Source of the DNA: a candidate division WS2 bacterium ADurb.Bin280
GTDB taxonomy: Bacteria > Patescibacteriota > UBA1384 > DTJR01
Direction of reading: 5' to 3'
Assembly: GCA_002071685.1 (NCBI GenBank)
Contig: MWBO01000008.1
Location: 333-64,332, forward strand
DNA length: 64,000 bases
Shown in pieces: positions 1 through 64,000 of this stretch. Position 1 is the stretch's first letter. Each line of letters begins with the position of its first letter. The position numbers and the translations under genes were made by a program. The notes below the pieces were generated by a model. That model was not told where the DNA came from, did not search any database, and was given only the letters and a program-made list of their open reading frames with translations.

Positions 1-459
1 TGCGTCCTCCAGTTCGGCGACCGCTTCGAGTTCTACGAGGTGGAGTGGTCACACCTCGGCGTCCCGTCGATTGTCGAGCGCTCGGGGAGGGGATGCTGGG
101 CATTCAACCCTGAAGACGGTTCGATCGTCTGGAAGCAGGCGGACAGGGAGAAGGCAACCGTCGTCAGAGTAAGCTCTCCTGTTGCCTACGAAGTCTGCCT
201 CTGGCAGCCCGGAATAGCTCCGGAGTTAGCAGTGGCAGCTCTGGTGGGGGAGCTCGGCATGGGCCCGTCACAGGATGTACCGACCTCGATCGCCCTGAGG
301 TCACTCGACCAACAGATCCGCGAGAGAGCGCTGCACGCTGAAATCAAGTACCTCCTGCGGGAAGCCAGAAAAGCCGTCTGGAAAATGACGAACGGGCACA
401 GCTCCATCGCCCTATCCCTGCACGACGAGCTGGAGAAACTCACCAGCCAGCTCCACTAG
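1..459 (+). CDS. 3' end of a hypothetical protein encoded in a high-GC segment (partial; ORF is open to window position 1)
   Basis: Frame of the 40..459 ORF stays open back to nt 1. About 65% GC against ~37% for the window. No recognisable motif. Confidence 0.3.
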   Translation, partial: CVLQFGDRFEFYEVEWSHLGVPSIVERSGRGCWAFNPEDGSIVWKQADREKATVVRVSSPVAYEVCLWQPGIAPELAVAALVGELGMGPSQDVPTSIALRSLDQQIRERALHAEIKYLLREARKAVWKMTNGHSSIALSLHDELEKLTSQLH

Positions 460-468
460 CATCAAAAC

Positions 469-497
469 GGGGGCACCGATCTTGGGTCGGTGCCCCC
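469..497 (+). terminator. GC-rich hairpin GGGGGCACCGA-(7 nt loop)-TCGGTGCCCCC followed by TTCGCATTTTAT
   Basis: 11-bp perfect inverted repeat 10 nt after the stop of the GC-rich ORF. The GC-to-AT transition occurs here. Confidence 0.5.
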
Positions 498-563
498 TTC
501 GCATTTTATACAAAGACAGCTTGAAAAATTTTTGCTAAAATCATTATAAAAAAGGAGGGAGAT

Positions 564-725
564 ATGTCGATAGTAGAAGAGAGTGAGTTTAAGGGAAACC
601 CCATGATCGTTTTGAAAAATGACGAGGACGATCAATATCCGTTTCAGTTCGGAGTCAAAAAAGCCAAGCTAGTGATTGAGAATATTGAGGAAATAAAAAA
701 ATTCGTTGAAAAACACGAAAAATAA
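564..725 (+). CDS. small acidic hypothetical protein (53 aa), not in ORF track
   Basis: ATG lies 3 nt after a strong SD AAAGGAGGGA (551-560). Translation MSIVEESEFKGNPMIVLKNDEDDQYPFQFGVKKAKLVIENIEEIKKFVEKHEK. Stop is 2 nt before the next gene. Confidence 0.4.
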   Translation: MSIVEESEFKGNPMIVLKNDEDDQYPFQFGVKKAKLVIENIEEIKKFVEKHEK

Positions 726-727
726 AA

Positions 728-1009
728 ATGATCTATTTTGCGATAGGATTGATAATCGGCATAATAATAGGAATTCTCTCAAGACCGGCAGCAGGGACCG
801 CAAACAAAGAGGGTTCGGCCAGAGAAGACAACATCAGTGAACTAAAAACTCTTTTTGAGCGAGAGGAAAAAGTGACAAATGACGATGTCGAGAAGTCACT
901 GGGTGTTTCTGATTCAACTGCGACCAGATACTTAGATCAACTTGAGAAGGACGGATTTATTGTGCAAATAGGAGAAGAGGGGAGATCAGTCTATTACCAA
1001 AAAAAATAA
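728..1009 (+). CDS. small membrane-anchored protein with a C-terminal winged-helix/HTH-like domain
   Basis: N-terminal TM helix IYFAIGLIIGIIIGIL. C-terminal STATRYLDQLEKDGFIVQIGEEGRSVYY resembles MarR/DeoR-type HTH. Confidence 0.45.
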   Translation: MIYFAIGLIIGIIIGILSRPAAGTANKEGSAREDNISELKTLFEREEKVTNDDVEKSLGVSDSTATRYLDQLEKDGFIVQIGEEGRSVYYQKK

Positions 1010-1034
1010 ACGGCTCACTCAAATGAGCCGTTTA
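1007..1034. repeat. palindromic hairpin element, copy 1 (A8-TAAACGGCTCA-CTCAAA-TGAGCCGTTTA-TTTC); likely a bidirectional intrinsic terminator
   Basis: The same 11-bp stem recurs at 45385-45412 and 54869-54896. A decayed copy sits at 44220-44245. All copies lie at gene 3' ends. Confidence 0.6.
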
Positions 1035-1044
1035 TTTCAAGCCA

Positions 1045-1674
1045 ATGAGCAAGCAAAATCTGATAAATAACCTGACAAATTCAGGCTTGATAACGAGACG
1101 ATCGATAAAAAAGGCCTTCGAGAGGGTTGATCGAAAAGACTTTGTTTTGCGAGAATACAAGGACCTTGCATACGCTGATCAGTCACTACCGATTGGCTTT
1201 GATCAGACTATATCGCAGCCATCGACAGTCGCTTTCATGCTCAAATTACTTAATGTAAAAGAAGGTGATCTGGTGCTCGATGTGGGATCGGGATCGGGCT
1301 GGACAAGCGCTCTCTTGGCACAAATAGTATCAGGCAGTGGCTTTGTGACTGCGGTTGAGAGAATAGAGGATCTAATTAATCGCTCAATCTTAAATACCAA
1401 AAAATACAGATTTGAAAACATCGCTTTTAAAAAGGCGGGTAAGGAACTCGGCTATAGCGAAAATGCCCCTTATGACAAAATTCTTGTTTCCGCAACAAGC
1501 GACGATATACCAGAAGAACTGATCGATCAATTGAAGCTGGAGGGAGTGATGGTTGTTCCGGTAAAAAATTCAATCCTTAGAGTCAAAAAAACAAAAAGCG
1601 GTGCTATTAGAAAAAGGGATTTTCCCGGATTTGTATTTGTCAAACTAATTAAGGACGAAGATGATGAAGATTAA
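1045..1674 (+). CDS. pcm: protein-L-isoaspartate O-methyltransferase
   Basis: DQTISQPSTVAFMLKLL followed by the VLDVGSGSGWTSALLAQ SAM-binding motif. Confidence 0.8.
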   Translation: MSKQNLINNLTNSGLITRRSIKKAFERVDRKDFVLREYKDLAYADQSLPIGFDQTISQPSTVAFMLKLLNVKEGDLVLDVGSGSGWTSALLAQIVSGSGFVTAVERIEDLINRSILNTKKYRFENIAFKKAGKELGYSENAPYDKILVSATSDDIPEELIDQLKLEGVMVVPVKNSILRVKKTKSGAIRKRDFPGFVFVKLIKDEDDED

Positions 1675-2032
1675 TCCATTGAACGAAGAAGAGAGGAGAA
1701 TCATTGAGGAAAAGGGAACGGAACCACCCTTCTCAGGTAAATACAACGACTTTTTCAAGGAAGGTGTCTTTGTCTGCAAAAGATGCTCAAATCCTCTCTT
1801 TTCTTCACAAGCAAAGTTCAAGTCATCCTGTGGCTGGCCCTCATTTGATGAATATTTTGAGGGGGCAGCGAGAGAGGTTCCAGACAGCGACGGAATCCGT
1901 ACAGAGATCGTTTGCAACAAGTGTTTGGCACATCTAGGACATGTTTTTCGTGGCGAAAATTTTACGCCAAAAAACACTCGACATTGTGTTAATTCGCTTT
2001 CGATTAAATTTATCCCAGAATTAAAGGGTTGA
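1661..2032 (+). CDS. msrB: peptide methionine-R-sulfoxide reductase MsrB
   Basis: CKRCSNPLF...SSCGWPSF...CNKCLAHLGHVF: two CxxC pairs and the conserved GWPSF/HLGHVF motifs. Confidence 0.85.
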   Translation: MMKINPLNEEERRIIEEKGTEPPFSGKYNDFFKEGVFVCKRCSNPLFSSQAKFKSSCGWPSFDEYFEGAAREVPDSDGIRTEIVCNKCLAHLGHVFRGENFTPKNTRHCVNSLSIKFIPELKG

Positions 2033-2067
2033 ATTATTTTCAATGATCGTTAAAATTTAGAAAAATA

Positions 2068-3381
2068 ATGGAATACGTTCAAGAAAAAAAGATGGGGGCT
2101 CTTTCGGTTGGTGCTGTAGTAACAGCGATTGTTTTGGGTGTTTTGGCAAACCTTGGAGTGGGTGCAATACTAGTAACAAAAAACAAACTGGAATTTGCCA
2201 AAGCGGAAAATCAAGCGGAAAAAATTTCACAAGAATCTGAAACGATAGAAGAGCTGATGCCATCGTTAAACTTTCTGAAAACGGGAGAATCTGGAAAAAA
2301 CGGAGCAAACGGATTTGACGGAAAAAATGGAACAAACGGAACAAATGGAATAAATGGAGAGAACGGTCAAAATGGAGTGAATGGCTCAAATGGCCAAAAT
2401 GGGGAAAACGGTCTTGATGGCGAGACGGGAAATCAAGGCGCAAAAGGTGTTGCCGGTGACACAGGAACGAAGGGATTGACCACCGGATTTATCACAAGTC
2501 TCGAAAGAACAACTCAAGAGCGAATTTATTATGTAAACTCGTCTTCAGGAAGCGACATAACAGGAGTCGGCAGTCTTGACAGTCCATACGCTACTGTACA
2601 AAAAGCGATTAATTCCGTTCCCGAAAAAATCTCTCACAACACGACAATTCAAGTGGCTGCAGGAACGTATCGCGAAGGACTGGATTTTAAAAAAATAATA
2701 GATAGCGGAAAACTTTTCACAATCAAGGGTGACGCTTCCGACCCCAACTCTTATCGCATCACCGGCGCAGACGCTGGTGCTGAAACAACAGCAGTTCGAA
2801 GCTACGGTTTGGTAAACAGAAGCAACGGCAAGACCGGCGGAGGCGTGAAAGTTGAAGGGCTTCGATTTGATTACTTCAAAAATGCCGGTTTTTATTCCTA
2901 CTTTAATGCAAATACTCAATTAAAAGACATTGTCTTTCATCGATGCGCAAACTCAACCACTAGTGTAATTTATATGGTATCGTTTTCAAGGATAGATATT
3001 TACGGATCGTTAAGTATCACAGGTGATGGCAACGATTCCGGCTTTTATGCTTATGCAGCAACCAATACGATTAATGTTTTTGATGGTGCAACAATAAATA
3101 TTTACAATGTAGCATTTGGAATCGACAGTTTTTCGGGACTCATTGTGAACTCAAGCTCAGGTGCTACATGGAATATCGACAATAGCCAAATTGCAAAAAC
3201 CGGAGTCGGGATACAAGCGTGGCACGGGGAAAGAATCAAAGGGATTAAGGGAACGATGAAAAATCTTAATTATGGTGTCTGGGCAGCAAACTTGGCGCTT
3301 ATAAGTATTGGAACAATCGAAATGACAAATGTAACCACAGCAATTAACGAAACGCTCGGCGGAGTGGTAGTCGAAAACTAA
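2068..3381 (+). CDS. membrane-anchored collagen-like repeat protein with a C-terminal right-handed beta-helix (pectate-lyase-like) domain
   Basis: N-terminal TM segment, then ~22 consecutive G-X-Y triplets (GKNGANGFDGKNGTNGTNGINGENGQNG...). These are followed by YYVNSSSGSD...PYATVQKAINSV...AAGTYRE, the typical cap motif of parallel beta-helix proteins. Confidence 0.7.
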   Translation: MEYVQEKKMGALSVGAVVTAIVLGVLANLGVGAILVTKNKLEFAKAENQAEKISQESETIEELMPSLNFLKTGESGKNGANGFDGKNGTNGTNGINGENGQNGVNGSNGQNGENGLDGETGNQGAKGVAGDTGTKGLTTGFITSLERTTQERIYYVNSSSGSDITGVGSLDSPYATVQKAINSVPEKISHNTTIQVAAGTYREGLDFKKIIDSGKLFTIKGDASDPNSYRITGADAGAETTAVRSYGLVNRSNGKTGGGVKVEGLRFDYFKNAGFYSYFNANTQLKDIVFHRCANSTTSVIYMVSFSRIDIYGSLSITGDGNDSGFYAYAATNTINVFDGATINIYNVAFGIDSFSGLIVNSSSGATWNIDNSQIAKTGVGIQAWHGERIKGIKGTMKNLNYGVWAANLALISIGTIEMTNVTTAINETLGGVVVEN

Positions 3382-3393
3382 TTAATTTAAAAA

Positions 3394-4680
3394 ATGGAAA
3401 AATCAAACAAACTCATCAGCCAAATTGCATCGTTTTTTATAGTATTGCTTGTTTCAATATCGTACTCTTACCTCGCCTATGCCCAACCCAAAAAAGCCAT
3501 AAACTCATTGAATGATTTTGTGTCCGGTATAAATGAAAAAATTGACAAGTTTTCCGCCGAAAAGATGAGCCAAGGAGAAAAGGGGAGCGACGGCATTGAC
3601 GGATCAAACGGTAAAGATGGTGAAAATGGTAGCGATGGAACAAATGGATTATCGGGTACAAATGGCGCTAATGGTACGAACGGAACCGATGGCACAAATG
3701 GCATAAATGGGATAAATGGCCAAAATGGATCAACTGGTATTCAGGGCGAAAAAGGCGACAACGGACCCAGAGGTCTTGCTGGCGACACCGAGGAGTTGGG
3801 AAGTATCACATCGGCTGCCATTACATATTATGTAAGCCCATCCGGAAGTGACGAAAACGGTGATGGTACGGTGGGCCTGCCCTTTGCCACAATACAGCAC
3901 GCTATCGATTCATTGCCTGATTTTCTAGCACACGAATGCAACATAATTTTGGCAGCGGGTACTTATCGGGAATCGGTAGTGATAAATAAAAACTCAGTTA
4001 ACGCAACGAATTACTTATATATAACAGGCAACACGTCAAGCCCCAACTCTTACATAATCTCAGGAGCAGATTCGGCTTCGCCAACAGAAGCTGTCAGGGA
4101 TTATGGCATAACCCTTTATGGTGATGCCGCCTATTATTTGCGAGGGATACGTCTTGATTATTTCAAGAAAGCCGGCTTGTTCATGGAAAATGGATCACGC
4201 TCTCGAATCCAAAATATTAATTTTAATTATTGCGCACAGGACAATTTGTATGGCGCTATAAGACAATCATCGTACACATACCTAGACATACGCGGAGCAA
4301 TAAATATCACGGGAAATGGCGGAAACAATGAATCGGGATTTTATTCCGCTGACGGTCCAAGCTATATGTACAATTACGGTACCTTTGCAATCAATATTTA
4401 CAAAGTGAAGTATGGCGTTTATTCAAGTAGTACCTCACAGTGGATCGGGGATAACACGGTGCAATGGACGGTAGACAATAGTGCCATAGATAAAATCGCC
4501 GGAAGCGCAGGCGTCTATTTTGGGGCGGGAGATCATGGACACGACTTCGAGCTTGATGTAAACAATTTTACATACGGAGTCTATCTGGACAATCTATCCC
4601 TCTTTGATGTAAACGTAGGAAATACATATACAAATGTAGATACTAGCGTAAGTGCGAACAATGGAAGTTTGTCGGTATAA
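3394..4680 (+). CDS. secreted collagen-like repeat protein with a beta-helix domain (paralog of 2068..3381)
   Basis: Signal peptide ending AYA|QP. G-X-Y run GEKGSDGIDGSNGKDGENGSDGTNG...GPRGLAGD. Then YYVSPSGSDENGDGTVGLPFATIQHAIDSL...AAGTYRE. Confidence 0.7.
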   Translation: MEKSNKLISQIASFFIVLLVSISYSYLAYAQPKKAINSLNDFVSGINEKIDKFSAEKMSQGEKGSDGIDGSNGKDGENGSDGTNGLSGTNGANGTNGTDGTNGINGINGQNGSTGIQGEKGDNGPRGLAGDTEELGSITSAAITYYVSPSGSDENGDGTVGLPFATIQHAIDSLPDFLAHECNIILAAGTYRESVVINKNSVNATNYLYITGNTSSPNSYIISGADSASPTEAVRDYGITLYGDAAYYLRGIRLDYFKKAGLFMENGSRSRIQNINFNYCAQDNLYGAIRQSSYTYLDIRGAINITGNGGNNESGFYSADGPSYMYNYGTFAINIYKVKYGVYSSSTSQWIGDNTVQWTVDNSAIDKIAGSAGVYFGAGDHGHDFELDVNNFTYGVYLDNLSLFDVNVGNTYTNVDTSVSANNGSLSV

Positions 4681-5169
4681 ATGAAAAAAGACACTGCAAT
4701 ATTTGCCTCGGGATGTTTTTGGGGAACACAATATTATCTCTCAAAAGCGGTCGGTGTTGTCAAAACCCAAGTCGGATACACAGGAGGGGAGCTAGAAAGC
4801 CCTACTTACGAACAAGTTTGCTCTGGTAAAACTGGTCATGTTGAGGCGGTAAAAGTTGAGTATGATCCAGATAAAACAAATTACGAGAATTTATCGAAAC
4901 TCTTCTTTGAAACTCACGACTTTTCTCAAAAAGGCGGTCAGGGGCCGGACATCGGGAGTCAATACGAATCGGTCATCTTTTATGCCAACAATCAAGAGAA
5001 AAAAATTGCCCAAGTACTCATTAATGAGCTTGAAAACAGGGGAATGAAAGTCGCAACAAAAATAGCACCGAGAAAGGAATTTTATGTTGCGGAAGAATAT
5101 CATCAAGATTATTATTTGAAAAACCAGCAAACGCCCTATTGTCATAGATACAGAAAACTCTTTTCCTAG
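4681..5169 (+). CDS. msrA: peptide methionine-S-sulfoxide reductase MsrA
   Basis: ASGCFWGTQYY active-site motif. Confidence 0.85.
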   Translation: MKKDTAIFASGCFWGTQYYLSKAVGVVKTQVGYTGGELESPTYEQVCSGKTGHVEAVKVEYDPDKTNYENLSKLFFETHDFSQKGGQGPDIGSQYESVIFYANNQEKKIAQVLINELENRGMKVATKIAPRKEFYVAEEYHQDYYLKNQQTPYCHRYRKLFS

Positions 5170-5176
5170 ATAGCGC

Positions 5177-5205
5177 CTTGACTTGAGGCCTCAAATCTGT
5201 TATGA
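5177..5205 (+). promoter_or_regulatory. sigma70-like promoter for typA: TTGACT-17 nt-TATGAT
   Basis: -35 at 5177-5182 and -10 at 5200-5205. The spacer contains the palindrome TGAGGCCTCA. Confidence 0.5.
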
Positions 5206-5245
5206 TTTGTTTTTTGTATCAAGCAAAACATTAAAAAATTGGTAA

Positions 5246-7054
5246 ATGGAAATTAGAAACGTCGCCATAATTGCTCACGTTGATCACGGAAAAACATCTC
5301 TGGTAGATGGATTTTTAAAGCAAACCGAAACATTTCGAGAAAACGAAGCTATTATGGATGAAACGCTGATAATGGACTCAAATGACCAAGAGAGGGAACG
5401 GGGAATTACTATTTTGGCCAAAAATACCTCTGTAATATACAACCAAACAAAAATCAATATCATAGACACCCCGGGACACGCCGACTTCGGAGGAGAAGTT
5501 GAAAGAAGTCTAAATATGGCCGACGGAGCGATTTTGGTCATAGATGCTCAAGAGGGCCCCATGCCCCAAACCAAGTTTGTTTTAAAAAAAGCCTTTGAGC
5601 TTGGACTCAAGATAATGGTAGTGATCAATAAAATTGATAAAAAAAACGCCGACATAGAAAGGACTCTGGGTAGAACGTATGATCTTTTTTTGGAATTAGC
5701 TACCGACGAAAAACAGCTAGATTTTCCTATTTACTATGCAATCGCCAAAGAGGGTAAGGCATGGGATGAATTACCGGACAATATAAACGAAGAAAAGAAT
5801 TTATTAATAATCTTAGATGGAATTATTGAAAATATTCCCACGCCACAAACTGATGTCGAAGGCCCACTGCAAATGCTGGTTTCGGCCCTTGATTACGATA
5901 ATTACGTAGGAAAATATGCTGTGGGAAAGATTAAAAGAGGCAAGGTAAAAACCGGACAAAAAATTACTTTGGTCAAAGATGGTAACGTTGCTCAAAGCGG
6001 AAAAATTGAAAAGATATTTCAGAATTTTGGCGTCAAAAAAAGCGAAATTAACGAAGCTCTCTCTGGTGACATCGTAGCGATTGCCGGACTTTCGCAAGTG
6101 ATGATTTCAGATACGATTTGCGACGAAAATAAAATAGAACCTCTTGAAAGGCCGAAAATCGAAGAGCCAACCCTGCGACTTTCAATGTATACCAATACTT
6201 CTCCGTTTGCCGGCAAAGAGGGGAAATTCGTGACCGCGCGCGAATTGCTTGAACGTATTAGAAAAGAGCTTGAGACAAACGTGTCCATGAGACTAGAGAT
6301 TGATCAAAATGGTCGATACATTGTTAGTGGCCGTGGAGAACTCCACATTAGCGTTTTTGTCGAATCATTGCGTCGAGAGGGATATGAACTGGAACTTGGC
6401 AAACCGGAGGTGATTACCAAAGAGATAGAGGGTGTTGTTTGCGAACCGGTGGAAGAATTGACAATTGATGTAGATGACGAATATGCGAATCAAGTAATAA
6501 ACGAAGTTAACAGAAGAAAAGGATTGATGATCAGCCAGGATAAGATCTCCGGATCTACAAGACTTATTTTTGAAATATCGACGAGAGGAACGCTTGGGCT
6601 TAGAAATGTCTTGATAAGTGCATCGCGAGGAACAGCAGTAGTTAACTCAATATTTTTGAGATATCAAAAAATGGGCGAAAAACTTCCCAAGATCAGAAAT
6701 GGTGCTTTGATCGCTTACGAGCAAGGAAAAGCAGTCACATATGGACTAAACGCAGCCCAAGAAAGGGGAGTGATTTTTATTTCACCACAAACTCAAGTTT
6801 ACGAAGGTATGATCGTCGGGCTAAATAACAGAGAAAACGATCTCGAGGTAAATGTTTGCAAAGAGAAAAAACTAACAAATGTCAGGTCTTCAAACTCCGA
6901 TATATCAGTCGCTCTAACACCTCCAACAGTCCTTTCACTCGAACAATCGATCGATTTTCTAGAAGACGACGAACTTCTTGAGGTCACGCCGTCATCCTTG
7001 CGCCTTAGAAAGAAAATTTTGAAAAATCAGGAAAGATACAAAAGTAAAAAATGA
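5246..7054 (+). CDS. typA: translational GTPase TypA/BipA
   Basis: G1 AHVDHGKTS and G3 DTPGHADF at the N-terminus. Length 602 aa, with EF-G-like domains. Confidence 0.9.
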   Translation: MEIRNVAIIAHVDHGKTSLVDGFLKQTETFRENEAIMDETLIMDSNDQERERGITILAKNTSVIYNQTKINIIDTPGHADFGGEVERSLNMADGAILVIDAQEGPMPQTKFVLKKAFELGLKIMVVINKIDKKNADIERTLGRTYDLFLELATDEKQLDFPIYYAIAKEGKAWDELPDNINEEKNLLIILDGIIENIPTPQTDVEGPLQMLVSALDYDNYVGKYAVGKIKRGKVKTGQKITLVKDGNVAQSGKIEKIFQNFGVKKSEINEALSGDIVAIAGLSQVMISDTICDENKIEPLERPKIEEPTLRLSMYTNTSPFAGKEGKFVTARELLERIRKELETNVSMRLEIDQNGRYIVSGRGELHISVFVESLRREGYELELGKPEVITKEIEGVVCEPVEELTIDVDDEYANQVINEVNRRKGLMISQDKISGSTRLIFEISTRGTLGLRNVLISASRGTAVVNSIFLRYQKMGEKLPKIRNGALIAYEQGKAVTYGLNAAQERGVIFISPQTQVYEGMIVGLNNRENDLEVNVCKEKKLTNVRSSNSDISVALTPPTVLSLEQSIDFLEDDELLEVTPSSLRLRKKILKNQERYKSKK

Positions 7055-7105
7055 ATCAGGGCGCCCGATACCTTGGTGTGGTACCGGACGCCCCGAGAGA
7101 ACCAC

Positions 7106-7423
7106 TCAGGGAGTGGGCTGGGGCACGACCTGCTTGCCGATCTTCAGGTTGAACTGTGCCACAGGACCGATCTCGGCAAGCACAGCACTCGCCTGGAACT
7201 TTTGGCGCATTCCCGGATTGCCCTCCACCTCGCAGGCGTAAACTATGCCCGCTTCCATGTCTCGGGCGAAGCGCGAGGGTATGAACACCTCGGGGAGAGT
7301 GCCGGGAAGGGGGTTACAGACCTTTCCCCCCGTGGTTATGTACGCAACCACCACTCCGAACGCCACCCCCTGACTCGTCGAGCCACGAACCCAAACGCAA
7401 GCATTGACCGGCATTCCAATCAC
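7106..7423 (-). CDS. hypothetical small protein (105 aa) encoded in a high-GC island
   Basis: SD AGGGAG lies 9 nt upstream of the ATG. The opposite-strand ORF 7073..7465 reads as low-complexity R/H-rich and is taken as a shadow. Confidence 0.35.
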   Translation of the reverse strand: MIGMPVNACVWVRGSTSQGVAFGVVVAYITTGGKVCNPLPGTLPEVFIPSRFARDMEAGIVYACEVEGNPGMRQKFQASAVLAEIGPVAQFNLKIGKQVVPQPTP

Positions 7424-7543
7424 TCCCTAGTCATATTGATCGCCCAAGCGATCAAAAAACCATAGCAAATAATTGCAAAAAATCAATCTTTATAAAGCAA
7501 AATTTTTAATTTATAGTTAATTTAATATTTAAGCGGGGGAAAA

Positions 7544-8317
7544 ATGAAAATAGGGATTGCACTTAGCGGCGGGGGAGTTCTCGGAGCGGCACACATCGGC
7601 GCATTGAAAGAGATAGAAAAAGCCAACATTAAGATCGAATATGTTTGTGGTGCCTCTGCCGGATCGATCATCGGCGGGATCTACAGTAGTTCGGGAATAG
7701 AAGGACTGGAAGAATTTTATAACGAGATCAGCAATAAAAAGGGATTTTCGCCAAATACAAGATTTCAAATCCAATCTCCCTCAAGATTTTTTAGCGAGCT
7801 TGAAAACACCGTCTCAAAATATCTGGAGCCAAAAATAGACAGACCACAAATACCATTTGGAGCAGTAGCGACAAATCTAGAAACCGGATTGCCAGAGCTT
7901 CTTCAAGAGGGAGATAAATTAAAAAATATTATGGCCTCCTGCGCTTATCCCGGAGTATTTCCGATAGTAAGAATCTCTTCGAAACTCTATGTGGACGGAG
8001 GTATCGCTGTAAATTTACCGGCAGAGTTTGTCAAAAATGAATGTGATTTCACAATCGGCTCAAGCATTTATTCATTGCCAAAAATTAAAAAATCATATTT
8101 TGATAAAAATTCCAGAACTAGAGTGCTCTCAAGGTCGTTGGAAATTATCGAAAACCGCTTGAGTTATTATCAAGAAAATTATTGCGACTTCTGCTTCAAG
8201 CCGCAGATAAAAAATCTCAAGTGGTTTCATTTCTGGAAACTCCAAGAAGCGCGGGACGCAGGAGAAGCTAATGCGAAAAAACAAATAAACGATCTGGTGC
8301 AGTTGCTAAATAGATAA
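7544..8317 (+). CDS. patatin-like phospholipase
   Basis: GGGVLGAAHIG oxyanion-hole motif and GASAG (GxSxG) nucleophile motif. Confidence 0.8.
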   Translation: MKIGIALSGGGVLGAAHIGALKEIEKANIKIEYVCGASAGSIIGGIYSSSGIEGLEEFYNEISNKKGFSPNTRFQIQSPSRFFSELENTVSKYLEPKIDRPQIPFGAVATNLETGLPELLQEGDKLKNIMASCAYPGVFPIVRISSKLYVDGGIAVNLPAEFVKNECDFTIGSSIYSLPKIKKSYFDKNSRTRVLSRSLEIIENRLSYYQENYCDFCFKPQIKNLKWFHFWKLQEARDAGEANAKKQINDLVQLLNR

Positions 8318-8908
8318 GTTCTCCTTTGACTTGCTAAGTTCGCTGACCACAAAATAACCAAGCAATAGTCCACCGACAATGTCGATTCCGTAATGCCCCC
8401 TTGCAAGAAGAAGGGAGGCGGCCTCAACTATCACCAGAAAATAAAGTATTCCTTTGGTGTATTTTGCAACTGATGAAGATACGAGAAGGTAGCAAACGAC
8501 GGCGAAGCCAACATGCCCCGAAGGGAAGGCGCCGTAGGGCTTGATTGATGTAAGCCCGAATGTCGCCTCGGTGCCGAAATATCCACTGACCGGATTGAGA
8601 ACCACCAACAGTGCCCTTAGAAGATAAAAGAATCCAAAGGCGTATAAGGCATATGGAAGATGCCTTTTTTCGTATTTTATAAAGTAATAAATAACAATCG
8701 CCCCGCTAAGCAGGACTACGGCGTCTGTTAAATATTGAGCGGATGGCACAAAGGGCAGGGAATCAAAAAGAAAATCGGCAAGTGGTTGTCTATTTGGATA
8801 TAAGTTATTAATAAGAGAACCCAGAAATAAATTCAAGTAAGTGGAAATCGCAATCAAGAGTATCGGGGGAAGTAGCTTGATATAATTGCTTCTGCTGGTA
8901 TTTGCCAT
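8306..8908 (-). CDS. PAP2-family membrane phosphatase
   Basis: PSGH and R...H...D motifs (PSGHVGFAV, ARGHYGIDIVGG). Multi-TM protein. Confidence 0.6.
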   Translation of the reverse strand: MANTSRSNYIKLLPPILLIAISTYLNLFLGSLINNLYPNRQPLADFLFDSLPFVPSAQYLTDAVVLLSGAIVIYYFIKYEKRHLPYALYAFGFFYLLRALLVVLNPVSGYFGTEATFGLTSIKPYGAFPSGHVGFAVVCYLLVSSSVAKYTKGILYFLVIVEAASLLLARGHYGIDIVGGLLLGYFVVSELSKSKENLSI

Positions 8909-8969
8909 TGTTGATATTTTTTTAATAAAGATGATAATAAAAATATACTATTATTTTAAATAAAATTAT

Positions 8970-9296
8970 ATGGTTTTTACAGAACACCTCTCTCCAAAAG
9001 ACGTACAGGATCCTCCTTTTGTCGATCGCAATGGCAGGACGTATTATGAAATCTATGACATCGCCGATCTCGCCTATCAAGCTGAAAAACTAAGATATGA
9101 TTACAGAGAGTGGTTAAGCAAATCGCCCAGCGGCCCGCCTCCTAATAAAATGGTAGAGAGGATAATGAAAATTCAGGAGGCTTTTGAGGCGTTCAGTTCC
9201 AGTGGAAATACAGGATCGCAGGTAGGCGATCCAGAAAAAGCAGAAAAATTATCTCAAATAGAGTCCGTTCTAAACTCGATTACATCTGCAACATAA
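8970..9296 (+). CDS. hypothetical protein
   Basis: ORF of 108 aa immediately upstream of the lipoprotein gene. No recognisable motif. Confidence 0.4.
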   Translation: MVFTEHLSPKDVQDPPFVDRNGRTYYEIYDIADLAYQAEKLRYDYREWLSKSPSGPPPNKMVERIMKIQEAFEAFSSSGNTGSQVGDPEKAEKLSQIESVLNSITSAT

Positions 9297-9298
9297 AA

Positions 9299-11683
9299 AT
9301 GAAATATTTTCCCAAATCATCACTAACCGCGCTCTCATTAATAATTTTGAGCGTGGCGATCTCCGGATGCAACGGCCTGAATTCTGAAGAAAATACAAAG
9401 ACAAATACAACAAAAATCAATAATCAATTTTATTACGGTGAGCAAACAAACGGATTGATGCAAATTAAATCCGCGCCCTTGGCATCTACTAATAAAATTT
9501 CAAAGTTGCTGAAAAATCTTTATGTCGATGCTTCAAAAGTTGAATCCGGCGAGACGGTTATGCAAATTGATAGTACCGGTAAAGCGATCAAAGTCTTGCC
9601 CGATGGAAGCCTTATTGTTGCCACAAACTTGAATGAGCACAAAAGTGCTGAGTCTATATCCATTTTTAATACAAAAAATAGCAAACTCGAAAATATCTAC
9701 AAACCCAAAGACAATTTTTTGATTGATGATTTTATCATAAATCCTTCGGGTAATTTAATAGCAACCTGGGAAGTTAAAAAATCACCCAAGGGCAAATTAC
9801 TAGGAGGCGAATCGAGGGTGATGGAAATAGATTTAAAGACCAATGAAATAGAAGAGATCATTCCCATCCAAAGGCTCGAAGGTGACATGAACCAAGACGA
9901 CACCAGCCTGGCACAGTATTTTGTAAGTTCGCAAGTTTGCCTTCAGCACCCAATTTTCTACGATAATAGCGACAGCATCTATCTCGACACCTTTTGTCCC
10001 AACACAATCGAAGGAACTGGATGGGGGGCGGGAATTCATGTAATAAAACATAAGAGTAAAAACGCTCAGAAATCACAAATGTTTGAAATAGGCAATTATT
10101 CATACAGACCGAGTATTTCATCCGATGGAAAAAAGATTGCTGTTGTACGGCCTAAAAACAGAAAATTTTCAACCCTAGAGGCATCGTGGGAGGCCCAGCA
10201 AAACCCAGACAGTCTTTATGTGGTTGATGTTGTTTCGGGGGAAGAAACACTCCTTTTTGAATCAGATGACACAAAAATTTCGGCCCAACCAGTAATTTCT
10301 AACGATGGTAAATACATTGGAATAACCACATTTGGAACAAATTCCGGAGAAGAAAAGGCCATCGCCCTTAACACACAGACTAAGAAAAGGATAAATATCA
10401 ATGTGTCAGCAGAAATGAAGCCGTGTTGTTTTGACGATGACAATTATCTCGTCTTTGCCCATTACGATTCAACTAATGCCGCGGGCATTTCTTATATGGG
10501 AGATGCGCCAAATTCATTTTTGGCCAGTACAATTAATTACGTCAACCCCAAAACTGGCAAGATTGAAAAGGAAGCGGACTTTCCAGACAACGATCCACCA
10601 AATGGCGAGATTATCCCAACATTAAATAAAAACTCGGAAAAAATTGAAGGATCATTAAATGCTCCGGCGGAAGGCGCTTCGAAAAAGAGTAGCTCAAATC
10701 AACAACAAATCATCGCATGGATGCCTGATGAGTCGCAAATAGCTTCTGAGAAAAAAGCCCAAATTTTTCATGAAAGTTTTACCAATAATGACTGCACAGA
10801 CAATTGTAAAAAAACGGTCGATCCTAACTCGCTAGATCCGGACTCATGCCCTCAAGACGTCAGAAATCCCGAAGCATGCGAAGTAGTAGAACTCCCTGAC
10901 GGAAGAATAGTTAAACTAAGTACATATTCGAAGCCTACGGGAGAGATCGATCCAGTTACCGGATTTGAGATAGCTACGCCATCAGAGTTGATGAAGTGGA
11001 AGTGGGAGCACTCCAAAGAAATGACCCTGGACCAGTGCAACAGGTGGATCAAATCGATCGGAGGAGTTAACACTTTTGAGAAAAGCAAAAAAAATCCCGA
11101 GATCTGGAAATTGACTTATGAAAATGCCCAGTATTTCAATTGCTTTGACTCTCCGCTTTATTTGTACCCGAAAGAAAAAAAGACTGTAAAAATTGAATCT
11201 GAAAATATAATTTTCAATACCTATCCGAAAACTGAAACTAACGGCTGGACCGTTGAGGCAAAACCCGACGGAACAATTATTCACCAAAATGAAAAGTATA
11301 ATTCAATTAAGTATGACTATAAGGGGATGCACACAACTCCCCCAAAAAATGGAGTCGTGGTAAGAAAAGAACAGCTGAGTAACTCACTAAGAACTTACGC
11401 AAATAATCTGGGACTTAATAAAACTGAGAGCGACGAATTTGTAATGTTTTTTACTAAAAAGCTCTCAAACTTGGGTCCATATATTCAAATTTCTCATTAT
11501 AATATGGGCGATTCAGAAAAAATTCTTAATCTAAAAATTGAACCAAAACCAGATACATTCATACCAATCGTTATGTACTTTAGGGAAATCTCAACACCAC
11601 TGTCTCTAAAAGAACCAACTTTTGACGATATACCGGAAAGAACAGGATTCACCGTTGTTGACTGGAGTGGAAAAATTGAGTAG
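9299..11683 (+). CDS. large lipoprotein with TolB-like beta-propeller repeats and a Cys-rich module
   Basis: Lipobox AISGC. Repeated S(S/N)DGKKIA / SNDGKYIGI blades. A C-x-C-rich segment NNDCTDNCKK...DSCPQDVRNPEACE. Confidence 0.6.
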   Translation: MKYFPKSSLTALSLIILSVAISGCNGLNSEENTKTNTTKINNQFYYGEQTNGLMQIKSAPLASTNKISKLLKNLYVDASKVESGETVMQIDSTGKAIKVLPDGSLIVATNLNEHKSAESISIFNTKNSKLENIYKPKDNFLIDDFIINPSGNLIATWEVKKSPKGKLLGGESRVMEIDLKTNEIEEIIPIQRLEGDMNQDDTSLAQYFVSSQVCLQHPIFYDNSDSIYLDTFCPNTIEGTGWGAGIHVIKHKSKNAQKSQMFEIGNYSYRPSISSDGKKIAVVRPKNRKFSTLEASWEAQQNPDSLYVVDVVSGEETLLFESDDTKISAQPVISNDGKYIGITTFGTNSGEEKAIALNTQTKKRININVSAEMKPCCFDDDNYLVFAHYDSTNAAGISYMGDAPNSFLASTINYVNPKTGKIEKEADFPDNDPPNGEIIPTLNKNSEKIEGSLNAPAEGASKKSSSNQQQIIAWMPDESQIASEKKAQIFHESFTNNDCTDNCKKTVDPNSLDPDSCPQDVRNPEACEVVELPDGRIVKLSTYSKPTGEIDPVTGFEIATPSELMKWKWEHSKEMTLDQCNRWIKSIGGVNTFEKSKKNPEIWKLTYENAQYFNCFDSPLYLYPKEKKTVKIESENIIFNTYPKTETNGWTVEAKPDGTIIHQNEKYNSIKYDYKGMHTTPPKNGVVVRKEQLSNSLRTYANNLGLNKTESDEFVMFFTKKLSNLGPYIQISHYNMGDSEKILNLKIEPKPDTFIPIVMYFREISTPLSLKEPTFDDIPERTGFTVVDWSGKIE

Positions 11684-11906
11684 TGAAGTGATAGAAGTAC
11701 ATACAAGAGCCAATAGTCAACACCCGACTTTTAGACAAGAAGGCGAGTACTATATAGCCGCAGTCAAATCGCACCCCACTGATGGGAAGGCAAATTTAGA
11801 ACTGATAGACCTTGTATCAAAACATTTTTCGATTGCAAAAAGTTGCATAAAGATCAAAAAGGGTAAACGAAGCCGGGTTAAGTTAGTAGAACTAACAACA
11901 AGTTAG
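11676..11906 (+). CDS. DUF167/YggU-family protein
   Basis: HPTDGKANLELIDLVSKHFSIAKSCIKIKKGKRSRVKLVEL matches the YggU signature (GKAN...G..SR.K.V). A probable TTG start at 11676 with SD GGAGTGG; the annotated ATG at 11622 overlaps the upstream gene. Confidence 0.5.
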   Translation: MSSEVIEVHTRANSQHPTFRQEGEYYIAAVKSHPTDGKANLELIDLVSKHFSIAKSCIKIKKGKRSRVKLVELTTS

Positions 11907-11929
11907 CAGAGCTCTGATATAATCAACTC

Positions 11930-13261
11930 ATGAGAAAAGAAGCTTCTGACATTGTTGCCAAATTACAACGCGAGGGCTTTTTGGCCTATTTTGCGGGGGG
12001 CTATGTTAGAGATTTACTGATGAAAAGAGAAAGTAGTGACATTGATATTGCCACTTCAGCTAAACCCGATGATGTAAAAAGAATATTTACAAAAACGATA
12101 GATAAGGCGCAAAAATTCGGCACCATCATCGTAATACAGGGCTCTCATCAATTCGAGGTAACGACATTTAGAAACGAAGCTATTTATCTTGATGGCAGGC
12201 GACCGTCACAAGTCAGTTTTACAAACGCCAGAGAAGATGCCCGAAGAAGGGATTTCACCATAAACGGTATTTTTTATGATCCGATAAAAGGCAATTTCAT
12301 TGATTACGTCGGAGGGATCGATGATGTAAAAAAAAGGGTAATCTCTTTTATAGGAAATGCGACAAATAGAATAAACGAAGACAAGCTCCGGCTAATCCGC
12401 GCCGTTCGCTTAAAAATAGTTTTGAATTTTCAATACAAAGACGAAACTTTTCAGGCAATCAAAAGAAATGCCAAAAAAATTCAATGCGTATCCGCGGAGA
12501 GAATCAGGGAGGAGGTAAATAAGATATTACAAAGCAAAAGCAGACACCTAGGGCTGGTTGAGTTATCCCAATCGGGTATCTTAAAATACATACTGCCAGA
12601 GGTCGAAAGATTGAAGGGCGTACCCCAGCCATACGAGTATCATCATGAGGGAGATTGTTTTACCCACATCTATCTTGCCTTAAAATCCTTAAGGCAAGAT
12701 GCCCCTCTTGAAGTTTGCTGGGGTGTTTTGCTTCACGACATAGCAAAACCGCAAACTCTTAAAAAAATAAATGGAAAGATCACTTTCAATGATCACGCCT
12801 CACAATCCTCAGATCTAGCAAGAAAGATATTGCAAAGATTTAAATTTAGCAAAAAATTTATCGAGGACGTATGTTATATTATCAGGTACCACATGTCTAT
12901 CGGACAGATAGAGCAAATGAAACCAAGCAAAAAAGTTGACTTTCTATTAAATGAAAGATTTGAATTGCTTCTAGAGCTTACGGAGGCAGATTCAAAGGGA
13001 ACATATCCGGTAAATCTGGAAATGGTAGCTGCTATGAAAAGATTTAACAAAATGGCTAGATTACAGGTCGATATCACCAAGCATTTAAAAGATGAACCAA
13101 AATTAATAAACGGAAACGATCTAAAAGAAATCGAACATATCGAGCAGAAAAAGTATGGAGAAATTTTGGAAGAAGTTTATGATTTACAAATCGAAGGAAA
13201 GTTAAAAACAAAAGAAGAAGCAATCAGTTTTATAAAGGATAAATACATAAATGGACAATAA
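11930..13261 (+). CDS. cca: CCA-adding tRNA nucleotidyltransferase with an HD domain
   Basis: GGYVRDLLM...DIDIAT polymerase-beta head, RDFTINGIFYDP, and HHEGDCFTH...LLHDIAK HD motif. Confidence 0.8.
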   Translation: MRKEASDIVAKLQREGFLAYFAGGYVRDLLMKRESSDIDIATSAKPDDVKRIFTKTIDKAQKFGTIIVIQGSHQFEVTTFRNEAIYLDGRRPSQVSFTNAREDARRRDFTINGIFYDPIKGNFIDYVGGIDDVKKRVISFIGNATNRINEDKLRLIRAVRLKIVLNFQYKDETFQAIKRNAKKIQCVSAERIREEVNKILQSKSRHLGLVELSQSGILKYILPEVERLKGVPQPYEYHHEGDCFTHIYLALKSLRQDAPLEVCWGVLLHDIAKPQTLKKINGKITFNDHASQSSDLARKILQRFKFSKKFIEDVCYIIRYHMSIGQIEQMKPSKKVDFLLNERFELLLELTEADSKGTYPVNLEMVAAMKRFNKMARLQVDITKHLKDEPKLINGNDLKEIEHIEQKKYGEILEEVYDLQIEGKLKTKEEAISFIKDKYINGQ

Positions 13262-14141
13262 AATAACCGAAGAGGATTTAAAAAATCTTTTCGACAAAGA
13301 CCTTGAAGACGTAGTTCCGGAAAACAGCTGGAAGGGATTTGAGGTAAAAGAGGAAAAAATTAAAATTAAAAAATCAATCAAAAAAAACGAAGACTACAAA
13401 AATATACGGCTGATCAGAAAAAAAATTCAGCAAGTCAAAAATAAAAAGAGAAAAAAAAGCGATAAGCAAATTGATCTATTTCTCAAGGCCTGTTTCTTGT
13501 CCGGATTAATTGTGGGGGCGTTTTTTGTTTTTATTAATTACGAGGGTTATTCAAAACAGCTCAAGTGGTCGTACTACCGCGAATATTTGAACGAACCACT
13601 TCCTGAAAAAAAGGACCCCTCGCCAACACCTCTGCCCAGTCCTACCGTTGAGCCAACGGCAGTCGTAGACGTTTTGCCCGTACTTGAAGCTCCAGAGATC
13701 AACATCGAAGACAACAGACTGATAATTGACAAAATAGCAGTTAACGCCAAAGTAATTTGGGACGTTAGCGAAAACAATATAATCGAAAAATTAAAGGATG
13801 GAGTCGTCCATTACGGGGGTACCTCAAAACCCTCTGACGGCGGCAATATTTTTCTAGTTGGCCACTCATCAAACTATTCTTGGATTAAAAGTGATTACAA
13901 CAGTATCTTTGCCCTTCTGGACAAGCTTGTAAAAGGTGACAGAATAGAGTTAAGGAGAGAGGGAAGAAGTTATTATTATGAGGTAATGGAGACAAAAATT
14001 GTTTCAAAAGATGACGTAAGCGTCATAAACAATACTGATAAGGAAATTTTAAGTTTGATGACCTGCTGGCCGATAGGAACCTCTCTCAAAAGAATGGTAG
14101 TGATATCTGAGCTTAAATATTATTCAAGCTGGACTAACTAG
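13251..14141 (+). CDS. sortase-family transpeptidase
   Basis: N-terminal TM anchor. Catalytic His in LVGHSS and Cys in LSLMTCWP (TLxTC-like), with a downstream Arg. Confidence 0.65.
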   Translation: MDNKITEEDLKNLFDKDLEDVVPENSWKGFEVKEEKIKIKKSIKKNEDYKNIRLIRKKIQQVKNKKRKKSDKQIDLFLKACFLSGLIVGAFFVFINYEGYSKQLKWSYYREYLNEPLPEKKDPSPTPLPSPTVEPTAVVDVLPVLEAPEINIEDNRLIIDKIAVNAKVIWDVSENNIIEKLKDGVVHYGGTSKPSDGGNIFLVGHSSNYSWIKSDYNSIFALLDKLVKGDRIELRREGRSYYYEVMETKIVSKDDVSVINNTDKEILSLMTCWPIGTSLKRMVVISELKYYSSWTN

Positions 14142-15249
14142 AACCCAATCTCTCTATGACATCAAGTGTTTTTGAAGCCGCATCGTCCCATTTAAAAACA
14201 CTGGACCTCAAAAGACCTAGCTTCACATATTTATCATGAGATTTTTTGTCTCCTATCAATTGAAGAAGCATGTCGGATAATTGCTTGTGGTCATGAACGC
14301 TGTGCAATAAGCCGGCTCCATTTAATATTTCGGGTATTGAAGTAGTATTTGAAGCGACAACCGGAACACCACTGGCCATAGCTTCAACAAGAGGCATCCC
14401 GAACCCTTCAAAATTACTTGGGAAAGCAAAAATGTCGGCATTGCGCATAAAAAGAGGCGCGTCTTCATCGCTAACATATCCAAGCTCAATAATGTCTTTT
14501 TTTATAAAATCATCAAGCGAGGCGATTAAGTCACTGATCTGCTCATATTGGTAGCCGGGCCTACCAGCTAAAACCAATTTGTGATTTATTGATCTGTTCT
14601 GTTTCAAAAGGGCAAAAGCTTTTATTAAAGTTGTTATATTTTTCTTAGCTTCCAAGCGACCGATGAAATAAATGTATTTCCCAAGCGGCTTTATTTTTGG
14701 ATGATCCGGCTCCTTTTTGACAAAATATTTCTTCTTATCATACCCATGATAGACTACTGTAATTTTTCGTTCATCGGCTCCGTAAAGCTTGATTAAATCT
14801 TTTTTGGTAGCCTCGGAAATTGCGATTATTTGATTGGCGTGCTTGACCGAAAAGCGCATGCACCAATCGTGGTAAATTCTTTCAAGAGGAGTATAGAGTT
14901 CTGGGTAATATTTAAAGCCGACATCATGAAGAGTGATAACAGTTTTCTTTCCGTGAAAAACGGGGATTGTGTGAGCTGGGACAAACAATACATCGGGCGG
15001 ATTTCTTAATATTTCAAAAGAAAGACGGATTTGGCTCCAAAGTTTCGGAAAGGACATAACTCTATTGCTAACGCCTTTCTGATTTTTATCAACATAATCC
15101 AAAGGAGTTTTTGAATAAAGGCGCAGTTCGACACTTTCTCTCTTTAGAGAGATCATTTGCTTGATAATTTCATAGGAATAATACTCGGTTCCTGTTCGTT
15201 GGGCGGTGTTTGACCTGCTCGCATCTATTCCGATTACAGTTTTTTTCAT
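14134..15249 (-). CDS. glycosyltransferase family 1 (GT4)
   Basis: EGFGMPLVEAMASGVPVVAS C-terminal GT-B motif. Confidence 0.8.
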   Translation of the reverse strand: MKKTVIGIDASRSNTAQRTGTEYYSYEIIKQMISLKRESVELRLYSKTPLDYVDKNQKGVSNRVMSFPKLWSQIRLSFEILRNPPDVLFVPAHTIPVFHGKKTVITLHDVGFKYYPELYTPLERIYHDWCMRFSVKHANQIIAISEATKKDLIKLYGADERKITVVYHGYDKKKYFVKKEPDHPKIKPLGKYIYFIGRLEAKKNITTLIKAFALLKQNRSINHKLVLAGRPGYQYEQISDLIASLDDFIKKDIIELGYVSDEDAPLFMRNADIFAFPSNFEGFGMPLVEAMASGVPVVASNTTSIPEILNGAGLLHSVHDHKQLSDMLLQLIGDKKSHDKYVKLGLLRSSVFKWDDAASKTLDVIERLGSS

Positions 15250-16253
15250 TTAGACCTCCAAATAAATGAGCTTGAAAAATCATCAAAATGATCAACGGCA
15301 AGCTTGATACCTGCAATAGTGCAACCATCGGGGTTTTCGGCCATCTGGCAAGGAACGCCTGTCACTTTGGTTAAAAGCTCATCGAAGTTTCTTAAATTTC
15401 CGGCACCACCGACTATTACCATACCTCTATCCATTATATCTGAAGAAAGCTCGGGGGGAGTTCTTTGTAAAACTTGCTTGACCGACAGAATGATCTCGTT
15501 TATTACCGGCTTTATTGCATTTACTACATCTTGAGTTTCAAGAATCAAGCTTTCAGGTAATCCAGAGACAGTGTTACTACCCGAAACCTCCATCTTTAAT
15601 TCTTTTTTCAACGGCATTGCCGAACCAATTTCAATTTTTACCTGCTCTGCCGTCTGCTCACCAATGACAAGTGAATGTTTTTTGCGAACATAATCGGCAA
15701 TCGCTTCGTCGAATTTCTTCCCTCCGTATCTGACAGAAGAGAAAGAGACGATGTCGCCAAGCGAAATAACGGCTATTTCTGTTTTTCCGCCCCCAACGTC
15801 AATAACCATGTTGCCACTTGAAGAAGAAATATCTATTCCAGCACCAAGGGCAGCGGCAAGCGGAGATTTAAATAAATAGGCCTTCTTCCCTCCGACTGCT
15901 TCGATTACGTCAATAACAGCTTTTTTTTCTGTAGATGTGGCGCCAACCGGTATATTCACCACCACGTCGGGTTTTAGTAATCTCAATCGCCCGAGTATTT
16001 GGGCAAAATATATTTGAAGCATTTGCTTAGTTGTCTTAAAAGAGGCAATCACTCCATCGCAAAGAGGATGGGCAGCCATTAATCCCTCCGGTGTTCGCCC
16101 AAGCATTGATTTTGCCTCTTTGCCAACCGCCACCACCTTCTGTTTTGACACGTCTATAGCAACAACACTTGGTTCGTCAACTACAAGAGCTTTTTTGCTG
16201 GTGCAAATTCTGATATTAAGCGACCCTAGATCAATCCCTATCCTATACGGCAT
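15246..16253 (-). CDS. mreB: rod-shape determining protein MreB
   Basis: Actin-like ATPase motifs GIDLGSLN, VIDVGGGKTEIA and VIVGGAG; length 335 aa. Confidence 0.85.
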   Translation of the reverse strand: MPYRIGIDLGSLNIRICTSKKALVVDEPSVVAIDVSKQKVVAVGKEAKSMLGRTPEGLMAAHPLCDGVIASFKTTKQMLQIYFAQILGRLRLLKPDVVVNIPVGATSTEKKAVIDVIEAVGGKKAYLFKSPLAAALGAGIDISSSSGNMVIDVGGGKTEIAVISLGDIVSFSSVRYGGKKFDEAIADYVRKKHSLVIGEQTAEQVKIEIGSAMPLKKELKMEVSGSNTVSGLPESLILETQDVVNAIKPVINEIILSVKQVLQRTPPELSSDIMDRGMVIVGGAGNLRNFDELLTKVTGVPCQMAENPDGCTIAGIKLAVDHFDDFSSSFIWRSK

Positions 16254-17511
16254 CTTCTCTCCTAATTATTTGAGCTCCGAGATTATTAAGTTTTTGTTCC
16301 ACTTTCTCATAACCCCTATCAATGATTTGAGCTTTTTCAATTATGCTCTCCCCCTGCGCCATCAGCGCGGCAATGAGAAGGGTAATTCCACTTCTTAAAT
16401 CGGGTGACTCAACGTTACAGCTGACAAAATCGGTCGGACCAAAAATTTGCGCTTCATTGGGACCGACCATCTCTACTTTTAGGCCCATTTTTTGAAGCTG
16501 TTTTAGATACCCCAGTCGATTATCAAACATTTTTTCTCTAATTATCGATTTTCCATTTGCCTTTGCCGCCAAGAGCGACATTGGAGACTGTAGGTCGGTC
16601 GGGAACCCCGGATACGGGGCAGTTTCAATGACAAACGGCTTAATATCGTCACTTTTTTCAATATAAGCAACATCATCCTTGACCGAAATGTTTACATTGC
16701 AATCTCGAATAACCTTGGTAAAGGAACGCAGATCCTTTTCAATATATGGGCTAACCGTACCACTTCCACCGGTCAAGGCAATTGCTAGGGCAAATGTTCC
16801 GGCCTCAATTCTATCGGGCAATGCACTAACCCTTTCAACAGAAAGGTCTTCGACACCTTCTATACGCAAGAAACCATCCGAATTTTCATTTATACGTCCT
16901 CCTGCCAGATTGATAATCCTGATCAGATCCATCACCTCGGGTTCGCGGGCAAAATTCGAAATCGTTGCCACAAGAGAGCTTTTTGCTAAATACAAAATGA
17001 TGTTTTCGGTAGCTGTAACGCTTTTTTCCGCCATTTGAATACTGACTTCACCCTCGTTCTTTTTCGCCTCGAGAAAATAGCTACCGTTTGCCTCATGAGA
17101 AATCTCTACGCCACATTGTCTAAAAGCATCAAGGTGTGAATCGATAGATCTAAGACCGATGGCGCATCCTCCGGGACAAAAAATGTTTGCCCTTTTGAAC
17201 CTTGAAAGCAGGGGACCGGTATAAACGATTGAAGCCCTAAGCTTGGTGGAGAGTTCTCTGTTTAGCGTAAAATTTGTGATATTTTGACTGTTTAACCTCA
17301 ACTGCGATCCTTCAAATTGGTATTCGCCTCCCAGAAGACGCAGAAGCTCCAATTGTTTTTTAACATCCTCAATCTCAGGAGAGTTGTCAATCGATATGGG
17401 CTTTGACAAAATTAGCGACAACGGAATTAACTTTAACACTTCGTTTTTGGCACCGCTTACTTCAACGTTTCCGTTTAAAGACTTTTTTCCCTTAATTACA
17501 AAAGATGACAT
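16243..17511 (-). CDS. murA: UDP-N-acetylglucosamine 1-carboxyvinyltransferase
   Basis: Catalytic Cys loop FCPGGCAIGLR; length 422 aa; EPSP-synthase fold repeats. Confidence 0.9.
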   Translation of the reverse strand: MSSFVIKGKKSLNGNVEVSGAKNEVLKLIPLSLILSKPISIDNSPEIEDVKKQLELLRLLGGEYQFEGSQLRLNSQNITNFTLNRELSTKLRASIVYTGPLLSRFKRANIFCPGGCAIGLRSIDSHLDAFRQCGVEISHEANGSYFLEAKKNEGEVSIQMAEKSVTATENIILYLAKSSLVATISNFAREPEVMDLIRIINLAGGRINENSDGFLRIEGVEDLSVERVSALPDRIEAGTFALAIALTGGSGTVSPYIEKDLRSFTKVIRDCNVNISVKDDVAYIEKSDDIKPFVIETAPYPGFPTDLQSPMSLLAAKANGKSIIREKMFDNRLGYLKQLQKMGLKVEMVGPNEAQIFGPTDFVSCNVESPDLRSGITLLIAALMAQGESIIEKAQIIDRGYEKVEQKLNNLGAQIIRREDAV

Positions 17512-17575
17512 CTTAAATTCCTTATATTTTTATGTTATAATCATACCTGTAGCAAAAATATTTTCAATAAAACAA

Positions 17576-18238
17576 ATGAAGATCGTAGGATTTATTTTCA
17601 GTTTTTTATTTTTCATAGCGGCGGGAGCGGCGATCATATCCTATGCCGCTGGTTATAAAATAGATTTAGTAAGTAGGCAAATCAAGCAGACAGGCATGAT
17701 TGAAGTTCAGACCAAAACCAAAGACAGTGCGATTTATTTAAACGGTGAACTTCGTGGAGCAGAATCCGTGGTAATACGCGATCTTTCACCAGGTCAATAT
17801 GACGTCCTAGTGTCGAAAGAAGGTTACCATGACTGGTCAAAGAAAGTCGAGCTACAAGCGGGCAGAGTCGAAATACTAAATGACGTCGTTCTTTTTCTCA
17901 AAGAGCCCATAATCGAAGAGTTTGTGAGTGACATAAATAGTGACTCCCTTTTTAAATTAGCAGACACTGATGGCCTTGCCTTAAACGGAAGCGAGATAAT
18001 ACAAAATAATCTTTTTGTGACTAGACTCAATACGGAAATATTTGGTGTTTGTTGGTATCCAAACAGAAAATACATTGCTTTTACAACCCAAAAGAAGCTC
18101 AATGTCATTGAAATTGACGGATCCAATCAAGTAGAAATATTAGAGAAGGACTCAGATTCTCCGGTTGTTTTCGTGAACTCCGGCATGAGTATGATATTTA
18201 AAAGCGGTGATAAATTTTATCGCAGCGTTATAAGATAA
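17576..18238 (+). CDS. membrane-anchored PEGA-domain protein
   Basis: TM helix, then the PEGA-like IYLNGELRG...GQYDVLVSKEGYHDW. The ATG at 17576 is preferred over the track start 17384, which overlaps murA. TATAAT at 17537. Confidence 0.5.
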   Translation: MKIVGFIFSFLFFIAAGAAIISYAAGYKIDLVSRQIKQTGMIEVQTKTKDSAIYLNGELRGAESVVIRDLSPGQYDVLVSKEGYHDWSKKVELQAGRVEILNDVVLFLKEPIIEEFVSDINSDSLFKLADTDGLALNGSEIIQNNLFVTRLNTEIFGVCWYPNRKYIAFTTQKKLNVIEIDGSNQVEILEKDSDSPVVFVNSGMSMIFKSGDKFYRSVIR

Positions 18239-18242
18239 CAAA

Positions 18243-18968
18243 ATGCTTAAGATATTTGGCATCAACATAAGGTCGGGTTCGGCCGAGGATGTTTTGAAAT
18301 TAATCGATCTTGTAATTTCAAAAAAGACTCAAGTTCAAATAGCCACGGTAAATAACGAGATCCTCATTGAATCAAGAAAAAACAAGGAATTTAAAACGGC
18401 TCTCACGAAAAGCCACTGTATCGCCGACAGTACGGGAGTAGTTTTGGCGGTCTTTTTTAAATATTTTAAAAAAATCGAAAGAATACCGGGCGTGGATCTT
18501 TTTTACAAAATCTGCGAGAGAGCGCAGGAGAAAAATTACAAAATCTTTCTCTTTGGCGGAGGCAGGGGAATTGCCCACGTTGCAAAATCCAAGCTTGAGG
18601 ACAGGTATCCGGGAATAAAAATTGTAGGGATCATCGATGGAGACGAAATTTCTCCGGAAAAAACGAACCTTGTTCACCTAACTAAGATAAATAAATCTGA
18701 AGCGCAAATCATCGCAGTTGCTTTAGGAGCTCCCAAGCAAGAGCTGTGGATTAGAAACAATATGACAAAAATTAAAGCAAATGTTTTCATAGGACTGGGT
18801 GGAACTCTTGATTTTGTTTCGCTCAATGTTCAGAGAGCACCTCTTTTTATAAGAAGACTGGGGCTTGAGTGGCTGTTTAGATTAATAAAACAACCAAATC
18901 GATTTTTTAGAATAATAAAAGCAGTAATTGTTTTTCCCTTCTTTGTTTTGTTTGACAGCACCAGATAA
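18243..18968 (+). CDS. WecB/TagA/CpsF-family glycosyltransferase (GT26)
   Basis: Length ~240 aa, with GVDLFYKICE...IFLFGG...IAVALGAPKQELW matching the family core. Confidence 0.65.
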   Translation: MLKIFGINIRSGSAEDVLKLIDLVISKKTQVQIATVNNEILIESRKNKEFKTALTKSHCIADSTGVVLAVFFKYFKKIERIPGVDLFYKICERAQEKNYKIFLFGGGRGIAHVAKSKLEDRYPGIKIVGIIDGDEISPEKTNLVHLTKINKSEAQIIAVALGAPKQELWIRNNMTKIKANVFIGLGGTLDFVSLNVQRAPLFIRRLGLEWLFRLIKQPNRFFRIIKAVIVFPFFVLFDSTR

Positions 18969-18973
18969 ATGCA

Positions 18974-19002
18974 TTGACATTTTATTAAATCTCTTATATA
19001 AT
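18974..19002 (+). promoter_or_regulatory. consensus sigma70 promoter TTGACA-17 nt-TATAAT upstream of nusA
   Basis: Perfect -35 (18974-18979) and -10 (18997-19002) with a 17-nt spacer. Confidence 0.6.
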
Positions 19003-19011
19003 GTATTATAA

Positions 19012-19031
19012 AAGCGGCTAAAAGGCCGCTT
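19012..19031 (+). promoter_or_regulatory. leader hairpin (AAGCGGC-TAAAAG-GCCGCTT) between the promoter and nusA
   Basis: 7-bp GC-rich stem 10 nt downstream of the -10. Its position resembles the nusA autoregulatory leader structures of other bacteria. Confidence 0.4.
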
Positions 19032-19091
19032 AAATTATTAAAAAAACTTAACTTTAAAACTAGTTACAGTTAATTAACGCTCGGAGGAAAA

Positions 19092-20204
19092 ATGCAAATT
19101 GGAGAATTTTTGTCAGCAATCAAGATGCTTGCGGAAGAAAAAGGACTAGAGGAGAGCGTGGTAATGGAGGCGGTCGAGTCCGCATTGGGAGCCGCATACA
19201 GAAAAGACTATGGCAAAAGCGGACAAATAATAAAAGCAAAGATTGATACAGCCAAAAACACTCTCAAGATTTGGAGAGTATATAATGTTATTGACGAAAA
19301 CGAGCAAGAGAGCATCAACGAAGAGGCCGACCTAACGGTCGAGCAAGCAAAAAAAATCAAGAAGGATGCCAAGGTTGGCGACGAAATCGAGGTAGAGCTT
19401 GAGAGCAAGCAGGATTTTGGTAGAGTTGCCGCTCAAACAGCAAAGCAGGTCATAATACAAAAACTCCGAGAGGCCGAAAGAGACGTTCTTTACCGTGAAT
19501 TTAAAACAAAAGAAAATAAAATCATCAATAGTAGCGTTCAAAGACTAGAAGGCCAGAACGTTATAATAGATTTGAACAAAATAAACGGCATGATGCTTCC
19601 CAACGATCAAATACCCGGCGAAAGATATTACACCGGGCAAAGATTGAAGGTTTGGGTAAGCGAAGTAGAAGAGTCAAATAGAGGACCGAGAATTCTGGTA
19701 TCAAGAAGCAGAAGCGAATTTATTTTGGGTCTTTTTGCACAAGAAGTGCCGGAAATTGAGTCTGGTTCTATTGAAATTGCAGGAATCTCCAGAGAGGCCG
19801 GCTCCAGAACAAAAATTGCTGTTAAATCAAATGATGAGAACCTAGATCCAGTCGGATCGGTTGTCGGACAAAGAGGAACCAGAGTTCAAGCAGTTTTGAG
19901 CGAAATACCAAATGAAAAGATTGACATCATACTGTATGATGAAGATCCGGAGGTTTATATCACAAACGCCTTATCACCTGCGAAAATCCAAAAGATAAAG
20001 TTCAACAAAAAAGAAAAAATAGCTAAGATCTGGGTTGACGACGACCAACTTTCTTTGGCGATCGGACGCGGAGGGCAAAACGTTAGATTGGCGAGCAAGC
20101 TTACCGGTTGGACACTGGACATAGTCAAAGATGAAAAAAAAGATGATCAAAAAACTAAAACCGACGATGAAATAACGGGAGAAGAAGCGGACCAAAATGA
20201 ATGA
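19092..20204 (+). CDS. nusA: transcription termination/antitermination factor NusA
   Basis: N-terminal domain plus S1 and two KH regions (GSRTKIAVKS...GQRGTRVQ, IGRGGQNVRLA). Confidence 0.9.
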   Translation: MQIGEFLSAIKMLAEEKGLEESVVMEAVESALGAAYRKDYGKSGQIIKAKIDTAKNTLKIWRVYNVIDENEQESINEEADLTVEQAKKIKKDAKVGDEIEVELESKQDFGRVAAQTAKQVIIQKLREAERDVLYREFKTKENKIINSSVQRLEGQNVIIDLNKINGMMLPNDQIPGERYYTGQRLKVWVSEVEESNRGPRILVSRSRSEFILGLFAQEVPEIESGSIEIAGISREAGSRTKIAVKSNDENLDPVGSVVGQRGTRVQAVLSEIPNEKIDIILYDEDPEVYITNALSPAKIQKIKFNKKEKIAKIWVDDDQLSLAIGRGGQNVRLASKLTGWTLDIVKDEKKDDQKTKTDDEITGEEADQNE

Positions 20205-22719
20205 AAACGTTTTTGGTAAATTAACTAAAAATGCAAAAACTATTTTACTTCAGGCGGAAAAGTTATCAGAAGAAAGAGGAGAGGCACTCAATAGCACGCA
20301 CATCCTGCAAAGTATAACAAGACTCAAAGGAACTCTGGCAAAAGACATTTTACAGGAATACACCATCACCTCTGAAGAAATAGAAATTATTACTAGTGTC
20401 GAAACAAAACACCGAGGAAGATTTGGGCAACAGGTTTCAGACGACGCCAAAAAAGTCATCATAGATTCCTTCAAGCTAGCCGCTCAATTCAAGCACTACA
20501 ATGTTGATGCAGAGCATATTTTGCTGTCCATTGTCTCAAGTGAAAGTTGCTTTGCTTATAATCTGATAAATAGAATCGGCGTTGATCCACAAATTATCAA
20601 GAAACAGCTTCAAAGCATATTCAAGGATCTTTTTGAAATGGATAAGTTGATAAAGGATCAGGCAGTCGAAAGATTTAACGACTCTTCCGGACAAAATGTG
20701 TTTGAAGGTGACGAAGATCCGCTCTTGGGGACGCAGAGCCAACCGCTTGGTGGCTTAAGAACAATTAGTCCAAACGAAAAATTTTTCGAGGATGCTTCAA
20801 TTGACCTTATAAAAAAGGCCAAAAAAGGCGAAATTGATCTTGTTTACGGAAGAGAGGAGGAGATTTCTCGGTGCATTCGCATCCTCATGAGAAGAACAAA
20901 AAATAATCCGATTTTTATCGGCGAAAGCGGAGTAGGCAAGACCGCTATAGTTGAAGGATTGGCGCACAAGATCGCCAGCGGTAAAGTACCGAGCGCACTT
21001 TTAAATAAAAAAATAATCTCCCTAGACATGGGCGTTTTGATCGCCGGCACTATTTATCGCGGGCAATTTGAAGAGAGACTAAAAAAAGTTTTATCTCATG
21101 TCAAAAATAACAAAGACATAATAATATTCATCGACGAAGTACATTCGATTGTCGGCACCGGTTCGGCCGAAGGCTCAATGGACGCGGCAAATATACTCAA
21201 GCCTGCTTTGGCCAAGGGTGAGATTCGCTTGATCGGAGCAACTACAACCGAAGAGTATCGAAAATTTATAGAAAAAGATCCGGCACTTGAAAGAAGGCTA
21301 CAGCCAATTATGGTGAAGGAGCCGGAAGAGTCAGAGACAATAAACATATTGAAAGAAATCAGGCCTCTTTATGAAAAACATCACGCAGTCAAAATATCTG
21401 ACGAAGCTATTGTCGCAAGCGTCGAGCTTTCTCAAAAATATTTAAAAGACAGATTTTTGCCAGACAAAGCGATTGACCTAATCGATGAAGCAGCAGCCGA
21501 GAAAAAGATAAATTTTTCTCTCGACCAAGAATCTCTCAAACTTGAAAAACTCAAATCTCAAATCAGTCAACTAGAAAATCAAAAAGAGGAATTGATCATT
21601 CAAGAAAAATTTGAAATGGCTGCAAAAATCAAAGAAAAAGAGCTTCAACTAAAGAAAAAGCAAGATGAACTATCGAGCAAAAGTCTTAAAAAAGAACCGA
21701 AGATTATTGTCGAGCGAGAAGACATCGCAAAAATCGTTTCGCAAATAACCGGAGTGCCTCTGGGAAATCTTAAATCGGTTGAGGCCCGAAGGTACAAGAG
21801 AATAGAAGAGGTGATAAAGAAAAACATTGCCGGACAGGAAGAGGCAATAAGGGAGCTTTCGCGGGTAATCAGGAGAAATCGCTCAGGAATAAGAGAGCAG
21901 AATAAACCGATCGGTTCATTTATTTTCCTAGGCCCGAGCGGAGTAGGAAAGACCGAAGTTGCGAAAGTTCTGTCAGAAAAATTTTATCTTGATAAAAAGG
22001 CCCTGATCAGATTTGACATGAGCGAATTTTCCGAAAGGCATAACGTTGCACAGTTGACAGGCGCGCCTCCGGGGTACGTCGGTTACGAAGACGCGGGAAA
22101 ATTAACAGAAAGAGTGAGACGCAATCCGTACTCAATTCTATTATTTGACGAAATTGAAAAGGCCCATGCCGAGGTCTTTAATGTTTTGCTTCAAATATTA
22201 GACGAGGGAACCCTAACAGATGCTAGAGGAAAAACCACAGATTTCAAAAACACAATCATCATCATGACTTCAAATATTGGCCTTGATGAATATGCAAGTA
22301 TTAAAAAAATCGGCTTCAAAACAGACGAAGAGCAGAAATATAAACAGATCAAAGAGCTTTTAAGCAAAAGGGTGGGTGAGTTCTTGAGGCCAGAATTAAT
22401 AAACAGAATTGATAAAATTATTGTTTTTGACACTCTTGGCAAAAACGATTTGGAAAAAATTGCTTTGTTGAATATTGAAAAGCTTCAAAAACGCCTTCTT
22501 GATATGGAGATAGAGGCCTCATTTAGCAAAGAATTAATCAAAGAAATCCTTGAAATAAATTTTGATCCGATGTTTGGAGCGAGACCGCTTGTCAGAGAGA
22601 TCAGCGAAAAAATAGAATCTCAAATAAGTGATTTAATAATCTCCGGAGACGTTTCAAAAGGAGATAAAGTGGAATTTACTATTAACAAAGATGGAAAACT
22701 ACAGCATCGAAAAGCTTAA
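20197..22719 (+). CDS. Clp/Hsp100 AAA+ chaperone (ClpC/ClpB family)
   Basis: Two Walker A motifs ([18 protein letters not shown]), a coiled-coil middle domain and an N-terminal Clp_N repeat; length 840 aa. Confidence 0.85.
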
Positions 22720-24175
22720 AAAGACCTTGCTTGATGGAGCCGGCACCTACCTTTCTACACAAGAGGTTAAGAAAATATCAAAAGCCATCTCGATAGCTCT
22801 TGATGCGCACAAAGGCCAAAAAAGAAATTCCGGAGACGACTTCATCGTCCACCCCTTAAGCGTAGCCATCATTTTACTTGAACTCAAAGTTGACGCAGAC
22901 ACTCTGATTGCGGCGGTTCTTCATGACACCATCGAAGATACGGAATATAAAATAAACGAAATAAAAAAAGTCTTTAACGCCGATGTGGCAAAACTTGTAG
23001 AAAGCGTGACAAAGCTTTCAAATGTACGAATAAAAAAGACGTGGTTTCCGTTTTGGAAAGTAAAAAAGGAAGAGATTCCGGAATTTGAAAGACAAATGGA
23101 GACGCTAAGAAAAATGCTGGTGGCAATGTCGAAAGACATTAGAGTAATCATTATCAAGCTTGCCGATAAAATACATAATCTTAGAACATTAAAATATCTG
23201 GATAAAGAAAAGCGCGAGAGAATTGCCAGTGAAACTATCGAAATATTTGCTCCTATTGCCGGACGACTTGGTATTGGGAAATGGAAAGGAAATCTCGAAG
23301 ATTTAGCTTTTGTTCATCTGTATCCGCATGAATATGAAAAATTAAGAGAGATGGCTATTCCCAAAATAAAAGATCGAGAGAAGATACTGGCAAAACTATC
23401 AAAAGAAGTTGAACAGATGCTCGCCGATGGATCGATAGAAGCGCAGGTCGATTACAGAGCTAAGAGATGGTACAGTCTGTACAAAAAATTGGAGAAGTAT
23501 GACGGAGATCTTGATAAAATACATGACCTAATTGCGATCAGAGTCATCGTCAAGAACTTAGAAGATTGCTATGGAGCTTTGGGGATAATTCATGGAAAAT
23601 GGAAACCCTTAATCGGTAGAATCAAAGACTACATAGCCCTGCCAAAGCCAAACGGCTACCAATCTCTGCACACGACTGTATTTACAAATGCAGGTGAAAT
23701 TGTCGAAATTCAGATCAGAACCGAAAGTATGCACGAACAAGCAGAATTCGGTATTGCATCTCACTGGATATATTCGCAAGACAGAAGATCAAAAAAGCCA
23801 AACAGAAAAGAAGTAGACTGGCTAAAAGAATTTTCCAAATTTCAGAAAAGCATCACCAATCCAGCAGAATTTTTTAAAGTTCTCAAAATGGACCTTTTTG
23901 AAAACAGAATATTTGTTTTCACGCCGGACGGAGACGTTAAGGATTTACCAAGTGGCGCTACAGCAATAGATTTTGCCTACAGCGTTCACACACAAGTCGG
24001 CAATCACTGCTTTGGGGCAAAAGTAAACAACAAAATTACTTCCTTTGACAAGCCGCTTTCCAACGGCGACATTGTGGAAATAATAACTGCCAAAAAAACA
24101 ACCCCGAATAAAGACTGGCTAAATTTCTGCAAAACTCAAGCGGCTCGCAATAACATAAGAAAATTTACCAGATAA
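22691..24175 (+). CDS. rel: bifunctional (p)ppGpp synthetase/hydrolase Rel/SpoT (short form, no ACT domain)
   Basis: HD hydrolase motif HDTIEDT, synthetase motif GRIKDYIALPKPNGYQSLHTTV, and a TGS domain (IFVFTPDGDV). Confidence 0.85.
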   Translation: MENYSIEKLKKTLLDGAGTYLSTQEVKKISKAISIALDAHKGQKRNSGDDFIVHPLSVAIILLELKVDADTLIAAVLHDTIEDTEYKINEIKKVFNADVAKLVESVTKLSNVRIKKTWFPFWKVKKEEIPEFERQMETLRKMLVAMSKDIRVIIIKLADKIHNLRTLKYLDKEKRERIASETIEIFAPIAGRLGIGKWKGNLEDLAFVHLYPHEYEKLREMAIPKIKDREKILAKLSKEVEQMLADGSIEAQVDYRAKRWYSLYKKLEKYDGDLDKIHDLIAIRVIVKNLEDCYGALGIIHGKWKPLIGRIKDYIALPKPNGYQSLHTTVFTNAGEIVEIQIRTESMHEQAEFGIASHWIYSQDRRSKKPNRKEVDWLKEFSKFQKSITNPAEFFKVLKMDLFENRIFVFTPDGDVKDLPSGATAIDFAYSVHTQVGNHCFGAKVNNKITSFDKPLSNGDIVEIITAKKTTPNKDWLNFCKTQAARNNIRKFTR

Positions 24176-24249
24176 ACTATCGTTTCTCTTAAATGTTTCG
24201 CAAAATAGCAAGTATTTTAATCTAATTAAATATCTGCTATCTTTTAACC

Positions 24250-25209
24250 ATGATTCAAAGACCAAGAGGAACAGTCGATTTTATCGACGAACAATTTAAA
24301 CAAAAACAAGATCTAGAAAGAAGATTTAGTGATTTTTTTTACAAAAAAAATTACATCGGAATTGAAACACCGCTTTTTGAAAGCAAAGATTTATTTGTGA
24401 GAACTGTTGGCGACCAAACAGATATTGTGCAAAAAGAACTTTTTGAGCTTGAGCAAAAATCTGATACAAAATATGCTTTGCGCCCGGAAATAACCGCAAG
24501 TATAATCAGGGCCTTGGCTGAAAGCGGCTCGCTCAAAACAAAGCCCAAGCCAATAAATGTTTTTAGTTACGGGCCGTGCTTCAGATATGAAAAACCCCAA
24601 AAAGGCCGAAGAAGACAATTCAATCAACTTGACCTTGAATCAATAGGAAGAAGTGACGCTTCTTCTGATGAGGAGTTCATCGTCAATGTAGTTGAATTTA
24701 TAGAGCTTATTTCTCCAAAAAAAATTTTGTTGTCTATTAGTACCTTTGGTAGTGAGGAGAGGAAGGCCGAGTACGCTAAAGATCTGACGAAATACTTCGC
24801 AGACAAAAAGGATTCTTTGTGCGAACTTTGCCAAAAACGAATTGACAAAAATCCTTTCCGTGTCCTTGATTGCAAAAATCCCGACTGTAAAACGATCTGT
24901 CAAGATGCTCCGGAAATATCGCTAAATCAAGAGGAGAGAGAAAGGTTTCAAAACACGGTAAGCAATATTGAACAGAGAATATCGCCCAAGGGTCAAACCT
25001 CGATTAAAATCGACAAAACAATGGTTAGGGGACTCGATTATTACACTGGAATTGTTTTTGAATTTTCCCTAGTAGATGACGAAACGAGGTCGGGTTCGAT
25101 CGGAGGAGGCGGTCGTTATGACAATCTGGTTGGCGAATTGTCCTCAATAAATTTGCCAGCGATTGGCGTCGGTCTAGGCGTAGAGAGAATAATTGACGCC
25201 ATTGAATAA
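24250..25209 (+). CDS. histidyl-tRNA synthetase-like class II catalytic core without an anticodon-binding domain
   Basis: RGTVDF, ALRPEITAS (motif 2) and GGGGRYD (motif 3). Ends right after GVERIIDAIE. Contains an inserted CxxC...CxxC knuckle (CELCQKRIDKNPFRVLDCKNPDCKTIC). Confidence 0.6.
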   Translation: MIQRPRGTVDFIDEQFKQKQDLERRFSDFFYKKNYIGIETPLFESKDLFVRTVGDQTDIVQKELFELEQKSDTKYALRPEITASIIRALAESGSLKTKPKPINVFSYGPCFRYEKPQKGRRRQFNQLDLESIGRSDASSDEEFIVNVVEFIELISPKKILLSISTFGSEERKAEYAKDLTKYFADKKDSLCELCQKRIDKNPFRVLDCKNPDCKTICQDAPEISLNQEERERFQNTVSNIEQRISPKGQTSIKIDKTMVRGLDYYTGIVFEFSLVDDETRSGSIGGGGRYDNLVGELSSINLPAIGVGLGVERIIDAIE

Positions 25210-25251
25210 AGCTTGACACGTTCGGTTTTTGTTTGGTATCCTAGTATTGAC

Positions 25252-25857
25252 ATGAAAAAACAACTACCACTAACCAAGAGACAATCCGAGATACTCTCTT
25301 TTATAAGAGCATTCATTGAGGAAAACGAATACTCTCCAAGCTATAGAGAAATCGCCAAGGCCCTGGAACTCTCATCGGTCGCGACTGTAGCAGAATATAT
25401 ATCTATTCTCAATCAAAAGGGATACCTGAACAAAGAAGGATCTGGAGCCAGATCGCTCCAACTAACTCCCTCATGGGATGAAAGAGTATTTGAAATACCT
25501 CTAATGGGATTGATAGCCGCGGGAAGACCAATTGAAGCTATCAGAACCAACGAAACTATTGAAATACCCAGAGACATGGTCGGTCACAATGTTTTTGCTC
25601 TCAAGGTTCACGGCGACTCGATGATAGACGACGGAATACTCGATGGCGATTATGTAATAATAGAAAAGACCAGCAATCCAAAAAATGGTGACATCGTCGT
25701 GGCACTAATAGATCAAGATAACGTGACACTAAAAAGATTTTACCGCGAAAAATCAAGAATCAGACTTCAACCGGCAAACAAAAACTACAAGCCCATTTAT
25801 ACTAAAAAAGCGATTGTCCAAGGCAGGTTAAAAGGAGTGATAAGAAAATTTGACTAA
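25252..25857 (+). CDS. lexA: LexA repressor
   Basis: N-terminal HTH, Ala-Gly cleavage region (LIAAGRP), and the S24 catalytic motifs HGDSM and VTLKRF. ATG at 25252 is preferred over the upstream TTG. Confidence 0.85.
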   Translation: MKKQLPLTKRQSEILSFIRAFIEENEYSPSYREIAKALELSSVATVAEYISILNQKGYLNKEGSGARSLQLTPSWDERVFEIPLMGLIAAGRPIEAIRTNETIEIPRDMVGHNVFALKVHGDSMIDDGILDGDYVIIEKTSNPKNGDIVVALIDQDNVTLKRFYREKSRIRLQPANKNYKPIYTKKAIVQGRLKGVIRKFD

Positions 25858-25934
25858 GTCAGTGCCTGCACTATTGGCGTACGCAGTGATATTCTTGCTA
25901 TAATTAAATTGCTTAAATAAAATAAGGAGCAAAA

Positions 25935-26555
25935 ATGCCAAGGCCAATGGACATAATAGATCCCAAAAAAGACCTAGATAAAATTGAAGACAGCGAGTCG
26001 CCAAACGACAAAAATGATAAAAATGAAGAGGTTTTTGAAATAGAGCAGGCAAAAAGCGGGGGAACTTTTTATTTAGTTCTTGGAATTATTGCTCTTGTTG
26101 TCGCTACGGCTTTTGCTCTTTATATCTTGTATAGCGACAAAAGTTCGGACAGTTCAACTACCCAAGAACAAGTCGCAGTCGCGAGTCAGACGCCCGAAGC
26201 AGATGAAGAGCAAACCCTGGAGCCAGCCAAGACAACAACAATCACCGAAACCGCAACCGCGGTTGCCTCGACAGCCAACTTCGGTTCTTCTTCGGTCAGA
26301 GTAGCTAACGGCAACGGTGTGGAAGGCGAGGGCGCAAAAATTAAAACAATTCTTGAGGAAGCAGGTTTTTCAATCACATCAGTAGGTAACGCAAGCAAGA
26401 CTTATGATAGTTCGATAATCTTTTTCAAATCGGGGAAAGAGGATTTGGCCGACGCACTCAAAGAGGCAATCAAAGACAATTACCAAGCTTCGACAAAAGA
26501 ATCTGACGAAACGGTCGGAACATATGATGCCGTTGTTGTATTGGGCAAAGAGTAA
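25935..26555 (+). CDS. membrane-anchored protein with a LytR_C-like C-terminal domain
   Basis: TM helix, a Thr/Glu-rich linker, then VRVANGNGVEGEGAKIKTILEEAGFSI. Confidence 0.4.
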   Translation: MPRPMDIIDPKKDLDKIEDSESPNDKNDKNEEVFEIEQAKSGGTFYLVLGIIALVVATAFALYILYSDKSSDSSTTQEQVAVASQTPEADEEQTLEPAKTTTITETATAVASTANFGSSSVRVANGNGVEGEGAKIKTILEEAGFSITSVGNASKTYDSSIIFFKSGKEDLADALKEAIKDNYQASTKESDETVGTYDAVVVLGKE

Positions 26556-27159
26556 TCTCTTCATTAGCGCCCCCCTTCTTCTATTGCTTTTTGTATTTCT
26601 TCGAGAACTTCTCCTTAGAAGTACAAGGGGAAACAAAGCGTTGTTTAACGTTTTACTTTTCCCCGGTGTAGTTGTTCACGAACTGTCCCACGCCGGCGCC
26701 TGCCTTTTGCTTGGGGCAAAAATTGTTGACATAGATCTATTCACATATGGGGGTGGGAAAGTCGTTTATCGCTTTAAAAGGGGCCATTTGTATAAGAACT
26801 TTTTCATTTCGAGCGCTCCACTAATAATTGGAATTTTAATTTTATATCTTATAGCGTCCAGTTTTCTCGGACCTTTCGCTCAAGAAAAAAACTTAGCACT
26901 GATTGCTCTTTTGTTTTATTTTGCTTTATCTTTGACTATTACAATGATGCCAAGCGCACAAGATTTCAAGAATTCTTATCTTGCCTATATTTTATTGTTT
27001 GTCATAATATTTTTTGCCTCCTACTTATTCAGAGAAAAATTGATATATGCCGATAAGGTAATAACTTTTTTACTTCTTGCAAATGCAGTTATAGTGACAG
27101 CTTTGATAATTTCATTTTTTTACAGACTGGTAAGATCTCTGGTAATATTTAAAAAATGA
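26524..27159 (+). CDS. polytopic membrane protein with an HExxH motif (putative zinc metalloprotease)
   Basis: VVVHELSHAG within a TM region; 5-6 predicted TM helices. Confidence 0.4.
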   Translation: MMPLLYWAKSNLFISAPLLLLLFVFLRELLLRSTRGNKALFNVLLFPGVVVHELSHAGACLLLGAKIVDIDLFTYGGGKVVYRFKRGHLYKNFFISSAPLIIGILILYLIASSFLGPFAQEKNLALIALLFYFALSLTITMMPSAQDFKNSYLAYILLFVIIFFASYLFREKLIYADKVITFLLLANAVIVTALIISFFYRLVRSLVIFKK

Positions 27160-27182
27160 GTTAAAAAATATATAATTCATCT

Positions 27183-27587
27183 ATGGATATGGAAGTTACT
27201 AATTTTAAAAAAGGCGACGAAGCGATATCTCAAATAACCCAAAAATTATCCGCCGATAAAAAAAGTGGTGTATTCTGGGGAATTGGCGCTTTCACTGAAG
27301 CGACGATAAAGGTCTATGATTTAGGCAACAAAAAATATAAAGAAAAAAATCTTTCCGGAAATTTAGAGGTCGCAAGTATGACGGGAATCCTGTCATACAT
27401 AGACGGTGAACCAACCATTCATGTTCACGTTTGTTTATGCGATGAAAACTTTTCAACTTATGCAGGTCATCTAGAAAAAGCAATTGTCGGAGCTACGCTT
27501 GAAGTGGGATTTTGTCAAAGTAAAGACTTAAACAGAGAATTCAATAATGAAATTGGTTTGAATTTGCTTAAAATAAAGGAGGATTAG
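27183..27587 (+). CDS. hypothetical protein, PPC/DUF296-like
   Basis: GNLEVASMTGIL...GEPTIHVHVCLCD...AGHLEKAIVGATLEV resembles PPC-domain proteins. Confidence 0.35.
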   Translation: MDMEVTNFKKGDEAISQITQKLSADKKSGVFWGIGAFTEATIKVYDLGNKKYKEKNLSGNLEVASMTGILSYIDGEPTIHVHVCLCDENFSTYAGHLEKAIVGATLEVGFCQSKDLNREFNNEIGLNLLKIKED

Positions 27588-28684
27588 TGGCAGACTACAT
27601 AGACCCAAGAGAGGTAAAGGCCTCAAAACAAAAGAAACTTAAAACTGCGGCGATCATAACTTTGGTAGTTGCCATATTTATAATTGGTGGCGCGCTAGCG
27701 GCGACAAGGTTTAATAAAAACGATGCTAAAATTCCGGGAAAAGAAGCGGTCCAAAGTACTACAAAAACACCTGAACTACAGATTTGTCAGCTGGACGGAA
27801 TGTCATATTCCCCAGACAAGGCCAATCGCCATCCTTTGGCGGTGATTGTCGAGAACCATCCGGATGCCAGACCGCAGTCAGGCCTTGCAGACGCCAGTAT
27901 AGTTTACGAGGCGATTACGGAAGGCGGAATTACTCGTTTTATGGCAATATTTGGGCCAACAGACGCCAAAGAGATCGGACCAATTAGAAGCGCAAGATTG
28001 TTCTTTATGGACTTCTTGAAAGAGTATGATGCCTTTTTTGCTCATGCGGGCGGAAACGAAGACGCGTTGGCAAATATCGGTAATTATGGCATCAAAGACC
28101 TAAACCACTCCAGTAAATACTTCCAAAGAGATTACAAGGGGAGAAGCGTGGCTAGCGAGCACACACTGTATTCATCCACAGATCAGCTATACGAATACGC
28201 AAAGAGTAAAAATTACAATATCGACAGCGGCTCCTATCAAACACTGAAATTTAAAGCTGACACTCCCGTTTCCGAAGGAGGAAAGGGGATAGAGATAAAC
28301 TTTTCAGGTTCACAAACTTATGCTGTCAAATGGACATACAACCAGTCCACCAACAATTACTCAAGATTCATGGCCGCAGTTGAGCACAAAGATAGAAACA
28401 CGGGTGCTCAAATAACCGCAAAAAATATTATCATTCAAGAAGTTTCAAGAACTCTTCAGCCCCACGGAAGTTATGGGAGCGAGAACTGGGTCTTTGATAC
28501 CATCGGAAGTGGAAACGCCAAGGTTCTAAGAGATGGACAAATTATCGAGGCAACGTGGAAAAAGGCCGACCGGACGAGTAGAACTAAATTTTTCGATGCA
28601 AACGGCACAGAGATTCAATTCAACCCCGGAAATACTTGGTATGAGATTGCCGCCAAGGGAACAACGAAGACTACAGAGATTTAG
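27587..28684 (+). CDS. membrane-anchored exported hypothetical protein
   Basis: GTG start, an N-terminal TM anchor and a large extracytoplasmic domain. No firm family assignment. Confidence 0.45.
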   Translation: MADYIDPREVKASKQKKLKTAAIITLVVAIFIIGGALAATRFNKNDAKIPGKEAVQSTTKTPELQICQLDGMSYSPDKANRHPLAVIVENHPDARPQSGLADASIVYEAITEGGITRFMAIFGPTDAKEIGPIRSARLFFMDFLKEYDAFFAHAGGNEDALANIGNYGIKDLNHSSKYFQRDYKGRSVASEHTLYSSTDQLYEYAKSKNYNIDSGSYQTLKFKADTPVSEGGKGIEINFSGSQTYAVKWTYNQSTNNYSRFMAAVEHKDRNTGAQITAKNIIIQEVSRTLQPHGSYGSENWVFDTIGSGNAKVLRDGQIIEATWKKADRTSRTKFFDANGTEIQFNPGNTWYEIAAKGTTKTTEI

Positions 28685-29307
28685 ATACTGTTCATAACAC
28701 TCTTGACCTTATTAACATAGGCCATTGAGTGATTGTAATTAAACAGTGCTTTATCGATATCTCCGTTTGAAGCACCGCTTCTCGCGAGAAGGTTTGCAGC
28801 AGCAAAAACACTGTCACGTAAATCACAAATATTAGCACCGCTTTCAGCATATGCTCTAAAAGTTGAAGGCATGAATTGCATCGGCCCTGTGGCGCCCGCA
28901 TAAGACTTCTTACATTGAGCCGATTTACCAGTTTCTACTTGGTGAACCGCTTCAATCAGCTTCCAGTCAATAGAATACCTGGAAGCGGCTTCTTGGTATA
29001 GAGCTCTTAACGAACCCAAATCGGTGGAATAATTTTTGGCAACTTGAAGAACCTGCTTTTGCGCATTTAATCTGGCAACAGCTTCTCTTTTTTCTCTTTC
29101 GGACTTATCGCTTGAAGACTCACCCTTAACAATCTCAATCTTTTGAGCGTTTCTCTCAAATGAAATTTTTGTGTCAAATTTTGCCTTTACCTGAGGATTA
29201 TCCCTTGTCTCAACAGGTTCAGATAAATACAAAGGAAAACCACTGAACACTACAGTCAGTAGAGCGAACAAAATTGTTTGAATGAATATTTTTCTCATTT
29301 TAAACAA
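28681..29307 (-). CDS. lytic transglycosylase (SLT domain)
   Basis: AGATGPMQFMPSTF catalytic-region motif and a signal peptide. TTG start at 29307 lies 5 nt after GGGAAG. Confidence 0.7.
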   Translation of the reverse strand: MFKMRKIFIQTILFALLTVVFSGFPLYLSEPVETRDNPQVKAKFDTKISFERNAQKIEIVKGESSSDKSEREKREAVARLNAQKQVLQVAKNYSTDLGSLRALYQEAASRYSIDWKLIEAVHQVETGKSAQCKKSYAGATGPMQFMPSTFRAYAESGANICDLRDSVFAAANLLARSGASNGDIDKALFNYNHSMAYVNKVKSVMNSI

Positions 29308-29451
29308 AAATCTTCCCTTTTTTGGGAAGAAATATGATTATAGCACAAAATTGTCAATTTGTCAAGATGGCAGCCTCTTTTGGCCATTTTGGTTGATATT
29401 TGAGCGAATTTGTAGTAAGATAAATCAAGTAATAGAAAGGGGTGAGTTAAT

Positions 29452-29631
29452 TTGAGAAAGTCGGAAAATCCCGAAGTTGTCATACGAAGGTTTCTGCGCG
29501 AAGTCCAATTGAGCGGAGTACTGACAGAAGCCAAAAGGAGAAGATACCGTGAAAAAGAGCCCTCAAGAAGAGATAGAAGGGAATCAGCGGAAAGAAAGGC
29601 AAAAAGAAATGAAAGCAAAAGGGGCTGGTAA
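29452..29631 (+). CDS. rpsU: 30S ribosomal protein bS21
   Basis: Not in the ORF track. TTG start after SD AAAGGGGTGAG. Translation MRKSENPEVVIRRFLREVQLSGVLTEAKRRRYREKEPSRRDRRESAERKAKRNESKRGW fits the bS21 pattern. The next gene is yqeY, as in Firmicutes. Confidence 0.75.
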   Translation: MRKSENPEVVIRRFLREVQLSGVLTEAKRRRYREKEPSRRDRRESAERKAKRNESKRGW

Positions 29632-29735
29632 ACTGATATTATCAGTATTATTCGTGTTTTTTCTTATTGCTATTTTGGTTACTCTATATCTAACAACTAG
29701 ATATAGTACTGATACATTTAAAATAAATTTCTAAA

Positions 29736-30182
29736 ATGGACTATCTTGAGTTAATAAACAAAATGATTCTTGATGAGTATAAATCCGGCAATGCCAAAAA
29801 AAGGGTTTTTTTACAAACCCTGAAGGCCGCACTGATCAAAAAGAAGATTGACGTAGGCGATAAATACACAAACGAAGACGGCCTTGGAGCGATCAAGATC
29901 GAATATAAACAATTGAAAGAAAGCGCCAAAGAGCAAGAAAAGGCGAAAAGGCCCGACCTTCTAGAGGAGACACTGGAAAGAATCAAGATCATCGAGCAAA
30001 TTTTGCCTGAAAAAATGGATGAGCAGGCGTTACAAGAAAAAATTGACAAAATCATAGAACAAAGCGAAGACAAGTCTTTTTCATCTGTAATAAAAACTGC
30101 GATGAAAGAACTTCGTTCAGAAGCGGACGGCTCTGACATTGCCAGAATAGTCAAAGAACGACTGGAGAGCGATGGACAGTGA
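29736..30182 (+). CDS. yqeY: GatB/YqeY-domain protein
   Basis: YqeY-like N-terminal region, and conserved rpsU-yqeY synteny. Confidence 0.65.
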   Translation: MDYLELINKMILDEYKSGNAKKRVFLQTLKAALIKKKIDVGDKYTNEDGLGAIKIEYKQLKESAKEQEKAKRPDLLEETLERIKIIEQILPEKMDEQALQEKIDKIIEQSEDKSFSSVIKTAMKELRSEADGSDIARIVKERLESDGQ

Positions 30183-30552
30183 GGGTCTGCGCATAGAAAT
30201 AATTGTTAGAGTAGAAGAAACGGATCTAAATCTAAGCAATCTTAGCAAAAGAGCCAAAAAACACCTGCTCGGGCGGGGAGTCAAAAAAGCTTTCGCCGAA
30301 ATAGAAATTATCGGAAAAGCCAGAATGAGGTCCTTGAATAAGAAATTTATGAAAAAGGACTACCCCACAGACGTCTTAAGCTTTCCTCTTGAAAAAATTC
30401 CCGGGGAAGACGCTCAAAACATTGGCACTATTTTTGTTTGTAATGATATAATAAAAAAGCAATCAAGTGAAAGGGGAATTTCTTATAATGAAGAATTGGT
30501 CTTTTTGGTTTGTCACGGCTTGGACCACTTAATAGGGATTCATCATAGTTAA
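30172..30552 (+). CDS. ybeY: rRNA maturation endoribonuclease YbeY
   Basis: C-terminal HGLDHLIGIHH zinc-binding motif; length ~126 aa. Confidence 0.75.
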   Translation: MDSEGLRIEIIVRVEETDLNLSNLSKRAKKHLLGRGVKKAFAEIEIIGKARMRSLNKKFMKKDYPTDVLSFPLEKIPGEDAQNIGTIFVCNDIIKKQSSERGISYNEELVFLVCHGLDHLIGIHHS

Positions 30553-30564
30553 ATAAGGAGGATT

Positions 30565-31815
30565 TTGACGCAACAAGACAGCATCGTCGGAATAGATGTC
30601 GGAACCACAAAGGTCTCTGTGGCGGTAGGCCAAATCAATGAAGGAATGATTCAGGTTTTAGCCCTACACAGTGTAGCAAATTCCGGAATGAGAAAGGGGT
30701 ATGTTGTTGATGTTGAAGAAGTCGTTTCAAATATTTCTCTTGCGATTGAGGAAGTCGAGAGAATGTGTGGCTTTACCCTTACAAACTGCCTGACAAGTAT
30801 TTGCTCCAATCAAATTGTCTGCGTCGAGTCAAAGGGCGTAATTGCCACAACCAGAAATGATAGTGAGATTACTGAGGAAGACGTAATCAAGGCGGTAGAG
30901 GCGGCCAAAACCGTTGCACTTCCTCCTAATTATGAAATTATTCACATAGTTCCAAAATACTTCATGGTTGACGGACAAAATCCCATCAAGGAACCGGTTG
31001 GCTTAAATGGAATAAGACTGGAAGTTTCCACGTGCGTTGTAGGCACCTCAACACCACCGCTTAGAAATTTGAGCAAAACCCTTACAATGGCAGGATTGGA
31101 GATTGAAGGAATCGTATTTTCACCCATTGCCAGTGCCAAGTGCGCAATCAACAAGAAGCAAAAAGAACAGGGTGTGGTGATGATTGATTTTGGCGCAAGC
31201 AACACCTCAATTGCCGTATTTATAGAGGGTTCTCTAATTCACGCAAAAGTTTTTCCGATTGGCTCAAACCACATAACAAACGACATAGCAATCGGTTTGA
31301 AAATTTCCATTGAAGCGGCGGAAAAAATCAAAATAACCGAAGGGAGCGCCCTAAAAGATAGTGCTAGGGAATCAGAGAAGATTAATCTGTCAAAATATGA
31401 GGAAAACGAAGAAAGCACTGTCAGCAAAAAATATGTTTGCGAAATAATTGAAGCTAGATTGAATGAAATATTTTCACTTATAAAAGAAGAGTTGAAATCA
31501 ATAGAAGTTGAAGGACTTTTGCCGGCTGGAGCAGTAATTTCCGGAGGAGGCGCCAAACTAAACGACTTACAAACCTTTGCCAAAAGCTCATTATCACTGC
31601 CTGTTCAAATCTCCCGGCCCAGCAGTGAACTCTCCGGAGTTATTGACAAATCGGATGACCCGATTTACGCTGGCGCTATCGGTCTAATGCTGTGGGGTAT
31701 TGACGAGATGAATTCAATAGTGTCTAATAAGGGCAAAGCAATAAATTTGGATTTTGGAAAATTTGGGGGGGCATTAGATAAAGTAAAAGGTATATTTAAA
31801 AACTTACTCCCATAA
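30565..31815 (+). CDS. ftsA: cell division protein FtsA
   Basis: Actin-like ATPase fold [13 protein letters not shown], with ftsZ immediately downstream. Confidence 0.85.
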
Positions 31816-31817
31816 TC

Positions 31818-32945
31818 ATGATCAAGGAAGATTTAGAAACATTTGCAACGATACGCGTCGTCGGCGTAGGGGGCTCGGGTGGTAATTCCGTAGAAAGAAT
31901 GATCGCAGCCAAGCTTAGAGGCGTTGAATTTATCGCGGCCAACACTGACGCACAGGCGCTAGTCAATAATTCTGCACCCGTCAAAATACAGATTGGTAAA
32001 GAAACTACCAGAGGACTTGGTTCAGGAAGTAATGTTGAGGTTGGCCGAAAATCAGTGGAAGAAAACAAAGAGGAAATCCTAGAAGCTCTAAAGGGTTCGG
32101 ACATGGTCTTTGTCGCCTATGGAGCGGGAGGCGGAACGGGAACCGGAGCGGGCCCGGTAGTTGCCGCCATATCAAAAGAAATAGGTGCACTAACTGTTGG
32201 AATTGTCACAAAACCATTTAGTTTTGAGGGAATGAGGCGTAAGAAAGTTGCCGAACAAGGAATAGAAGAACTCAAAGACAAAGTAGATACACTCATAGTA
32301 ATTCCAAACGACCGATTGTTACAGGTGATTGATAAGAAAACTTCATTAAACGATGCTTTCGGAGTAGTCGATGACGTTTTGCGTCAGGGCGTTCAGGGTA
32401 TTTCAGACCTGATCACAATGCACGGTATTATCAACGTTGACTTTGCCGATGTGAAAACAATAATGGCTGATGCCGGCAGCGCTTTGATGGGCATCGGACG
32501 AGGCAGTGGCGACAACCGAGCTGTAGAAGCGGCTCGGGCAGCTATTGATTCACCCCTTCTAGAACTTTCAATAGACGGAGCAAAAGGCATTTTATTTAAT
32601 ATCACCGGCGGTCCCGATTTAAGTATGTACGAGATCGACGAAGCGGCAAAGATTATTACTGAAGCCGCAGATCCGGATGCAAACATCATCTTCGGCTCTA
32701 TTGTCGACGAATCGATGTCCGGCGAGGTTCGCATTACAGTCATTGCAACAGGATTTGATGAAATCAGCGAACCCAAAAAACAGCAAAAGCCGATATTTTC
32801 TAGTTTCGAGCAACCGGTACAGCAACCGCAAGCAACCTCTCCATTCACACCCCTAGTCACAAAAGAAGCCCCAATAATTGAAGAAGAAACGGAAGAAGCA
32901 GACGATCTCGAAGTGCCCGCTTTTATTAGAAGAAAGCTCAAATAG
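31818..32945 (+). CDS. ftsZ: cell division GTPase FtsZ
   Basis: Tubulin signature GGGTGTG and NTDAQAL. Confidence 0.95.
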
Positions 32946-32982
32946 GCACTTGTTCTCAAGAGAACGAAAAAACTATTGACAA

Positions 32983-33025
32983 CACTATATAGTGCTTTAT
33001 TATTATAAAAGCACCAAATATAGTG
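32983..33025 (+). promoter_or_regulatory. two NrdR-box-like palindromes (CACTATATAGTG, CACCAAATATAGTG) overlapping the nrdR promoter (TTGACA 32976-32981)
   Basis: Box 1 at 32983-32994 is a perfect 12-bp palindrome. Box 2 at 33012-33025 lies ~2 helical turns downstream. Both match the known NrdR operator consensus. Confidence 0.55.
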
Positions 33026-33031
33026 TAATAA

Positions 33032-33475
33032 ATGCTTTGTCCAAAATGTAAGAGCGACGAAATTCAGGTAGTCGATTCGCGCGATGTAGATGAAAAAACC
33101 ATCAGGCGAAGACGCGAGTGCGAAGCTTGTAAGTTTAGATTTACATCATACGAAAGAATCCAACCGATAAAATTAACGGTAATTAAGTCTGATGGAAAAA
33201 CCGAAAATTTTGATCGCTCAAAAATAATCAGGGGTATTGAAATTGCTTCCAATAATAGGTTAAAAAGAGAGCAGATAGAAAAAATTGCGGATGAAGTCGA
33301 GGCAAAAATTACTCAAGAATCTCCCCCGCAAGTAACAACCAAGAAAATCGGAAGTATAGTAATCAGAAAGTTGAAAAAGATGGATGAGGTTTCTTACCTT
33401 AGATTCGCATCTGTTTACAAAAATTTTCAGGATATAGATTCATTTGAGCAAGAGCTTGAAAAATTAAAAAAATAA
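33032..33475 (+). CDS. nrdR: transcriptional repressor NrdR
   Basis: MLCPKCKSDEIQVVDSRD zinc ribbon plus an ATP-cone. Confidence 0.9.
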   Translation: MLCPKCKSDEIQVVDSRDVDEKTIRRRRECEACKFRFTSYERIQPIKLTVIKSDGKTENFDRSKIIRGIEIASNNRLKREQIEKIADEVEAKITQESPPQVTTKKIGSIVIRKLKKMDEVSYLRFASVYKNFQDIDSFEQELEKLKK

Positions 33476-33525
33476 TAATTAGCAAACAAGTATAAAGTAA
33501 AATACCAAGAGAACAGGAGGGGATT

Positions 33526-36500
33526 GTGCCAAAGACAAAGATTACCGAAAAAGCGGAAAGCCAGGCAAAGCTGCTAAAAAACGACAAAAAGAAGGCCAGA
33601 AAAAGAACCCAGAAGGGTTTAAAATTTGAAAAATATTTTACTAAGGATTTAAAAGATCCGCTTGAATCGGTCAAATACACAAGCAGGTCTTGCAAAATTA
33701 TCAATCCCGACGGAAGCGTAGTCTTTGAACTAAATGACATCGAAATACCTCAAGATTGGTCGAAGATAGCTTCAGATATTTTGATATCCAAGTACATTAG
33801 AAAAAACGGCGTGCCACAATACGATTCAAACGGTCAAGAAGTTTTGGACAAGGATGGTAACGTTAAACTAACTAGCGAAAAATCGGCAAAACAAGTTGTC
33901 AGAAGATTGGCAGGATGCTGGAGACATTGGGGGGAGAAGTATAAATATTTTGCAAGCGAAAGAGACGCTCAAAATTTTCAGGACGAAGCGGAATATATGC
34001 TGATAAAACAAATGGCCGCCCCCAATTCGCCCCAATGGTTCAATACCGGACTCAATTACGCATATGGCATAACCGGACCAGCCCAGGGTCACTGGTACGC
34101 CGATCCCAAAAGCGGAAGATTAAAACTTTCAGAAGATGCCTACACCCACCCCCAGCCACACGCCTGCTTCATTCAATCTGTAGATGACGACCTTGTTAAT
34201 AAAGGTGGAATTTTTGATCTTATTACAAAAGAAGCGAGAATATTTAAATATGGATCCGGTTCGGGAAGTAACTTCTCGAAATTACGCGGAACGGGCGAAC
34301 CTCTGTCCGGAGGAGGAACCTCCTCCGGCTTGATGAGCTGGCTACAGATATTTGATAAGGCGGCAGGAGCTATAAAGTCCGGTGGTACCACCAGAAGAGC
34401 GTCAAAGATGGTCATACTAAATGCAGATCATCCCGATATCGAAGAGTTTGTTTTATGGAAACACAGAGAGGAGCAAAAGGCGTCGGCTTTAATGGCGGCA
34501 GGATATGGAGCCGGTTTCGAAGGCGAATCTTATCAAACTGTTTCCGGCCAAAATTCCAATAACTCTATCAGAGTAACGCATGATTTCATGAAGGCGGTGG
34601 AAAACAATAGCGACTGGCACTTGGTCTGGAGAACGGATCCGACCCACATTGCCAAAACAATCAAGGCAAGGGATTTGTGGAACAAGATAGTGGAGGGCGC
34701 TTGGAGCTGTGGAGATCCGGGGCTTCAGTTTGATTCGACGGTTAATGACTGGCACACCTGCCTCAAATCAGGAAGAATAAACGGCTCAAACCCATGTAGC
34801 GAATTTATGTTTCTCGATGATTCTTCGTGCAATTTGGCCTCCTTGAATTTGATAAAATTCTACGACCACAAGACGAAGGCCTTTGATATAGAAGGATTCA
34901 AGCATGCCACAAGGATTTGGACAACAGTGCTTGAAATATCGGTTTTGATGGCTCAATTTCCGTCTTACGAAATTGCCAAAAACTCATATATTTTCAGACC
35001 ACTTGGTCTTGGCTATGCAAATATTGGTGCAATGTTAATGGTCATGGGAGTCCCCTATGACTCTGAAGAAGGAAGAGCGATTTCTGCAACAATCACTTCA
35101 ATAATGACAGCACAGGCATATGAAACTTCAGCGGAAATGGCAAAAAACCTTGGGCCTTTCTCTTCTTATGAGGACAACAAAGACGACATGTTGAGAGTAA
35201 TTCGAAATCACAGAAAAGCAGCTTACAATGCAAAAAAAGAAGATTTTGAAAAATTGGGACTAATTCCTCCGGAAACAGATCTTAAGAATGTCAGTGAAGA
35301 ACTAGTCAAAACTTCTCAAGAACTTTGGGACAAGGCCCTACTAGAAGGAGGGATGCATGGCTTTAGAAATGCTCAAGTTACTCTTCTTGCACCAACCGGA
35401 ACCATCGGTCTTTTGATGGATTGTGATACAACTGGAATTGAACCTGATTATGCCCTTGTTAAATTTAAAAAACTCGCCGGCGGGGGATATTTCAAGATAA
35501 TCAACAATTCCGTTCCCGGAGCACTTGAAAATTTGGGATATTCTAAAACGCAAATCCAAGAGATGATTGAGTACATTATCGGATCCGCTTCATTAAATGA
35601 TTCTCCCCATATAAACAGACCGACGCTTATTAAAAAGGGTATGAGCGAGGATCTAATAGAAAAAATCGAAAACGAGTTATCGGGCGCCTTTGACCTCACC
35701 TTTGCGTTTAACAAAACAATCATTAGCAAAGAAGCGGCTAAAAAAATGGGAATTGAAGAAGGAGAGTATGAAAAAGAAGACTTTAATTTCCTCAAGGCAA
35801 TCGGCTTCTCGAAAGAACAGATAGACGAGGCGAACGAAAGCATTTGCGGAATTATGACAATCGAAGGAGCTCCCCATCTTAAAGAAGAGGACCTTCCGGT
35901 CTTTGACTGCGCAAATAAATGTGGCAAGGGAGGCAAGAGATTCATTGCTCCCGAAGGCCACGTCAAGATGATGGGGGCCGTTCAACCCTTTTTGTCGGGT
36001 GCGATTTCAAAGACAGTTAACTTGCCAAATGAAGCGACTCTAGAAGATGTCAGTAATATCTACAGGAAATCTTGGGAACTTGGGCTTAAAGCGGTTGCAA
36101 TATATCGTGACGGATCAAAGGTTTCTCAACCCCTAAACATCGAAAAAGACAAAAAAGCGCAAGAAAAGGAAAAAGAGGTTGTAATAGAGTATAGGCCAGT
36201 CAGAAAAAAGCTTCCGAAAGAAAGACAGTCGTTGACCAGAAAAGTCAACCTCGGCGGGCACAAGCTGTTTTTGACAGTCGGACTTTACGAGGACGGTAAG
36301 CCCGGTGAGTTATTCATAACGATGAGTCAGCAGGGTAGCTTTGCTGCCGGCATGGCCGATTCGTTTGCCAAGATGGTCTCGATTGGTCTGCAGTACGGAG
36401 TGCCAGTGGAAACTATAATTTCCCAGATGAGACACATGAGATATCAACCAATGGGCTTTACCGGCGACAACGACATCACCAACGTATCCTCAATATCGGA

Positions 36501-36765
36501 TTTCATCGCCCAATGGTTCGAAAATAAATTTCTGGAATCTTCGATGAAGGCGGTAAAATTACCCTTTGGCGGAAAAGAAGCGACTACGACAGAACAAGTT
36601 GCGCAGGCAGAAATAGCAGAGGACAAGAGCGAGCAAAAAAGCATTTTTAGTCAAGAACTAGGATTTTCTGGCGAAACCTGTCCCGAATGCGGAATGGCCT
36701 CGATGGTGACAAATGGGAAGTGTTACAAATGCGTAAACTGCGGAGCGACCACCGGATGCTCATAA
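33526..36765 (+). CDS. nrdJ: class II (adenosylcobalamin-dependent) ribonucleoside reductase
   Basis: 1079 aa with a GTG start. Catalytic-core motifs (NPCSEF, ...), and a C-terminal CPECG...CYKCVNCG zinc ribbon typical of monomeric class II RNRs. Confidence 0.9.
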   Translation: MPKTKITEKAESQAKLLKNDKKKARKRTQKGLKFEKYFTKDLKDPLESVKYTSRSCKIINPDGSVVFELNDIEIPQDWSKIASDILISKYIRKNGVPQYDSNGQEVLDKDGNVKLTSEKSAKQVVRRLAGCWRHWGEKYKYFASERDAQNFQDEAEYMLIKQMAAPNSPQWFNTGLNYAYGITGPAQGHWYADPKSGRLKLSEDAYTHPQPHACFIQSVDDDLVNKGGIFDLITKEARIFKYGSGSGSNFSKLRGTGEPLSGGGTSSGLMSWLQIFDKAAGAIKSGGTTRRASKMVILNADHPDIEEFVLWKHREEQKASALMAAGYGAGFEGESYQTVSGQNSNNSIRVTHDFMKAVENNSDWHLVWRTDPTHIAKTIKARDLWNKIVEGAWSCGDPGLQFDSTVNDWHTCLKSGRINGSNPCSEFMFLDDSSCNLASLNLIKFYDHKTKAFDIEGFKHATRIWTTVLEISVLMAQFPSYEIAKNSYIFRPLGLGYANIGAMLMVMGVPYDSEEGRAISATITSIMTAQAYETSAEMAKNLGPFSSYEDNKDDMLRVIRNHRKAAYNAKKEDFEKLGLIPPETDLKNVSEELVKTSQELWDKALLEGGMHGFRNAQVTLLAPTGTIGLLMDCDTTGIEPDYALVKFKKLAGGGYFKIINNSVPGALENLGYSKTQIQEMIEYIIGSASLNDSPHINRPTLIKKGMSEDLIEKIENELSGAFDLTFAFNKTIISKEAAKKMGIEEGEYEKEDFNFLKAIGFSKEQIDEANESICGIMTIEGAPHLKEEDLPVFDCANKCGKGGKRFIAPEGHVKMMGAVQPFLSGAISKTVNLPNEATLEDVSNIYRKSWELGLKAVAIYRDGSKVSQPLNIEKDKKAQEKEKEVVIEYRPVRKKLPKERQSLTRKVNLGGHKLFLTVGLYEDGKPGELFITMSQQGSFAAGMADSFAKMVSIGLQYGVPVETIISQMRHMRYQPMGFTGDNDITNVSSISDFIAQWFENKFLESSMKAVKLPFGGKEATTTEQVAQAEIAEDKSEQKSIFSQELGFSGETCPECGMASMVTNGKCYKCVNCGATTGCS

Positions 36766-36768
36766 AAA

Positions 36769-37302
36769 ATGAAAAAAGATGGTTTAATAATTGCATACAT
36801 CGGCGAAGGCAAGGGTAAATCAACAGCGGCATTTGGACTTGCCCTAAGAGCGATCGGCCAAGAAAAGAAAGTTTGCATTATTCAATTCATCAAAAGTAAC
36901 GAGCAAACGGGTGAAGCAAAGTTCTTCAAAAAGCTCAAGAACGAGTGTGAATTTATAGCTCTCGGGGAGGGGTTCGTATCCATTCAAGGCGATACAAAGA
37001 CTTTTAAAGTTCACAAAAACGCCGCTCAAAAGGCGATAGAGGTGGCGGAAGAAATAATCACCTCTAACAAATATGAAGTCATCATACTTGATGAAATAGT
37101 TGTTGCCATGGCGCTCAAACTGATAACTCAGGCACAAATAAAAAAGCTTCTCTTACTCAAAAAAGACCATCAAACAATCGTAATAACAGGGAGAGGCGAA
37201 CTGGGTAAAATTGAAAAATTGTGCGATCTGATAACTCAGATGAAATGTATAGCTCATCCGTTTGACCAAAAAGTGGAGGCAATCAGGGGAATTGATTACT
37301 AA
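36769..37302 (+). CDS. ATP:cob(I)alamin adenosyltransferase (CobA/CobO/BtuR family)
   Basis: IGEGKGKSTAAFGLALRAIGQ...CIIQFIK matches the P-loop signature of the family. Confidence 0.7.
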   Translation: MKKDGLIIAYIGEGKGKSTAAFGLALRAIGQEKKVCIIQFIKSNEQTGEAKFFKKLKNECEFIALGEGFVSIQGDTKTFKVHKNAAQKAIEVAEEIITSNKYEVIILDEIVVAMALKLITQAQIKKLLLLKKDHQTIVITGRGELGKIEKLCDLITQMKCIAHPFDQKVEAIRGIDY

Positions 37303-37328
37303 AAATCCTTCTGTGGTATAATTAATTT

Positions 37329-37910
37329 ATGAATAAAGTTGCAATTCTAGCTTCAATAGTAATTGTCGGTGTTGGAATTTCGGGATGTTCAGGCCAAAAA
37401 AATACTACCGAAGAAACCCCCCAGATTCCAGCGCAAAAAGAAACATCCGTTGATAGTTCAAGTGGAAACTCTTATGAGCAAACAGACAGAATAAGCATCA
37501 CCGATCCGGCGCTTTCCGACTACCTTTCAGACAGGGAAAAAACAGTCACGCAAGAAAGCTTACCGGCGCTTTCCGAGCAAGAGATTAAAAAAATCGGACT
37601 TGTGGCAAAGATATCCGGTGGAAGCAAGTACGGTTTGTCGGGAACGGCTCAAATTTTATCAAAGTCAACTATTGCACTTTCCAACTTCAGCTTCAACGGC
37701 GCCTGCCTGCCCCTTTTGGCTTATTTGACAAGAAGCAATCAAGTCGAAGACCCCTTAGTGAAAATAAAAGAATTTTCGGCGCCGATAAGCAATGCCAGTT
37801 TTAATCTCGACATCCCCGGGAACATAAGCTTAACGACCTTTGACTCAATTAGTTTTTATTGTTCGGATAAAATGGATAATCCCGTCAGTACAACCGATTT
37901 TACAAATTAA
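37329..37910 (+). CDS. lipoprotein, hypothetical
   Basis: Lipobox ISGCSG; no recognisable domain. Confidence 0.5.
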   Translation: MNKVAILASIVIVGVGISGCSGQKNTTEETPQIPAQKETSVDSSSGNSYEQTDRISITDPALSDYLSDREKTVTQESLPALSEQEIKKIGLVAKISGGSKYGLSGTAQILSKSTIALSNFSFNGACLPLLAYLTRSNQVEDPLVKIKEFSAPISNASFNLDIPGNISLTTFDSISFYCSDKMDNPVSTTDFTN

Positions 37911-37945
37911 TTGACAAAAGGACTCAATTAAAATAAAACTAGTCT

Positions 37946-38473
37946 ATGAGGAATTTTTTGATTTTGTTTTCTGTTGGCGTAATTTCTAGAGTAATTGCGC
38001 ATTTGCCAAACTTTACTCCCGTCGGAGCAATTATTGTTTATAGCGCTTCGCGCATGGGAATTAAGAAAGCCCTTGCCCTTGGAGCACTCACCATGTTGGT
38101 TAGTGATGCCATTCTTGGTTTTAGTTACGTTAGCATCTTTGTTTATCTTGGATTTGCATCATACGCGGTCATATCAAAATTATTTTCAAAAAAAATCGGT
38201 CTCATGCTGAGTGCCATTTTGGGTTCCTGTGCTTTTTTTCTTATTTCAAATTTTGGCGTTTTCCTAGGGCCATGGTATGACCACTCGTTAAGCGGGCTGT
38301 TGACCTGTTATACACTAGCAATACCATTTTTTTCAAACATGCTCATTGCTGACATAGTTTTTATCGGCGCGATAAGTATTATAGAAAATGTGGTATCTTA
38401 TAAATTCAAGAAAATAAATTGGGAGGTTTTATGGCTACAATTATTTCCGAAAGCGATTTTGAGGAAAAGGTAA
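37946..38473 (+). CDS. small polytopic membrane protein (possible ECF-type S component)
   Basis: ~5 TM helices and 175 aa. Follows the cobalamin-related genes. Confidence 0.4.
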   Translation: MRNFLILFSVGVISRVIAHLPNFTPVGAIIVYSASRMGIKKALALGALTMLVSDAILGFSYVSIFVYLGFASYAVISKLFSKKIGLMLSAILGSCAFFLISNFGVFLGPWYDHSLSGLLTCYTLAIPFFSNMLIADIVFIGAISIIENVVSYKFKKINWEVLWLQLFPKAILRKR

Positions 38474-38739
38474 TCAAATCAGAAAAGCCGGTATTGGTTG
38501 ATTTTTTTGCATCATGGTGTGGGCCATGCCAGATGATGAGTCCGGTGATCGACGAACTTGCATCGGAGATGGAGAAAGATGCGGGTGTTTACAAGGTAGA
38601 TGTTGATGCCTCGGGTAATCTTGCCAACAAATATCAAATAATGTCCATCCCAACAATTTTGATTTTCAAGGGAGGAAAAGTGGTCAAACAGTTTAACGGA
38701 GTCACCTCAAAAGAAGATCTCGAAAAAGAACTCAAATAA
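38431..38739 (+). CDS. trxA: thioredoxin
   Basis: WCGPC active site. ATG at 38431 after SD GGGAGG. Confidence 0.85.
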   Translation: MATIISESDFEEKVIKSEKPVLVDFFASWCGPCQMMSPVIDELASEMEKDAGVYKVDVDASGNLANKYQIMSIPTILIFKGGKVVKQFNGVTSKEDLEKELK

Positions 38740-38748
38740 GTCGGTGAT

Positions 38749-41601
38749 GTGGATAAAATACTAGAGGGATTAAATAAACAACAGAAAGAGGCAGTGGCCC
38801 ATGGAAATGGGCCATGTCTTATAATTGCGGGTGCAGGTACCGGAAAAACAAAGGTAATCACCAGCCGAATCGCTTATATCATCGCGCAGAAATGGGCCAA
38901 GCCCTCGGAAATTCTTGCTCTTACTTTCACCGACAAGGCGGCTCAAGAAATGGAAGAAAGGGTTGATGTCTTGGTCCCGTACGGATTTATAGACACATGG
39001 ATTTCGACATTTAACGCGTTCGGAGACAGAATTATAAGAGATTACAGCATAGACCTAGGGTTGCCGGCAAATTTCAAAATACTCTCTTCGACGGAGCAAG
39101 CAATTTTTATGCGGGAGAATTTATTTTCTTTCGATCTAAAACACTATCGTCCAATAGCAAATCCCATTTCTCACATAAGAGAGCTTTTGACACACTTTTC
39201 AAGACTCAAAGACGAGCTTATAAGCGAAAATGAGTACCTTCAATTTGCAAAAAACAAAATGTCTCAAACCACTGATCGCGAAAGTATGGAATTTTTGCAA
39301 AATGAGAAAACACTTGAACTTGCAAATGCATACAAGAAATACAAAGAGCTGATGCTCGAGAACGGCTACCTAGATTATGGAGATCAAATTTATCTAGTTT
39401 ACAAACTTCTAAGCGAGAGACCTGATGTAGCCAAGCAAATAAGCGACAAATTTAAATTTGTTCTTGTTGATGAATTTCAAGATACAAACTACGCTCAATA
39501 TGAAATTGTCAAAAAAATAGCCAGAAGCAAAAACATCACAGTGGTCGGAGACGACGACCAGTCAATTTATCGTTTTCGAGGAGCTTCGATTTCAAACATC
39601 CTTTCTTTTAAAGATGATTTCCCGCAATGCAAGCAAATAGTATTGTTTGAAAACTACCGATCAACACAGGAAATACTCGATTGCTCATACCGGCTGATAC
39701 AGCACAACAATCCCGACAGACTGGAGGCAAAAAATAACATTTCAAAAAAACTTAAATCTACCAAAAATGGTCCCGAGCCAAAGCTTTTGCACTGCCAAAC
39801 CCTTTCCTGTGAAGCTGACATGGTCGCTGACGAGATTTTAAAATTAAAAAAAGAATTAAACCTACAAAATAAGGATTTTGCTATATTATCACGAGCAAAT
39901 AATCACCTAGAACCCTTCATCACCTCATTAAATCATAAAAAAATTGACAATGTATTCATTGGCTCCTCGTCTCTTTTCCAAACAGACGAGGTAAAAATGC
40001 TCATAGCGTTTCTCAAGTGCTTGGTATATTTTGAGGATAATTTAAGCTTCTACCAGCTTGCCACTAGCGAAATGTACAATATCGACGTCGAGCAATTAAC
40101 CCCTTATTACGCAAAAATTAAAAAAGAAAATAAAACATTTGAGGAAATTTTTGGTTTGGAAAGTCAAAACTTTACGACAAAAATTATCGAGGATCTTGGA
40201 TTCTATAGAAAAATGCTTTCAAGCAAAGGAACAGGGGAGATACTTTACGATTATTTAAAAAGAAGTAATTATCTAAAAAAACTAACTCAAAATACAAGCG
40301 CCAGCAATGAAAGCAAGGTTCAAAATATTGCGAAGTTTTTTGATAGAATAAGCCAATTTGACCGAACGAGTTCGAACAGTTCGGTTTTGTCTTTTCTATC
40401 AAATCTGGAACTGATAATGGAAGTAGGCGACGAGGTACTGACAAGCGATATCGATCCGGACATCGACGCCGTTTCGCTTATGAGCGTTCACGCCTCAAAG
40501 GGCTTGGAATGGCCGGTGGTTTTCGTCGTAAATATGGTTTCCGATAGATTTCCCTCAAGAGACAGAAAAGAAAAAATACCTATTCCCGATGAAATTATAA
40601 GAGAACGTCTCCCGAGCGGCGATTTCCACATACAAGAAGAAAGACGGCTTTTTTATGTGGCCATGACTAGAGCTAAAGATCGCTTATATTTCTCAAGCGC
40701 CCAAGACTACGGCGGAAAGAGAGCAAAGAAAATTTCTCCATTTGTATTAGAAGCTTTGGATAATCCAAATATAGACAACCAAAAGTACAAACTTACGAGC
40801 ATTGAAAAAATCGCTAGGCACTCTTTTGTGAAAAACAATAATCACAAAAAAGTACGCAAGGGCGACGGCATCATCAGACTGTCCCGTCAACAAATAGATG
40901 ATTACTATACTTGTCCTAAAAAATATTATTATTCGGCTGTTATTCAAATACCGCTTCCGGTCAACTGGCACTTCATGTACGGAAGCGCTATTCACGAAGC
41001 TATAGCGAGATATTACATAAGAAAAATGTCGGGTAAAAAACACACACTCGAGGATTTAATAAAGGATTTTAATCAGTGTTTCAAAAGCGAGGGCTTTATT
41101 ACCAGAGAACACGAGGAGCAGAGAAAAAACAAAGGAGAACAAACTCTAACAAAGTTTTTTCAAAAGGAACAAAAAAGCAAAACCCTACCATACAAGGTTG
41201 AAGACTCGTTTGAATTCTTTGAAGATGGTGTAAAAATAAGGGGCAGGTATGATCTTGTTTATAAACACGATCATACTTTTACAATTTGCGATTTCAAAAC
41301 TTCAGACGTCACCAACCAGAAAGATGCAGATACAAGAATCAAACAATCAACGCAAATGAAAATATACGCTCTGTCGTGGTTTGAAAAATATAAAGCAATT
41401 CCTCAAACTTCTTTGATCTTCATAGAATCCGACCTGCATTTGCAAATTACTTTTTCAAAAGACGATCTTGATAAAACAAAAGAGCTAATATTTGAAGTTG
41501 CGCAGGGCATAAAAAACGAAGATTACACCGCTAAACCCGACATCCGTCAATGCTCACTGTGCCCCTACAAAGAAATATGTAAAGATGCTAAGATAGGTTA
41601 G
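38749..41601 (+). CDS. UvrD/PcrA-family helicase fused to a C-terminal Cas4/AddB-type PD-(D/E)xK nuclease with a Cys cluster
   Basis: Walker A AGAGTGKT and UvrD motifs. The C-terminal domain is CPKKYYY...DLVYK...ICDFKTS...CSLCPYKEIC. Confidence 0.8.
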   Translation: MDKILEGLNKQQKEAVAHGNGPCLIIAGAGTGKTKVITSRIAYIIAQKWAKPSEILALTFTDKAAQEMEERVDVLVPYGFIDTWISTFNAFGDRIIRDYSIDLGLPANFKILSSTEQAIFMRENLFSFDLKHYRPIANPISHIRELLTHFSRLKDELISENEYLQFAKNKMSQTTDRESMEFLQNEKTLELANAYKKYKELMLENGYLDYGDQIYLVYKLLSERPDVAKQISDKFKFVLVDEFQDTNYAQYEIVKKIARSKNITVVGDDDQSIYRFRGASISNILSFKDDFPQCKQIVLFENYRSTQEILDCSYRLIQHNNPDRLEAKNNISKKLKSTKNGPEPKLLHCQTLSCEADMVADEILKLKKELNLQNKDFAILSRANNHLEPFITSLNHKKIDNVFIGSSSLFQTDEVKMLIAFLKCLVYFEDNLSFYQLATSEMYNIDVEQLTPYYAKIKKENKTFEEIFGLESQNFTTKIIEDLGFYRKMLSSKGTGEILYDYLKRSNYLKKLTQNTSASNESKVQNIAKFFDRISQFDRTSSNSSVLSFLSNLELIMEVGDEVLTSDIDPDIDAVSLMSVHASKGLEWPVVFVVNMVSDRFPSRDRKEKIPIPDEIIRERLPSGDFHIQEERRLFYVAMTRAKDRLYFSSAQDYGGKRAKKISPFVLEALDNPNIDNQKYKLTSIEKIARHSFVKNNNHKKVRKGDGIIRLSRQQIDDYYTCPKKYYYSAVIQIPLPVNWHFMYGSAIHEAIARYYIRKMSGKKHTLEDLIKDFNQCFKSEGFITREHEEQRKNKGEQTLTKFFQKEQKSKTLPYKVEDSFEFFEDGVKIRGRYDLVYKHDHTFTICDFKTSDVTNQKDADTRIKQSTQMKIYALSWFEKYKAIPQTSLIFIESDLHLQITFSKDDLDKTKELIFEVAQGIKNEDYTAKPDIRQCSLCPYKEICKDAKIG

Positions 41602-41614
41602 CCAAGGAAACAAC

Positions 41615-42763
41615 ATGGACAATACGATAATCTACATCGCCATAACATCATTTGTTGCAGCAATTGCAGGAATTTTGTTATCAAATTTCTTCGTCAAAAG
41701 AGCACAAAAAAACGGTAGCATTGACGACGAGCTTTTGGAAAACAAAATCTCCAGAATTTCATCCGAAGCACTGGATAAAAATTCCCAGAGATTTTTATTG
41801 ATGGCAAAAGAAATTCTAAACAGTCAAAAAACAGAAATAAAAACCGACCTTGAAGGAAAAAAATCCGCCATCAACGAGTTAATTGCCGAAATAAGAAGAG
41901 ACATCAGAAAAAATGAGGAGAGACTGTCACGCTCCGACGAAGAGAGAGTCAGATCCTTCACCGCACTGCAAAACGAGCTCGAAAGCTACAAAAAAATCAC
42001 CGGAGAGCTCAAAATCTCTGCAGACAAACTGAAGAATTTGCTGGCAAACAATCAGTGGCGAGGAGCGTTTGGAGAGCAAATAGCCGAGAACCTTTTAAAA
42101 ATGGCCGGATTTGTAATAGGCACGGACTACACGCGAAACGAAAAACAGACCACCGAGAACACCCGCCCCGACTTCACAATATTTTTACCTGATCAAACTA
42201 AGATAAACGTTGATGTTAAATTTCCCTACGCCTCTCTCGTCAGAACTATCGAGTCGGAAAACGCAGATGAAAAGAAGAAGCATTTCCAAACCTTCAAGCA
42301 AGATGTAAAAAACAAGATCAAGCAAGTTTGTACAAGAGAATACATTAACCCATCAGAGAAAACGGTCGACTTCGTAATCCTTTTCATCCCCAACGAAATG
42401 ATTTTTAGCTACATTTACGACTCTATGAATGATGTCTGGGAAGAGGCAATGAGAAAAAAAGTTGTTTTAGCCGGCCCATTTAGCTTCACGGCAATCCTAA
42501 GAATGATTAAGCAAGCATACTCAAATTTCAGATACCAGGAGAACCTCCAGCACATCATCACTCTCATCCAAAAGTTTGACAATGAGTATGAAAAATTTTC
42601 CCAAGAATTTGATAAATTGGGAGAAAGAATCAACTCGACAAGCCGACAATACGAATCAGTTGCGACGACTAGAAATCGCCAATTAACGTCCGTTGTGGAT
42701 AAAATAAAGTCACAAAACATTTCGGACAGCAGCTCTATAGAAGATATTAAAGAGCTGGCCTAA
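41615..42763 (+). CDS. rmuC: DNA recombination protein RmuC
   Basis: N-terminal TM/coiled-coil followed by an RmuC nuclease-like C-terminal domain. Confidence 0.75.
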   Translation: MDNTIIYIAITSFVAAIAGILLSNFFVKRAQKNGSIDDELLENKISRISSEALDKNSQRFLLMAKEILNSQKTEIKTDLEGKKSAINELIAEIRRDIRKNEERLSRSDEERVRSFTALQNELESYKKITGELKISADKLKNLLANNQWRGAFGEQIAENLLKMAGFVIGTDYTRNEKQTTENTRPDFTIFLPDQTKINVDVKFPYASLVRTIESENADEKKKHFQTFKQDVKNKIKQVCTREYINPSEKTVDFVILFIPNEMIFSYIYDSMNDVWEEAMRKKVVLAGPFSFTAILRMIKQAYSNFRYQENLQHIITLIQKFDNEYEKFSQEFDKLGERINSTSRQYESVATTRNRQLTSVVDKIKSQNISDSSSIEDIKELA

Positions 42764-42766
42764 TAA

Positions 42767-43501
42767 ATGGAAATAAAAAAACTCTACGAAGAAGACGACC
42801 TTTTGGTAATTTCAAAACCGATTGGAATTGCTGCTCACAAAGGAGCGGACAAAGTTTCTTTTACAGTTTCAGACTGGCTTGTTGATGAGTATGAGCAAAT
42901 AAAAAAACTTAACTGGCAAACCAAAAATCGCATCGGCATAGTTCATCGATTAGACAAAGATACATCCGGAGTAATGATTCTTGCCAAAAAACCCGACATG
43001 ATCAAAATTCTCCAAGATCAGTTTCGCCAAAGAGAAGTCGAAAAACACTACCTGACTTTGGTTTATGGAAAAATGCCCTTTGAAAAAGGATCGATCAGCG
43101 CCCAAATTTATACAAATCCGAAAAATCGAAAAGGACAAAAGGTAGAGCTGATAGACTTTGGAATCTACAACTTCAAGAGAAGATTTTCAGCAACAGAATA
43201 TCAAGAAATTAAAGTTTATAAATACAAGAAGGAACTATTGAGTTTGCTTGAAATAAATTTGAAAACCGGAAGAAAGCACCAAATTAGAGCACATATGAAG
43301 TTTGAAAATCGGCCCGTCATCGGTGACCAAATGTATTTCAACAAACCTTCAAAAAGACTTTCCAAGGAGCTTCAAATTCAAAGACAGTTTCTACATTCCT
43401 GTTATATAAAATTTAAGAATCGAAAGGGCGAGGAAATGGTTGTAAGGGACGAGCTAAGAGACGATTTGCAAGAAGTGCTGCAAAAACTGGAGGAGGTGTA
43501 A
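42767..43501 (+). CDS. RluA-family pseudouridine synthase
   Basis: HRLDKDTSGVMILAK catalytic Asp motif. Confidence 0.8.
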   Translation: MEIKKLYEEDDLLVISKPIGIAAHKGADKVSFTVSDWLVDEYEQIKKLNWQTKNRIGIVHRLDKDTSGVMILAKKPDMIKILQDQFRQREVEKHYLTLVYGKMPFEKGSISAQIYTNPKNRKGQKVELIDFGIYNFKRRFSATEYQEIKVYKYKKELLSLLEINLKTGRKHQIRAHMKFENRPVIGDQMYFNKPSKRLSKELQIQRQFLHSCYIKFKNRKGEEMVVRDELRDDLQEVLQKLEEV

Positions 43502-44229
43502 TGGATTGGTTTGAAAAAATTAAAAAACCGATCATCGCTCTTGCGCCGATGCACGGATATACCTACAGCGAGTTTAGACAAAAATGTGCCAAGGCGGGCG
43601 CTGATGCCGTCTACAGTGAGATGGTCGCAAGTGAAGCGATTATTCGCGACGTCCCACAAGCAATGGAGATGCTCGGATTTGAACAAAACGAAAGACCGGT
43701 GATTTTGCAAATTTTTGGATCAAATAGCGAGGTCATGGCAAAAGCGGCACAAATTATCGAGGAGAGATTTTCTCCGGATGGAATTGACATTAATTTCGGC
43801 TGTCCAGTACAGAAGGCGGCAAAGCAAGGATTTGGATCTTGCCAGCTAGCTGATGATAGCGAAGCGGCAAAAATAGTCAAAGCTGTTTGTAGCGCCACCA
43901 GTATTGCTGTCAGCGTGAAAATGCGCTTGGTCAGTTTTGATGCTAACGAAAACATTGATTTCATAAAAAAAATGCACCAAGCTGGGGCAAGATTATTTTC
44001 AGTTCACGGCAGAATAAGAACACAGAAATATCGCGGTCACGCCGATTGGAATTTGCTTAGAAAAATAAAACAGGGTTGTGGCGACATCCCAATTCTAGGA
44101 AGCGGAGATGTCGATAGTTTGCAGTTTTTGAAAGATAATCTTGGCAATTTAGATGGGGCATTAGTTGGTCGCGCTGCCAAACGCGATCCGGAAATATTCG
44201 GAGAGCTGGTAAAAATAAAAAACGATTAG
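43501..44229 (+). CDS. tRNA-dihydrouridine synthase (Dus family, short)
   Basis: LAPMHGYT, DINFGCPVQK and FMN-binding TIM-barrel motifs. Confidence 0.7.
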   Translation: MDWFEKIKKPIIALAPMHGYTYSEFRQKCAKAGADAVYSEMVASEAIIRDVPQAMEMLGFEQNERPVILQIFGSNSEVMAKAAQIIEERFSPDGIDINFGCPVQKAAKQGFGSCQLADDSEAAKIVKAVCSATSIAVSVKMRLVSFDANENIDFIKKMHQAGARLFSVHGRIRTQKYRGHADWNLLRKIKQGCGDIPILGSGDVDSLQFLKDNLGNLDGALVGRAAKRDPEIFGELVKIKND

Positions 44230-44245
44230 GCAATTGAGCAGTTTA
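44220..44245. repeat. decayed copy of the TAAACGGCTCA hairpin element (AAACGATTAG-GCAAT-TGAGCAGTTTA)
   Basis: The 3' arm and loop closely match copy 3 (CAATTGAGCCGTTTA), but the 5' arm has diverged. Confidence 0.4.
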
Positions 44246-44250
44246 AAAAT

Positions 44251-44329
44251 TATGAATGCAGAATGTAGAATTTTGAATCTAGCAAATTCAGAATTAAGAG
44301 TGCAGAATTAACAGTGATAAATTACGAAA
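44251..44329. repeat. tandem array of ~11 heptamers, consensus NNNGAAT (tatGAAT gcaGAAT gtaGAAT tttGAAT ... gcaGAAT ...)
   Basis: Strict 7-bp phasing of the GAAT cores, read directly from the sequence. A related array lies at 56645-56705. Confidence 0.5.
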
Positions 44330-44430
44330 AAAGATGATGTGCTAAATTCAAATTCCAAATTCCTAACTAATTAAAAATAAGCAAGGGCGCCGATTCCGGT
44401 GAAGGAACCGACGCCCCTGTGTCGGCAGTG

Positions 44431-45309
44431 TTAGAAGGCGGGCCCGGACGGGGGCCTTCTGACCACCTCCTCGTGCCCATCGTCGTAGACGACGGTGAAG
44501 AGAATCGGGGAGCTCGGCTCCCCATCAACGATCCGAACGACCCGAGGGCCGTCGGACCGAATGAAGACGATGGGAAACAACTTACCGGCGACATCCCCCA
44601 TCAGGATGGCGCTGTCGCCGGAGCGCAACTCCTCGGTCGGGAGGATCTCGATGCGCCGAGCACCCTCTCCGACCGTGTTGACACGCACGCCCATGGGGAC
44701 GTCCCAGAGAACGGGGACGTCAGGTGACCCGGGCCAACCGGGGTACCCCGTAGCGCCGTGGTCGATCCACGACACGTTAAGGACCACCGGCGCCGCGCTT
44801 GACAGTCGGGTGTCGGCGTAGAAGCCGTCACCCGAGCGGGTGGCGCCTTGGACGAAGATCTCCAGCTTGTCAGGCTGGATCCTCGTCGTGATGACGTGGG
44901 CCGACCAGACCGTCTGGTCGGCAACCTCGGCATAGACGTTGCACTGCCACGAGGACAGTGCAGTCAGACGCCACCGCCCGGGCGACAAGCGCTCAAGCGA
45001 GAGCGCTTCCGCCGGAACGGCGAAGAGCGTGACCGGCCGGCTGGGAAGGTCCCCGCGGACCTCCCAGATCTGCTGGCCGATCACCTCTACATCCCCATCC
45101 GGCTGAGCCGGAATGGGGTGCGAAACGACAACGTCGTCCGGCACCGTCGCGGGGGTGAACCCTTCGCCGGAACAACCGGCGAGGATAACGACCAGCATGA
45201 CGGCCAAGGCCGCCGAAAACAACTTTTTCAATGTACTTCCTCCCTTCGAAGACGAATCTCCGAGGTTCGATTTCCGACGCGAATAGCGCCATGAGGAAAT
45301 CGTAACCAA
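44431..45309 (-). CDS. lipoprotein (292 aa) encoded by a high-GC (~65%) island
   Basis: Lipobox LAGCSG after a hydrophobic signal. The GC jump coincides exactly with the gene boundaries (44381-45310). The other long ORFs here, on both strands, are typical high-GC shadows. Confidence 0.55.
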   Translation of the reverse strand: MVTISSWRYSRRKSNLGDSSSKGGSTLKKLFSAALAVMLVVILAGCSGEGFTPATVPDDVVVSHPIPAQPDGDVEVIGQQIWEVRGDLPSRPVTLFAVPAEALSLERLSPGRWRLTALSSWQCNVYAEVADQTVWSAHVITTRIQPDKLEIFVQGATRSGDGFYADTRLSSAAPVVLNVSWIDHGATGYPGWPGSPDVPVLWDVPMGVRVNTVGEGARRIEILPTEELRSGDSAILMGDVAGKLFPIVFIRSDGPRVVRIVDGEPSSPILFTVVYDDGHEEVVRRPPSGPAF

Positions 45310-45384
45310 GTACTATAGCACAAAATTGCCAAAAAGTCAAGATCACCAGCGCTTTTAAAAAAGCGACATAAACTGCAAAAAAAA

Positions 45385-45412
45385 TAAACGGCTCAATCAA
45401 ATGAGCCGTTTA
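45385..45412. terminator. palindromic hairpin element, copy 2 (TAAACGGCTCA-ATCAAA-TGAGCCGTTTA); terminator for the minus-strand ATPase-ferredoxin operon
   Basis: On the minus strand the hairpin is followed by TTTATTTTTTTT. Copy 2 is nearly identical to copy 1 over ~38 nt. Confidence 0.65.
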
Positions 45413-45430
45413 TCTTCTGTTAAATTTAAA

Positions 45431-45610
45431 TTATTTCTCTATCTGTATCGCCTCTACCGGACAAGATTGAGCAACTTCTTCAAGGTTGCAATCGTCACAT
45501 TCTTGTTTTTTGACCTTGCTAATACCGTCAACCACCTCAAAACATTGCTCGCAAAGCGCCGCACAAGTACCGCAACCTATGCACCTCACCTCATCGACTG
45601 TAATTTTCAT
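45431..45610 (-). CDS. small 4Fe-4S ferredoxin (59 aa)
   Basis: Not in the ORF track. SD GGAGAG lies 5 nt before the ATG. Translation MKITVDEVRCIGCGTCAALCEQCFEVVDGISKVKKQECDDCNLEEVAQSCPVEAIQIEK carries CxxCxxC...CP. Confidence 0.7.
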   Translation of the reverse strand: MKITVDEVRCIGCGTCAALCEQCFEVVDGISKVKKQECDDCNLEEVAQSCPVEAIQIEK

Positions 45611-45636
45611 ATCTCTCCTCTGGAATTACTATTATT

Positions 45637-47901
45637 TTAAAGAATTGGAGCGGAAAAATTTTCTTCCTTGAGCTTTTCAAGGACTTCCATTTCTTTTGAT
45701 TTTTCTTTCTTGATCTCACCCTCCGCCTGCGTCTTGGACTGACAGTAATTTTCTCTAGAGTAGGCAATGATCTGTTCCTTAAAATTGAACGTCGGCTCTG
45801 GAATCGAAATTGTTTTGCCTGAAAATGCCTCTTTTACCTCATCATCTATCGATAACTTCAAGTATATTTCCCGAACGCCAAGATTGACGATATCGTTTGC
45901 GCCAAAGCGAGGAGAAAATTCTTTTTCGAGCAAGGCGGCATCCTCCGGACCTACCCTGAAAGCGATAATTGATCCGACATTTCCAAACACAGTGTTTCGA
46001 ATGGTGTCGCTAATTTGCGAAACGTACTGGTGAGCCAAGGACAGACTCAGTTTATACTTTCTGGCCTCCGACAAAATATTGGCAAAAGTATCTGTGGCAA
46101 AGTTTTGAAACTCGTCAACGTAGAGATAAAAAGGAACACGTTGACTTTCGGGCACCTCGGAGCGCGCCAAAGCACTTTGATAAATTTTGGTAATAATCAT
46201 CGCACCCAGAAGTGACGTATTCTCTTCTCCCAGAATTCCCTTGGGTAATTTAACCAGCAGAATTTTTTTATTATCCATCACATCCTGAACAGAAAAAGTG
46301 TTCTCTTCCTGTCCGACAATATTTCTAATAATTGTATTTGATACGAACTGACCAATTTTGTTCAAAATGGGCATGATCGCTTCACTATCAAATTTCTCGC
46401 TCCATCCGGCAAATTCATTGGTCCAGAAATTTTTAACTACCTGATCTTCGATAGATTTAATCGTGTCTTGCCTATATTCACGGTCGGTCAAAAGAAGCAA
46501 TATCGAGAGAACCGACGCCTTGGGAGCATCAAGAAGCGCTAAAATCGTCATTCTCATAACGTGCTCCAGTCGAGGAGTCCAGTTGGCGCCAAAGGCCTTT
46601 TTGAAGGTTTCTATAAGTCCGGTAGCAACTTGCTGACGATAAATCTTTTCCACTTTTTCAATCGGGTTAAACGAGATGGGATACTCTTCGTCAATCGGAT
46701 TGAAATAAATAACGCCTTTGACCCTCGATTCCGGAATGTAGGGAATGATGTTTTCCACCAAATCGCCGTGCGGATCTATTACACAGATACCGTGGCCGTT
46801 TTCGATGTCATTTTTGATGAGTAATTCTTGAAGTTTGGACTTTCCCGAACCTGATTTACCGATAGTGTACATGTGTCTAGCTCTGTCTCTCCTTTTTATT
46901 CCAAATACTTCTCTGATATTGCGATAGTTGGTGGTGGCAAAGGGACAAAGCTCTTCAGGCGAAGTATTGTCAACCGTTGGTAAGCCCAGAGGCGGTTCAG
47001 CTTTTGGAGAGAGAACTTTGTATAGGTTGGGTACCGAATCTGTATCTGTTGGAAAATGAAAAATTGTCGAAAGCTCGTCCGAGGAGAGATACATGGCGTT
47101 TTTTGAAAAACTAAGAGCTTTGACTTTCTGCAAACTCTCTTCGGTCAATTCGCTTACCGGATACTTGAATTCGTTATATTCGCTTTCCAGTTTATTGAAA
47201 ACTTGCGCTATCGGAGCAAGCTTTGCCTGCGCCGAAACATGACTGTCGCTATAGAGGATCATGTCAAGCTCGACTTGGTAGAGAAATTGTTTGTTTTTTT
47301 CGACAGCAGCGCCGACCGCTCTCGACCTCGTCTCTCCGGAAAGTTTTTTGTTAAAGATGTTTTCGACGACATTTAATCTCTGGCTTAAATTTTTATAGGC
47401 CAGATTGACCGATCTTTTTACCGAAAAAATTGCCTGATTGAAGTCAACAGGGGACACTTTTACTTGCAATACAAAACTGTCATAAGCCGTCAATCTATTG
47501 AGCTGATTATAAATATCCGCCAAGAAAGATCCTTCCATCTGATGAAAGACCAAGAAGGGGAATTGATCGCCATACTTGAGCTTGAGATTTGTATGGGCGG
47601 CATTTTCCACTTTGCCGAAGCTTATCTCCTTGGAAACCGTCTCTATTTCTATCTTGGGAAAAAGAGAATATAGCTGGTTTTCAAAGATACTGGCATAGCC
47701 CTCGCCGATCCTCGCTCCATAAAAAATCCTTTTTCCAATAACGTTAAGAGTAAAACAGAAGGGAACATTGGTCAGAATCTTATTGGAAGTTTTGATAAAT
47801 TCATAAAAGGTACCAATGTCAAACTTGGTATTCTGAGGAAGTTTGATGATGTATTCTCTGCTTTCGAAAAAGTCGTCCATAAATCCTTTATAATTTATCA
47901 T
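45637..47901 (-). CDS. P-loop ATPase of the HerA/FtsK/VirB4/TrwB superfamily with a ~330-aa N-terminal domain of unknown function
   Basis: Walker A GKSGSGKS, then VIDPHGDL, Walker B YLYVDEFQNF, and an AHQY/arginine-finger region. It is a paralog of 61826..>64000. Confidence 0.8.
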   Translation of the reverse strand: MINYKGFMDDFFESREYIIKLPQNTKFDIGTFYEFIKTSNKILTNVPFCFTLNVIGKRIFYGARIGEGYASIFENQLYSLFPKIEIETVSKEISFGKVENAAHTNLKLKYGDQFPFLVFHQMEGSFLADIYNQLNRLTAYDSFVLQVKVSPVDFNQAIFSVKRSVNLAYKNLSQRLNVVENIFNKKLSGETRSRAVGAAVEKNKQFLYQVELDMILYSDSHVSAQAKLAPIAQVFNKLESEYNEFKYPVSELTEESLQKVKALSFSKNAMYLSSDELSTIFHFPTDTDSVPNLYKVLSPKAEPPLGLPTVDNTSPEELCPFATTNYRNIREVFGIKRRDRARHMYTIGKSGSGKSKLQELLIKNDIENGHGICVIDPHGDLVENIIPYIPESRVKGVIYFNPIDEEYPISFNPIEKVEKIYRQQVATGLIETFKKAFGANWTPRLEHVMRMTILALLDAPKASVLSILLLLTDREYRQDTIKSIEDQVVKNFWTNEFAGWSEKFDSEAIMPILNKIGQFVSNTIIRNIVGQEENTFSVQDVMDNKKILLVKLPKGILGEENTSLLGAMIITKIYQSALARSEVPESQRVPFYLYVDEFQNFATDTFANILSEARKYKLSLSLAHQYVSQISDTIRNTVFGNVGSIIAFRVGPEDAALLEKEFSPRFGANDIVNLGVREIYLKLSIDDEVKEAFSGKTISIPEPTFNFKEQIIAYSRENYCQSKTQAEGEIKKEKSKEMEVLEKLKEENFSAPIL

Positions 47902-47971
47902 TTTTAGATAAACAAAACAATCAACCTTGACATAACCAGGGCCCCTGATATTTTTAAATTAAAGGAGGGGA

Positions 47972-48082
47972 ATGGCAAGCGAAATAAAAAACACCGGATT
48001 GCTATCGGCAATAGTTTTTGCCATTATAGTGATCATTTTGCTCATAATAGGACTTTTCACCCCATGGTTTCCGCAAATATAA
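47972..48082 (+). CDS. small hydrophobic peptide (36 aa, single TM)
   Basis: Not in the ORF track. SD AAAGGAGGGG lies 2 nt before the ATG. Translation MASEIKNTGLLSAIVFAIIVIILLIIGLFTPWFPQI. Divergent from the ATPase operon. Confidence 0.4.
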   Translation: MASEIKNTGLLSAIVFAIIVIILLIIGLFTPWFPQI

Positions 48083-48336
48083 AGCTCAAATATCATTCTC
48101 ACCCCATCAATGAATTTACGGAGATTGACAAGTATTTGATGGTGCCCAAAAAACTGCACGAGGATTTTCCCGAAGGCGAGATAGAAATCAGATTGCAAAA
48201 CAAGAAGTTTTCTACAAGAGTTTATGATATTTATTGTGAATGCACCGGTAGCAAACACATTCACAAGGTCATCGACTTAAGAAAATTTGAAGGAACAAAC
48301 GACTTTTCAGAGGGCGAGGAAATAGAGATCTCATGA
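48064..48336 (+). CDS. hypothetical protein (90 aa)
   Basis: Its stop overlaps the next start (ATGA). An alternative start is at M26. No motif recognised. Confidence 0.35.
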   Translation: MVSANIKLKYHSHPINEFTEIDKYLMVPKKLHEDFPEGEIEIRLQNKKFSTRVYDIYCECTGSKHIHKVIDLRKFEGTNDFSEGEEIEIS

Positions 48337-49346
48337 AACAAAAAATTTTGCTTATTCCATATGTAAAAAATGGGGAAGAAATTGTTTATTTTGTCGGAAA
48401 GAGAAAATTGAGTTTTGAGAAAGATGCTTCAAAGGAGATTTGGCAACTTCCAACAGGCAAAGTAGGCGACAACGTCGATGGCGAAAAGGTGATCGAGGCG
48501 GCGCTCCGCGAGTTTGAGGAAGAGCTCGGAGTAAAAAAATATAAAAATTTTATAAATCAAAATTATTTTTTTAATTGGAGCAAGGAGGGCGAACAAATCA
48601 GGGAATATGTTTTCGCGCTAGAGCTTGAAAATGAAAAAGTGAAAGTCTGCAAAAGGGAGTTTGAAAAATATGGCTTTTTTAATATCGATAGAGCAAAAAA
48701 AATTTTAAGTTACGACAACCATAAAAACTTTCTTGTCAGACTGGACGAAGACATCAGAACATCAAAATATCCCAAAATTTTTGTCATCTGCGGTCCCGGC
48801 GGGTGTGGGAAGGGTTCATTAATGGACCTGATCGAAGACAAAGCCAAAATCGAGCGCGCCAGAACAGCCACCACTAGAAGCAGGGGAGTCAGCGACAGCG
48901 ACAAGTGTCGGATATTTGTCAGCAAGGGTGATTTTGGGAGGATGAAAAAAAGGGGGCAATTTATCGAAACAAATTTTTTCAAGGGAAATTATTACGGATC
49001 TTTAAAAAGCGAGGTGGAGGGAAGATTTTTGGAGGGCAAAAGCGTCATGATTGAACTTGACTTAAATGGCCTTGAGCGAATAAAATCTATCTACTCAAAC
49101 GTTGTTTCAATTTTTATATACGCTGACTTAAAAACTCTTAAACAAAGAATGGAAAAAAGAGGACGAGACAGCGCAAAAGAAATCGAAAGAAGACTGAAAA
49201 TATCCCAAAGGGAACTTGAAAACTCCTCGCTTTGTGATTACATTATAAAAAATGAAGACGGCAAACTTAAAGAAGCCGCGAAAGAACTTATAAATATAAT
49301 AAACAAAAACACTGTCAAAAAGGAGAAAAATGAGTTCGCAAAATAA
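48333..49346 (+). CDS. NUDIX hydrolase fused to a guanylate-kinase-like P-loop kinase domain
   Basis: Nudix box GEKVIEAALREFEEELGV. Then GPGGCGKGS Walker A, TATTRSRG and an IFVSKGDF Gmk-like core. Confidence 0.6.
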   Translation: MKQKILLIPYVKNGEEIVYFVGKRKLSFEKDASKEIWQLPTGKVGDNVDGEKVIEAALREFEEELGVKKYKNFINQNYFFNWSKEGEQIREYVFALELENEKVKVCKREFEKYGFFNIDRAKKILSYDNHKNFLVRLDEDIRTSKYPKIFVICGPGGCGKGSLMDLIEDKAKIERARTATTRSRGVSDSDKCRIFVSKGDFGRMKKRGQFIETNFFKGNYYGSLKSEVEGRFLEGKSVMIELDLNGLERIKSIYSNVVSIFIYADLKTLKQRMEKRGRDSAKEIERRLKISQRELENSSLCDYIIKNEDGKLKEAAKELINIINKNTVKKEKNEFAK

Positions 49347-49956
49347 AAGTGCTTCGGTATTCATTATAATCGTTGCTATCATAGGATTGATTTTGGGAGG
49401 TATGGTAATTAGCGCACCTTCAACCAATAATGGCTCGCAACAGGCAGTAAATGAAGACGAAGCAATAATTTCGAGAAATAATAAATTTGTCATCGGAAAT
49501 GAAAATGCAAAGGTGCGAGTTGTAATATTCTCAGACTACCTTTGCCCATACTGCGCTGATGTTCACGCGCAAATGAATGAAATCGTAAGCAACGACCCCG
49601 ATAAAGTTTCTTTCGTGACCAGATCGTTCATCGTCCACGACGAGGCCATGATCATGTCGCAAGCGGCACACGCGGCCGGAGAGCAAGGTAAATTCAAAGA
49701 GGCAAGCGATCTGCTTTTCGAGAAATACAACGAAGGGACAGAAGAGAAAATGCTGGAGATGGCTAGAGAGCTAAATCTTGATGAAAATAAATTCAAAAAT
49801 GATCTCAACAGCGAAGAAACAAAGAACTTCATTCAAACCGACAACGAAGATGCCTTTGCTCTAAATCTCAGAGGAACTCCAAGCATTTTCGTAAACGGCA
49901 AGTATGTAGACGACCCCAGTAATCTAATGATGATTATTGAAGAAGCGGCAAAATGA
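49330..49956 (+). CDS. DsbA-family thiol-disulfide oxidoreductase
   Basis: N-terminal TM anchor, CPYC active site and a thioredoxin fold. Confidence 0.7.
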   Translation: MSSQNKSASVFIIIVAIIGLILGGMVISAPSTNNGSQQAVNEDEAIISRNNKFVIGNENAKVRVVIFSDYLCPYCADVHAQMNEIVSNDPDKVSFVTRSFIVHDEAMIMSQAAHAAGEQGKFKEASDLLFEKYNEGTEEKMLEMARELNLDENKFKNDLNSEETKNFIQTDNEDAFALNLRGTPSIFVNGKYVDDPSNLMMIIEEAAK

Positions 49957-50507
49957 AGCTTGCGTTAATCAGCGATCTCCATAGCCAGAAGGCATGCCTT
50001 CGCAGTGTGGAAAAAATCTCCAATCAGCAAAAAATCGGGGGAATTATCTGCTCTGGCGACAATACGGTGGGAGATGACGCAGAGTTCATAAGACAAATAT
50101 TTTCTATTTTAAAGAGAGAAGGGAAGAGGGGATTCTTTATTTGGGGAAACTCCGATCAAGAAAATGTCCGCAAAGAAATTTTAGAAAACGACTTCAATAT
50201 TCATCTTGAAAAAAAGGAATTTCTTTCACTTAAGATATTTGGCCTAAGCTATATGGAGGACTACGTTGCTTTTGACAGCTCCTTGGTCAAAGGAAGTATT
50301 TTTGTCACGCATCAACCTCCGATTCAGCAAGCACTGCTTAAAAAATGTCAAAATGCCCCACTGATGCACATATCAGGCCATCTTCACAAAAAAGCATTTG
50401 TCAAAGAATATCCGGCTACGACTCACATACAAGTCCCGACATTAATTGACGGCAGGTACGCTCTCCTCGATGAAAAAACCAAAGAAGTGGAGTTTGAATA
50501 TATTTAA
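49953..50507 (+). CDS. metallophosphoesterase (calcineurin-like)
   Basis: LISDLH, GDNTVGDD, GNSDQE and GHLH motifs. Confidence 0.6.
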   Translation: MKLALISDLHSQKACLRSVEKISNQQKIGGIICSGDNTVGDDAEFIRQIFSILKREGKRGFFIWGNSDQENVRKEILENDFNIHLEKKEFLSLKIFGLSYMEDYVAFDSSLVKGSIFVTHQPPIQQALLKKCQNAPLMHISGHLHKKAFVKEYPATTHIQVPTLIDGRYALLDEKTKEVEFEYI

Positions 50508-50542
50508 GTACTTCAATAAGATATGTGCTAAAATAAAATCAA

Positions 50543-51499
50543 ATGGAAAATCTTTCAATTTGCACAATAGGAGATACAACAATTGATAGATTTTTTATGC
50601 TCGATAAAGGCGAGGCAGAACTCTTTTGCTCAAAAGGACATTGTGAAATATCTTTTGGACATGGCGAAAAAATATCGATTGAAAAATACAAAAAGTCCTT
50701 TGGTGGGAGCGCATTAAATACCGCTATCGGATTTTCAAGATTATCTGTCAAAAGCTCTATAGCGACCATAGTGGGGGAGGACGAAGACGGCGAGCAAATA
50801 ATCTCATTTCTCAGCAAAAACGGTGTAAACACCAGTTTAATAAAAAAACAAGAAGACACCAATCAATCGGCAATTCTCGTTTATGCCGGAGAAAGAACAA
50901 TATTTTCATATCACAAAAATCGAGATTATGGGCAAATTGAAATACCAAACACTAATTGGTTATACCTCTCAAGCGCAGGTGATGGTTTTGCCAAAATGAT
51001 TCCGCAGATAGATTCAAAAGTAAAAGCAGGGGCAAAAATAGCTATAAACCCCGGCTCCTCACTGATCGAAAATTTTGAAAATTTAGAAAAATTAATAAAT
51101 GTTTGCGAAATATTATTTTTGAACCGTCAAGAGGCTACGATGCTATTTAAAACAGAAAAAATCAACGAACAAATAGACGAGGTTCTCAAGCAAGGACCAA
51201 AAACCGCCGTCATTACCGATGGAGCAAATGGTGCATATGTAGCAAATGCTACTACAAGATTTCACATGGGCATCATGCCAAGTCGTCTGGTCGATCAAAC
51301 CGGCGCCGGAGACTCTTTCTCTTGTGCGTTTACCGCTAGCCATGCGCAAGGAATGTCGCTTGAAGAATCCTCAAGATGGGGTATGGTAAACTCATCAAGT
51401 GTCATTGAAAAAATCGGAGCAAACGACGGGTTGCTAAACGAAAAACAAATTAGAGAAATTGTTGGCTCATCACCAATCTTAAAGGCCGTTGATTTATAA
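50543..51499 (+). CDS. PfkB-family carbohydrate kinase (ribokinase-like)
   Basis: GGSALNTAIGF and DQTGAGDSFSCAF motifs. Confidence 0.75.
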   Translation: MENLSICTIGDTTIDRFFMLDKGEAELFCSKGHCEISFGHGEKISIEKYKKSFGGSALNTAIGFSRLSVKSSIATIVGEDEDGEQIISFLSKNGVNTSLIKKQEDTNQSAILVYAGERTIFSYHKNRDYGQIEIPNTNWLYLSSAGDGFAKMIPQIDSKVKAGAKIAINPGSSLIENFENLEKLINVCEILFLNRQEATMLFKTEKINEQIDEVLKQGPKTAVITDGANGAYVANATTRFHMGIMPSRLVDQTGAGDSFSCAFTASHAQGMSLEESSRWGMVNSSSVIEKIGANDGLLNEKQIREIVGSSPILKAVDL

Positions 51500-51541
51500 A
51501 AAAATAATTTTGAAGCTCTCAAAGCTTCAGGGGGCGATCAG

Positions 51542-52513
51542 ATGAAGAAGATATTTATAGCCAGAAATATCGATGAAAAGGGGATTAATCTTTTAAAAAA
51601 ATATGAGTCGTTCGACGTTGAAATAAATAAATCAGGCGACGTTTTGAGTCAAGAAGAATTGATAGAAAGAGCCAAGGGATGCGAAGCAATAGTGACCCTC
51701 CTAACCGACAAAATAGACGCAAAAGTCTTAGACGGCATCGGCAGTCAATTAAAGATAGTGGCAAATTACGCAGTCGGATTTGACAACATTGATCTGCAAG
51801 CCGCCAAGGAAAGAAATATCGAAGTCACAAATACCCCAGACATAATGACGCAAGCGGTAGCTGAACACGCTATGGCGCTGATTCTTGCTTGCGCCAGAAG
51901 GGTGGAGGAGGGAGATAATTATGTCAGGGCGGGAAAATACAAAAAATGGGAGAGCGATCTACTACTGGGTCCGGAAATTGCCGGTAAAACCCTCGGGATA
52001 ATTGGCATGGGAAATATCGGAATAGCCCTTGCCAGCATTGGCTATCATGGCTTCGGAATGAAAATTCTCTACAGCGATCCTAATATATGCGAAGAAGCGG
52101 ATAGAAATTTTCAGGCGGACAGAAGGTCGCTAAATGAACTGCTCGAACACAGTGATTTCATCTCTTTGCACGTACCTCTACTTGAAAGCACCCATCATTT
52201 AATTTCAGAGGCAGAGCTCAAGAAGATGAAAAAAACTGCAATCTTGGTAAACACCGCGCGCGGACCGATTATCGACGAAAAGGCCTTGGCGGAGGCACTT
52301 GAACAAAAAGAGATTTTTGCAGCAGGAATAGATGTATTCGAATTTGAACCAGAGCCCGTTGAAAAGCTAAAGGATCTACAAAATATAATAATGACCCCGC
52401 ACATCGCAAGCGCAACTCACGAAGCAAGAGAAGCGATGAGCGAACTGGTAGCCCAAAATATAATCGAGGTCTTGCATTCGAGACCGGCAAAAACCTCCGT
52501 GCTCAAAAAATGA
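51542..52513 (+). CDS. D-isomer-specific 2-hydroxyacid dehydrogenase (glycerate/hydroxypyruvate reductase-like)
   Basis: NAD-binding GIIGMGNIGIALA, and a catalytic R/E/H arrangement (TARGPIID, HIAS). Confidence 0.8.
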   Translation: MKKIFIARNIDEKGINLLKKYESFDVEINKSGDVLSQEELIERAKGCEAIVTLLTDKIDAKVLDGIGSQLKIVANYAVGFDNIDLQAAKERNIEVTNTPDIMTQAVAEHAMALILACARRVEEGDNYVRAGKYKKWESDLLLGPEIAGKTLGIIGMGNIGIALASIGYHGFGMKILYSDPNICEEADRNFQADRRSLNELLEHSDFISLHVPLLESTHHLISEAELKKMKKTAILVNTARGPIIDEKALAEALEQKEIFAAGIDVFEFEPEPVEKLKDLQNIIMTPHIASATHEAREAMSELVAQNIIEVLHSRPAKTSVLKK

Positions 52514-53400
52514 ACGAAGAAAAAATTGCCGTTATTGATATAGGCGGAACAAATATTAAGTTTGCAGTTATTGGAGCGCAAGATCGGGCAGAAGTACAAC
52601 AATTTGATACGCCAAAACAAAAGGATGAGCTCCTCAATTCAATAAAAGGCGCATTAGAAAAATCTCTTATTGAAAAAATTAAAAACGTCGTCTTAGGTAT
52701 TCCGGGGCTGGTCGATTATGATCAAAATAAAGTTATTTTCTGTCCCAACCTTAAAGAACTAAAAGATCAAGATCTCAAAGATCTATTTAAGGAAAAAGGC
52801 CTTAATGCATATTTTGCAAATGATGCTGATCTATTTTTGTATGGAGCCACAAATGGCAACTTTGCAATAAACACCCTTGCCCTAACAATCGGAACGGGGC
52901 TGGGGGGATCTTTTTGCCTTGGAGGAGCTGCACCCGATCAAATGGGTTTGGCCGGCGAGATTGGGCACATGAAAATTGTTGCAAACGGTAGAGAGTGCGG
53001 ATGTGGACAGAAAGGATGCGCCGAAGCATATGTGAGCGCTACCGCCCTCATAAAACAAGCGCAAAAAGAAATATCAACGGACGTCACAAAAGCGTATGAA
53101 GTATTTGACTTGGCTAGACAGGGGAACGAAAAAGCGCTTTTTATAATTGAGGAAATGGCAAAATCACTAGGATTAGTAATTGCAAACATGATCAATGTAT
53201 GTGCGGTGGAGAAAATTATAATTGGTGGCGGAATAGCCAAATCATCTGGAGCATTTATTCAAACAGTAAAAGATAATGCTATTGAAAATACATACTGCGC
53301 CCAAGAGCGCAAAATAGATATTTTCGCCCAAGAAGATTTCGAGGAAACTGTCGCAAGAGGCGCCAAAATATTTTTTCAGAGAAATTATGATAGAACTTAA
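52510..53400 (+). CDS. ROK-family sugar kinase (glucokinase-like)
   Basis: IDIGGTNIKFA, and the ROK zinc motif CGCGQKGCAEAY. Confidence 0.75.
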   Translation: MNEEKIAVIDIGGTNIKFAVIGAQDRAEVQQFDTPKQKDELLNSIKGALEKSLIEKIKNVVLGIPGLVDYDQNKVIFCPNLKELKDQDLKDLFKEKGLNAYFANDADLFLYGATNGNFAINTLALTIGTGLGGSFCLGGAAPDQMGLAGEIGHMKIVANGRECGCGQKGCAEAYVSATALIKQAQKEISTDVTKAYEVFDLARQGNEKALFIIEEMAKSLGLVIANMINVCAVEKIIIGGGIAKSSGAFIQTVKDNAIENTYCAQERKIDIFAQEDFEETVARGAKIFFQRNYDRT

Positions 53401-54871
53401 ATACAAAAGACAGGCCCTTCTGGATATTCATTCGCCCCTGTATCTAAAAAGTAAAAGCCACGATCTGGGAGCGGGTGATATAGACGATCTATATGTACTA
53501 TCAGATATTTGTGCACAAAGCAGCTTTCGCTTCATTCAAATGACGCCAATTCATGACAGCAGTCTCAATCCTTCACCCTACATGGGAATTAGCAGTTTTT
53601 CACTAAATCCGATTCATTTAAGTGTCAGCAAAATCCCCCGAAGCGATAAAGTCGATAAAGTCATTGCTAAATGGAAACAAAAACACTCGCTTAGAAAAAA
53701 TAAATCAATAGTTGACTACAAGGGGATCTATCGTTTTAAATTGAAAATTCTTGAAACAATTTTTGAGGATTTCAAGAAGCGCAACAGTGTAGATTATGAG
53801 AAATTCGATCCCCAGACAATCAATTATGCAGTTTTTCGAGCTCTAAAAAACAAATACGAGCTCAGATGGAATAATTGGCCTTCAAAATATAAAATTGCCG
53901 ATTATCAAAAAATTATTTCTAGCGACGACGAAATAAAAGAAAAGACTGAGTTTTTTCTTTTTTGCCAAGAGGTCTTACTGGCGCAGTGGAAAGAGGTAGC
54001 AAAATATGCAAAAAGCAAGGGTGTATTTTTTGTGATCGACAAACCAATCTATCCGATACACGACAGCGCCGATGTCTGGGCTAATCAAGACATTTTTTAC
54101 CTCAACGAGGATGGCTCGGCAAAGTATGTCTCGGGTTGCGATAACCCAAAAGATCCTTTTGGAAAGCAGATCTGGGATCAGGCGGTTTATAAATTTCGTG
54201 AGAAAAAAGAGGATGTGATTGATTATATTGAGAAATCGATTGCTTTTGAAGCGCAAATATCTACCGTAATTCGCCTTGATCACGCAATTGCTCTGGTTTG
54301 GAAATATTATGTAATTGATGCCCAAACAAAAGAAGGAAGGCACATTGAAGCGATTTGTGATGATTTGTTTAAAAGACTGATAAAAAAATTTCCCGATGTA
54401 TTGTTCATTGCTGAAGACGTCGGATTCATTAGTAAATTAATAGACAGACCCCTTGAAAAATACAATCTCCCGGGGATGAGAAGTCCCCAATGGCACAGCA
54501 GAAAAAAATACCGCGAGATAGACGAATACCCAGAAAACTGTCTAGCGTTTACTTCAAATCACGACATGACGACATTAAAACAATGGTGCAAGAGTTTGAA
54601 TGTCAATGAAAAAGAATATTTCTTCAGTAGGAAAGAGGCGAAACGATTCAAAAGCGACGAGTGTGCCCAAAAAATTATCGAAAAAATTTTTCACAGCAAG
54701 GCGAGTATGGCAGGTATTTCGCTAAGAGATTTGATCGGTGATGACAGGAGGTTCAACAAACCGGGGATTAAAAATTTGAAAAACTGGAAATTAAGAATGA
54801 CAAAATACCTTGAGGAAGTTGATTTTTCTCAGATAAAAGAGATAATCAAATCAAGTGGGCGATTTTTTTAA
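53387..54871 (+). CDS. malQ: 4-alpha-glucanotransferase (amylomaltase, GH77)
   Basis: NPSPYMGISSFSLNPIHL and DSADVWANQDIF match the MalQ N-terminal and catalytic-region signatures. Confidence 0.6.
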   Translation: MIELKYKRQALLDIHSPLYLKSKSHDLGAGDIDDLYVLSDICAQSSFRFIQMTPIHDSSLNPSPYMGISSFSLNPIHLSVSKIPRSDKVDKVIAKWKQKHSLRKNKSIVDYKGIYRFKLKILETIFEDFKKRNSVDYEKFDPQTINYAVFRALKNKYELRWNNWPSKYKIADYQKIISSDDEIKEKTEFFLFCQEVLLAQWKEVAKYAKSKGVFFVIDKPIYPIHDSADVWANQDIFYLNEDGSAKYVSGCDNPKDPFGKQIWDQAVYKFREKKEDVIDYIEKSIAFEAQISTVIRLDHAIALVWKYYVIDAQTKEGRHIEAICDDLFKRLIKKFPDVLFIAEDVGFISKLIDRPLEKYNLPGMRSPQWHSRKKYREIDEYPENCLAFTSNHDMTTLKQWCKSLNVNEKEYFFSRKEAKRFKSDECAQKIIEKIFHSKASMAGISLRDLIGDDRRFNKPGIKNLKNWKLRMTKYLEEVDFSQIKEIIKSSGRFF

Positions 54872-54896
54872 ACGGCTCACCCAATTGAGCCGTTTA
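54869..54896. repeat. palindromic hairpin element, copy 3 (TAAACGGCTCA-CCCAAT-TGAGCCGTTTA)
   Basis: Overlaps the malQ stop codon and is preceded by T7. Confidence 0.55.
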
Positions 54897-54925
54897 ATAT
54901 GGGGAGAGAAATATAAGAAAGAATA

Positions 54926-56644
54926 GTGGAAAATAAAACTTGTAAGCAGTGTGGGGAGGATTTTGTCGTAAGTGATGACGATTTGGCGTTTTTGGAAGAT
55001 ATAAGTCCTGAATTTGGTGGGCAAAAATATCTAATAGATAGTCCAAAACTCTGCCACAAGTGCCGACAGATAAGGAGATTAGTCTGGAGAAACGAAAGAT
55101 CACTTTATAAAAGAAAATCTGACAAAGGCGGAGAAGAGATCGTTTCTATTTATTCGCCGGACAAAACAGACTATAAAGTTTATTCAATCGATGAATATCA
55201 AAGCGATAATTGGGACGCCTTGGAATACGGATTTGAATTTGATTTTAATCTTACTTTTTTTCAGCAGTACGATAAATTGATACATCTCGTCCCTCGAAAA
55301 ACAAGCAACTCTATAAGAAATGAAAACAGCGAATTTTGTAACCAAACATGGCAAAGCAAAGATTCGTATCTTTGTTTCAACACCGGTTACGCCGAGAAAT
55401 GTATGTATTGCACCGAAGCATTCTATGTCAAGGACTGTGTGGATTGTTTTGACATAAGAAATTGCGAAGGTTGTTTTAACAGTTTCGACTGCGAAGGATG
55501 CAACAACTGCCAGTATATCGATCACTGCAAAAATTGTTCGGAGAGTTATTTCGCCTTTGACTGCATGGGCAGTCAAAATGTCTTTATGTCAACTGGACAA
55601 AGAAATAAGCAGTATGTCTTTGAAAACCAGCAACTCTCCAAAGAAGAATATGAATCTAAAATTGCACAATTCGACCTCGGTAATCGAACAGTGGTAGATG
55701 ATTTAAAAAATCGCTTCAAAGAGTTAAAAAAGAGCGCAATACATAAATTTAACCACAATATTCAAAGTGAAAATTGCACAGGTGATTACTTAAATCAGTG
55801 TCACAACTGCCATGACTGCTACAATTCATTTAAAGCTGATGGTTGCGTGCGAGTTGCCGGAATTGACGACAATTGCAAGCAATGCCGAGATATGAACATC
55901 ATAACCGAGGCAGAACTCTGCTATGAGGGCACGAGCATAACGGGATATAGAAATCTCTTTAGTGTCTTCGTCGTAAGTGGAAGCGGTAATATGTATTGTA
56001 ATTTTTGCGAGAATTGTAACGATTGTTTCGGCTGCGTTGGCTTGAACAAGAAACAGTATTGCATCCTAAACAAACAATATTCAAAAGAGGGGTATGAATC
56101 TCTGATGAGCAGAATTATTGAAAAAATGAAACAAGACGAACAATGGGGTGAATTTTTTGAACCCAGCATTTCACCATTTGGCTACAACGAAACTCTGATC
56201 AATTTATACGACAGCAAAACTAAGGACGAGGCTATCGCCATGGGAGCCAAGTGGCAAGAAAATGATTTTGCACTGAAGTTTGAGGGCGATTCATACGAAC
56301 CAGCAGAAAATATTACCCAATATGAAGATGAAGATAAGCAGAAAGAGATTGTCAATGGGATTTTGGTTTGTAAAAGCTCCGGTAAAGCTTTTAAAATAAT
56401 GCCTCAAGAGCTAGCATATTATCTTCAGCGCAGAATTCCGATACCACATAAACACTCCGAAGAGAGATTCATGGAGCTATTTCGGGAAAGAAATCCGCGA
56501 GAGCTTTTCGAACGGCAGTGTGACTGCGAAGAGGGTGATCACGATCACTCCGGCAGATGCGAGACACAATTCAAGACAACCTACGCACCAGATAGACCGG
56601 AGAAGGTTTATTGTGAAAGTTGCTACCAGAAAACTATAATGTGA
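54926..56644 (+). CDS. cysteine-rich repeat protein (572 aa, ~50 Cys in CxxC knuckles)
   Basis: GTG start. Runs such as DCVDCFDIRNCEGCFNSFDCEGCNNCQYIDHCKNC, CHNCHDC and CNFCENCNDCFGC. N- and C-terminal zinc-ribbon-like CxxC pairs. No family recognised. Confidence 0.6.
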   Translation: MENKTCKQCGEDFVVSDDDLAFLEDISPEFGGQKYLIDSPKLCHKCRQIRRLVWRNERSLYKRKSDKGGEEIVSIYSPDKTDYKVYSIDEYQSDNWDALEYGFEFDFNLTFFQQYDKLIHLVPRKTSNSIRNENSEFCNQTWQSKDSYLCFNTGYAEKCMYCTEAFYVKDCVDCFDIRNCEGCFNSFDCEGCNNCQYIDHCKNCSESYFAFDCMGSQNVFMSTGQRNKQYVFENQQLSKEEYESKIAQFDLGNRTVVDDLKNRFKELKKSAIHKFNHNIQSENCTGDYLNQCHNCHDCYNSFKADGCVRVAGIDDNCKQCRDMNIITEAELCYEGTSITGYRNLFSVFVVSGSGNMYCNFCENCNDCFGCVGLNKKQYCILNKQYSKEGYESLMSRIIEKMKQDEQWGEFFEPSISPFGYNETLINLYDSKTKDEAIAMGAKWQENDFALKFEGDSYEPAENITQYEDEDKQKEIVNGILVCKSSGKAFKIMPQELAYYLQRRIPIPHKHSEERFMELFRERNPRELFERQCDCEEGDHDHSGRCETQFKTTYAPDRPEKVYCESCYQKTIM

Positions 56645-56945
56645 ATACAGAATATTGAATTTTGAATATCGGGGAATTTAGAATGCAGAATGATGAATTA
56701 AGAATTGTTTGTATAATTGCTTGAATTATTAATTTTGCGTTGTGGTTATACGTTATTCGTTATAAGTTTTGCGTAATCTGAATTCTGGTCTCTGTCATCT
56801 GGAATCTGGCATCTGTAATCTGTCATCTGATATCTGTTCTCTGTAAACTTTTTATTTTTGCATTATCATTTTAATTTTTAACTTTTAACTTTTAATTTAA
56901 TGTAGTTATTCGTTATACGTTATATTGTTGTATAATAAAACAAAC
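56645..56945. repeat. 300-bp intergenic region composed of consecutive 7-bp-periodic arrays
   Basis: NGAATNN x9 (56645-56705). GTTATNC x3 (56745-56765). MATCTGK x10 (56775-56844). TTTTAAC x3 (~56877-56897). GTTATNC x3 (56905-56925). Then TATAAT (56931) and the gap RBS. Confidence 0.5.
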
Positions 56946-56959
56946 TAACGAAAGGGCTT

Positions 56960-58009
56960 ATGTCCATAAAACTTGCAATAAATGGCTTTGGACGCATTGG
57001 GCGTCAAACCTTGAGAGCACTTCTCGAAAAATATAGTAAAGGGGAAACTTCGCTGGAAGAGATTGAGCTTGTCGCAGTTAACGACCTAACTGATCCCAAG
57101 ACGCTGGCCCATCTATTAAAATACGACAGTGTTTATGGAATATTGCCAAATAGGGTGAGCTTTTCTACTGAAACAAAAGATAAAAGTTTTGCCGGAGAGA
57201 TTTACGTTGATAATCTTAGCTTTGGTGTGATAAGTGAACCCGAACCCAAAAAACTTCCTTGGAAAAAATTAGCCGTTGATGTTGTCATAGAATCAACCGG
57301 TCGGTTTACGGATAGGGAAGGGGCAAAAGCCCACCTCGAGGCCGGCGCAAAAAAGGTAATAATTAGCGCTCCGGCAAAGGGCTCCGGTGTCGGGACTTAC
57401 GTTATAGGGGTGAACATGGATGAGCTTTCGCCAAGAGAAAATATTATTTCAAACGCCTCTTGCACTACAAACTGCATAGCACCGATAATGAAAATCATGC
57501 ACGAAAAGTTTTCCATAAAAAAATCTCTAATGACGACCACCCACGCCTATACGGCAGATCAATCACTCGTAGACGGGCCACATCGTGATTTAAGGAGAGC
57601 TAGGGGAGCAGCCATTAATACAATTCCTACGACGACCGGAGCGGCAATCGCAGCGACAGAAACCATTCCGGAATTGAAAGGAAAGTTTGACGGACTGTCA
57701 GTAAGAGTTCCCGTTCCTGTGGGCTCTTTATCCGATATCACAATGCTAGTTGGCAGAGAGGCGACCGTAGATGAAATAAATAAAGCAATCATTGAAGAGT
57801 GCGAAAAACCACATTGGCAGGGGATTATCACTTATACAAACGAACCAATCGTCTCAAGCGATATCATAGGTAATTCGCACTCTGCCATCGTGGACCTGTC
57901 GCTAACACAAGTTGTTGACAAAACGTTGGTAAAAGTAGTAGCTTGGTATGACAACGAGTGGGGATATTCTCACAGAATGATCGAGCAAGTTATAAAGGTG
58001 AGCAAATGA
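56960..58009 (+). CDS. gap: glyceraldehyde-3-phosphate dehydrogenase
   Basis: NGFGRIGR NAD motif and the active-site SCTTNC. Confidence 0.9.
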   Translation: MSIKLAINGFGRIGRQTLRALLEKYSKGETSLEEIELVAVNDLTDPKTLAHLLKYDSVYGILPNRVSFSTETKDKSFAGEIYVDNLSFGVISEPEPKKLPWKKLAVDVVIESTGRFTDREGAKAHLEAGAKKVIISAPAKGSGVGTYVIGVNMDELSPRENIISNASCTTNCIAPIMKIMHEKFSIKKSLMTTTHAYTADQSLVDGPHRDLRRARGAAINTIPTTTGAAIAATETIPELKGKFDGLSVRVPVPVGSLSDITMLVGREATVDEINKAIIEECEKPHWQGIITYTNEPIVSSDIIGNSHSAIVDLSLTQVVDKTLVKVVAWYDNEWGYSHRMIEQVIKVSK

Positions 58010-58914
58010 TTTACGATACAATAATTATCGGCGGAGGACCCTCGGGACTTACCGCGGCGATTTATCTTGGAAGGTACCAGAGAAAAGTTCTACTTTTGAC
58101 CGGCGATATAGGCGGTCAAACTTCAATAGCGGGAACACTTGAAAATTATCCGGGAATTTCACAAATCAACGGCTTTGAACTGGCAAACAATATGCTAAAT
58201 CAAGTAAAATCACTAGAAAATGTCGAAGTAAAAGTCGCCGAACCCGCAAAGAATATCTCCGTGTCGGATATGGTAACTATTACCACTGAAAAAGGGGATT
58301 ATGAAGCTAAAACTGCACTGATAGCTGCCGGCAAAAGACACAGAGAACTTGGACTTGATAATGAAAAGTCTCTTATCGGTAAGGGCGTCAGTTATTGTGC
58401 GACATGCGATGGACCTTTTGCCAAAGGCAAAGACGTCGTAATTATCGGGGGCGGATATGCAGCTACAGAAGCCGCTTTGATATTAGAAAAATTAGCGAAG
58501 TCCGTTGCCATTGTTAATATTGGCAAACAGCTCTCAGGCGAAACTCTCACTTTACAAAAAATCGAAAGCAACCCTTCGATAAAAGTAATAAACGAATCAT
58601 CTACTATTGAAATCACAGAAGAACAGGGAAGTGTCAGTGGGATAAAATACAAAAGAAATGATCAGGAGTTTCAAATTGAAGCAAAAATGATCTTTGTAGA
58701 GATAGGCCAGATACCAAATAGCGAAAATTTCAAAGACACAGTCGAATTAAATAAAGAAAACGAAATTATCATAGACGAAAATAACCAAACTTCTACAGAA
58801 AAAATTTACGCCGCCGGAGATATTACAAACATAAGCGCAAAGCAAACGATCGTTGCTTGTGGCGAAGGAGCAAAGGCGGCCATCCAAATTAATAAATTTC
58901 TCGAAAAAAACTAG
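58006..58914 (+). CDS. trxB: thioredoxin reductase
   Basis: FAD motif IIGGGPSGLTAA, redox CATCDG and an NADPH GGGYAA motif. The ATG at 58006 overlaps the gap stop (ATGA). The track start 57958 is rejected. Confidence 0.85.
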   Translation: MIYDTIIIGGGPSGLTAAIYLGRYQRKVLLLTGDIGGQTSIAGTLENYPGISQINGFELANNMLNQVKSLENVEVKVAEPAKNISVSDMVTITTEKGDYEAKTALIAAGKRHRELGLDNEKSLIGKGVSYCATCDGPFAKGKDVVIIGGGYAATEAALILEKLAKSVAIVNIGKQLSGETLTLQKIESNPSIKVINESSTIEITEEQGSVSGIKYKRNDQEFQIEAKMIFVEIGQIPNSENFKDTVELNKENEIIIDENNQTSTEKIYAAGDITNISAKQTIVACGEGAKAAIQINKFLEKN

Positions 58915-58952
58915 ATGTTTGACTTTTTTTACACTTCTGGTTCAATTCTTAT

Positions 58953-60206
58953 GTGATGAAAAATAACTTTTTGACTATTTTATTTTTGCTGGTAGTCGCT
59001 ATATATGCGGTATTGATAGCAATTCCCAAGACCCCGTCTTTCCTAGGAGATCGGAAGATGAATCTCGGACTTGATCTGCAGGGCGGAGTTCAGTTAATTT
59101 ATCAGATTGAAACTGAAAAACTCAAAGACAAAGACGAGAGTGAAGCGCAACAAGAGGCGATTGACCTAATTAGAAGACGGCTTGACAACGAATCTGTGTT
59201 TGGGGGAACGGGAGAGCAAAATATTCAAATGACAAGAATAGGGGACAAGCCCGGAATTATTGTTGAGCTTCCCGGTGTTCATGATATAGACAATGCCAAG
59301 GGAATTATTGGAAAAACTGCACAACTAAAATTTTACGAGCTTGACGAATCCGGAAATGAGAAGGAGACTGATCTGACCGGAGCAGATATCAAGAGGGCCG
59401 CATTCAACATCGACCAGACATCCAGTATCAGTGCATCTCCAATTATCGATCTGGAATTCACTCCAGAAGGAGCAAAAAAATTTAAAGAAATAACAAAAAG
59501 AAATATTGGCAAGGCCCTCGTAACGAAATTGGATGACGAAGTGATAAATACCGCCACTGTTCAGACAGAAATAGACGGCGGAAAAGCTGTCATCACGGGA
59601 CTAGAAAGCAAGCAAGAGGCAAAAGACACAGCCAGACTGATCAACGAAGGAGCGCTTCCTGCGCCCATCAAATTGGTGCAAGAAGGGCACGTGGGAGCAT
59701 CACTAGGACGTGACTCCATCGAAAAAAGTTTAATAGCGGGAATTTTCGGTATATTGCTTGTTGCAATTTTCATGGTGGTTTACTACAAAGGACTTGGATT
59801 AGTCGCCACGATTGCCTTAACACTTTACACCATAATTGTCGTAGCCATCTTCAAAATTCTCAATATTACAATGACAATTTCGGGCATAGCCGGCTTTATC
59901 TTCTCGATAGGAATTGCGGTCGATGCAAACATCCTGATCTTCGAAAGATTTAAAGAGGAGTTGAAGAAAAATCTTCCGCGAAAACAAGCACTTGAAAATT
60001 CCTTTAGCCGATCTTGGCCCAGCATCAGAGATTCAAATGCGGCCTCAATCATCACTGGGCTAGTTTTGTACTATCTGGCAGCGGGAACAGTAAAGGGATT
60101 TGCAGTAACATTGATTATTGGAATTTTGGCTTCACTTTTTACTTCCATAACTGTCACACGAAACATACTACGGTTTTTTGTAAAGGAGAGACATGCAAAT
60201 AATTAA
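58953..60206 (+). CDS. secD: protein translocase subunit SecD
   Basis: N-terminal TM, a periplasmic domain, and a C-terminal 5-TM SecD/F core (GIAVDANILIFERF). Confidence 0.85.
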   Translation: MMKNNFLTILFLLVVAIYAVLIAIPKTPSFLGDRKMNLGLDLQGGVQLIYQIETEKLKDKDESEAQQEAIDLIRRRLDNESVFGGTGEQNIQMTRIGDKPGIIVELPGVHDIDNAKGIIGKTAQLKFYELDESGNEKETDLTGADIKRAAFNIDQTSSISASPIIDLEFTPEGAKKFKEITKRNIGKALVTKLDDEVINTATVQTEIDGGKAVITGLESKQEAKDTARLINEGALPAPIKLVQEGHVGASLGRDSIEKSLIAGIFGILLVAIFMVVYYKGLGLVATIALTLYTIIVVAIFKILNITMTISGIAGFIFSIGIAVDANILIFERFKEELKKNLPRKQALENSFSRSWPSIRDSNAASIITGLVLYYLAAGTVKGFAVTLIIGILASLFTSITVTRNILRFFVKERHANN

Positions 60207-61083
60207 GTATTCAAAGATTTACCTAACTATAGCAGCACTGACCACTTTGGTAGGATTGATTGCAATCTTCACATTTAAACTGCCACTTGGAATCGATTTC
60301 ACTGGTGGCACAATGGTGGAGATAAAAACATCACAAGAAAAAAGTTCCACTCAAATAAGAGGGGAGATCTCAGAGTTTTACAAAAACAATCTTACAATAC
60401 AAAATTCAGGAGAGAATCAATTCATCATCAAGACATCGCCACTGGAGGAATCTCAGTTCAAAGAACTTGAAGAAAATCTGAAAAATAAATTGTCTGCTGA
60501 TATTTTGCGACATCAGCAAATAGGGGGTTCAATTGGATCAGCGACGACGACAAACGCGATTTATGCCATTATTCTTTCCGCGATATTTATCGTTATTTAT
60601 TTGTCTTGGGCATTTCGAAAAGTTCCAAGATCAGTCTCTCCTTGGGCTTTTGGAATTATCGCATTTGTTGCCCTTATTCACGATCTAAGCTTTTCGTTTG
60701 GACTATTTGCACTGATAGGTAAATATAGCGGGTTTGAGCTAGACAGTTCCATTCTTGTAGCGGCGCTAACCATCCTGGGTTTTTCGGTGCATGACACAAT
60801 CGTAGTTTTTGACAGATTGAGAGAAAACATTATCAGGTTTCCTCAAAAATCAATCGAGGAAAACACACAGTCCAGCTTGATGGAGACGCTTGCCAGATCA
60901 TTAAATACATCTTTGACGGCCTTGCTGGTATTAGTTTCGATGATCATACTGGGCGGGGAATCAATTAAGCCATTTATATTGTTTTTGGCTATCGGTATAG
61001 CAATAGGAACCTACAGTTCGATATTTATTGCCTCGCCAACATTGGTGCTATATCAAAACTACAAAGAGCGAAAAAAAGACTGA
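60193..61083 (+). CDS. secF: protein translocase subunit SecF
   Basis: SecD/F-family TM core (VHDTIVVFDRLREN). Overlaps secD by 14 nt. Confidence 0.85.
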   Translation: MQIIKYSKIYLTIAALTTLVGLIAIFTFKLPLGIDFTGGTMVEIKTSQEKSSTQIRGEISEFYKNNLTIQNSGENQFIIKTSPLEESQFKELEENLKNKLSADILRHQQIGGSIGSATTTNAIYAIILSAIFIVIYLSWAFRKVPRSVSPWAFGIIAFVALIHDLSFSFGLFALIGKYSGFELDSSILVAALTILGFSVHDTIVVFDRLRENIIRFPQKSIEENTQSSLMETLARSLNTSLTALLVLVSMIILGGESIKPFILFLAIGIAIGTYSSIFIASPTLVLYQNYKERKKD

Positions 61084-61219
61084 TACAGGAGACGGGGGAG
61101 TGGGGGAGTGGTAGAATTTTCCCGTTTTTTAATTATATTTAAATCACACCAACGGCGCTACTCAGCAAGGTATAATTCTATTAAATTTAAAAAACCTAGA
61201 AAATAATGCAATAAAAAAA

Positions 61220-61243
61220 ATCCTTTTTTTAAGGATATTTTTT
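61220..61243 (+). terminator. AT-rich hairpin ATCCTT-TTTTT-AAGGAT followed by TTTTTT
   Basis: 6-bp stem plus a U-tract, ~135 nt after secF. A weaker G-rich stem/U-tract sits at 61092-61130. Confidence 0.3.
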
Positions 61244-61825
61244 AAGTGATTTTTGAAAAATTAACACTCACTGACAACAGCAATTGAGATCTAGCACAAA
61301 TTGTCCACAAATTGTCTATGTGCTTACTTTGTTTTGACTTTTTTCATCAGCTCGTCAACTCAAAGGGCCAAAAATGCATGCTCTGCGGTCAATCTCGCAA
61401 ATTAAATTATAAACGATTCTGGGGCATCCTAGGGCCTCTAACAGGTATATTTACAAGTATTACGTTCGTAATATTAGATATAAAAAATGCCTTAATTGGG
61501 TTTTCAGGTGTCCAAATAATCAATCCACCGGACAATACAGCGTGACGGATAATTCAAAGAACAAGGCATAATAAAAGGGGTTTTTATAAGCTAAATTAGT
61601 ATTTAAAAAAGCATATTAAATACAATCATTTTTTATGCTTTCGATCAGTTTCAGCCACCTGTTTGTTTTAATTTATCAATTACGACGTAAAAGATATATT
61701 GTGCGACATCGTTAAAGAACACGAAAGCGCTTACAGTCCTGCTTACCGGTGTTGCCCTTGCTTAGTACTTATCCGCTTCCGTCACCGTCTCTTTTAGTGC
61801 CTTATTTTCCCCTTTATTTTCTCCT

Positions 61826-64000
61826 CTATTTCTCCTGCTTGGCTGTCGCCTTAGAATCTTTTTCTTTCGGCTCCTCTTTTTCCTCTTTTTTTGAGCCTTT
61901 TTCTGCCACTCCCCCGGCTTCCTCCTCCGGAGAAGATTTACCCGAGAGAGTTCTGAAATTTGTTCTGTTTATGAAATACCATTTATTTATGTCATAGTCT
62001 TCAGCGCTCTTATAACCCTGTAATTCTTTTGGTAATTCCTCCCCCTCCCCCGAATCTTGCGCTACTCCCCCGTCCGAATTGATTTGTTGATCAATTATTT
62101 CGTCTTTTTCTGCCACTCCCCCACCTTGCGCCTGATCCTTTTGTTTGTCATCGCTTTTTTTCTCTTTGTCCGATGCGGACTCCCCCTCTGCATTAGTACT
62201 TAATGACTGAGTGGCGGATGAACCAAGTGTTTTATTTGTTATCTGAACCTCCACCTCTTCTCTGGGCTTTGAGTATTTCTGTCTAGATGCCTCAATTATT
62301 CCTTCGACATTTTCACTCTTGGGGTAATTTGGTAAAAGTGTTTTTGATGAAAATGGCGTTGAAGTAACCCCATTGATAGCCATTTTGATATAAATATTGT
62401 AGTTATCTAAATTCGTCAGATCACCCGCTTCAAATACCGGTACGAATTCCCTCTGCAACGCCTCTGCGTCCCCCGCCCCGACTCTAAAGCAAATCAAAGT
62501 ACCCACATTGCCAAAAACAGCGTTCGCCACCGTTTCGGGCATCTGAGCGATGTACTGGTTTGTGACCATCAAGCTCAAGCCGTACTTCCTAGCTTCTGAC
62601 AAGATCACGGCAAAGGAATCAGTGGCAAAGTTTTGAAACTCGTCCACATACAGATAAAAAGGCACTCTTTGTTCTTTCGGCAAGTCAGCTCTGGTCATGG
62701 CCGCCATTTGAATCTTTGTAATCATCATCGAGCCCAAAAGAGCGCTGTTATCCTCCCCTATTTTTCCAATAGATAAATCAAGGAGTAAAATCTTGCTTGT
62801 ATCCATTATCTGCCTAATGTCTACGGTGCTCTTTTCTTGGCCGACGATATTTCTAATTACAGTTGACGAAAGAAACTGACCAACTTTATTCTGGATCGGC
62901 GCGACAGCTTCAGTTCTAAACTTCTGATCATATCTTTCAAATTCATTCAAAAAGAAATCTCTAATAATCGGATCGGATATTTTGTCTATCACGTCGCGAC
63001 GAAATTTTGTGTCTGTCAGAACCTTTAATATGCTCAAAAGTGTAGCGTCAGGATAATCAAGTAGACCCAAGACAACGTTTCTCAAAATATACTCAAGACG
63101 GGGACCCCACGACTCCCCAAAAATTTTCTTAAATACACTAACAATACCGGAGGAAACCAGATTCTTATATTCTGGATCAACACTCTCCAAAAGATTAAAC
63201 CCTATCGGGAAATTTCTATCTGCCGGCGAGAAGAAAACTACATCTTGCTCTCTCTCTTTGGGTATATAGTCGAGAACATCCCTGACAAGATCACCGTGTG
63301 GATCAACTACCGCCACTCCCCTGCCCTTATAAATATCGTCAAGTATCATTCCCGACAAAAGAGTAGATTTACCAGTACCGGTCTTCCCTATGGCATAAAC
63401 ATGAAGAGCTCTATCCTTCATTTTCAACCCGAAATTTTTCTCCGCTCCTCTGAAATTTGTTTTTCCTACGACGGTGACGTCATCATCTCCATTACCCTCT
63501 ATTACGGGTAAATTTTGTGGCGGCTCCCCTTTCTTGGCGCCCGCCCAGTCCATGGTTGGAGTGACGACGCTTTCACTGGGCAAGTGATAAATCGAAGCAA
63601 TTTCTTCAATGTTTAAAATAAATGGGTTTGTGCCCATCGCCCTTTGCTTGTATTGATTCAGTATCAAATCACCTTCGGTCGCAATCCCCTGTATCAGCCC
63701 ATTCATGTTAACCGTATTGTATTGCTTGAAGGCACCAACCACCGCATTTAATTTTCTTTTTGCTTTTGAATAATCCGAAGACGAACAGGCAATTCTGATA
63801 CTTGTCTTAAATCCAAGTTTTGTTGTCTTCTCTTCTATTCCCTTCAAGGCTAGTTGCATCGGTCCAGAAACCTCTTTTGCTTCCGGAGCAACGGGCGTTC
63901 CACTAGCTGTTGTTCGCCCCGAACTGATCACATCTCTTGCAAAAGATTTCCAAAATGACTCGCCCGGATCACGTCCGGCACGAATCGTTTTTGTGTAGTT
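61826..64000 (-). CDS. paralogous HerA/FtsK/VirB4/TrwB-superfamily ATPase with an acidic low-complexity C-terminal tail (5' end beyond window)
   Basis: Walker A GKTGTGKS, VVDPHGDL, Walker B YLYVDEFQNF and ICFRVGAGDAEAL. Alignable to 45637..47901 along its whole length. The N-terminal domain is ~155 aa shorter than in the paralog, so the gene continues past 64000. Confidence 0.75.
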   Translation of the reverse strand, partial: NYTKTIRAGRDPGESFWKSFARDVISSGRTTASGTPVAPEAKEVSGPMQLALKGIEEKTTKLGFKTSIRIACSSSDYSKAKRKLNAVVGAFKQYNTVNMNGLIQGIATEGDLILNQYKQRAMGTNPFILNIEEIASIYHLPSESVVTPTMDWAGAKKGEPPQNLPVIEGNGDDDVTVVGKTNFRGAEKNFGLKMKDRALHVYAIGKTGTGKSTLLSGMILDDIYKGRGVAVVDPHGDLVRDVLDYIPKEREQDVVFFSPADRNFPIGFNLLESVDPEYKNLVSSGIVSVFKKIFGESWGPRLEYILRNVVLGLLDYPDATLLSILKVLTDTKFRRDVIDKISDPIIRDFFLNEFERYDQKFRTEAVAPIQNKVGQFLSSTVIRNIVGQEKSTVDIRQIMDTSKILLLDLSIGKIGEDNSALLGSMMITKIQMAAMTRADLPKEQRVPFYLYVDEFQNFATDSFAVILSEARKYGLSLMVTNQYIAQMPETVANAVFGNVGTLICFRVGAGDAEALQREFVPVFEAGDLTNLDNYNIYIKMAINGVTSTPFSSKTLLPNYPKSENVEGIIEASRQKYSKPREEVEVQITNKTLGSSATQSLSTNAEGESASDKEKKSDDKQKDQAQGGGVAEKDEIIDQQINSDGGVAQDSGEGEELPKELQGYKSAEDYDINKWYFINRTNFRTLSGKSSPEEEAGGVAEKGSKKEEKEEPKEKDSKATAKQEK

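Follow-up and report, generated by a model that had tools for sequence, protein, structure and literature searches.

Paralog B, the coupling-protein-like ATPase encoded at the end of the analyzed DNA (the window, 64,000 nucleotides in length), is probably one subunit of a domesticated type IV coupling protein (T4CP) motor of the VirD4/TrwB type, which would work together with a third paralog, C, encoded immediately upstream.

Paralog B and its relation to paralog A

The minus-strand frame is open from position 64000 to the stop codon at 61828-61826 and comprises 724 sense codons. Full-length B has 898 aa on contig JAKJEJ010000002.1 (GCA_022705485.1; 11634-14330 of locus record L001), so 174 codons are missing from the window. 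The full gene corresponds to window-equivalent positions 61826-64522, and its real start lies 522 nt past the window end, as expected from the earlier reading that the 5' end leaves the window. The B protein is 100% identical to one already deposited. The features of B and of its paralog A are as follows.

61826..64000, minus strand: paralog B, coupling-protein-like ATPase gene, 3' 724 codons plus stop (open frame)
63491..64000, minus strand: C-terminal part of the N-domain (Pfam DUF8128) and linker, residues 175-344, alpha/beta (precomputed PF26449 matches, AF2)
62240..63490, minus strand: TrwB-like P-loop ATPase domain, residues 345-761 (Pfam, Foldseek)
63365..63388, minus strand: Walker A GKTGTGKS, residues 379-386 (alignment)
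62798..63175, minus strand: predicted all-alpha insertion, residues ~450-575 (AF2 model)
62636..62659, minus strand: Walker B FYLYVDEF, residues 622-629 (identical in A, B and C)
61829..62239, minus strand: low-complexity C-terminal tail, residues 762-898, 137 aa (composition, charge, pLDDT)
61940..62035, minus strand: conserved tail motif LPKELQGYKSAEDYDINKWYFINRTNFRTLSG, about residues 830-861, predicted small hairpin and helix (pLDDT ~70)
45637..47901, minus strand: paralog A, 754 aa, N-domain and ATPase domain as in B, without the long tail

A and B lie ~14 kb apart. BLASTP aligns them over 531 aa with 42% identity, 65% positives and one gap (E = 7e-159). In this alignment, LNIEEIASIYHLPSE of one paralog pairs with LSSDELSTIFHFPTD of the other, and ICFRVGAGDAEAL is also found. 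Profile comparison extends the homology to 724 columns including the entire N-domain (hhalign probability 100%). With Walker A and B intact, B is a diverged paralog of the gene at 45637-47901, as the sequence-only reading had proposed.

Domain architecture and predicted structure

Full-length B exceeds the Pfam cut-offs for TrwB_AAD_bind (33.3 bits, cut-off 20.5) and TraG-D_C (26.6 bits, cut-off 22), and barely that for DUF87 (24.7 bits, cut-off 23.2). The window fragment reaches 34.1 bits for TrwB_AAD_bind and 27.3 bits for TraG-D_C. PF26449 (DUF8128) has precomputed matches to B, to C and to the majority of A-, B- and C-type homologues, and B has the layout of this family, a DUF8128 N-domain followed by a TrwB/TraG-type ATPase domain. 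Walker A is invariant or near-invariant (>=90%) over 74 aligned B-type sequences plus A and C and was found in 116 of 119 B-type matches; overall, Walker A and B are kept in 116-119 of these 119. Within Walker B, D627 and E628 do not vary among the aligned B-type sequences.

No Pfam match to FtsK_SpoIIIE, Ftsk_gamma or FtsK_4TM was obtained for B at E <= 0.01, and none to CagE_TrbE_VirB or AAA_10. The NCBIfam models of TraD/VirD4-like proteins score far under their cut-offs (SXT_TraD 46 vs 366 bits, conju_CD1115 43 vs 250 bits, conj_TOL_TraD 36 vs 648 bits). Sequence searches of the PDB with B, both as single sequence and as profile, reached only TrwB and DotL and were confined to the Walker A region. 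A comparison of folds was therefore needed.

The AF2 model of B has a mean pLDDT of 82, and its Foldseek matches in the PDB are TrwB, VirB4/TrwK, Cag-beta, DotL and HerA. Against TrwB the model reaches a TMt of 0.62-0.67 over ~435-473 columns, where the TrwB-deltaN70 chains themselves count 411-427 residues. Residues 450-575 are predicted to form eight successive helices with pLDDT ~90 or higher, and going by the model this region corresponds to the all-alpha domain of coupling proteins. For the N-domain, the comparison was made on the model of paralog A (pLDDT 92), whose top 11 PDB matches are all TrwK/VirB4. The likeness to VirB4 is moderate and at the level of the fold (E = 1.6e-6, probability 1.0, TMq 0.40-0.49), and it was measured on the domain of A that is homologous to that of B; the two N-domains align with each other in hhalign. 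The predicted fold of the B N-domain thus resembles, moderately and as judged from paralog A, the VirB4 N-terminal domain.

Neither B nor any of its 54 closest B-type relatives shows a TM-like segment in a hydropathy scan. By the same type of statistics, 110 of 119 C-types carry an N-terminal helix, as do most distant B-types. We conclude that the N-terminal membrane helix has been lost in B of the present genome and its relatives, while distant B-types and nearly all C-types retain it.

The C-terminal tail

The tail of B is rich in K (14.6%), E (14.6%), S (10.9%) and G (10.2%). It contains 31 D+E against 22 K+R, with a net charge of -9, and is therefore of mixed charge and just mildly acidic. 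The pLDDT falls below 50 at residues 770-829 and 862-898, and the tail is predicted from the AF2 model to be disordered, apart from a brief ordered stretch at about 832-861. Low complexity and predicted disorder agree with the ~150-aa acidic, disordered, E/K/G-rich tail described from the sequence alone; the length of 137 aa and the mixed charge do not. Tails occur in 119 of 120 B-type matches; across 205 family members, of which almost every one is a B-type, the median tail length is 122 aa. The pattern W[YF][FYIA] is found in 89 of 120 close-clade tails compared to 0.8% of shuffled tails, and the strict tail motif in 44 of the 120.

Gene neighborhood and pairing with paralog C

Past the window end, B is preceded by C, followed by tgt, rplL, rplJ, rplA, pth and ybaB; on the other side of B lie secF, secD, trxB and gap. 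These genes occupy the place where the sequence-only reading had looked for either a conjugative or T4SS locus, which it took as the finding that would speak against it, or a further ferredoxin, and neither is there. C has 819 aa and is membrane-anchored, with a TM segment at residues 6-32 (hydropathy scan). The genes for C and B are separated by 2 nt in the present genome and overlap by 1-4 nt in relatives, with the junctions TAG-AA-ATG, TAATG and ATGA; C and B are translationally coupled. The order tgt-C-B-secF-secD-trxB-gap is kept in relatives at 66% and 57% identity. C adjoins B in two further loci (L003 and L004), and at least 31 pairs of B and C matches are located on contigs of equal size, including some of just 6-9 kb. 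In the Saccharibacteria loci for which DNA was available, no C-type lies within 10 kb of a B-type; the one exception is L005, which carries the label Saccharibacteria. The C partner is therefore not universal.

Neither T4SS nor relaxase domains were detected in the ~40 window ORFs that were scanned (most ORFs >=240 aa), and over roughly 73 kb of contig there are no T4SS or relaxase genes. VirB3, VirB6 and VirB8 are absent among the neighbors of B, as are integrase, relaxase, methylase and nuclease partners adjoining B or C. Homologues of dprA, topA and the HARE-HTH sigma-like gene are found neither in the window nor in L001. Promoter and terminator scans of the spacer between secF and B gave nothing beyond shuffled expectation. 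Scans of the window for tRNAs and Rfam families gave nothing at gathering thresholds, and the sub-threshold matches lie solely near 45.4 kb.

Family, clades and distribution

B was initially described as a novel ATPase, and this description does not hold. Beyond the identical deposited protein and the Pfam scores above threshold, the family counts over 6,700 homologues in databases as well as 6,810 cluster representatives at E <= 1e-30, is named by PGAP and represented in Pfam as DUF8128, and its distribution is published (PMC12102498). With the family already annotated, B is an ordinary member of it and does not represent a new type of ATPase. The literature search on 'DUF8128' itself gave no result.

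In simple NJ trees, which do not settle the branching order among A, B and C, the family forms three clades, and the present genome carries one member of each. CPR sequences separate from the plasmid T4CPs in 69 of 100 NJ bootstraps. Each of the three clades spans several CPR classes, which argues against the lineage-specific expansion suggested earlier for the two copies; all three are older than the CPR classes.

Quinonero-Coronel et al. (2025, PMC12102498) counted 5,713 T4CP homologues; of 3,035 Patescibacteria genomes, 2,918 carry such homologues and 2,417 have VirB4. Just 148 of the 5,713 are located near virB4 and nearly all others are far away (PMC12102498). These VirD4-type homologues share with B the matches to PF10412, PF12696 and PF01935, the PGAP name, the chromosomal location, the distance from virB4 and the presence of more than one copy per genome. 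In Southlakia epibionticum ML1, SEML1_0293 (Wang et al. 2023, PMC10633639) has the synteny of saccharibacterial B-types.

Comparison with known motors

Outside the CPR, the nearest full-length relatives are T4CPs from conjugative plasmids of monoderms, whose genes adjoin those of relaxase type. They include proteins of Bacillus methanolicus pBM69 and Shouchella clausii (annotated as 'DUF87 domain-containing protein') and of Embleya ('type IV secretory system conjugative DNA transfer family protein'). They align with residues 56-760 of B, that is N-domain and ATPase domain, with 25-27% identity (E = 4e-62 to 1e-67), and share with B a motif around E-E-[IM]-A-x-I-x-x-L-P-S-E. The plasmid genes lie directly upstream of Replic_Relax, in modules with an AAA_10 VirB4-like ATPase, PrgI, NlpC/P60 and conjugal-transfer genes. 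B differs in that none of these plasmid-type neighbors (Replic_Relax, AAA_10, PrgI, NlpC/P60) accompanies it and that the identity to the plasmid proteins is ~25%. These full-length plasmid relatives indicate where the family probably originated.

As side observations, full-length homologues of B sit on Bacillus and Streptomyces-family plasmids. The best tblastn matches fall in 'plasmid' records of 0.9-1.08 Mb, which might be CPR genomes assigned wrongly; the one record inspected for this, from Priestia, has a disrupted T4CP-like gene in a context of 33.5% GC.

TrwB of R388, Cag-beta and DotL share with B the Walker motifs and the fold of ATPase domain and all-alpha domain. However, TrwB, VirD4, TraD, Cag-beta and DotL carry a two-helix N-terminal membrane domain right before the ATPase, whereas B has a soluble alpha/beta domain of ~320 aa without membrane helix at this position, and the likeness in sequence to TrwB-type proteins is marginal (phmmer E = 4e-4). 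VirB4 (TrwK of R388) shares the two-domain layout of B, in which an alpha/beta N-domain precedes the TrwB-like ATPase, and the Foldseek alignment of the whole proteins covers ~900 columns. The ATPase domain of B nevertheless fits TrwB (TMt 0.62-0.67) better than it fits whole VirB4 chains (TMt ~0.3), at similar E-values, and Patescibacteria own a separate, genuine VirB4 clade. HerA and FtsK belong to the same P-loop superfamily as B, and HerA structures are among the Foldseek matches, but B has neither the FtsK gamma domain nor the HerA HAS-barrel, and Southlakia possesses its own essential FtsK.

Proposed role and alternative explanations

In the proposed motor, C would anchor a ring or a mixed B/C assembly at the cytoplasmic membrane, and ATP hydrolysis would drive a macromolecular substrate, nucleic acid or protein, to an envelope channel. 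The C-terminal tails of TraD, VirD4 and DotL recruit substrate or adaptor, and by analogy the tail motif of B would do the same. The missing relaxase and the chromosomal synteny suggest a role other than classical conjugation. Against this motor speak the lack of a membrane anchor in B itself, the lack of T4SS and relaxase genes over the roughly 73 kb of contig, and the C partner that is not universal. In addition, the B-type ortholog of Southlakia epibionticum, SEML1_0293, assigned by synteny, is non-essential in co-culture, although its normalized reads drop from 5817 to 1372, and the T4SS is essential there (PMC10633639).

Much of bacterial diversity belongs to the ultra-small Patescibacteria, which live on other cells, and T4CP-like ATPases are near-universal among them (96% of surveyed genomes, above VirB4) and multi-copy. 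To this the locus adds three old clades, a coupled pair of an anchored and a soluble protein, an N-domain with moderate, fold-level likeness to that of VirB4, and a tail motif. For these, as for the loss of the helix in the present B lineage, we found no published account. The locus also gives testable predictions for Southlakia, the one relative that is genetically tractable.

A competing explanation that we regard as doubtful, yet well above the others discussed below, is that B, with C, supplies the coupling ATPase that the patescibacterial T4SS lacks, delivering T4SS substrate from a gene located at a distance from the virB4 cluster. The full-length homology to genuine T4CPs fits this explanation, the Southlakia T4SS cluster is without a recognizable coupling protein (PMC10633639), and Southlakia has another T4CP-like gene, SEML1_0142, which is essential. 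The survey counts bear on both sides, since VirB4 and T4CP homologues are each widespread (2,417 and 2,918 of the 3,035 genomes) but the latter occur in more genomes and so rarely near virB4. A non-essential SEML1_0293 beside an essential T4SS argues against such coupling, as does the contig under study, on which no T4SS gene was seen. It is unlikely that B-types instead act in the cytoplasm on imported nucleic acid, as motors or processing factors in natural transformation or in scavenging of host nucleic acid, for example as a stand-in for ComFA behind ComEC. The conserved saccharibacterial order dprA - topA - sigma_r4/HARE-HTH gene - B points in this direction, but it is mainly saccharibacterial, may be inherited gene order and is absent in the window and L001. 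Similarly, saccharibacterial tails are basic with KKKRTRSRKRK-like clusters, but the tail is acidic in the clade of B. SEML1_0293 is non-essential like comEC and dprA, Southlakia has no annotated ComFA, there is a weak NCBIfam likeness to CedD, an archaeal ATPase of DNA import (28 bits against a cut-off of 600), and a Patescibacterium is reported to take up host RNA (bioRxiv 10.64898/2026.06.21.733656); a direct link to ComEC is lacking. With similarly low probability, A, B and C could represent a Patescibacteria-wide translocation machinery derived from conjugation that is neither conjugative nor simply T4SS coupling, for example a motor for the import of host DNA or RNA, on which these epibionts with their reduced biosynthesis depend. 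If so, the paralogs would be specialized by substrate or adaptor, the B/C pair with its tail motif and A with its tandem arrays of cysteine-rich proteins of about 570 aa.

That the copies are remnants of a decaying integrated conjugative element or a defense ATPase of HerA or MADS Mad8 type is very improbable. Homology to plasmid T4CPs and PADLOC matches to mad8 (59 bits) and HerA models can be cited for it. Against it stand Walker motifs that are intact in nearly all members, housekeeping synteny kept down to 57% identity, the listing of the family in Southlakia as core and Patescibacteria-enriched, and the lack of any integrase, relaxase, methylase or nuclease partner beside B or C. The PADLOC matches are limited to the generic P-loop domain, and a defense role (MADS/HerA) was rejected on this ground. 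Least probable of all is the initial picture of a previously unknown ATPase, expanded in the lineage, with duplicated systems and ferredoxin-type partners. It drew on the two diverged copies 14 kb apart and on a small 4Fe-4S ferredoxin ORF that does adjoin A, though downstream (45431-45610, minus strand) and not upstream. This adjacency is kept in a relative at 82% identity but gone at 67% and 46%, no ferredoxin lies near B, and the family is very large, annotated and already in the literature, with clades older than the CPR classes. One part of that picture may hold. The conserved neighborhoods of A and B differ, and it is therefore possible that the two paralogs serve two systems of related mechanism.

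Gene B and its family

The open frame at 61826-64000 on the minus strand comprises 724 codons, with its stop codon at 61826-61828. The sequence-only reading had described it as a second copy of the ATPase at 45637-47901 whose 5' end runs off the window, and both statements hold. On the source contig the full gene, B, encodes 898 aa, with the first 174 codons outside the window. Aligned by BLASTP with paralog A (754 aa), the window fragment is 42% identical over 531 aa (one gap, E = 7e-159). This alignment includes the strings quoted in that reading, and profile-profile comparison widened the homology to 724 columns including the whole N-domain. The second ATPase copy is confirmed and the finding is real. 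DNA past the window was taken from contig JAKJEJ010000002.1 (76.6 kb, GCA_022705485.1), here L001, in which a coordinate equals the window coordinate minus 50192.

The description as a novel ATPase does not stand. B is 100% identical to GenBank 'AAA-like domain protein [candidate division WS2 bacterium ADurb.Bin280]', and over 6,700 of the candidates scored are homologous to it at E <= 1e-5. When phmmer was run exhaustively against 1.84 billion cluster representatives, 6,810 matched at E <= 1e-30 and 24,453 of them at E <= 1e-3. The Pfam models TrwB_AAD_bind, TraG-D_C and DUF87 each score over the gathering cut-off, precomputed annotations assign the N-domain to PF26449 (DUF8128), and the NCBIfam TraD and VirD4-like models score far under their cut-offs on B. 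Quinonero-Coronel et al. surveyed 3,035 Patescibacteria genomes and found 5,713 VirD4-type coupling protein (T4CP) homologues spread over 2,918 of them; only 148 of the 5,713 were near virB4, and exaptation was suggested as possible (PMC12102498). B is an ordinary member of this known, annotated and surveyed family.

Predicted structure and tail

The AlphaFold2 model of B (74-sequence alignment, mean pLDDT 82) predicts an alpha/beta N-domain (residues ~20-310), an ATPase domain into which eight helices are inserted at 450-575, and the tail. The modelled ATPase domain shares its fold with TrwB-deltaN70 over about the whole chain (TMt 0.62-0.67); further PDB matches of the model are Cag-beta, DotL and HerA, and its alignments to TrwK/VirB4 extend over about 900 columns. 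A moderate likeness of the N-domain to TrwK/VirB4 at the level of predicted fold was measured on an isolated model of paralog A residues 1-335 (pLDDT 92): the top 11 PDB matches are all TrwK/VirB4 (E = 1.6e-6, probability 1.0, TMq up to 0.49), followed by unrelated ferredoxin-like folds with much lower TM-scores. From these matches, the predicted architecture combines an N-domain resembling that of VirB4 with an ATPase of TrwB type that includes an all-alpha domain. Most family members have a predicted N-terminal membrane helix ahead of both domains.

The B tail of 137 aa is low-complexity, rich in K, E, S and G, and predicted to be disordered except for a short element at about residues 832-861. 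These properties agree with the sequence-only reading, although with a net charge of -9 the term acidic is slightly too strong. Of 120 B-type matches, 119 have a tail of 40 aa or longer; the median length is 122 aa across 205 family members, which are nearly all B-type. Tails from the clade of the source genome are net acidic and carry the motif LPxEL..K.AEDYD.N.WYF.xRT.F[RK]; its core, W[YF][FYIA], occurs in 89/120 tails vs 0.8% of shuffled tails. Saccharibacterial tails are basic (median net charge +9), and the motif is absent from them. Conservation thus concerns having a flexible tail and does not extend to the tail sequence. This fits a module for partner recruitment, by analogy with the tails of TraD, VirD4 and DotL.

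Paralog C and the B locus

L001 14333-16792: C, a third paralog of 819 aa, upstream of B
61312-61545 (+): 77-aa candidate ORF with TTG start in the 742-nt AT-rich secF-B spacer, no family match
9299-11683 (+): 794-aa ORF amid housekeeping genes, no Pfam match

C ends 2 nt before the start codon of B, shares 36% identity with it over 779 aa and has a hydrophobic N-terminal helix (residues 6-32). Upstream of C lie tgt, rplL, rplJ, rplA, pth and ybaB; downstream of B, and convergent to it, are secF, secD, trxB, gap and sugar-metabolism genes. The remaining window genes are housekeeping, among them class II ribonucleotide reductase, clpB-like, relA/spoT, mreB, ftsA, typA, rmuC and the genes for a CCA-adding enzyme and an AddA-like helicase-nuclease. 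B is not associated with any T4SS, relaxase or ferredoxin gene in the window or the DNA beyond. The second ferredoxin envisaged near B is thus missing, and the DNA beyond 64000, with C, tgt and ribosomal-protein genes, therefore holds no canonical T4SS locus that would make both copies ordinary VirB4/VirD4.

The order tgt-C-B-secF-secD-trxB-gap is repeated in relatives at 66% and 57% identity, in one of them with a 168-aa ORF inserted between C and B. C adjoins B in loci L003 and L004 and lies near it in L005 and L006, and at least 31 B-type matches can be paired with a C-type match whose contig has exactly the same length, some of these contigs being only 6-9 kb. The C-B junctions TAG-AA-ATG, TAATG and ATGA indicate translational coupling. 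The N-terminal helix is missing from the 54 closest B-types, while most of the distant B-types retain it. This loss would fit a soluble B relying on a membrane-anchored C.

Three paralog clades and relatives outside CPR

Neighbour-joining trees resolve three separate clades. A-types (~745 aa) have no long tail and include named members from Berkelbacteria, Gracilibacteria and Peregrinibacteria; the tailed B-types (~830-1050 aa) include Berkelbacteria, Saccharibacteria and Nomurabacteria; C-types (~823 aa) have an N-terminal helix in 110/119. When five plasmid T4CPs are included, 69/100 bootstraps unite the CPR sequences; clade A is supported at 98, C at 99 and B at 60, with no settled branching order among the three. 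On this evidence the duplications are old, which argues against the lineage-specific expansion proposed earlier.

A tblastn search of PLSDB found matches on 432 plasmids, each at <60% identity; near full-length matches span B residues 56-760 at 25-27% identity, and a Shouchella protein matches B with E = 4e-62 (BLASTP). In Shouchella clausii, Bacillus methanolicus pBM69 and Embleya the T4CP gene is immediately 5' of Replic_Relax (PF13814). The Bacillus-type modules contain a VirB4-like AAA_10 ATPase and 'conjugal transfer' genes, and the Embleya module a VirB4-like ATPase, PrgI and NlpC/P60. This setting identifies the homologues, which have the N-domain in common with B, as genuine coupling proteins from the conjugation systems of monoderms.

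Two further plasmid records were noted. A Halorussus limi plasmid (L170 2625-10039) encodes two tandem 'TraM recognition domain' ATPases of ~1,000 aa each with a small gene between them, an arrangement resembling the C-B pair. The 1.08 Mb 'plasmid' record of Priestia megaterium pFDU301A (L171) has only one annotated feature; it was among the best plasmid matches and contains a T4CP-like gene that is disrupted, encodes an N-terminal helix and shows 30-39% identity to A, B and C.

Possible function of B

In Saccharibacteria, B-type genes follow dprA, topA and a Sigma70_r4/HARE-HTH gene, facing the division/cell-wall cluster. Southlakia has the identical order, with dprA (SEML1_0298), topA (0296), a sigma-like gene (0294) and the T4CP-like gene (0293). 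It has a canonical FtsK, and no ComFA is annotated in this genome. The Sigma70_r4 + HARE-HTH protein of ~350 aa is encoded immediately 5' of B-types in 60/81 loci (among L005-L082, for example L017 8796-9851) and between C and B in L005 and L006. Its Southlakia ortholog, SEML1_0294, is essential, and no homologue was found in the window or L001.

The best-supported reading, and in our view the probable one, is that B is a domesticated coupling-protein-type motor which, with C at the membrane, would act on a macromolecular substrate. Versions of this reading that specify T4SS coupling or nucleic-acid import are less likely than the general one. That B is a trans-encoded coupling protein of a patescibacterial T4SS is doubtful: Tn-seq called SEML1_0293 non-essential at all three time points, although its normalised reads fell from 5817 to 2940 to 1372, and T4CP homologues occur in more genomes than VirB4. 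Wang et al. described an essential Southlakia T4SS cluster without recognisable coupling protein and relaxase (PMC10633639), and the second T4CP-like gene of Southlakia, SEML1_0142, is essential. A motor for nucleic-acid import or competence draws mainly on the saccharibacterial synteny, which is absent at the B locus of the source genome (window and L001), and we consider it improbable. Readings of the copies as remnants of a decaying mobile element, or as a defence ATPase, are disfavoured.

Surroundings of paralog A

45431-45610 (-): 59-aa ferredoxin-like ORF with a 4Fe-4S-type CxxCxxCxxxC motif, directly downstream of A
54926-56644 (+): 572-aa cysteine-rich ORF, ~7 kb from A, no Pfam match
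38749-41601 (+): AddA-like UvrD/PD-(D/E)XK helicase-nuclease, ~4 kb from A
44431-45231 (-): 266-aa predicted lipoprotein (LKKLFSAALAVMLVVILAGCSGEG..., lipobox), no Pfam match

The ferredoxin-like ORF follows A and does not lie upstream of it. Its adjacency to A is retained in an 82%-identical relative (L086, Fer4 matches) and absent in relatives at 67% and 46% identity. A-type genes stand beside 1 to ~10 tandem genes for cysteine-rich soluble proteins of ~570 aa in 62/82 loci (181 genes, L085-L166). These proteins, of which the 572-aa ORF is the window copy, have many CxxC motifs and treble-clef-like ends, and may be a conserved partner or substrate of A. On a distant contig (P0209 locus) the AddA-like gene directly adjoins an A-type gene of 46% identity, and its cluster is found in five loci; this pairing could be a weak recurring association. 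The predicted lipoprotein gene lies in an island of markedly raised GC (50.5% over the 2 kb at 44001-46000 vs ~40% for the genome), which could reflect either a chimeric assembly or recent acquisition by horizontal transfer from an organism of high GC.
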